Positions 1 to 32,000 of a stretch of DNA of 32,000 nucleotides are shown piece after piece. This DNA comes from Telmatocola sphagniphila. GTDB lineage: Bacteria; Planctomycetota; Planctomycetia; Gemmatales; Gemmataceae. A program made the translations under genes and the position numbers. Below the pieces are notes generated by a model that did no database searches, had not been told where the DNA came from, and was given only the letters and a program-made list of their open reading frames with translations. The DNA lies in the NCBI RefSeq assembly GCF_018398935.1, contig NZ_CP074694.1:4800001-4832000 (forward strand). Direction: 5' to 3'. Numbering within the stretch: position 1 is the stretch's first letter; the number at the start of each line of letters is the position of its first letter.

Positions 1-112
1 AGCGCAGAAATGCGAACAGCGTCAAAGTAAAAGTGTTTCCGCAGCCAATAGCTACGAAATCCTCACCCTCCTCGACTTTCCAGCCTCCGAGCCCATACCT
101 TTTTACTTCCAT
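1..112 (-). CDS. possible 5' end of a hypothetical protein running off the left edge
   Basis: ATG (complement of 110-112) opens a minus-strand frame with no stop to position 1 (MEVKRYGLGGWKVEEGEDFVAIGCGNTFTLTLFAFLR...). It lies 76 nt downstream of the beta-lactamase-family gene on the same strand. It is too short for the ORF track and I recognise no family. Confidence 0.25.
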   Translation of the reverse strand, partial: MEVKRYGLGGWKVEEGEDFVAIGCGNTFTLTLFAFLR

Positions 113-188
113 GGGCGTTTCTCTTGGCTGCTTGTGCCTTCAGGATTGAACGTACCCGGCGAACCTCAGGTACGCGATTATCGTTCCC

Positions 189-1607
189 CTACTCATTATA
201 AAACAATAGCTGCTGGATCTTCCCATCCGGCGTGCGGTACATCGATGCTCGCAGCGTGGCAGTCTTGAACTTCAGCTTCACGTTCGCCACTTCCATGCCG
301 CCGCGCTCACTGGTGCCGCCGACATCCACACTCTCGGGATCGCCGAGCTTTTTCAATCTCTCGCTGGCGCCCTGCACGCGTTCGGGATTCAAATAGAAGC
401 TGAATTCTTCGCCGAGTTTCTCCCGGTCGAGCTTGCCCGATTGCATTTCCTTCAGAAACGCCAGCACGGCCTCCTTCGGTGCAGGTCCGGCAATCTTGGG
501 CACGGCCGGATCGTCGTTTTTCTGCACTTCCTTCACCAGCAAGTTAAAAATCAGATTGCGCACCGGACCGGGAGAAACGTGCTCCGCATTGGAAAGCAGC
601 ACAACCGCCGATTTCTTACCCGGCAGCATGGCGTTATAGGAAACGAACCCGCTGACGCCGCCGGTGTGCTGGAGAACCATATCTCCCTTGGTGAAGCCGA
701 TTCCCAGCCCGCAGCCGTAATCGGAGATTTTACCCGTGCTGAGCGGGCGAATCGAAGTCATCAGCTTATAGGATTCTGGCTTCAGAACTTTTCCTGTGAC
801 CAGAGCGAGATCCCAGCGCAAGAGGTCCGATGCGGAGGCCCAGAGTCCCCCGGCCGCTTCAATCCAACCGTCGGCCTCATAAATCGATTTCTCCGGTGCT
901 CCGATGGCGAACGAGGTGTAACCCTGGGCCACGCTCGGCAGCCCCTTGGTTGAGGCGTACTGGGAATGTTCCATTTTCAAAGGCTTGAGGATCCGCCGTT
1001 CCATGAACTTGCCCAGCGACTCCCCGGAAACTTTTTCGATGATGCCGCCGAGGATCATGTAGCCGGTGTTGCTGTAGGAGAATTTGCTGCCCGGCTCGAA
1101 ATCCAATTTCACCTTGGCGTAATCGGTCAGCATTTTTTCGAACGGAATCGGCTTCAACATCCGGCGATCGAGAAAATCGAGCGGGTAATAATCGGGATAG
1201 CCCGAAGTGTGATTCATCAGATCCAGAAGGGTAATATCCTTGGCCCGCGTCAAATCGGGATAGTACTTGGCGACCGGATCGTTCACCGAAAGCTTGCCTT
1301 CCTCGGCTAATAAAAACAGACAGGCGCAAGTGAACTGCTTGGTAATCGAGCCTATGCAAAAGCTAGTGTTCTCATCCACCGGCAACGATGGCTCGATGCT
1401 GCGCTGGCCGTAGCCTTTAGCGAAAACAATTTTGCCGTCCTGCATGATCGCCAGCGACAGACCGACGAAGCCCTTCTCCTTCTGCTGCGCGGCCACATAC
1501 GCATCGATCGCTTTGAGGTCGAAAGTCTTCGGAGCCTCAGCGGCCGATTGAGCCTGGCACACCAGTGGCAGAAAAGTCAGAAGGAGGAGAACAAAAGCTG
1601 GTTTCAT
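189..1607 (-). CDS. secreted serine hydrolase of the beta-lactamase/transpeptidase-like (AmpC/PBP-type) family
   Basis: 472-aa ORF with a signal peptide (MKPAFVLLLLTFLPLVCQAQS). It carries S-x-x-K (SITK) and Y-x-N (YSN) active-site motifs plus an extra C-terminal domain. Confidence 0.85.
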   Translation of the reverse strand: MKPAFVLLLLTFLPLVCQAQSAAEAPKTFDLKAIDAYVAAQQKEKGFVGLSLAIMQDGKIVFAKGYGQRSIEPSLPVDENTSFCIGSITKQFTCACLFLLAEEGKLSVNDPVAKYYPDLTRAKDITLLDLMNHTSGYPDYYPLDFLDRRMLKPIPFEKMLTDYAKVKLDFEPGSKFSYSNTGYMILGGIIEKVSGESLGKFMERRILKPLKMEHSQYASTKGLPSVAQGYTSFAIGAPEKSIYEADGWIEAAGGLWASASDLLRWDLALVTGKVLKPESYKLMTSIRPLSTGKISDYGCGLGIGFTKGDMVLQHTGGVSGFVSYNAMLPGKKSAVVLLSNAEHVSPGPVRNLIFNLLVKEVQKNDDPAVPKIAGPAPKEAVLAFLKEMQSGKLDREKLGEEFSFYLNPERVQGASERLKKLGDPESVDVGGTSERGGMEVANVKLKFKTATLRASMYRTPDGKIQQLLFYNE

Positions 1608-1640
1608 GAGGTGAGGACTCCGGAGTTAGCATTCATTGAG

Positions 1641-1689
1641 CGGTCAGCTTTCAGCTTTCAGCTATCAGCATTCAGCTTTCAGCTTGTTG
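1641..1689. repeat. heptamer array (CNNTCAG)x6 ending in CTTGTTG; left arm of an inverted heptamer element
   Basis: Read directly: cggtcag ctttcag ctttcag ctatcag cattcag ctttcag cttgttg. Confidence 0.9.
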
Positions 1690-1779
1690 CAATCCTATTG
1701 GTATAGCTGCTATTTGATAAGAATTCGCAAGGGCTTTGGAATTTTGTGGTCAACTTGAGTATCGACTCAATAATCGCTG

Positions 1780-1941
<162 letters not shown>

Positions 1942-2391
1942 CTAATGCGAATGGGAATGTCCATGCCCGTGCGAATGCCCCTGCTCTCCGGCATGGATGA
2001 CCACCAGCTGAGCCTGATGAATACCTTTGAGCCCGCTGAGCGATGCGGCGAACGCTCGCAGCGATTTCGAGGAGCCGCGCAGCATCAGGACTTCCATGCA
2101 GAGGTCGTGATTGAGGTGAACGTGCGTCGTCGCAATCACATAATTCTCGTGGTCATGCTGCAACTGCGTCATCTTTTCCTGCAACCCCCGACGATGGTGA
2201 TCGAAGACCAGTGTCAGGCTGGCCGCGACGATGGAGTTACTTTCTTCGGAGGCCGTGTGGGTTAATTTCTCGCGGAAGAGCTGGCGCAGGGCTTCGCTGC
2301 GGGTGGCAAATTTGCCCTGAGCGCAGTAGTCGTCGAACGCTTTGAGAAGCGGTTCTTCGATGGAAGCAGTGAAGCGAACCAGTTCGGACAT
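1942..2391 (-). CDS. nikR: nickel-responsive transcriptional regulator NikR (ribbon-helix-helix plus C-terminal metal-binding domain) with a His-rich tail
   Basis: N-terminal RHH ([35 protein letters not shown]). The C-domain segment [28 protein letters not shown] closely parallels the E. coli NikR nickel site ([28 protein letters not shown]). C-terminal tail is [11 protein letters not shown]. Confidence 0.85.
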
Positions 2392-2451
2392 GGCGGGACT
2401 CCCGGGAGATAGGAAGATTTTAAGAAAAATGTCAGTTTCGTCGAAAGAGAC

Positions 2452-2479
2452 TGGACATGGGAGATGCGAGTATTACAAT
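2452..2479 (+). promoter_or_regulatory. candidate sigma-70-type promoter for the DUF1559 cluster
   Basis: TGGACA (2452-2457), 16-nt spacer, TACAAT (2474-2479), about 30 nt upstream of the GTG start at 2510. Confidence 0.35.
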
Positions 2480-2497
2480 TATGCAAATCGTAATACT
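2469..2497. promoter_or_regulatory. perfect 8-bp inverted repeat AGTATTAC-N13-GTAATACT; candidate NikR operator
   Basis: The dyad was read directly in the nikR/DUF1559 divergent intergenic region and overlaps the putative -10. Its architecture resembles known NikR dyads (E. coli GTATGA-N16-TCATAC). Confidence 0.45.
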
Positions 2498-2509
2498 GGA
2501 GTTGCCGCC

Positions 2510-3421
2510 GTGCTGCATCCCTTGAGAAATCGAAACGGTTTTACTCTGATCGAACTTCTGGTGGTGATCGCCATCATCGCGGTGCTGATCGGGCTTTTAT
2601 TACCGGCGGTTCAAAAAGTGCGTGAAGCGGCCAGTGTCCTCCGATGCGCGAACAATGAAAAGCAATTGATCCTGGCGATCCACTCGTACGCGAACACTTT
2701 CAGCGACAAACTTCCGCCTTCCAACTTCTATCAGGTGGTGAATTCTTCGACCGGAAATACAGCCGAAGGAAGCGCTTTTTATGCCACGCTGGCTTTCTAT
2801 GAGCAGGGCAATGTGTTCAACACCTGCACGCAGGACATCCCCAAGCCGGGTTATTTAACGGCGGCTTTCATCCCTCTAAAAATCCACGTTTGCACATCGG
2901 ACCCGACGACGAATAACGGCATTGGTAGCGTGGCCCCGAACTATGCCACGGGAAATTATGCTCTGAACCTGGCAATGTTTGGCGCCGGGGGAACTTTCAA
3001 TCTGAAAGGAGTTTCTCCTCCCTATACGATTGGGAATATTCCCGATGGAAGCTCGAATACGATCGGGATTGTCGAAGCTTCCGGATGTTTCCCCGGTTAT
3101 CCCACCGTCGATCCGCAGACGGGTACTCTCACCAGTTACATGACCTGGCACTGGCCGGCCTATCCGAATTCCTTTGGTCCTTACTGGCCCGACCCCGATG
3201 AGTTACCGGGCCAGGCAAATTACACCGGGCTCTATACCCTGCCGCAAATCGGCGTGAACATGATGAAGGCCGACCCGAATTTGTGCCAGTCCTATCACTC
3301 GATCATGAACGTCGCCCTGATGGATGGAAGTGTTCGAAAGGTCACGACCGGTCTTAGTCCATTGACCTGGACGAACGCGTTGAATCCCGCCGATGGTCAG
3401 GTGTTGGGTTCCGACTGGTAA
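2510..3421 (+). CDS. DUF1559 domain protein with prepilin-type N-terminal cleavage/methylation motif
   Basis: [33 protein letters not shown]-terminus and a C-terminal ...[12 protein letters not shown] motif typical of the family. I place the start at GTG 2510, preceded by GGAG at 2498-2501. The longer track ORF from 2342 would overlap nikR. Confidence 0.85.
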
Positions 3422-3504
3422 AGTAAATTAATGTCTTAAACTCCGTGTGGATTTAAAGTTTTTAGTTCATCCGTTTAACCAACTTGTTTTTGAAAGATTT
3501 TGGG

Positions 3505-4296
3505 ATGCGCCCACAATTAAACGCTCGTAATCGAGCATTCACTTTGATTGAACTTTTAGTCGTAATCGCCATCATCGCGGTGCTGATCGGGCTGTTATTG
3601 CCCGCCGTGCAGAAAGTCCGGGAAGCGGCGGCACGGATCAAGTGCCAGTCCAATATGAAGCAGATCGGCCTGGCCACGTTGCAATATTACGATCTTACCG
3701 ACGGCAAATTCTTTCTGCACCATCCTTTCGAAGCCGATGTGATTTCCAACACCGGGAATGCCAACTCCTTCGCGGAAATCTACTGGGAAGACAAGCTGAT
3801 GCCTTTCATCGGTGGCACCCAGGAAGCGAATGAAAATTTATCGAAGCAGGGCATCATTCTTCCCAGCGAAGCGATTTATCGCTGCCCTTCGGATCTTTCG
3901 ATTCGTCAGCCGTATGTGGAAGACGGCATCATCGATGGTGTGGAGCATCGCACCAGTTTTCTGATGAATTCGCAACTCAGCCACAAGACCCGGCGCTACG
4001 GCCACTGGACGCTGATGCGGTTCATCAATGAAGTCGGTACCTCGCAGTTCATCGATTTCGTCGAACGCAATGCAAACCCGTTGACCGTTGAACTGGGGGA
4101 GGATCCCCGGCAGGACGATTTCGATATCTGGCTGGGGACCGGAATTTTCAAACCCTGGATCGCCTGGGACCGCCATGCCGGGGTGGCGAATTATCTCTAC
4201 CTCGATGGGCATGTGGTTTCCCTCCGCTGGGATTTCGGAGTAATAGACCTGTTCCCCGACAAAGTGGTTTTGACGCAGGACAGCAGCTTTCCATGA
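3505..4296 (+). CDS. DUF1559 domain protein with prepilin-type N-terminal cleavage/methylation motif (second paralog)
   Basis: [42 protein letters not shown] with C-terminal ...[15 protein letters not shown] at 3505 is preferred over the TTG at 3484. Confidence 0.85.
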
Positions 4297-4733
4297 GCGC
4301 GATCCGAAACTTGAGTTGCAATTGGCTGGCCTGGATTTTGGCAATCCCGCTTTTGGGTTGCGGCGATTCCGGAAGCGTGGAAAAATCGGTGGATACCGGA
4401 TCGCGCAATGCCGTCAATAATTTCTTCAATGGCCTGATCGAGAAGAAGTGGTTTCAATCCTACGATCAGTTATCACCGGAGGGGAAGAAAAAAAATTCAC
4501 TGGAGCAGTTCACTCGCAAGGCCACCAGTTGGCGAAAGAACCTGGGTTTTGAACCTCAATCGGTTTTTATTCAATCCTGCGAGGAGCGACCCAACGAGGC
4601 TATAGCGCACGTCTCGATTATCGCCGCGTCCGGATCGCAGCGGACGCGTTTTAAAGAGGCGATTTCCCTGACGAGACAGGATCAGAATTGGTATATCGTT
4701 CTACCGAATAATTTCGGGCAACGCACGCATTAA
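4293..4733 (+). CDS. small lipoprotein, function unknown
   Basis: Lipobox LLGC after a hydrophobic leader. The start overlaps the upstream stop (ATGA at 4293-4296), suggesting translational coupling to the DUF1559 gene. Confidence 0.7.
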
Positions 4734-4799
4734 ACCTACCTGTTCATTCAGAAGTAAAGATTCATTGTTCCTTCATAGCTGGCGCGTTAAATTGCGAGG

Positions 4800-6206
4800 A
4801 TGAAATACCTTCGCCTGCCTAAAAGCCGGATGCTCCGCTTCGGCATCTTTCTCCTCGGCACATTTCTGTTGAGTCTAGCCGGATTGTTCGGCTACCGGGC
4901 TTGGATCTTCCATCGTTCGCATCAGCAATTTATCGCTGTGATCGAACACCTGAACGCCACCGATCCGAACTGGAAATTGGAGGATTATTTCCAATCTCGG
5001 CCAAAAATTCCCGATGAGGAAAACGCCTGGGTGTACTTGCAGAAATTGAACAACAGAGAACCAAAAAATTATAAGAGAGTGCGTGCGATGCAATATTCGA
5101 CTCCGAACGCACACGACGGAACCTATTCCGAGTTAGATCAGGACACCAAGACGTTTTTAGATCTCAATGCAGATCTGATCGAAAGCTGTCGTCATCTTCG
5201 AAATTTCGAGCGAGCGGTCGAGACTGAGCAAAATATTCGAACCGGTTTGGATCACCCGGCATTTTTTTTTAATGAGCAGATCCCGGGAAAATATACAAGC
5301 CTGATGATGACAGATTTTACAAATCAACTCCACATGGGTAACCAAGAATTAATGACTCAGGATCTGGAAGCTCTCTTAAAGATTCCTAGCTTCATGATCG
5401 ATCAGCAGCATGGCCAGACCAGTATTAGATTCTTCATTGTTTACAATCGGGTCGGTAGTCTCCTGTCCTGGGCCCTGTCGAAAAGCGAATTCACCGAAAG
5501 TCAATTACAACGACTAGAGAAAGTTCTTCAGAATAATCTTCCAGAGCAGGTCGAACTCGAACACGACAAATTGAGTCGCGCCGTTTACTTCGAAAGATTA
5601 CCTCGCAATCAAATTCATAGTGAGGGCACGCAATTTCTGCGTTGGCGTTCTTTTAAAATTCCTGTTCCGGATTCAGCAATAAAGCGGTTCATCGCCCGAA
5701 ATCGTTACACCCCTTGGGAAGAAGAGGAATTTGCCCGGGTTCTAAGTCAGCTTTCGGATGATATTCTCGCTCTTGAGCAAGATCCCATTGACTTACAAGG
5801 ATGTAAGCAAAAGTTGCATTCAGGGTTTGCAGCAAACTCTGGGAATGGTTCACAATCGGATTACGCCTTGCAACTTAACCCGTTGCTGACTGCGGAACAA
5901 TCGCGACGCTTCAATCTGACCCTATTGAAAGTGGAGCAATTCCGACTTTCTAAGAAACGATGGCCGACCTCCGCCGCGGAAATCCCGGAGCTTCCAAAAT
6001 CCATTTACAAGGATGAACCGTTTCAAATACTATCCAATCGTCAAGGCATCATCATTGCTGGTACTGCGGGAAATGCCGTCGCGGAAACGGAATTGAGTAA
6101 CTTGGAAGCGTCCACTCGTGATTTCAACCAATCACTCGAATCGAACTCGAACGGCGAAAAAGGATTCTGGGCCAAGCTTCTCAATCCCGACCTGCGCAAG
6201 AAGTAA
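4800..6206 (+). CDS. membrane-anchored hypothetical protein
   Basis: 468-aa ORF with one N-terminal TM helix (FGIFLLGTFLLSLAGLFGY). No recognisable domain. Same strand as the DUF1559 cluster. Confidence 0.65.
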   Translation: MKYLRLPKSRMLRFGIFLLGTFLLSLAGLFGYRAWIFHRSHQQFIAVIEHLNATDPNWKLEDYFQSRPKIPDEENAWVYLQKLNNREPKNYKRVRAMQYSTPNAHDGTYSELDQDTKTFLDLNADLIESCRHLRNFERAVETEQNIRTGLDHPAFFFNEQIPGKYTSLMMTDFTNQLHMGNQELMTQDLEALLKIPSFMIDQQHGQTSIRFFIVYNRVGSLLSWALSKSEFTESQLQRLEKVLQNNLPEQVELEHDKLSRAVYFERLPRNQIHSEGTQFLRWRSFKIPVPDSAIKRFIARNRYTPWEEEEFARVLSQLSDDILALEQDPIDLQGCKQKLHSGFAANSGNGSQSDYALQLNPLLTAEQSRRFNLTLLKVEQFRLSKKRWPTSAAEIPELPKSIYKDEPFQILSNRQGIIIAGTAGNAVAETELSNLEASTRDFNQSLESNSNGEKGFWAKLLNPDLRKK

Positions 6207-6216
6207 ACACCCTCAA

Positions 6217-6250
6217 TGACAAAATCCCGCGGCGAACCGCGGGATTTTGT
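6217..6250. terminator. bidirectional intrinsic terminator hairpin
   Basis: Perfect 15-bp stem gacaaaatcccgcgg / ccgcgggattttgtc with loop cgaa. A/T tracts lie on both sides, and it sits between convergent genes ending at 6206 (+) and 6279 (-). Confidence 0.75.
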
Positions 6251-6278
6251 CGATTTCTAATTTCAAGTTTCGAATCTC

Positions 6279-8999
6279 TTAGCAGGCCACAACCTGAGCC
6301 GCCCGACGTTTGCGGCGGATCAAAAAGCCCAGGCCGCCCACACCGGCCAGTGCCAGGAAAGAACTGGGTTCGGGAAGCGGATTGTAAATCACCACGTCAT
6401 TCCCACCAGTGATCGAGTTGGTGCCCACGTTACCGGTGTAGCTGATGTACCCGGTATAGGCGAAGCCGTTGTAGCTACCCAGACTGATCTGGCTGCCCTG
6501 CGGCATGCCATTGAAGATGCTGCTCGTGGCATTCGTTCCATTCACGATGATGAAGAACTTGTCGGAGTAAGCCGGGAAGTAGGACAGCACGATCTGCAGG
6601 TTAGCGGAGCCGAGATTCAGCAGTTGGCCGGCCGTCATGCTAATTTGCGAGTAACCGCCCGTTCCAGGAGTGTTACCATTCAAGTAAACCGTCAAGGAAC
6701 CTCCGGAATTCAAGCTCACACCGGAAGTGGAGGTCAGGATACCCGGCGAGGATGTGTTGGGATTACCGGGAACCACGCTACCGCCGCTGGCCACGTTGAT
6801 CGCCCCGACCGTACCGAAGCCGTACAGGGTACCACCGCTGGTCACATTGATACCGGCATTGATCGTACTGCTGGTGCCAACGTAGATCGTTCCACTATTG
6901 GAGATGGTGCTGGCGGTAGGACTGAAGGTGCTTCCCCCAATGACATTCAGCGTCCCTTTATTGGTGGTCAGCGAATTCAGGGCGGCGAATACCGCATTGG
7001 GTCCACCCAATTGCACGGTGGTATTCACATCAATGGTGCTTACGGAATTCGAACCCAGATTCAAAGTCGAGTTGGCGTCCACCAACCAGGTGCCCCCGGA
7101 TAACGTTGTAGTGCCACTGTTGTAATTCGTGATTGTTGCAGCACTCAGGTCGAAGGTGGAAGAAACCGTCTCCAACGTACCGGAATTGGTGAAAGAGACA
7201 CCGGAAGCAACGACGAAGTTGCCATTATTCATAAAGTTGCCCGCATTCACGAAACTGGCCGATCCTGTTCCCGTGTTGCGGCCGATCCCGGCAGTGGAAT
7301 TGTTCGTTAAGGTGGTACCCGAAGTGATCGTCAGGACGCCGCCGCCATCGATGTCGATGGTGCCATTCCAGCTGCTGATGCTGTTGACGTTGACTGCGGA
7401 ACCATTGATATAAGTGGTTGCCCCATAAGTATTCAGGCCCCCATTGGCGTTAACAGTGCCAGTCCCGCCGAAGGTGCCACCGTTCCAGGTGATGGCGCCA
7501 CTGACGTTGAGAACACCCGTGCCCTGCACATTACCACCGGCGAAGGTCAGATTAACGCTGGAAACTGCAGCGTTGACGTTCAGCGTACCACCGTTGACCT
7601 GGAAGACTCCGGAGTTCGAAGCTCCATAAGTGATCGCCGCACCGGAACCCAGGTTATAAATCGAAGCGGATTCGATGCTGATCGTTCCGCCATTAAGAAC
7701 GAAAGCGCCGGTGCTGGTACCGCTGGCATTCACCAGAAGCGTATTGGAGTTGGCCTGGACGGTACCGGTGTTGTTGAAGGTCACGTTAGCCGCAATCGAA
7801 CTGGTGGAACTGCCGGAAGCATTGATGAAAGTTCCCCCATTCGAGAAGGTGGCACTACCAACGCCGGAATTGCGAGCGATGGAAGTACCGGCGGTAGCTG
7901 TAAGTGTGGCCCCCGCCAGGGTGGAAAGCGTCGATCCATTATCGATGGTGATGCTGCCACTGGTTCCCAGGCTATAGTTGGCCAGAGCCTGGAAAGTCAA
8001 AGAGCCCTGGTTGAGCACGAAGCTGCCGGTATTAGTACCGCTGCCATTGATGTTCAAAGTTCCCGAGTTGGCTTGCACAGTGCCGAAGTTATTGAAGGTG
8101 ATATTGGCACCAATCGAACTGGAGCCCGAACTACCTGGGTTATTGGTAAAGGTCCCCTGGTTGCTGATTGTTGCCGTTCCGGTTCCGCTGCTTCGGCTGA
8201 AGGTCACCCCCGCAGTCGAGCTGATAATGGAGCCCGAGTTGAATGTCAGCACGCTGCCGCCATCAATAAAGATCGTTCCACCCAGCGTATTGCTGGAAGA
8301 AAGATTCAAAGCGGCTCCGGCGAGATATTTACTCCCCGAACCGGCGCTGACACCCGAATTGGCATTGATCGTACCGCCAGAGAGCGTACCCCCCGACCAG
8401 TTGAAAGTGCCCGTGCTGTTGAGGGTCGAGCCCGTTCCCGCATAAATTCCCGAGCTGACCGTAAAGGTCGAGCCCGAGTTAAAAGTTATGGTACCTGAAC
8501 CCGAGTAAGTGCCCCCACTGATGGTGAACAACGCTCCGGAACTAAAGGTGTAATTCCCGGCTCCGGAGGCCGAGCCGCCGGACAATGTGTAGGTCGAACC
8601 ATTCTGACCGCTGTAGAGGCCACCCGAACTCAAGTTGAACGAGCCGGCCGATATGCTGAAAAAGCTATTGTTCGTGTAAGTTCCTGTCATCGCGAACGAG
8701 GCAGAACTGGAGGTCAGAGCCAGAGTTGCATTCGAGCCAACGCTGCTCGTTATGAAAGCCACCGCTTCGGAATCCGTAATCTGGGCCGTATAGGGAGTTC
8801 CGGCAAAGCTGCTGAAGATCGCCGTATCCCCGGCTTTCGGTAGCGCACCCGGCCCGCTCCAGGCGTTGGTATTATTCCAGTTATTGGGCACGTAGCCGTA
8901 CTGCCAGTAGTAGGTCCCAGCCTCGGCACTATTTTCGAATCTGATTATGGAGAGAGAGACAACACAAAGCGTGAGTAACCGGAGCCAATTCAATCTCAT
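6279..8999 (-). CDS. large secreted beta-helix repeat protein with C-terminal PEP-CTERM sorting signal
   Basis: Signal peptide at the N-terminus and S/G/T/N-rich sequence throughout. Repeat modules of about 100 aa recur (e.g. ISNQGTFTNNPGSSGSSSIGANITFNNFGTVQANSGTLNINGSGTNTGSFVLNQG vs FSNGGTFINASGSSTSSIAANVTFNNTGTVQANSNTLLVNASGTSTGAFVLNGG). The C-terminus PLPEPSSFLALAGVGGLGFLIRRKRR gives PEP, a TM helix and a basic tail. ATG 8999 is preferred to GTG 9014. Confidence 0.85.
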   Translation of the reverse strand: MRLNWLRLLTLCVVSLSIIRFENSAEAGTYYWQYGYVPNNWNNTNAWSGPGALPKAGDTAIFSSFAGTPYTAQITDSEAVAFITSSVGSNATLALTSSSASFAMTGTYTNNSFFSISAGSFNLSSGGLYSGQNGSTYTLSGGSASGAGNYTFSSGALFTISGGTYSGSGTITFNSGSTFTVSSGIYAGTGSTLNSTGTFNWSGGTLSGGTINANSGVSAGSGSKYLAGAALNLSSSNTLGGTIFIDGGSVLTFNSGSIISSTAGVTFSRSSGTGTATISNQGTFTNNPGSSGSSSIGANITFNNFGTVQANSGTLNINGSGTNTGSFVLNQGSLTFQALANYSLGTSGSITIDNGSTLSTLAGATLTATAGTSIARNSGVGSATFSNGGTFINASGSSTSSIAANVTFNNTGTVQANSNTLLVNASGTSTGAFVLNGGTISIESASIYNLGSGAAITYGASNSGVFQVNGGTLNVNAAVSSVNLTFAGGNVQGTGVLNVSGAITWNGGTFGGTGTVNANGGLNTYGATTYINGSAVNVNSISSWNGTIDIDGGGVLTITSGTTLTNNSTAGIGRNTGTGSASFVNAGNFMNNGNFVVASGVSFTNSGTLETVSSTFDLSAATITNYNSGTTTLSGGTWLVDANSTLNLGSNSVSTIDVNTTVQLGGPNAVFAALNSLTTNKGTLNVIGGSTFSPTASTISNSGTIYVGTSSTINAGINVTSGGTLYGFGTVGAINVASGGSVVPGNPNTSSPGILTSTSGVSLNSGGSLTVYLNGNTPGTGGYSQISMTAGQLLNLGSANLQIVLSYFPAYSDKFFIIVNGTNATSSIFNGMPQGSQISLGSYNGFAYTGYISYTGNVGTNSITGGNDVVIYNPLPEPSSFLALAGVGGLGFLIRRKRRAAQVVAC

Positions 9000-9146
9000 A
9001 CTGCTGCCGCTCACAAAAGAGTACGTGCAAATACGTTAGGACTATTCAGGATAGTGTAACCCTAACAAACTTTATTAGAATGGCAACATAAAATGGGCAA
9101 AATATACTGTGGCAGCGGTATTTTGCGGAAATATTAACAATTCGCT

Positions 9147-9830
9147 CTAAAGCAAAAGTTTGGTTATAGCGATTTTGCCGTTAAAGCAGGCCTGTACATC
9201 ACTTCCGTTCGTTCGGAGCCGTTCGTGATAATGGCTCAAATAGTCAATTTGATCCCCATTTTTTACCCAGTCGAAGGCCATCGGCGTTGTGTCGAGCTGG
9301 CAAAAATCGACGTCCGGATCGGCAATTTCTGCGGATAGATGAGGAAAATTCACGCTCCAGTACTCCTTTTTTTCGCGTGGCAACTCAAAAATAGCCTCGA
9401 TCGCCCTCGGTAGCATCCTCGCCACACGGTCCCAATCGAAGTCCCGATTTTTCGCCCGATAGTGCGAAAAACCGATGCCCGGAATGCCGTAAATCGCCCC
9501 TTCCCGCACGGCGGCCATCGTTCCCGACAGAAAGACATCCACCCCCAGATTTCCGCCGTGATTGACCCCGGAGAAGATCCAATCGGGCTGAATTCGGAGA
9601 TGCCTCAAAGCCACCCGGACGCAATCGGCCGGAAATCCGTTGACGGCGAAACGATTCGCTCCGAAGTGTTCCACTCTCAAGGGAGCATGCGCCGTTACTT
9701 GATGGCTGCACCCCGATTGGGCACCGATCGGGGCCATCCAGTAGATATCGCCATATTTTTTCGCGGCCTCGGCCAGCACCGATAGACCGACAGCATCGAT
9801 GCCGTCGTCGTTAGTCAGCAGTATTTTCAT
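9147..9830 (-). CDS. surE: 5'/3'-nucleotidase SurE
   Basis: Canonical N-terminus MKILLTNDDGIDAVGL and GVNHGGNLG motif; 227 aa. Confidence 0.9.
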   Translation of the reverse strand: MKILLTNDDGIDAVGLSVLAEAAKKYGDIYWMAPIGAQSGCSHQVTAHAPLRVEHFGANRFAVNGFPADCVRVALRHLRIQPDWIFSGVNHGGNLGVDVFLSGTMAAVREGAIYGIPGIGFSHYRAKNRDFDWDRVARMLPRAIEAIFELPREKKEYWSVNFPHLSAEIADPDVDFCQLDTTPMAFDWVKNGDQIDYLSHYHERLRTNGSDVQACFNGKIAITKLLL

Positions 9831-9859
9831 ATCGTGAGTTTATGATTTTGGAGAAACCC

Positions 9860-11050
9860 ATGTTGGATGTCAAAGCGATCCGGAGCCAATTCCCGGCCCT
9901 GGCCCGAAAGATTAATAGTCAGCCGATTGCTTATCTCGATGGCCCGGCCGGTAGCCAGGTGCCCACTTCGGTACCGGCGGCCATCAGCGATTACCTGTTG
10001 AATCACAATGCCAATCACGGGGGAGCCTTCGCTACCTCACGGGAATCGGATGCGATTGTCGAAGGGGTTCAGAAGAAAGTGGCCGGGCTGTTAGGGGCCC
10101 AGGATCATTCGTGCGTCGCTTTCGGCGCCAACATGACCACCATGACGTTCGCCTACAGCCGGGCGATTGCCGCCCGTTGGAACCCAGGCGATGAGGTGAT
10201 TGTCACCCGGCTCGATCACGACGCGAATGTCTCCCCCTGGGTGCGAGCGGCTCAGGATCGCGGCGCGGTGGTTCGTCCTGTGGAAATTCATCCGGAGGAC
10301 TGCACGCTGGATCGCGACCATTTTCGCAGCCTGCTGAATTCCAGGACGAAGCTGGTGGCTCTAGGCTGCGTCTCCAATGCCGTCGGCACGCGCAATCCTG
10401 TCAAAGAGATGATCGCCGAGGCCCATCAAGTTGGGGCCTGGGTCTACCTCGATGCCGTTCATCATGCTCCCCATTTAAAAATCGATGTGACCGACTGGGA
10501 TTGCGATTTCCTGGCCTGCTCGGCCTACAAGTTCTTCGGGCCGCACATCGGAATTGTCTGGGGCAAACGCCAACATCTCGAAACGCTGCCCGCTTACAAA
10601 GTCCGGCCGGCCCCCGAATCACTTCCCGACCGCTGGATGACCGGGACACAGAATTTCGAGTGCATTGCCGGGGTGGGAGCCGCCGTCGATTACATGAATT
10701 CGGTAGGAATTTCCGCCATCGAAGAATACGAACGGGAACTGGCCCAAGAGTTGATCGCCGCTTTGCAGCGCGTGCCCGGCCTGAAAATCTACGGCATCGT
10801 GGATCCGAAACGGTACCACGAACGGGTTTCCACAGTTTCCTTTACGATGGCTGGTCACACCCCGACCGAAATTGCCAAGCACCTGGCCCGCGAAAACATC
10901 TTCGTCTGGAGTGGCAATTACTACGCCCTGCCCCTGACCGAACGTCTGGGCCTCGAACCGCAGGGCATGGTGCGCGTGGGACTGCTGCATTATAACACGG
11001 TCGAGGAAATCGCGATGCTGGAAAAGGCACTTCAAGAATTGGTCCGGTAG
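9860..11050 (+). CDS. class V aminotransferase, cysteine desulfurase-like family protein
   Basis: IRSQFPAL...YLDGPAGSQVP N-terminus and a PLP-lysine context SAYKFFGPHIG. ATG 9860 has GGAG 6 nt upstream; an alternative ATG is at 9842. Confidence 0.85.
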   Translation: MLDVKAIRSQFPALARKINSQPIAYLDGPAGSQVPTSVPAAISDYLLNHNANHGGAFATSRESDAIVEGVQKKVAGLLGAQDHSCVAFGANMTTMTFAYSRAIAARWNPGDEVIVTRLDHDANVSPWVRAAQDRGAVVRPVEIHPEDCTLDRDHFRSLLNSRTKLVALGCVSNAVGTRNPVKEMIAEAHQVGAWVYLDAVHHAPHLKIDVTDWDCDFLACSAYKFFGPHIGIVWGKRQHLETLPAYKVRPAPESLPDRWMTGTQNFECIAGVGAAVDYMNSVGISAIEEYERELAQELIAALQRVPGLKIYGIVDPKRYHERVSTVSFTMAGHTPTEIAKHLARENIFVWSGNYYALPLTERLGLEPQGMVRVGLLHYNTVEEIAMLEKALQELVR

Positions 11051-11072
11051 TGCGAAGAAACGCTTCGCACTA
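11048..11072. terminator. hairpin between convergent genes (possible bidirectional terminator)
   Basis: 10-bp stem tagtgcgaag / cttcgcacta with loop aaacg. No strong U-tract. Confidence 0.4.
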
Positions 11073-11087
11073 CCCAGATGTTGCGGA

Positions 11088-12407
11088 TTAGCTAAGGGAA
11101 AGTGGGCCGTCCTTACAGTAGTTGGTGCTGCCGAAGCTCGTGATGCGATGGCCAAAGCCATGAGCCATCGACATCAGCAGCCGATTGTGAGCGACGTTCT
11201 TGAACTTCAGCGATCGCCCCATCTTGAAGTCGAGCCCGTTGCCCACCAACACGAACGGGATGTTGTCGAGCGTGTGCGAGTTGCCCTTACCCAGTTCGTT
11301 GGTCCAAACAATAGTGGTGTTATCGAGAAGACTACCGTTGCCGCCCGGTTCCGGGGTTTCCGCCAAACGCTTGGCCAGATAGGCCATTTGTTCGCAGAAC
11401 CACTTGTTGATTTTGGTCAGGTTATCGACAGCGGCTTTATTGGTATCCGGTTCGTGCGATAGCTCGTGGTGCCCTTTATCGACGCCGATCCACTTCATGT
11501 GGGCGCCGCCTACCGAATTGGTGTATTGCAGGGTAGCCACCCGAGCGAAGTCGGCCGCAAAGCTGTTGACCATCAGATCGATCTGCATCTTGCTGATCTG
11601 CGGCATCTTGTCGTTTTCGCGCTTGATACCCGGATCGAGTTCGGGAATCTTGTGGCCGAGATCGTTTCCTTTGTCGGCCTTCAGTTCCTTTTCCATCTCC
11701 CGAACGAACGCGGCATGCTCATCCAGCAATCGTTTGTCGGCGGCACTGACCACCGAGCCGACCTTTTTGAGGTCTTCGTTCAGGTCGTCCAGCACGCTTT
11801 TGAGCGTTTCGCGGTCCTTGGTTCGGCCATAAAGTTTGCCGAACATCTGGTAAGGATCATCGATGGGAGCAATCGGTTTGTTGCCCGCGGCGTAGACCAT
11901 GCGGGTCCAGGTATCGGCGCGATCCGGCACCATCACCCCGAATTCGAGGGAGCCGAAACGGGTGCGGGTGGCCTGTTCTTTCTGCAGATAATTTTTGACT
12001 TCCTGATCGATCGACAGTCCCTTGGCCCAACCGGCGGGTGTGGCCGAGCCGCCTTGGATGTTCCCGGGGAACAGTTCCGTCCCGGTCAAAAGGCAGCCGA
12101 TGCCACGCATGTGCGAATCGCCATCGCCCTGGATGCGGTCGCTAACACCGTGCAGCACCAGGGTGCGGTTCTGGTAGGGTTCCAGGGGTTTGAGAGAATC
12201 GGGTAGGGTGAACTTGTCTCCCTCTTCCTTGGGCCAGAAAGTTTCCGGGAAAACGCCGTTGGGGCTGAACATGATCACCAGGCGCTGCTTGCGCTGGGTG
12301 CTGTTGGCAAAGCCGAGACTGGGAAGATTGAGAATGAACGGCATGGTCGCCGCACCGATCCCCAGATCGCGGACGAATTCCCGGCGCGTAGTATTTCGAA
12401 ACGCCAT
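11088..12407 (-). CDS. DUF1552-type protein (partner of the DUF1592-class protein), Tat-like signal
   Basis: N-terminus [24 protein letters not shown]. The start is 2 nt after the upstream gene's stop. The segments ...MFSPNGV...[18 protein letters not shown]...[14 protein letters not shown]... and C-terminal [20 protein letters not shown] match my recollection of DUF1552. The family name is from memory and not verified. Confidence 0.7.
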
Positions 12408-12409
12408 AC

Positions 12410-14746
12410 CTATTTCCCTTTTTCGTTTTTGTTCGATTGATTAATTGTAACTTTATCTTCGCGGCTTGTCAGGGCGGAATTTGCCATAACTTCAATAGCC
12501 AGCTTCCGGATATTCAGGCCGCCGTCGATGAAGGCCTTCTTCAACTGCTTCGACTTATCCGGCCCGTAAGCCCCGATTGACTGCTGCACCAGATGATGGA
12601 ACATCTGATCGGCAAAGGATGCATACACTTCTTCACTATCGGCCAGAAACTTCGCCAAATCCCGCACCCCATTGAACGTTTTTTGCTCGCCACTACGAGT
12701 GAGATACATACCGTGGGCATCGACCGGCTTACCGTTATCCTTGTTGCGGAAGCGGCCGATGGCGTCGAAATTTTCCAGAGTAAAGCCGAGCGGATTGATA
12801 ATCCCATGGCAGGTCGTGCAATTCTGCGGCTTGGTCTGCAGCGTTACTCTTTCGCGAGTCGTCAGGTCGGGATGCAGATTGGCATTTACCGGCGTGATGG
12901 CCACCGCAGGCGGTCGGAGTGTGATGCCGAGCATCCCGCGTACCAGGAAAACTCCCCGGTGGATCGGCGAACTTTCGCTCGTATAGGAGTAGGCCGACAT
13001 CATATACGGATGGGTCAGCACACCGGCCCGGTCGCTATTGGGGAACTGGATTTTCCGGAACTGGGGTTCGGCCGGAAGCGGGGCCTCATAAAAGCGGGCC
13101 AGCCGATCATTCAGATAGAGCGCTTCGGACAAGAGAAGATCCTTGAAGTTGGAACTGGAACTCCAAGCCACATCGTCCAGAAACATTTCCAGTGAAGATT
13201 TCAGATCGGCCACTACCGCCGTATCGAATCCGGGGAAACGCTGCTGATCCTTGGAAATATCGGGCGACTGATCGAGTTTCAACCAGTGGAATAGGAACTC
13301 ACGCACTTTCTGCTGAGCGCGAGGATCTTTCAGCATCCTGTCCGCCTGCTGAGCCACCTGATCGCGGTTTTTCAATCGACCTTGGGAGGCAGCATTCAAC
13401 AATTCCTGATCGGGCAGAGAATCCCAAAGGCCATAGGAAAGCCGGCTGGCCGTGTCGTAAGCATCCGGATGATTGCCAACTTCCCGGTAGAGGAAGCGCG
13501 GCGACTTCAGCACGAACAGTACCATCCGTTTGACGGCCACTTCCGGCGTTTTGCCGATTTCAAATTGGTGATCGATGTAAGCTTTCTTTTGATCATCGTC
13601 CAGCGGCCGGCGGAAGGCTCGCTCCACAAATTTCAGGCAGAAGTCGCGAATGGCTTTGTCCCGTTCCTTGGCGCCATCGCGGGTGCGAGCCAACTCATTG
13701 AGATGAGTACTGACGAAACCGGCCGCATCGAGCGCGGCGTCGGTCGCGGCCTGATCCCATTCCTTCGAAATGCTGGTGCCGCGTTCCCAGCCATAACTGC
13801 GGTCATCTGGCGGGAAGGGATTGGAGACCACGTAGCTTTCCGCACTATAGCTGGGCGAGAGGAACCGGGAAGGAATAACTTCGGAGGTTCCCTTGGGCCG
13901 GGTCCATTCCAGAGTCACGTTCGACCGTTGCGGCGGACGATCCTTTTTCTTATCATCGACCCCCTGCTTACCCTTCATCAGGAGCAGACGAATCGGATAA
14001 ACCCGGCCGGCCACGAGATAAATGTTCCCTTTGTATTCGGTGTCGTTCCCCGATTTCACCAGAATGTCGATCAGCGGTTTCTGCGGCTGATTGACGAACA
14101 GTTGCATGGCGTTTTCGGTCTTCACCGTGAAGGTGTAGTCGCCGGTCTCCGGAGCCAGGATCGATCCGCTCCAGTTGACGCAAAACTCCACTTTTTCGAT
14201 TTTGTCGGGCACCGGACTTTCCGTGCGAAAATCGAAATTCACTTCGGGATCGAGCCGATCCAAAATGCGTTTGTCATTGCGCGGATCCCGAGCATTGAAA
14301 TATTCGCCGCGCAATCCCCGCTTGTCTCCCCAGGGAGCCGAGCCACGGAAACTGTCGATCAAATCGGCGACAGAGTTGCGGTACTGGCGAACGGTCAAAC
14401 GGGCGAGTTCTATCCGAGGTGGCTTGTTGCGTTCCCGGGCTTCGTTCGAGTAGAAAGCCTCGTACATGTAGGCCGCGACGTTATCCGCATCGGCCCCCGT
14501 GCAGCTCCCCGGATTGTCCTCCGGCATCGACTTGGAGATATATTTGGCCAACTGGGCGACTGAGCGATTACCGATCAACTGCTCAGGGTATTTTTTGGTG
14601 CCTTCGCCGTTGGCTCCGTGGCAGGAGGCGCACTGCTTTTTGTAAATCGCCTCGCCTGTCTTTTCCTCGGCCGCTCTCAGAGAACTCGGCGCGCAGATTA
14701 GGAGGGAGAGAGTGAAGATCGCGGGGAGAGTGTATCGACAAATCAA
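12410..14746 (-). CDS. planctomycete-type multidomain protein: N-terminal cytochrome c motif, PA14-like insert, DUF1595/DUF1592/DUF1588/DUF1585-class regions
   Basis: Signal peptide, then CASCHG heme-binding motif. A PA14-like segment follows (LRGEYFN...[28 protein letters not shown]...[10 protein letters not shown]). Later motifs are [35 protein letters not shown] and [25 protein letters not shown]. Confidence 0.8.
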
Positions 14747-14885
14747 CGGAATGTTCCAAATGAAAGGTATGACGCTTACAAACTAGCTTAGAGCAAAAAG
14801 GTATAGCAGGTATGTACTTATAATTTTAGCTGACCGTCGGGAGATGTCAAGAAAAGAACGAAGGGGTGGAGAGCCTCGAAAACGC

Positions 14886-15350
14886 TCAAATTTCCTTTTC
14901 AAAACAAAAACTGTGCGGATTGTTTTCGTACACGCCATAAGGAGGTACCGGCAAATATCCTGCCCCGCGATAAAGCGCGAGGGCCGCGGGCTGGCGGTCT
15001 CCGGTTTCCAGTCGGGTCCTGGAGAACCCTGCCTGCCTGGCTCGGGCTTCCAATTCGGACAAAATCCGTCTCGAATAACCCAGCCCGCGCGAGCTCGGCC
15101 TCACATACATCCGTTTGATCTCTACTACACCCGGCTCCATCAACCGGTAGCCCCCGCAGGCCACGAGCTCATTTCCCCGACGTCCGACTAAAAAAATACC
15201 GCGCGGCGGCAATCCATCTTCGGGTTGATAATGCCCCGAACCATCTTCGGACTCGTAGAGCCCCGCCATCTCCGCGGACAATTCCGCAATCAACTGCGCG
15301 ACTTCGGGCAGCCGGGGATCGGAAAGCTCCATTTCGAATTGCGGAATCAT
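14886..15350 (-). CDS. GNAT family N-acetyltransferase
   Basis: IKRMYVRPSSRGLGYSRRILSELEARARQAGFSRTRLETG is a typical acetyl-CoA binding motif A region. Confidence 0.85.
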   Translation of the reverse strand: MIPQFEMELSDPRLPEVAQLIAELSAEMAGLYESEDGSGHYQPEDGLPPRGIFLVGRRGNELVACGGYRLMEPGVVEIKRMYVRPSSRGLGYSRRILSELEARARQAGFSRTRLETGDRQPAALALYRGAGYLPVPPYGVYENNPHSFCFEKEI

Positions 15351-15535
15351 CTAGTCAGTTATATGCGGGATAATTCATCTAAAAAATTCTTTTGTCCGTT
15401 AAAACAAGTGGGTCTCGTAGCCGCATTATTACTTAAGCTTCATACAGGATCGCTCTTCGGTAAGGTTGCTTGCAGTTTGTGCCGGGATCGCTTACACTCA
15501 TTTTTATCTCATTTTTGAGTTCAGAGGATCTGAAG

Positions 15536-16759
15536 ATGGTTTATTCATGGACCAATGTGGCACTTTTGTGCCTCGGAATGGTCGCTTATGGAGAGGATGC
15601 AGCCGCCTACAAAGCGGGCGACATCGTGTTCCCCAAGAATGAAAGCGTGGAATTGAAGACGGAAGAGGATGGTCAGGAAACGGCTCTCGATGCCGATCAG
15701 ATTCAGTACACCGTTATCGAACAGAAAAAGAACCGCCTGAAAGTGAAGCTGGGGGATGGCAAATGGGCCTGGCTGGAAGCCGAGGATGTCGTCTTGGCCA
15801 GTAAGGCGGCCAGCTATTTTTCCGAGCAGATCACCAAGGAGGCGACCGCCGATTTGCACATTCGACGGGCCTACGTTTATAAGCTGGAAGACAAACTCGA
15901 AAAAGCGCTCGCGGACTTTAGCGCCGCCGTCAAGCTGCAGCCGGAGGACGTCCTGGTCTGGATCAACCGCGGCGACTTCTATTCCGAAACGAAAGATTAC
16001 GACAAGGCGATTGAAGACTTTACGGAAGCGATCAAGATCGACGAAGATTATGGATACGCTTACATCGGCCGGGGCAATGCCCGGCTGGAAAAGAAAGAAT
16101 TCGAAAAAGCACTGAAGGATTTCGGCAAAGCACTGGAAATCGATCCCCAGGATACGACCGCCCTTCTCAGCCGGGGAAATGCCTATCTCGAGCAGAAGGA
16201 ATACGATGCAGCCATCAAGGAGTACAACGAGGTCCTGGAGATCATTCCCAACAGCGCCTATGCGTATGTCTGCCGGGCCAATGCCCAGGCGGCCAAGAAG
16301 GACTTCGAAAAAGCACTGGCCGATTACACCAAATCTCTCAAGATCGATCCCGAAAACTCGGGAGCCTTTGCATCCCGCGGCAATTGCTACGCCGACAAAA
16401 AGGAGTACGACAAAGCGCTGAAAGATTTTACCGAGGCGATAAAAATCGATCCGAAATCGGAATACGCCATCAACGGGGAAGCCTGGTTGCTGGCCACCTG
16501 CCCCGAGCCGAAATATCGTGATGGCAAAAAGGCAGTCGAACTGGCCCAGAAAGCTTGCGAACTCAGCCATTTCAAAGATTTGAATCTCGTCGATACCCTC
16601 GCGGCGGCCTTCGCCGAGGTCGGAAAATTCGAGGAGGCGGTGAAATGGCAGGAGAAAGCCATCCGCAACCCGTTTGCAAGCGATACCGAAATCTCCGAGG
16701 CCAAGGAACGGCTGGAACTCTACAAGATGAAAAAGCCCTACCGCGATGAACGAAAGTAA
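15536..16759 (+). CDS. secreted TPR-repeat protein
   Basis: Six or more consecutive 34-aa TPR units of the form (Y..RG..Y....YDKAI.DF.EAIKIDP). ATG 15536 is preceded by GAGGA, and a signal-like N-terminus follows. Confidence 0.85.
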   Translation: MVYSWTNVALLCLGMVAYGEDAAAYKAGDIVFPKNESVELKTEEDGQETALDADQIQYTVIEQKKNRLKVKLGDGKWAWLEAEDVVLASKAASYFSEQITKEATADLHIRRAYVYKLEDKLEKALADFSAAVKLQPEDVLVWINRGDFYSETKDYDKAIEDFTEAIKIDEDYGYAYIGRGNARLEKKEFEKALKDFGKALEIDPQDTTALLSRGNAYLEQKEYDAAIKEYNEVLEIIPNSAYAYVCRANAQAAKKDFEKALADYTKSLKIDPENSGAFASRGNCYADKKEYDKALKDFTEAIKIDPKSEYAINGEAWLLATCPEPKYRDGKKAVELAQKACELSHFKDLNLVDTLAAAFAEVGKFEEAVKWQEKAIRNPFASDTEISEAKERLELYKMKKPYRDERK

Positions 16760-16791
16760 GCTCGGTTCGAATAGTCAATTCTTGCACTTGC

Positions 16792-16821
16792 GAAGCGTCC
16801 TTGTTCACCGACGCTTCTTTT
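16792..16821 (+). terminator. candidate intrinsic terminator after the TPR gene
   Basis: 7-bp stem gaagcgt / acgcttc with a 12-nt loop, followed by tttt. Confidence 0.45.
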
Positions 16822-17025
16822 AGAGTGAACCGTTGCTCGTCGAAATCGACCGTTTCAGACCACTCGAATAGCCCTCCCCTTTTCGCAAAAGCCATCGGAT
16901 TTTTTTCCAGACTTTTGATGAAACCGACTCGGCGATCGGTTAGAATCCCCTCACACGATTGGAAAACCAACCTTACCTGTCCCGTTCGCACGATCGGGAT
17001 ATCCTTTTTCTTCTTGGGCAACGTC

Positions 17026-18453
17026 ATGACTCTCCCTTTTGATCGTCGTCAAATTATCAAACTCGGTGCGGCCGCACCTCTGGGCTATTTCTTCACCGGA
17101 CCCGCGACTTCGGTTGTGAAGGCCTACGGCTCGGCCGACCGCTTACGCGTAGCCGGGATTGGTGTCGGCGGCAAAGGATCGAGCGATATTGAACAGGCCG
17201 GCGCCGTGATGGACGTCGTCGCCCTCTGCGATATCGACGAACATCGACTCAACCAGCGAGCTACCACCTGGCCCCAGGCGAAGAAATATTTCGACTATCG
17301 AAAACTGTTCGACGAGATGCTCAAGGAAATCGATGCCGTAGTGGTCTCCACCCCCGACCATTCGCACGCCAAGCCTTCGCTAATCGCGATTCACTCCGGC
17401 AAACACGTTTACTGTCAGAAGCCCCTGGCTCAGACCCCCTTCGAAGCCCGACTGATGCGCGAAGCGGCCGCCAAGGCCGGAGTGGTTACTCAGATGGGGA
17501 ATCAAGGCTCGGGACTAAGCGGTCTACGGCGAGCCGTGGAACTGATTCGCACGGGGGTCCTCGGCGACATCCTCGAGGCGCATGTCTGGACAAATCGTCC
17601 TTTCAAATATTGGAAGCAGTCTCCCGATGTGGTCTCCCGGCCACCCGAAGCGGCCGTTCCGGCTTACGTCCACTGGGACGAATGGCTGGGGGCCGCCCCG
17701 TTCCGGCCTTATGCCGTGCGCGACGACAAGAATTCTCCCGGCGGCAAGCGACCCGCCTACCACCCGCACGACTGGCGCGGTTACTGGGACTTTGGTACCG
17801 GGGCTTTGGGCGATATGGCCTGCCACACCGCCAATATGGCCTACCGGGCTATGGAACTCGACGCCCCGATCGCCGTGAGTGCGGAGGCGGCCGCGATCAA
17901 TCCGGAAACTTACCCCGCCTGGGCCAAGATTCAGTATCACTTCCCGGCGCGGGGCACCAAGCCCGCAGTTGTGCTGCACTGGTACGAAGGGGCTCGCGAC
18001 GGCAGCCGGGTTCTGCCTTCGACGGAACTGCTTGCCAAGGTGCTCAAAAAGGGTGAAAGCGCTGCCGATAGCGGATCGCTCTTGATCGGTTCGAAAGGAA
18101 TGCTGTATAGCCCGAACGATTACGGCGCGGAATTCCGGCTAACTCCCGAAAAAGACTTCATGGGAGTTCAGACCAAGAAACCGGAGAGTGGCCCGGAAGG
18201 TATCCCGGACAATCCGGATGCCTACATGAAGCGGGAATGGGCCGAAGCGATCAAGGCCGGGAAGCCATCGATGGCCTCCTCAAGCTTTGCCATCGCCGGC
18301 CGACTGACCGAGACGATGCTGCTGGGCAACATCGCCGTGCGTTTTGCGGGTCAGAAACTGGATTGGGATACGGCAACGCAGAAGTTCAAGAACTCCTCGC
18401 AGGCGAGCGCTTTGGTCTCCAAGGCGTATCGCAAGGGGTTTGAGTTGAGTTGA
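17026..18453 (+). CDS. Gfo/Idh/MocA family oxidoreductase with Tat-type signal
   Basis: MTLPFDRRQIIKLGAAAPLG signal and a Rossmann segment RVAGIGVGGKGSSDI...VVALCDID. The STPDHSHA motif is also present. The track ORF from 16801 is an upstream read-through extension. Confidence 0.85.
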   Translation: MTLPFDRRQIIKLGAAAPLGYFFTGPATSVVKAYGSADRLRVAGIGVGGKGSSDIEQAGAVMDVVALCDIDEHRLNQRATTWPQAKKYFDYRKLFDEMLKEIDAVVVSTPDHSHAKPSLIAIHSGKHVYCQKPLAQTPFEARLMREAAAKAGVVTQMGNQGSGLSGLRRAVELIRTGVLGDILEAHVWTNRPFKYWKQSPDVVSRPPEAAVPAYVHWDEWLGAAPFRPYAVRDDKNSPGGKRPAYHPHDWRGYWDFGTGALGDMACHTANMAYRAMELDAPIAVSAEAAAINPETYPAWAKIQYHFPARGTKPAVVLHWYEGARDGSRVLPSTELLAKVLKKGESAADSGSLLIGSKGMLYSPNDYGAEFRLTPEKDFMGVQTKKPESGPEGIPDNPDAYMKREWAEAIKAGKPSMASSSFAIAGRLTETMLLGNIAVRFAGQKLDWDTATQKFKNSSQASALVSKAYRKGFELS

Positions 18454-18502
18454 GCATTCAGCTGTCAGCATTCAGCTGTCAGCATTCAGCTGTCAGCTTG
18501 TT
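18454..18502. repeat. heptamer array (CATTCAG CTGTCAG)x3 ending in CTTGTTG; left arm of second inverted heptamer element
   Basis: Read directly. It starts 1 nt after the TGA stop (18451-18453) of the oxidoreductase gene. Confidence 0.9.
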
Positions 18503-18620
18503 GATTAAAGTTCACTCTCGCAATTCGGCGTGCTAGCCGTCGGCGAAAAAGCTTCTGAAACCCTGCGGATGGCAATTATCTTAGAGCACTCAGCCACTTC
18601 TAATCACTGAGTTCTCTAAG

Positions 18621-18655
18621 CTGACTGCTGACTGCTGATCGCTGATCGCTGACAG
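18621..18655. repeat. heptamer array CTGACTG x2, CTGATCG x2, CTGACAG; right arm, inverted relative to 18454-18502
   Basis: Read directly. It abuts the zwf stop codon complement CTA at 18656-18658. Confidence 0.9.
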
Positions 18656-20119
18656 CTATACCAACGGCTGCCACTTTCGCCCTTCTTCCGCCAGCAACGC
18701 ATCGGAGGTGGCGGGCCCCTGACTTCCGATCTCGTACTCGGTCATCACCGGGCCGTCTTTTGCAGAGGCCGCTTCGATGTACGGATCCATAATTTCCCAA
18801 CTTCGTTCGATCTCATCCCCGCGCATGAACAAAGACGAATCACCCTGAATCGCATCCAAAAGTAAGCGTTCGTACGCTTCGGGAAGAGATTTATCTCCGA
18901 AGGCCGTGCGGTAGTCGAACTTCAAATCTCGCACCTGCAAACGCGTCCCTTCCACGGCGGGCACTTTCGTCTGGAACGAAATCTTAATTCCCTCATTGGG
19001 TTGCAACACCAGCGACAGGCGATTGCATTCCATGATCTGGCCGGGCGGCAGCGGGAACATCATGTGCGGCGGACAGCGGAACTGAATCACCACTTCGCTG
19101 AAGCGAGATTTCAACGCTTTACCCGAGCGCAGGTAGAAGGGCACATTCTGCCAGCGACTGTTGTTGATTTCAAAACGGGCCGCGGCATAAGTCGGCGTCC
19201 GCGAGGTGGAAGGCACGCCGGGCTCCTGCAGGTAGCCCTTGTACTGGCCGACCGCCAACCATTTGCGGGCTTCTTCGGGAGTCGGGATGTGAACGGAATC
19301 GAGAACCTTGATCTTCTCGTTACGCAAGCGGTCGGACTGGAATTTCGCCGGCGATTCCATGGCCACCATGGTCAGCACCTGCAACAGGTGGCTCTGGAAC
19401 ATATCGCGCAAGACGCCCGAATTGTCGTAGTAGGCCCCTCGTTTACCAACGGGAACCGACTCGGCCACGGTGATCTGCACATGTTCGATGTACTGGGAGT
19501 TCCAGAGCGGTTCGAACAGCGTATTCGCAAAGCGGAGGACGAAAATGTTCTGAACCGTATCTTTGCCCAGGTAGTGGTCGATGCGGTAGATCTGCTTTTC
19601 GCGGAACTGGTCGTGTAACAGTTCGTTGATGTGTTGCGAGGATTTCAGATCGACGCCGAAAGGCTTTTCCACCACCAGTCGTCGGAAGTTCGTGTCGGTA
19701 TCGCTGGCCATGCCCGCTTCGCCCATCCGCTGGGCAATCTGCGGGTAGAGTTCGGGGGAAACGGAAAGATAGTAGACGCGGTTGCCGCCATTGGGCCCTT
19801 CTTTTTTAGTCAGCCAGTCCTTCAGATGCTGCATTCCTTCGGCCTGCCCGGCGTCGGCCGCACAGTAGAAGAGTTTGGAGGAAAAGCGCGTCCAGACCTC
19901 CGCATTCCAGCTCTCCCCGGCCCCTTTCATCGCCTCCTGAACTTTTGCTTCCATCTGGGTTCGGAAGGCTTCGTCCGTGAAGGCACTGCGGGCCACCCCC
20001 ACGATGAAGGCTTCCGGCGGCAGCAACCCGGCGACATCCAATCGATAGAGGGCGGGGATGAGCTTGCGGGAAGTCAAATCGCCGGAAGCACCGAAGATAA
20101 TAATGGCGGTCGATGGCAT
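18656..20119 (-). CDS. zwf: glucose-6-phosphate 1-dehydrogenase
   Basis: [23 protein letters not shown]-binding motif and the RIDHYLGK active-site motif; 487 aa. Confidence 0.95.
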
Positions 20120-20231
20120 GGGATTTCTCGTGATATCAAAATTGTCTGGCCCAGTTTCTCCCGAACGGAGAGAAACTGACCAAGTTGGTTTTATAGCTAA
20201 AGGGAGTAAGCAGCCAGAAAGGAGTATTGCA

Positions 20232-20330
20232 ATGACGATCTGGCATATATCAGATTTACATATTGCCCAGCCTGAAAAACTTATGAAAAAAAGGAGATTT
20301 TGCTTGCGAACGCCTAAAGTTAATGATTGA
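20232..20330 (+). pseudogene. 32-codon remnant resembling the N-terminus of a metallophosphoesterase
   Basis: AAGGAG is followed 8 nt later by ATG. The ORF reads [16 protein letters not shown]... and matches the calcineurin-like phosphoesterase motif I (ISDLH). It terminates after 32 codons. Confidence 0.35.
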
Positions 20331-20355
20331 CAACGCTTACGCGATTATTTAAGAT
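20327..20355 (+). promoter_or_regulatory. strong sigma-70-like promoter
   Basis: TTGACA (20327-20332), 17-nt spacer, TAAGAT (20350-20355). It lies about 385 nt upstream of the next start codon (20747). Confidence 0.45.
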
Positions 20356-20746
20356 GGTATCAACGATGCGGGAAGCGTGAGTAATACGACCATACCTTGC
20401 CAACTCCTCTTCTCCCGTTTTTGCAGGCGGCAACTCCCTTAAGCATAGTCTGAAAAGTTCTGACGCGCACCTAGGGTTCGTCTGGATACGGTACGCCTGC
20501 GCTCGAAATATCGTCTCTACGGATGTAGAAACGACCGCTTATCCGTCTACTAACGGTTGTAAGCATTGTGCGGGGGTCAGAAAGTGCGATAAACTTTCCG
20601 ACGCAAGCTTTTATAGGTAAGGAAGTTGTATCAATTCTCCTAGTTTACTTAGGAGGCGACTGGAGAAGGAAGACCGGTCGATTTTAATGCACGGATGCGG
20701 CTCGAACTGATCAGGCCAGTGATCGGCACTGGCGGAGTGCATTCGC

Positions 20747-21970
20747 ATGACGACCGATCTGAACAAGCTCCCGAAGAAAGATCTGACCGATAAGGCCAAG
20801 AAGCTTTCTATCCCCAACGCCGCGACGTTGAGCAAAGAGGACCTGATCAAAGCAATTCTCAAATTATCCAAAAAGAAAGAGAAACCGGCCCCTAAGCCGG
20901 TCGCCACCACGGTGAAAGCCAAAGAGATCCCCCCAGTTAAAGCCGCCAAACCCAGCGTCAACGGCCATCCCTCGAAGACTAAAGCTCCTCCCGCCATTGC
21001 CAACGGACACCCCGTCAAAAAGGTCCAGAAAAGCGCCGCCCGGGAGGGAGAAGTCAGCGCCAGCCACGAAGCCGCCAAGAGCAAGTTCGAAATGGGCGTC
21101 CCGTCCCGCGATCTGGCTTCCCGCATCCAGAAGACGCTGCCCAACGGCTACAGCAAAGACCGCATTGTCGTCATGGTTCGCGACCCTTATTGGCTGCACG
21201 TCTACTGGGAATTGACCCACCAGTCGGTCCAGCGGGCCGAGGCCGCTCTGGGACAGGACTGGCACGGCGCGAAGCCGATTCTGCGTATCTGCGATGTGAC
21301 CGCCCAGGACACCACCAGCACCGCGGAAGCCATCGTCAAAGACATCTACATTCACGGTGGCTGCAACAACTGGTATGTCGAGGTTCCCCAACCTCCCAAA
21401 TCGTACCGGATCGACATCGGTTACATTTCGAAGCGCGGCCAGCTCTATGTACTGGCTCGCTCCAATGTGGTGACTACTCCTAAAGCCGGCAGCAGCGACG
21501 CCGTCGATGAAAACTGGTCCGAACTGGATACCAAGAACGCCGACCGCATTATGAACATGTCGATGGGCGGCAATTTCGACCTGACCGGCAATATGCTGGG
21601 GATGCAGCCGGAACTGAAGACGCTGCTGGAAGAACGGCTCCGCAAGCCGCTTTCTTCGCCGACGCTGTCGAGCTATTCCTCGAGTTCGCACGGCGCTAAG
21701 GATCGCAAATTCTTCTTCTCTCTGGACGCCGAGTTGATCGTTTACGGTCGCACGGAACCCACTGCTCATGTGACGCTACAGGGCGAACCGATCAAGCTGC
21801 GACCGGATGGGACGTTCACCATGCGGTACAGCCTGCCGGACAGCCGGCAGATCATTCCGGCCATCGCCGCCTCTTCAGACGGCGTTGAAGAGCGCACCAT
21901 CGTGCTGGCCGTCGAGCGCAACACCAAGCAGCTCGAACCGCTGATTCATGACGGGAACACGGAACTGTAA
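20747..21970 (+). CDS. DUF4912-type protein with Rho-N/SAP-like N-terminal domain and K/P/A-rich linker
   Basis: The N-terminus LNKLPKKDLTDKAKKLSIPNAATLSKEDLIKAILK has the Rho termination factor N-terminal-like pattern. DRIVVMVRDPYWLHVYWELT is characteristic of DUF4912 as I recall it. Confidence 0.75.
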   Translation: MTTDLNKLPKKDLTDKAKKLSIPNAATLSKEDLIKAILKLSKKKEKPAPKPVATTVKAKEIPPVKAAKPSVNGHPSKTKAPPAIANGHPVKKVQKSAAREGEVSASHEAAKSKFEMGVPSRDLASRIQKTLPNGYSKDRIVVMVRDPYWLHVYWELTHQSVQRAEAALGQDWHGAKPILRICDVTAQDTTSTAEAIVKDIYIHGGCNNWYVEVPQPPKSYRIDIGYISKRGQLYVLARSNVVTTPKAGSSDAVDENWSELDTKNADRIMNMSMGGNFDLTGNMLGMQPELKTLLEERLRKPLSSPTLSSYSSSSHGAKDRKFFFSLDAELIVYGRTEPTAHVTLQGEPIKLRPDGTFTMRYSLPDSRQIIPAIAASSDGVEERTIVLAVERNTKQLEPLIHDGNTEL

Positions 21971-21987
21971 GTCGGATAAAGATTCAA

Positions 21988-22025
21988 AGCCTTCGACTTA
22001 CCAATTTCGAAGGCTCTTGATTTTT
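21988..22025 (+). terminator. intrinsic terminator
   Basis: 9-bp stem agccttcga / tcgaaggct with a 10-nt loop, followed by cttgattttt. Confidence 0.6.
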
Positions 22026-22074
22026 CAGAATACGCAATAATCGAGAGTTACAGTTCTCGACTGATCTTAAATCG

Positions 22075-22106
22075 TTGGTTCTAGTCTTGATTGGTTCTAG
22101 TCTTGA
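22075..22106. repeat. perfect 16-bp tandem duplication TTGGTTCTAGTCTTGA x2
   Basis: Read directly. The second copy contains the stop codon (CTA at 22097-22099) and last codons of the putative nuclease gene. It sits at the left edge of the AT-rich island. Confidence 0.9.
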
Positions 22107-22978
22107 ATTGACATTCGACTAAGATCATCTGCCGAAATCTCTGATGAAGAAACTAGGCGATAATGCTTTTCGTCAACCAACTTAATCTCCCCTTCTATTT
22201 CAGTCAGTTCGAACATCACTATTACTTCGCCCTTGTCATCGATCTTAAATTGAACCGCAACCGGACGAGGAGTTAAGTTGGGGAATTTCTTTTTGCAAAG
22301 TGCAAGATCCTGCTTGATTTGAACGATTCCGATTTTGTCTTTCCCACCTTTGGCCTGCACTGGCACCACAAATTGTTGTCCTGTATTTCTAACTGCGACG
22401 TAGACTTCGTCGGTTTCGATTTGACCCATCAAAGGGACGGTAGTGCGAAGATGATTTTGAAGGGAATAGGCTGTCACCCGCAAAAAAATATCGATCATTC
22501 GGTTGTATCGAACTTTTGCCAACAGAGCCTGTTCGTCGCCTAAAGCATTCGCAATCACTATCTGAGGCGTCGAATCGGGGATTTTAATTTCAGCACGACC
22601 GTCGGTTGGAACTATGAGATTAGGTTTCTGAAGGCTGAAGCGATACTTTCCGTGTCCTGCCAACTCTATGACCCAAGCCAATCCGGAAGGCGCGGCGGAA
22701 ATAATTTCTGGCGGCATCTGAGATCTGAATCGAAAGCTGTAGATAAGATCGCCGATATTCTTCGGAAGTGGAATAGCTAAATTGGTGGCTGCAACTTCGA
22801 TTTCCGAGCGTTCGAACTCGAAAGCTGTCACACCTCTTCTAAAATGTTTTCGAAAAATATCTACCAATATTCCACCGTAACGATTCGGAGATTTAATGGC
22901 TTCAGAAGAGCGTTTTTTGGACACGATTCTGACCTTTCTGCTTCTTGGAACGGTGGGACGGATTCTGCTTGAAATCAA
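22097..22978 (-). CDS. putative type II restriction endonuclease (PD-(D/E)xK-like), function inferred
   Basis: Last gene of the glycosylase-methyltransferase operon. A candidate catalytic pattern is ...QIETDEVYVAV...(13 aa)...VPVQAKGG (D...Q-x-K variant). The start is uncertain because the ORF overlaps the methyltransferase by 77 nt. Confidence 0.5.
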   Translation of the reverse strand: MISSRIRPTVPRSRKVRIVSKKRSSEAIKSPNRYGGILVDIFRKHFRRGVTAFEFERSEIEVAATNLAIPLPKNIGDLIYSFRFRSQMPPEIISAAPSGLAWVIELAGHGKYRFSLQKPNLIVPTDGRAEIKIPDSTPQIVIANALGDEQALLAKVRYNRMIDIFLRVTAYSLQNHLRTTVPLMGQIETDEVYVAVRNTGQQFVVPVQAKGGKDKIGIVQIKQDLALCKKKFPNLTPRPVAVQFKIDDKGEVIVMFELTEIEGEIKLVDEKHYRLVSSSEISADDLSRMSIQD

Positions 22979-24512
22979 TGGCTTCTGGATGCCCTAAAAT
23001 CACGAACTCTCCGATGAAGCTCGATTCTTTGCAAGGTCGAATTGTAAATCCCAGCTTCGAACATGGCTCGAGTATTAACTTCAAATTTCGACTGCGGGCA
23101 ATCTCTTGCAAAAAAGTATCAGCTCGAATCCAAGTTAGCTCTACACCAGTCTCGCGGACTGCCCTAAGGACATCTTCGAATGAAAATTTAGCGTTCGAGA
23201 GCTCTCTCTTCTCCACGTCGTAGCGATCGTCGATTAATTTTCGAATCACGGGCGGAAAATGGACTCGATGAGGAATCCTTTTCAGGGTTCGCGGTCGTTC
23301 CATAGGAAGGTCGAATGAGTCTTTTAGAATTAAAGGCGCTTTTGGCTTAATTGGTTTTTTACCTATTGCTCGAATCACTCTCAAACCCAAAGCTTTGGCT
23401 AGTGGTGGGCATACAGCATTCCCTATCTGACGATATGCGTGCCACTTTAATGGATAAAAAGCGAACCAATCCGGGAATCCATGTAACCTTGCAGCCTCTC
23501 TGGCTGTGATACATCGCGGTTTAAATGGATGAATAGGTCTCGGCGAAGTATACGAACCGTGCGATGAATCCGACCCAGCACGCAAGGTCGGTGCCAGTCC
23601 GTTTGGATCGAGCTTGGGAAGTTTATGACTTGGCACCATTTCACCTACGGGTGTCGATTTGTAGAGCGATATGGCACGGGGGCTATGTCGAACACGCAAA
23701 CAGCCTGAGCAAACTTTCGAATTCCATACGCGCGGATGCGAATAATCATTGGGATCTTCCACAACTGATCGCATGACTTTTGCGTATTGCGTCCTGGGAG
23801 TCTTACTGTATTCGACGTCGTTTTCGACGAATAGCTGATCGTGGGCATCTACATCGGGAAGATCCTCAATCGCCTCCATAACTGAAGAACATTCGGGGGA
23901 TCCCTCCGGAATCATCGTCGGGTAATCTACAGAGAATTCCAAATCTTTTCGCACACCGATCAAAATCAATCGCCGTCGCTTCTGAGGCACTCCGAAATGG
24001 CTCGCATCTAAAATTTTTACCGGGTGCGTGATCTTATAACCTGCAAGTTCTAGGGTTTTTATCGCTTCATCGAGCACTACACGAGTGCTCCCCGAGAGCA
24101 TACCAGGTACGTTCTCCATAACGAATGCTTTGGGGCGAACTTCACACACTACTCTTACGTATTCTGAAACCAACGAATTTCTGGGATCCATCGCATCTCG
24201 TAGACCCATATTGCTGAAGCCCTGACAGGGTGGACCTCCAACGATGACATCTACGTCTTGAGTTTCGAGAGCTTCGAAAATTTCTTTCGCAGTGAGGTCA
24301 GAGACTGATTTGCAAATCGTTTTTCCATAAGGAAAATTCCGTTCGTGAGTCGCTACGTGATAACCATCCATCTCAACGCCAAGAGCAATATCGAATCCCG
24401 CCTGCTCGAATCCAACCGACATTCCACCCGCGCCGCAGAATAAATCGACGGCAATCGGTCGCCTTCGGGAATTTTTACCTTCGCCGGACACTCGAGTGCT
24501 CCTTTGCTTCAT
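22902..24512 (-). CDS. DNA (cytosine-5)-methyltransferase with about 150-aa C-terminal extension
   Basis: Motif I DLFCGAGGMSVGF, motif IV GGPPCQGFS, motif VI FVMENVPGM, motif VIII GVPQKRRRL and motif X QIGNAVCPPLA. ATG 24512 is preferred; the track ORF starts further upstream at 24611. Confidence 0.9.
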   Translation of the reverse strand: MKQRSTRVSGEGKNSRRRPIAVDLFCGAGGMSVGFEQAGFDIALGVEMDGYHVATHERNFPYGKTICKSVSDLTAKEIFEALETQDVDVIVGGPPCQGFSNMGLRDAMDPRNSLVSEYVRVVCEVRPKAFVMENVPGMLSGSTRVVLDEAIKTLELAGYKITHPVKILDASHFGVPQKRRRLILIGVRKDLEFSVDYPTMIPEGSPECSSVMEAIEDLPDVDAHDQLFVENDVEYSKTPRTQYAKVMRSVVEDPNDYSHPRVWNSKVCSGCLRVRHSPRAISLYKSTPVGEMVPSHKLPKLDPNGLAPTLRAGSDSSHGSYTSPRPIHPFKPRCITAREAARLHGFPDWFAFYPLKWHAYRQIGNAVCPPLAKALGLRVIRAIGKKPIKPKAPLILKDSFDLPMERPRTLKRIPHRVHFPPVIRKLIDDRYDVEKRELSNAKFSFEDVLRAVRETGVELTWIRADTFLQEIARSRNLKLILEPCSKLGFTIRPCKESSFIGEFVILGHPEAIDFKQNPSHRSKKQKGQNRVQKTLF

Positions 24513-25218
24513 GTTCTTTACCGAACCGGCACATGGTTCTGATCTTGCAGTGATTGCATTTAGGATTTCGCGGAAGGCAAACTTTTCTACCGTGCACAAC
24601 CATACCAACATGCAAGACCGTAGACATGCCTTCCGGGACGACCAGTGCCAACTTTCTTTGAGCTTGGTAATGTTTCAAATTGGGTGAAATTATTCCCATA
24701 CGCTCTGCAATTCTTTGGACATTCACGTCCACAGGAAAAGCATCTAGTTTGAAACTGTACATTAAGACGCACAATGCTGATTTTGGCCCCATCCCAGGGA
24801 GTGCAGCAATAGTTGAAAAAGCTATCTCGGGATCCATGCTCCTCAGAATTTTGGCAGGTTTCTTACCGATCGAAATTATTTTTTTTGCCGTCCTTTTTAT
24901 CTGAGTAGCTCGCTTTGTCGCAAGACCACCAGAAACTATGCAATCCTTAATCTCGCTAATCGAGGCTCGAGACAGATCTTCGAGCGTCGAGAATCGATTC
25001 GACAGATTTTTGAATGTTTTACGGTATTGGGCATCTGTAGTTTTAGCCGAAAGTAGTATGTAAAAAATCTCTCGAAGAGGATCCCGGAAATTCCCTAGTC
25101 GCGGCAGACCATATTCTTCGAAAAGCAGTTTACCCACTATTTTTAGCTTCGAGGTCCATACGGATTGATATCGCCTGCACTTGAGTTTCAAAAGCACTTG
25201 CGTCAAATTGCGAGTCAT
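24475..25218 (-). CDS. HhH-GPD DNA glycosylase of the endonuclease III/MutY/Mig family with 4Fe-4S cluster loop
   Basis: LLSAKTTD, HhH motif LPGMGPKSALCVL, VDVNVQRIAERMG (catalytic Asp context) and C-x6-C-x2-C-x5-C (CLPRNPKCNHCKIRTMC). Its 3' end overlaps the methyltransferase start by 38 nt. Confidence 0.85.
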   Translation of the reverse strand: MTRNLTQVLLKLKCRRYQSVWTSKLKIVGKLLFEEYGLPRLGNFRDPLREIFYILLSAKTTDAQYRKTFKNLSNRFSTLEDLSRASISEIKDCIVSGGLATKRATQIKRTAKKIISIGKKPAKILRSMDPEIAFSTIAALPGMGPKSALCVLMYSFKLDAFPVDVNVQRIAERMGIISPNLKHYQAQRKLALVVPEGMSTVLHVGMVVHGRKVCLPRNPKCNHCKIRTMCRFGKEHEAKEHSSVRRR

Positions 25219-25383
25219 CGCCTCATTCTTCTAATCTTCAGCCATCGATCAGGGGCCAAAAACCGACACACGAATTATAAATTACCTTTCGGCGGCTATC
25301 CTAGTCCCAAAATAACGCAAACCCAAGCTAGTATACATATTTTCACTTCAAAAAGAGCTGCAATTATCTGGAAAAATTGTCCA

Positions 25384-25887
25384 CTACTTCTTATCCGACG
25401 TCGTGTTGTCCACCACCACGCGCCAGCCGTCGGCCATATTCATCACCACCAGCGTATATCCCCCGGCCGGCTTGTCGGGCGATTTGCTGAAGGTCAGCGC
25501 CCAGCGGCCGGTCACGAACGCCAGATTCTCCGAAACATAAGTCACTTCAATATCGCTGAAACGAAGTTTCCCCATCTCTTTCCCGTCGGCCTTGTAGCGC
25601 TTGCGATAGCGCTCGAGCGTGGCCTCCCAGCCCTGGGTGACCGTGCCATCGGAAATGAATTTCAATTCGGGCGATTTCCAGTAACCGGCCATGTAACCTT
25701 CCAGATCCCCGCGATTCCAGGCGTCGGCCTGAAAATTCATCAGGGAGAGGACATCTTTGCCGAAATCGTTACTGCTTATCTGCGAACTGCTGGAATTGGA
25801 AGAGATTGCGAACAGGGCGACGCTCGCAAAGAGGAAAAACTCGGCAATCCAGAAAGCCCGCTTCGTTTTCAAACTGGAAGTGCACAT
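25384..25887 (-). CDS. secreted NTF2-fold (SnoaL-like/DUF4440-type) protein
   Basis: Signal/TM N-terminus. The pattern WNRGDLEGYMAGYW...GRWALTF...GGYTLVVMNMADGWRVVVDNTTS is typical of DUF4440-like proteins. Confidence 0.7.
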   Translation of the reverse strand: MCTSSLKTKRAFWIAEFFLFASVALFAISSNSSSSQISSNDFGKDVLSLMNFQADAWNRGDLEGYMAGYWKSPELKFISDGTVTQGWEATLERYRKRYKADGKEMGKLRFSDIEVTYVSENLAFVTGRWALTFSKSPDKPAGGYTLVVMNMADGWRVVVDNTTSDKK

Positions 25888-25921
25888 GAAATAACTCCGG
25901 TTTTCTGGTGCAAAAAACGGC

Positions 25922-27205
25922 TTAGCTATTACCCGAGATATCGAACACGAACAGCAACTCGTAATCGCGCAGATAGAGCTTGCCGTTGGAAATCACCGGG
26001 TGAGCCCACACTTTACCCTGGCCCGGCCGCAGTTTGCTGCTCTGGGGAATCTTAAAGCGGCTGATTTCCTCGTACTTCTTCTCGGAAGCCTTCACTAAAG
26101 CCAGCGTACCATCATTTTCCGAATAACAGTAGAGCATACCGGCCGCAGCACTCACCGAACCTTTGCCTACGCCTTGATTCTTCCAAACCGGTTCATCGCC
26201 GCCCGCTTTCATATTAAAGCACAGCCAGCCGCCGTTATCCGAGTGGCCATAAAGGAAGTCGCCCAGCCGAACGACCCCGCCATGATGATTGGCGAAGACC
26301 TTGTTCTTGGTATACACCGTGGTTGCCTTAATGCCTTCGCCGTCTTTTTCGAACTTGAAGCATTCGCAACCGGCCCCGTAACCTGCCGTGAAGAAGGCAT
26401 AATTGTCCTGAAGGACCGGAGTGGGGATCACTGCGATCTTGCGGGCCAAGCTCTTGTCACTCCAGAGCAATTTGCCATCTTTGGCGCGAACGCCGACGGC
26501 CGAGGACATGGTCTGCTGAACGTACTGTTTGATGCCTTCGACTTGGGAAATCACAATCGAAGAATACCCGGCGCCATCCTTAAAATCGGTGCATTTCCAG
26601 ACGGTTTCGCCCGTTTTCTTGTTGAGAGCAATCATGCCCGTGCCCGTGCCGGGGGTGCAAATGAGGTTATCGCCATCCACTAGGACCGATTCGCTGTAGC
26701 CCCATTGCGGGATTTTGCCGCCGAAATCCTTTACCAGGTTTTTGTTCCACTGCACTTCGCCTTTTTCGAGCGAAAGGCAATGCAAATCGCCCTTGGCCCC
26801 CAGCACGTAGAGGAAATCGCCATCGACGGTCGGGGTACCGCGCGGCCCGCCGCCCCACATATCCAGGAATTCGCCTTGGGCGGTTTTCAGTTTGGTCTGC
26901 CATACCTGGGAACCATCTTTGACGTTCAGACAGGTAACGAACTCCTCGGCGTCCTTTTTCGGACCGGTTCCGCCGAGAATGTAGAGGTTATTTTTGACGA
27001 TGACCGGCGTGCCGTAACCGGTGCCCACTTTGCTTTCTTCGGTGATCGACCAGAGCAACTTCGGCCCGTCTTTGGGCCAAACTTCGAGCAATTTGGTGTC
27101 GCTGGAAATACTATCCCGGTTCGGTCCCTGCCATTGGGGCCAGTCACCAGCGCTGGCCAACGATACCGATAGGAGCATGGCCGCCAAAGATTTACGAAAC
27201 CGCAT
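25922..27205 (-). CDS. PQQ-like beta-propeller repeat protein (BamB-like fold)
   Basis: Signal peptide followed by GDWPQWQGPNRDSIS. Repeated blade motifs end ...LYLRDYELLFVFDI. Confidence 0.85.
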   Translation of the reverse strand: MRFRKSLAAMLLSVSLASAGDWPQWQGPNRDSISSDTKLLEVWPKDGPKLLWSITEESKVGTGYGTPVIVKNNLYILGGTGPKKDAEEFVTCLNVKDGSQVWQTKLKTAQGEFLDMWGGGPRGTPTVDGDFLYVLGAKGDLHCLSLEKGEVQWNKNLVKDFGGKIPQWGYSESVLVDGDNLICTPGTGTGMIALNKKTGETVWKCTDFKDGAGYSSIVISQVEGIKQYVQQTMSSAVGVRAKDGKLLWSDKSLARKIAVIPTPVLQDNYAFFTAGYGAGCECFKFEKDGEGIKATTVYTKNKVFANHHGGVVRLGDFLYGHSDNGGWLCFNMKAGGDEPVWKNQGVGKGSVSAAAGMLYCYSENDGTLALVKASEKKYEEISRFKIPQSSKLRPGQGKVWAHPVISNGKLYLRDYELLFVFDISGNS

Positions 27206-27816
27206 TGTGGACCTCAGTCAAGTAGGTGAGAAAGTACCGGTAATAGCCGTCAGACTTTGCAGCGCGTCTGAAATTCCTCGATTGAAGGCATTATGCGGGA
27301 CTTGTCATTCCCAGACAAGCGGAACGCGACGGAGAAGGGGATAATTCTGGGGCGCGGGACAAAGAGAAAAGTGGGAGGAGAATTAATCGCTATCACCAGA
27401 AGATTTAACAATCCAGTAGGTTAAGAGTTCTCTTCCTCTGTCAGCCAGATACCCCCATATGCGTCCAAACCGAATCGCCTCTGCTCTATCGACCTGACGA
27501 AACGGTCCAGCCATGCCCCAAAAGAAGAAAAGATCAGACGTTGCGGTGTACTACCCGTATTACACGAATGGAACACTTGGCCTGTAGCATCGCCCGGCTA
27601 AGGTACTATGTCAGAGAGTATCTTGTCCCGATGCGCATCCATAATCGGTATCCATCTCGGCCGATAGCGAGCATTATTGCGGCCACCCGATTTCAGTATT
27701 CAGATTTATGATCTAAATTTTCGCGATTCGCATCTTTCGGGGCGAAAGGAAGTAATTTTTCCGACTCCGCTTTCGTCAATAAGGCGTAACTGAAACGAAT
27801 TCGTAACGAGGTCGGG

Positions 27817-28326
27817 ATGTTGTCAATCGACTGGGATGTCATTCTCGCTCGACATGGTCAGATGGTGATTCAGGCTGCCATGCGCATCCTGGGTTGCCAA
27901 TCGGATGCCGAAGATGTGGCGCAAGAAGTCTTCATGGAGGCTTTTTCCTCCGCCAAAGTGCCCTCAAGATTACCTATCCGGAATTGGGGAGCTTATCTCC
28001 GGAAACTCGCGGTTTTCCGTGCGATTGATCGACGGCGACAACGTAGCAAAAATTCGACAACCAGTGTGGATAATCTGGCACTCCCAGGTTTCTCGGCCCA
28101 CGATGAGGCCGTGCGACAAGAACTGAAAGAAAATTTGAGAGCGCTAGTCGCCGCCTTACCGGAGCGTGAAGGAGTGGTTTTTGCGCTGCGCTACTTCGAA
28201 CAGCTTTCCAACCCGGAGATAGCGGAAAGCCTTGGCATCAGCGTCGGCGCAGTAGCAGCCGCGATTCATAAGGCCCGCTCGAAGCTCGAATCGACATTAA
28301 CGACTCATACAGAAGGAGATAAATAA
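27817..28326 (+). CDS. ECF-type RNA polymerase sigma factor
   Basis: Region 2 (DAEDVAQEVFMEAF...YLRKLAVFRAIDRRR) and region 4 HTH (LPEREGVVFALRYFEQLSNPEIAESLGISVGAVAAAIHKARSKL). Confidence 0.9.
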   Translation: MLSIDWDVILARHGQMVIQAAMRILGCQSDAEDVAQEVFMEAFSSAKVPSRLPIRNWGAYLRKLAVFRAIDRRRQRSKNSTTSVDNLALPGFSAHDEAVRQELKENLRALVAALPEREGVVFALRYFEQLSNPEIAESLGISVGAVAAAIHKARSKLESTLTTHTEGDK

Positions 28327-29864
28327 TGAGAGAACCCAGCAATCAAGACAATTTTTCTCATCATTCAGAACTACCAGAGCCCTTTCGAGTTGCCGTCGAG
28401 GCTATCTTGAACGAGCCGGCTCCGAAGCTGATTTCGAGTCAATTTGATTTTTTGAGAACTCGACCCGTTCGAACACCCTCCTATGCCTGGATGATCCGGG
28501 GGGCGGCATGCTCGGCAGTCTGCGCTGCTGCGATTCTGTTGCTGTTGGCGATGACCTTTTCTCCGTCGGATGCCTGGTCGCAGGTTCTAAAAAACGCCCA
28601 GAAGCAAGCTTGGATTCGAATAACGGAGAATGGGGCAGAGAAAAATAAGACGAGTGAAATCTGGTTCTCCGCAACGAAGGGAATGTTTGCCATCGTGTCT
28701 CCGGAAGAAGTGAGTTTTGCCAACTTTGATGAGAAGAAAATACAGAAGTTCGATAGGCGCACAAAAACGATCACCGTAGGGGAGTTTGACTCAGACAATC
28801 GGACCGAAGCCATGGCATTTGACAATGTTTTCCGGTCGATTTCGGCAAGCAAGCTTGTTTCTTTAGATCGAATCGGTGAGGGCAAAATTGTTGACCGCCG
28901 AACCACTACGCGAAATGAGGGGGATCATCGCTGGACGGAATATATGTTTTTGCTCGAGTTTCGAAACAGTTCCCCCGCAAACTTACAATTAACGTACCAC
29001 GTCCCTGCTGAGACGGAGCTTGCCAATAAAATAGTGGAAGAGTGGACGGAAGAAGGAGTGCGAGTTTCACGCACCTGCAAGATCGATTATCCTTCTTCAG
29101 GCCCCGAAACTATATACGCACTTAATGTTCCGAACGAATCCAAAATTGTTGATACACGTTATACGGAGGAACTGAAAGTTTTACTTAAAGAGTATGTTAA
29201 ACAACAGAAAACACAATTTGATCCATACTCTGCTACTGTGATGTCAACAATCGTGGATTGGAAAGAAATTAATTTGGACGTCATTAAGCTCCAGTATACC
29301 GGATCAGAATACTCCGCCAAGCAAGTCGATGGGGATCAGATTTTCAAATTGGTTCGCGAAGCCGACCCCACTAAAGTTCCGGCGGCGGATGATCGGATTA
29401 AGTGGTGGAAGGAGCAAGTCGACAAACTCTGTTTTGAAACCTGGGGGGATAAAAACATGTTTTTCCCAGGTCAGACTTTCGTCCCGGATCTGATTGGACA
29501 CCCTTTGCTTGGACTCGTTCCATACAACCTACGAGTCACAATGAATTCAAAACCACAGATTGGTCCAAGCAATTGTAACTTGGTAACTGTTGAAGATGCC
29601 AAAACTGGCAAAATTCTGAATCGCTATTGGTTGTCCCCAGATCAGCAGTTGCTTTGTCTTCGGTCTGAACGATTTCCGGAGAAACCGATTGATTTGATTT
29701 CGGTGACTGTGATTGAGGAGGTCGAACAATCTCCTAAAGGTCGCTATTACGCGACTCTCTACCGGCAGGGAGAGGTCAAGCAGAGCGGTGACGATCTGAA
29801 GCCTACCGGAGTATCGCCTGGAGCGACCGTCATCAGGAAGTTTCTCGTTGAGTTTTCGAAGTAG
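28326..29864 (+). CDS. single-pass membrane protein co-transcribed with the ECF sigma factor (putative anti-sigma factor/sensor)
   Basis: TAATG stop/start overlap, with AAGGAG at 28313-28318. The layout is a 60-aa cytoplasmic N-terminus, one TM helix (GAACSAVCAAAILLLLAMTF) and a 430-aa extracytoplasmic domain with no recognised motif. No zinc HxxxCxxC motif is present. Confidence 0.6.
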   Translation: MREPSNQDNFSHHSELPEPFRVAVEAILNEPAPKLISSQFDFLRTRPVRTPSYAWMIRGAACSAVCAAAILLLLAMTFSPSDAWSQVLKNAQKQAWIRITENGAEKNKTSEIWFSATKGMFAIVSPEEVSFANFDEKKIQKFDRRTKTITVGEFDSDNRTEAMAFDNVFRSISASKLVSLDRIGEGKIVDRRTTTRNEGDHRWTEYMFLLEFRNSSPANLQLTYHVPAETELANKIVEEWTEEGVRVSRTCKIDYPSSGPETIYALNVPNESKIVDTRYTEELKVLLKEYVKQQKTQFDPYSATVMSTIVDWKEINLDVIKLQYTGSEYSAKQVDGDQIFKLVREADPTKVPAADDRIKWWKEQVDKLCFETWGDKNMFFPGQTFVPDLIGHPLLGLVPYNLRVTMNSKPQIGPSNCNLVTVEDAKTGKILNRYWLSPDQQLLCLRSERFPEKPIDLISVTVIEEVEQSPKGRYYATLYRQGEVKQSGDDLKPTGVSPGATVIRKFLVEFSK

Positions 29865-29888
29865 CAACTCTCTTCTTCAAGCACTCGA

Positions 29889-30090
29889 CCGGCGGCGGGT
29901 GGCACTGCTAAGCAAACTAAATCAACGCATGTCATTATCCAGTAACGGTTTGGGTGGAACTGGCTATTGCCAGTGCCGATTCGATATAACTCCCGCTTTT
30001 TCGGATCGAATTTGTTTCGGAGTTGGTGAAAAGTCTCTGCGATTTCTCTTTCTCAGGCACTGGCAAATAGCCAGAGCCGCCCGCCCGCGA
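29889..30090. repeat. structured repeat copy A (left arm, conserved core, partial right arm)
   Basis: Hand alignment to copy B (offset 892 bp) gives roughly 85-90% identity over about 176 nt. The left arm 29927-29975 pairs with 30058-30087, with several G-T positions. Hairpins lie at 29958-29975 and 30058-30076. Confidence 0.85.
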
Positions 30091-30208
30091 CACTCGATCA
30101 ACGACAACTGGCGCGTAAATGGTTCAAACTGTTCCCTTTACGAGGCTAAAAATTAGAGGTAACGGCGTTGAGTGCCGCCCTTCGCCTGGGGATTATTTTG
30201 CTAATCAA

Positions 30209-30541
30209 TTATCGGGCTTCGTTCGGAATCGCGATCGAAGGGAAGCCAAAATTCTCGAGTTCACTTTCCTGAAAGGCACTGGAGATAGTCAGTTCATTCA
30301 CCATGATTCCTGCCAGAATCAGGGCGTGATATATGGCCTGTACGGAATCATCGCCTTGGGCTGTCTTGAGATCATCTTCGCCAGTGTCGCGAGTTCGTAC
30401 ATTACAGGCCCAATAGTTTGATTGACCAACGTTAATGTTTACAGGCATCGATATATCGAGATACGCATAACGAGTAGTCGCGAGATCATCGACCCAAGTA
30501 AAAGTCCGAGTACAGAGAAGGGATCCGAAATCGGCAGTCAT
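30209..30541 (-). CDS. small hypothetical protein (110 aa) between repeat copies A and B
   Basis: ATG at 30541 has GGAG 6 nt upstream. The longer 154-aa track ORF starts at a TTG with an implausible W/C/F/H-rich N-terminus. The segment YWACNV...GDDSVQAIYHALILAG recalls small W-x-C...G-x-D-S-x-Q-A-L proteins of unknown function; that similarity is from memory and unverified. Confidence 0.5.
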   Translation of the reverse strand: MTADFGSLLCTRTFTWVDDLATTRYAYLDISMPVNINVGQSNYWACNVRTRDTGEDDLKTAQGDDSVQAIYHALILAGIMVNELTISSAFQESELENFGFPSIAIPNEAR

Positions 30542-30785
30542 AAATGACTCCAAGTTAGAAGAGTAATAAGTATTTTTATTTCTATGGAACAAGAACTGAA
30601 ACGAGTGTTCAGGCCCCGACAACACCAGTGGACACAATGTAAGCGATTCCACCAACAACCACGATTGTTCCAACTACAAATTCCGGGATCATTCGTTAAA
30701 ATATCCGCAATTTCACTCGCAGTCATTACCGCGAGTTCAACAGCCTCTTGACCAACCTCCACTAGACCCCTAACAGTTGATTTTA

Positions 30786-30996
30786 CGGCGGCTGCACTGG
30801 TAACCAAACTAAATCAACGCATGTCATTATTCAGAAACGTTTTGGGTGGCAATTACTATCTGCCCGTGCCGTTTCGATATAACTCCCGCTTTCGGATCGA
30901 ATTTGTTTCGGAGTTGGCGAAAAGTCTCCGAGATTTCTCTTTCTCAGTCACTGGCAGATAGCCAGTGCCACCTAAACCGTTACCTCATAATGATTT
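30786..30996. repeat. structured repeat copy B (complete: about 45-nt inverted arms around an 80-nt core)
   Basis: Left arm 30822-30868 pairs with right arm 30949-30995 at about 35 of 47 positions by hand. A perfect hairpin CACTGGC-agata-GCCAGTG lies at 30949-30967. Confidence 0.85.
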
Positions 30997-31076
30997 GCGG
31001 TGACTCTAAAGGGTTACCAGTGCCACCCGACGATAGCGCGTCGCGGTCGCGGTTATCACACGGACGGCGTGTCGAG

Positions 31077-31226
31077 CGCTATTTGCCCGTAGTTGATCGA
31101 AAGAGACGTCAATTGGTTGAAAGCTTTAGTCAGGAAAGCTATACTTGTTCAACGAAAATGGAAGATCGTTGCGATTACGCATTGGCAAATAGCCAATACC
31201 ACCCAAACCTTTACCTGACAATGACT
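31077..31226. repeat. structured repeat copy C (degenerate left arm, different core, well-preserved right arm)
   Basis: Right arm 31181-31226 (cattggcaaatagccaataccacccaaacctttacctgacaatgac) aligns to the copy B right arm. The left remnant gcgctatttgcccgt lies at 31077-31091. Confidence 0.6.
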
Positions 31227-31298
31227 TATGGCGATTTATAGAGGTTGAGTGCGATTTCCTGCTGCGTGCACATAGCACAAACCCAGAATTGGGATCGA

Positions 31299-31904
31299 AT
31301 GCTGGACACTGTTTACGAAAACTACCGGTTCACCAGAATTGCCCGGGAGTTGTTGCGAAACTCTTCTCGCGAATTCACGATCAACGAACTTCAGCAGAGA
31401 GGATATGTTTCGCGCAGAATTGCCCGCAAGATTTATCACTTCCAAAGTTTACACACTCTTTTTCACTCTTGGAACCTGCGTACTTCCGTTGTTAATGGAA
31501 TTACGGAAGCCATTGAGCTATCGACGAATTCAGACAAGCCGGAAACGACGGACGGCGTGGGAGCCTATGTCTCTTGCTTCTACCTTCTTTATGTGAGCAC
31601 CGAAGCCAACATTGATGTCAATATAATCGATTCCATGAACGCGTTCAAACTCCTGGCGAACTACTGCTTCTTCGCGGAGCATGCGAACTCAAGTCTGCTG
31701 ATGGAATTTCTTGCGATACTCCGAAAGAGGCTTTCTTCGATTAGAAAAAGCGATGCTTCCGACTATCTTTCTGCTTGTGAGCTGTGCCAGGATTTTTTGA
31801 AAAACGGTTCCGTTGATTTCTCAAAAACGGAGGATTCCGATCAATCAGAAATCACCTTCGAACTTCGGAAGCATATGAGAAGACTTATGCAAATTCGTTG
31901 CTAA
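31299..31904 (+). CDS. hypothetical protein (orphan), directly downstream of repeat copy C
   Basis: Open frame from 31245 (TTG). The first ATG at 31299 is preferred, giving 201 aa. It is predicted helical with no recognisable motif. Confidence 0.55.
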   Translation: MLDTVYENYRFTRIARELLRNSSREFTINELQQRGYVSRRIARKIYHFQSLHTLFHSWNLRTSVVNGITEAIELSTNSDKPETTDGVGAYVSCFYLLYVSTEANIDVNIIDSMNAFKLLANYCFFAEHANSSLLMEFLAILRKRLSSIRKSDASDYLSACELCQDFLKNGSVDFSKTEDSDQSEITFELRKHMRRLMQIRC

Positions 31905-31947
31905 TGGTTTCGGAAACTGGTTTCGTTTGGGATGACTGTCTGATTAG

Positions 31948-31968
31948 CGATCAGCTTTCAGCGGTCAG
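31948..31968. repeat. third heptamer array start (CGATCAG CTTTCAG CGGTCAG)
   Basis: Read directly, 44 nt after the stop at 31904. A partner inverted array, if any, lies beyond the window. Confidence 0.7.
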
Positions 31969-32000
31969 CAAATTGAGGAGGACTGGCTTTGTTTCGGGGG

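Follow-up and report, generated by a model that had tools for sequence, protein, structure and literature searches.

What kind of DNA are the three neighbouring repeats, long-armed and set beside small orphan genes, that occur in the 32-kb stretch analysed here (the window) of the genome of Telmatocola sphagniphila, a planctomycete of peat bogs? The preliminary description named four candidates: a MITE, an IS200/IS605-type palindrome-associated element, an attC-like cassette boundary, and a structured noncoding RNA linked to the adjacent orphan genes. We found that the three foldback copies have the appearance of relics of a small mobile repeat specific to the species, an ordinary feature of bacterial genomes. 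The family is made of noncoding, palindromic, intergenic units of about 250 bases, of which copy B is intact and copies A and C are damaged (Table 1).

Table 1. Positions in the window of the repeat copies, their parts and motifs, and the neighbouring genes
Feature	Position	Strand	Remarks
Copy A	29889-30090	+	202 nt
Copy A, left arm	29889-29975		Full
Copy A, core	29976-30057
Copy A, right arm	30058-30090		Internal deletion
CACTCGA, left	29882-29888		7-bp direct repeat abutting copy A; candidate target-site duplication
CACTCGA, right	30091-30097		7-bp direct repeat abutting copy A
Copy B	30786-31032	+	247 nt; only intact element
Copy B, left arm	30786-30868
Copy B, core	30869-30948
Copy B, right arm	30949-31032
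B-C spacer	31033-31077		45 nt; GC-rich; unrelated to arms; no arm profile match
Copy C	31078-31254	+	Degraded; orientation not readable from arms
Copy C, left remnant	31078-31090		13 nt of the inner left arm
Copy C, core	31091-31179		Unrelated to the core of A and B
Copy C, right arm	31180-31254
CCAGTGCCACC, outer copy	31017-31027	+	Copy B right arm; 55 nt from inner copy, 30962-30972
CCAGTGCCACC, other copies	29898-29908 (minus), 29953-29963 (minus), 30071-30081, 30790-30800 (minus), 31193-31203
Inner arm module, best example	30949-30972	+	Hairpin CACTGGC-AGATA-GCCAGTG, then CCACC
Equivalent inner modules	29952-29975 (minus), 30058-30081, 30845-30868 (minus, degenerate), 31180-31203		From six-arm-segment alignment
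KIH39_19405	30209-30541	-	110-aa ORFan between A and B; context, not tied to the elements
KIH39_19410	31299-31904	+	201-aa near-ORFan downstream of C; context

Architecture of the copies and their arms

Copy B extends to 31032, beyond the end at 30996 that had been assigned to it. Its inverted repeat pairs 30794-30868 with 30949-31023 (75 nt each, 73% complementary, with 80 nt between them). The complete arms are about 83 nt long and 70 to 73% complementary, the right one being as long as the left, and they match the arm profile with E values of about 1e-24. Copy B folds as a single hairpin, with a minimum free energy (MFE) of -100.3 kcal/mol on the plus strand (z = -8.1; none of 200 shuffles folded as well) and of -104.7 kcal/mol on the minus strand (z = -8.3). 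Its sequence shows that point changes have accumulated in the left arm.

The proposal that every copy consists of a core between inverted arms stands for B, with its 73% complementary arms, and needs amending for A, in which the right arm is truncated. This arm reads GGCAAATAGCCAGAGCCGCCCGCCCGCGA, in which the terminal sequence follows immediately on the inner motif, and retains only about 23 inner nt and about 10 terminal nt. Such a structure fits the loss of the middle of the arm by deletion from one CCAGTGCCACC motif to the other. Arm profile matches in A run from 29975 to 29892 and from 30058 to 30080. The fold of A is significant (z = -4.1), with pairing in the inner stem and also at the outermost termini.

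Alignment bore out the view of copy C as a right arm plus a left-arm remnant around another core. The right arm matches the profile over 31180-31263 (E = 1e-21), and the remnant reads GCTATTTGCCCGT. C folds no better than shuffled sequence (z = -0.5). Its sequence shows that it has lost nearly the whole left arm, and its fold is gone.

A and B had been described as direct repeats, roughly 85 to 90% identical and about 892 bp apart. The measured values agree, with 87.9% identity over 190 nt and a start-to-start spacing of 891 to 893. The similarity begins and ends at the same element termini, and the flanks are unrelated. On small counts, identity is 92 to 94% in the core and 86% in the left arm. 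The core is shared by A and B and is a different one in C; the arms are conserved and the cores exchangeable. All copies were thought to lie in one orientation. This is true of A and B, which share the core; the orientation of C is unreadable because the arms are near-symmetrical. Comparison of the copies shows that the ancestral unit measured about 250 bp, with inverted terminal arms of about 83 to 87 bp and an exchangeable core of about 80 bp.

Two simple histories were ruled out. The copies are not a segmental duplication of an element plus a gene, since neither the flanks nor the stretches between the copies are related. Nor was B inserted into the left arm of C, because the remainder of that arm is absent upstream of B. 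ATAGCGC, at 31033-31039 in the B-C spacer, recurs as its reverse complement, GCGCTAT, at 31076-31082.

The 11-nt motif CCAGTGCCACC occurs twice in each arm, at a distance of 55 nt, and the inner copy is fused to a small local hairpin. Seven of the 22 matches in the window (at most 2 mismatches) fall inside the 1.3-kb cluster, and shuffles predicted 0 chance matches in the arm motif search. The hairpin, CACTGGC-N4-5-GCCAGTG, has a stem of 7 to 9 bp and a loop of 4 to 5 nt. It lies at the inner arm end and is present in all arms except the left arm of B, where it is degenerate.

Some changes in the arms are two-sided. The local palindrome of C is changed on both halves (ATTGGC/GCCAAT versus ACTGGC/GCCAGT). 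In B, one long-range position is altered on both arms (GGCAGATAG), versus GGCAAATAG in the right arm of A and both arms of C, and this change could reflect selection for pairing. We compared the arms pairwise in place of counting pairs on a three-copy alignment, in which the counts are meaningless because the right arm of A and the left arm of C are not homologous column by column. Identity was 70% between the two arms of B, 76.5% between A-left and B-right, and 80% between A-left and B-left; complementarity was 76 to 78% for arms of different copies versus 73% within B. There is no within-copy co-evolution: the arms of one copy are no more alike than arms of different copies.

Coding capacity, strand symmetry and adjacent genes

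Two open reading frames run through the copies, one of 102 aa in A (29848-30156) and one of 131 aa in B and C (30846-31241). It had been argued that an indel throws them out of frame and that the conservation is not protein-coding, and both parts of the argument held. A and B differ by a 2-nt indel, CGCTTTTTCGG versus CGCTTTCGG, which shifts the frame. A chimeric query of the open stretches of A, B, and C in six frames had no match in 5.8 billion protein clusters. The frame-breaking indel and the lack of a match for any frame rule out a protein-coding remnant. The two frames are also absent as called proteins from the protein collection, and they would be spurious if the repeats are the MITE-like family favoured below. 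Template and variable repeats of a diversity-generating retroelement were rejected as well, because the A/B differences are not adenine-specific by eye and no reverse transcriptase lies nearby.

An asymmetry of G-U pairs had been taken to favour a plus-strand fold. However, the two strands are alike in MFE (plus/minus, -80.8/-77.9 for A, -100.3/-105.3 for B, and -43.7/-45.6 for C) and have similar G-U counts. Both strands fold equally well, and therefore the plus-strand argument fails. The symmetry fits a DNA palindrome, not an RNA gene.

This result bears on whether the copies have a function, linked to the neighbouring ORFans, as structured RNA or as a hairpin acting in cis. They could then be a small RNA, a target of RNase III, a stabiliser of mRNA, or a terminator that works in both directions. 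The very stable fold of B, the well-conserved A/B core, and the two-sided change in the B arms are in keeping with such a role. So is the location of A between convergent genes, 25 nt past the stop codon of a 512-aa gene; B and C lie between divergent genes. An ECF sigma factor gene also precedes the cluster. A consensus promoter-like site in the core of C faces KIH39_19410. However, Rfam 15 gave no match in the window at gathering thresholds, and a search of 29700-31400 with E up to 10 returned two chance-level matches, both outside the elements. No T-run follows the hairpins, and promoter and terminator scans were at chance level. The strands show no asymmetry, the arms of one copy pair no better than arms of different copies, and C is unfolded. 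On these grounds we do not favour the structured RNA and consider a functional role of this kind quite improbable. Because the DNA is palindromic, any RNA transcribed across A or B would fold into a long hairpin, which might incidentally affect termination or mRNA stability; the sequence holds no sign of a maintained role for such a hairpin.

The proposed tie to the orphan genes found no support in their relatives. The only relative of KIH39_19410 is P0009 (39% identity) on metagenome contig L018, and no element lies beside it, which also argues against a functional RNA. No paralogues of the flanking ORFans were found. KIH39_19410 had no sequence match among solved structures, and the pLDDT of its predicted structure is 50. 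KIH39_19405 matches QVL31001.1 exactly and has no relative among 5.8 billion proteins; a weak match to DUF6968 falls just under the Pfam cut-off. The context had been called AT-rich. GC is indeed lower at the cluster, but the difference is modest (46% versus 51 to 61% over most of the window).

Origin of the repeats

We give slightly better than an even chance to the reading that A, B, and C belong to a species-restricted, MITE-like foldback repeat family that is locally clustered and decaying. Of the four original candidates, the MITE is thus the one that we retain, in the broader form of a MITE-like or foldback repeat. It is favoured because the units have discrete boundaries, long terminal inverted repeats, no coding capacity, a 7-bp flanking repeat at A, and varied states of decay. 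The terminal inverted repeats of this short unit are seen in the arms of B and in the paired outermost termini of A.

In the proposed mechanism, the four symmetric motif copies are predicted to be bound by a transposase whose gene would lie elsewhere in the genome, and this enzyme would have inserted the elements into intergenic DNA. Insertion of copy A would have duplicated 7 bp of the target, CACTCGA, and the empty site before that would have read ...CAAGCACTCGATCAACG... The sequences show that A, B, and C have since decayed independently of one another, with A and C as deletion derivatives. A direct repeat of at least 7 nt at the boundaries of A, with a slack of 4 nt either way, appeared in 12 of 5,000 flank shuffles. 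In the flank shuffle test, neither B nor C had a flanking direct repeat. The longest direct repeat between the left of B and the right of C is 5 bp, which 356 of 5,000 shuffles equalled.

Some observations count against the MITE-like reading. Dispersal is a defining property of MITEs, and all three copies lie within 1.4 kb. A flanking duplication is found at A only, and the large ORFs of the window encode no transposase domain that would point to a partner insertion sequence. The A/B core is better conserved than the left arm, whereas the reverse would be expected if a transposase bound the ends. The arms of 83 to 87 bp are also much longer than the 15 to 30 bp quoted for the terminal inverted repeats of bacterial MITEs (PMC3733652).

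Similarity and arm profile searches of the remaining 30 kb of the window found no further copy. A degenerate pattern that fits each of the four full arms gave single chance matches only among 185,579 species genomes, from which the rest of the T. sphagniphila chromosome is possibly absent. In the metagenome collection and IMG/VR the matches were likewise single ones at chance level that did not extend beyond the pattern, and blastn found no match in plasmid and phage collections. Two independently assembled contigs (run SRR14506984, Logan) end inside the left arm of A and the core of B and overlap by 27 nt, and no exact repeat of at least 29 nt is present within the window at these breakpoints. 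With the Logan assembly at k = 31, as we assume, the breaks look like graph branches, near 29919-29951 and 30868, from near-identical copies elsewhere. They hint at further copies of the element in the genome.

The same breakpoints speak against a local, non-mobile history, in which palindromes would have originated once at this site (for example by replication template switching) and been copied by recombination with no dedicated enzyme. Such a history suits the confinement of the known copies to 1.4 kb, the lack of a relative in any collection, and the missing flanking duplications at B and C. However, the DNA between and beside the copies is unrelated, not a segmental duplication, and the 7-bp repeat at A is boundary-exact. 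We hold this origin to be distinctly unlikely.

Another mobile origin, unlikely in our view, is REPIN-like. An IS200/IS605-type HUH tyrosine transposase (RAYT/TIRYT), with its gene elsewhere, would recognise each arm in single-stranded form, and two inverted units and their spacer would be co-mobilised and cluster as REPs do. Bertels and Rainey reportedly associated REPINs with RAYT tyrosine transposases in 2011. The repeats do consist of short palindromic units in inverted pairs, with a conserved local hairpin in each arm and a two-sided, stem-keeping change in C. Like REP/TIR families, they form clusters between genes and close to gene ends. Rhodopirellula baltica, also a planctomycete, is reported to have such families together with many tyrosine transposase genes, and partial self-complementarity is seen in some TIR units (PMC3733652). 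However, the conserved, unpaired GTAG/CGTC end tag of REPs and REPINs (PMC3733652) is absent: the outer element ends read CGGC, CGCG, CGGC, and CGTC, and the local hairpin is flanked by CAGT and CCAC. The hairpins stand at the inner, not the outer, arm ends, the window has no RAYT gene, and there are three clustered copies only. HUH (IS200/IS605) transposition produces no flanking direct repeat, and A has one. IS200/IS605 elements have no terminal inverted repeats or target duplication and carry distinct subterminal hairpins at their two ends. The long inverted arms and the 7-bp repeat of A therefore led us to drop an IS200/IS605 palindrome-associated element from the candidates.

The last candidate was a gene-cassette boundary, attC-like or other, at which a recombinase from a gene outside the window would act on the folded single strand; this would account for ORFan genes lying between sites of like orientation. 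The palindromes are imperfect, their arms are conserved and their centre varies, and small ORFan genes accompany a spacing of 0.9 kb. These traits, GC below that of most of the window, and a cluster at the very end of the window all suit such sites. However, neither A nor B is bracketed by a RYYYAAC/GTTRRRY pair. One such pair alone occurs (31147/31244), within the core and arm of C, and the number of sites is at shuffle level. attC sites are roughly 57 to 141 nt long, and the elements, at 202 to 247 nt, are about twice the usual length. The two ORFan genes differ in strand, and no gene separates the adjacent copies B and C. No recombinase, tyrosine recombinase or integrase included, was found in the 32-kb window, and the 7-bp repeat of A is not a feature of cassette integration. 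We judge boundary sites very improbable. It is highly improbable that the copies are recombination sites of an undescribed Gemmataceae cassette system, with a 250-nt folded strand, four CCAGTGCCACC motifs, a recombinase beyond the window, and KIH39_19405 and KIH39_19410 as captured ORFans. If they were, they would be an analogue of integron attC with other core sequences and twice the size. A new mechanistic question would arise only from the cassette-boundary or RNA readings.

Comparison with known systems

If the MITE-like reading is right, the repeats are a small species-restricted foldback family from a phylum for which the catalogue of mobile DNA is poor. They would explain the assembly breaks and serve as a marker of plasticity next to ORFan genes, and the long arms with paired 11-nt motifs could help to identify the binding transposase.

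The palindromic MITEs ERIC/IRU, YPAL, Correia/NEMIS, RUP, and Nezha are likewise noncoding and intergenic, 70 to 300 bp long, with terminal inverted repeats. Either strand folds into one long hairpin, complete copies occur beside variants with internal deletions, and there is a flanking repeat, here seen at A (PMC3733652). In contrast, the arms described here are 83 to 87 bp long instead of 15 to 30 and carry two 11-nt motifs each, the core is exchangeable, and three clustered copies stand in a window with no partner transposase. We found no sequence similarity to any of these families, and none was retrieved from the phage and plasmid collections.

REPINs and TIR dimers are also built of inverted units that contain a short imperfect palindrome and are separated by a spacer; they form intergenic clusters and have been reported in a planctomycete (Di Nocera et al. 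2013, PMC3733652). The present repeats differ in that they have no GTAG/CGTC tag, the hairpin sits innermost in an arm that is much longer, A has a 7-bp duplication, and the window contains no RAYT.

Integron attC sites, for example the Vibrio cholerae repeats in chromosomal cassette arrays, share the imperfect palindromes, the conserved arms around a variable centre, the separation of small orphan genes, and a single orientation (here of A and B only). Unlike attC sites, the repeats have no core-site boxes at their termini, are about twice as long, adjoin genes on opposite strands with no integrase in the window, and include a copy with a duplication.

Eukaryotic foldback and long-TIR elements belong to another domain of life, and the likeness is an architectural analogy that implies no homology. 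In these elements, too, very long arms are composed of repeated short motifs, the middle is short and variable, and internal deletions are frequent.

Anatomy of the repeat copies

Copies A and B align at 87.9% identity across 190 nt, with a spacing of 891 to 893 nt, so the repeat cluster reported in the preliminary description is real and was correctly described. Their likeness starts at CGGCGG and stops at CCnCCCGnC; the flanks are unrelated. Copy B is a complete foldback, with 73% complementary arms (30794 to 30868 and 30949 to 31023) separated by 80 nt. Its minimum free energy (MFE) is −100.3 kcal/mol, compared with −62.3 ± 4.7 in dinucleotide shuffles (z = −8.1). The arm pairing extends, more weakly, to 30786 and 31032, which moves the end first assigned to B outward by 36 nt.

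We aligned six arm segments in a common orientation. Full arms consist of three segments. The innermost, CACTGGC-N4-5-GCCAGTG-CCACC(C)AAACC, joins a local hairpin to the motif CCAGTGCCACC; next come about 45 nt of sequence; and the last segment is another copy of CCAGTGCCACC that runs into a GC-rich terminus (CCGCCGCCGG or CCGACG). With two mismatches or fewer, CCAGTGCCACC occurs seven times within the 1.3-kb cluster. We scanned the window with a profile derived from the four full arms; it recovered those four (E of 1e-21 to 1e-24) and the short A-right fragment, with no other match anywhere in the window.

The right arm of A is GGCAAATAGCCAGAGCCGCCCGCCCGCGA, in which the inner motif abuts the terminal sequence. 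A deletion between two direct motif copies would leave such a product. The fold of A (z = −4.1) accords with this junction: pairing forms in the inner stem and at the outermost ends, and the central part of the left arm is left as a bulge. In copy C the right arm persists, the left arm is reduced to GCTATTTGCCCGT, and the core bears no relation to that in A or B; our alignment agrees with the earlier account on this point. The fold of C is no better than that of shuffles (z = −0.5). B and C are separated by a GC-rich 45-nt spacer (31033 to 31077) that is unrelated to the arms. The sequences at its two ends, ATAGCGC (31033 to 31039) and GCGCTAT (31076 to 31082), are reverse complements of each other, and an ACACG/CGTGT stem lies inside the spacer.

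The heptamer CACTCGA brackets A (29882 to 29888 and 30091 to 30097). A direct repeat of at least 7 nt appeared in 12 of 5,000 flank shuffles when the boundaries were free to move by ±4 nt. The boundary search found no flanking direct repeat at B or C; the best alternative, GATTT from B-left to C-right, was not significant (356 of 5,000 shuffles).

Repeat copies and neighboring genes (window positions unless stated)
Feature	Position	Strand	Description	Basis
Copy A	29889-30090		202 nt; left arm 29889-29975, core 29976-30057, internally deleted right arm 30058-30090	
Copy B	30786-31032		247 nt; left arm 30786-30868, core 30869-30948, right arm 30949-31032	
Copy C	31078-31254		left-arm remnant 31078-31090, core 31091-31179, right arm 31180-31254	
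KIH39_19400	28326-29864		512-aa ORF	exact protein look-up
KIH39_19405	30209-30541	minus	110-aa ORF	exact protein look-up
KIH39_19410	31299-31904		201-aa ORF	exact protein look-up
P0009 gene	1023-1646 of L018		relative of KIH39_19410 on a metagenome contig	

DNA palindrome or RNA structure

G-U pairing had been taken to favor a folded plus strand. This argument does not hold, because both strands fold equally well (plus/minus MFE of −80.8/−77.9 for A, −100.3/−105.3 for B, and −43.7/−45.6 for C) with near-equal G-U counts (7/8, 4/5, and 4/5). In common orientation, arm identity is 80% for A-left and B-left, 76.5% for A-left and B-right, and 70% for B-left and B-right. Complementarity is 76 to 78% between arms of different copies versus 73% within B. 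Since a copy's own arms match no better than those of other copies, the arms are drifting from a common ancestor rather than co-evolving. However, both arms of B carry G at one position in GGCAGATAG at which A-right and the two arms of C carry A, and the local hairpin of C is altered on both sides (ATTGGC/GCCAAT). These two-sided changes oppose a DNA palindrome, with no statistical weight at three copies. Rfam gave no matches at gathering thresholds and, at E up to 10, only two chance-level matches, both outside the elements. Equal strands, arm drift, and the lack of an Rfam match point to a DNA palindrome, and an RNA function, though conceivable, has no positive support.

Distribution and genomic setting

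Among 185,579 species genomes, the degenerate 26-nt pattern CCACCYAAANCNTTNCNNNANAATGA, which fits all four full arms, gave 11 single matches; a metagenome collection gave 4 and IMG/VR none. We rejected these as chance, as BLAST and the arm profile showed similarity confined to the pattern. Plasmid and phage collections contained no match to the elements. When all open stretches from the six frames of A, B, and C were joined into one chimeric query, nothing among 5.8 billion proteins matched it at E ≤0.01.

Indirect evidence for further copies beyond the cluster comes from two contigs of an independent assembly of SRR14506984 (Logan collection), spanning 18468 to 29948 and 29922 to 30897. Their ends fall within the A left arm and the B core, and a 27-nt overlap between them leaves no gap in coverage. 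The region has no exact repeat of at least 29 nt within the window. On the presumption that a k = 31 graph underlies these contigs, the breaks (29919 to 29951 and about 30868 to 30898) would be branches from near-identical sequence elsewhere in the genome, implying sequence identical to about 33 nt of the A left arm and to the B core from 30868. The first contig also starts within a repeat, as position 18468 belongs to a heptamer array.

Heptamer tandem arrays occur as two inverted intergenic pairs, each enclosing about 95 to 120 nt of unique sequence. In the first, (TCAGCTT)x6 at 1644 to 1685 faces a perfect (GCTGACC)x22.4 at 1780 to 1936; in the second, (AGCATTCAGCTGTC)x3.2 at 18453 to 18498 faces (GCTGACC-like)x5.4 at 18620 to 18657. 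Facing arrays could pair with each other.

On the 6.59-Mb chromosome of T. sphagniphila (Planctomycetota, Gemmataceae), the cluster follows an operon in which an ECF sigma factor gene precedes the 512-aa gene. GC content around the cluster is 46%, versus 51 to 61% across most of the window. Transposase and recombinase domains are absent from all ORFs of the 32-kb window. The sigma factor gene (27817 to 28326) shares the last base of its stop with the first base of the next start. The 512-aa ORFan lacks a Pfam domain, is the one member of its 90%-identity cluster, and occupies the expected position of an anti-sigma partner. A separate low-GC block (22075 to 25218; 44 to 49%) resembles an acquired methylase/repair or restriction-modification module. 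It holds, all on the minus strand, a C-5 cytosine DNA methylase (22902 to 24611), an overlapping HhH-GPD glycosylase-type gene (24475 to 25218), and an unassigned 293-aa ORF (22097 to 22978), together with a perfect 16-nt tandem duplication (22075 to 22106).

No functional tie supports the proposed link between the elements and the orphan genes. KIH39_19405 had no relative in the protein search, and its sole family match, DUF6968, scored 26.8 bits, just below the 27-bit cutoff. In an exhaustive HMMER search, KIH39_19410 had a single relative among 1.84 billion representative proteins, P0009 (39% identity), and its family is very rare. The 1.8-kb metagenome contig encoding P0009 carries no element, arm-like sequence, or comparable inverted repeat. 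AlphaFold predicts an all-helical KIH39_19410, but with low reliability (pLDDT 50), and there is a sub-threshold HTH match near the N terminus (HTH_11, E = 0.18).

Relation to known mobile repeats

Two candidate identities, an attC site and an IS200/IS605 palindrome-associated element, fail the tests that define them, and we consider an unrecognized cassette-recombination site highly improbable. The evidence best supports a MITE-like foldback repeat, with three copies in one window and a flanking duplication at A alone. In favor of this reading, the elements are non-coding and intergenic, have discrete boundaries and long terminal inverted repeats, exchange their cores, and include deletion derivatives, and one of them has a boundary-exact 7-bp duplication. 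In this scenario, a transposase encoded elsewhere would bind the paired motifs of each arm, and its 7-bp staggered cut would insert the unit.

The main alternative is a REPIN or TIR-dimer mechanism via a RAYT/TIRYT HUH transposase. Families of this type have been described in another planctomycete, Rhodopirellula baltica (PMC3733652); however, the flanking duplication at A and the absence of a conserved GTAG or CGTC tag weigh against this mechanism. The cluster is most likely a new, species-restricted, palindromic non-coding mobile repeat, and as such a known kind of element.
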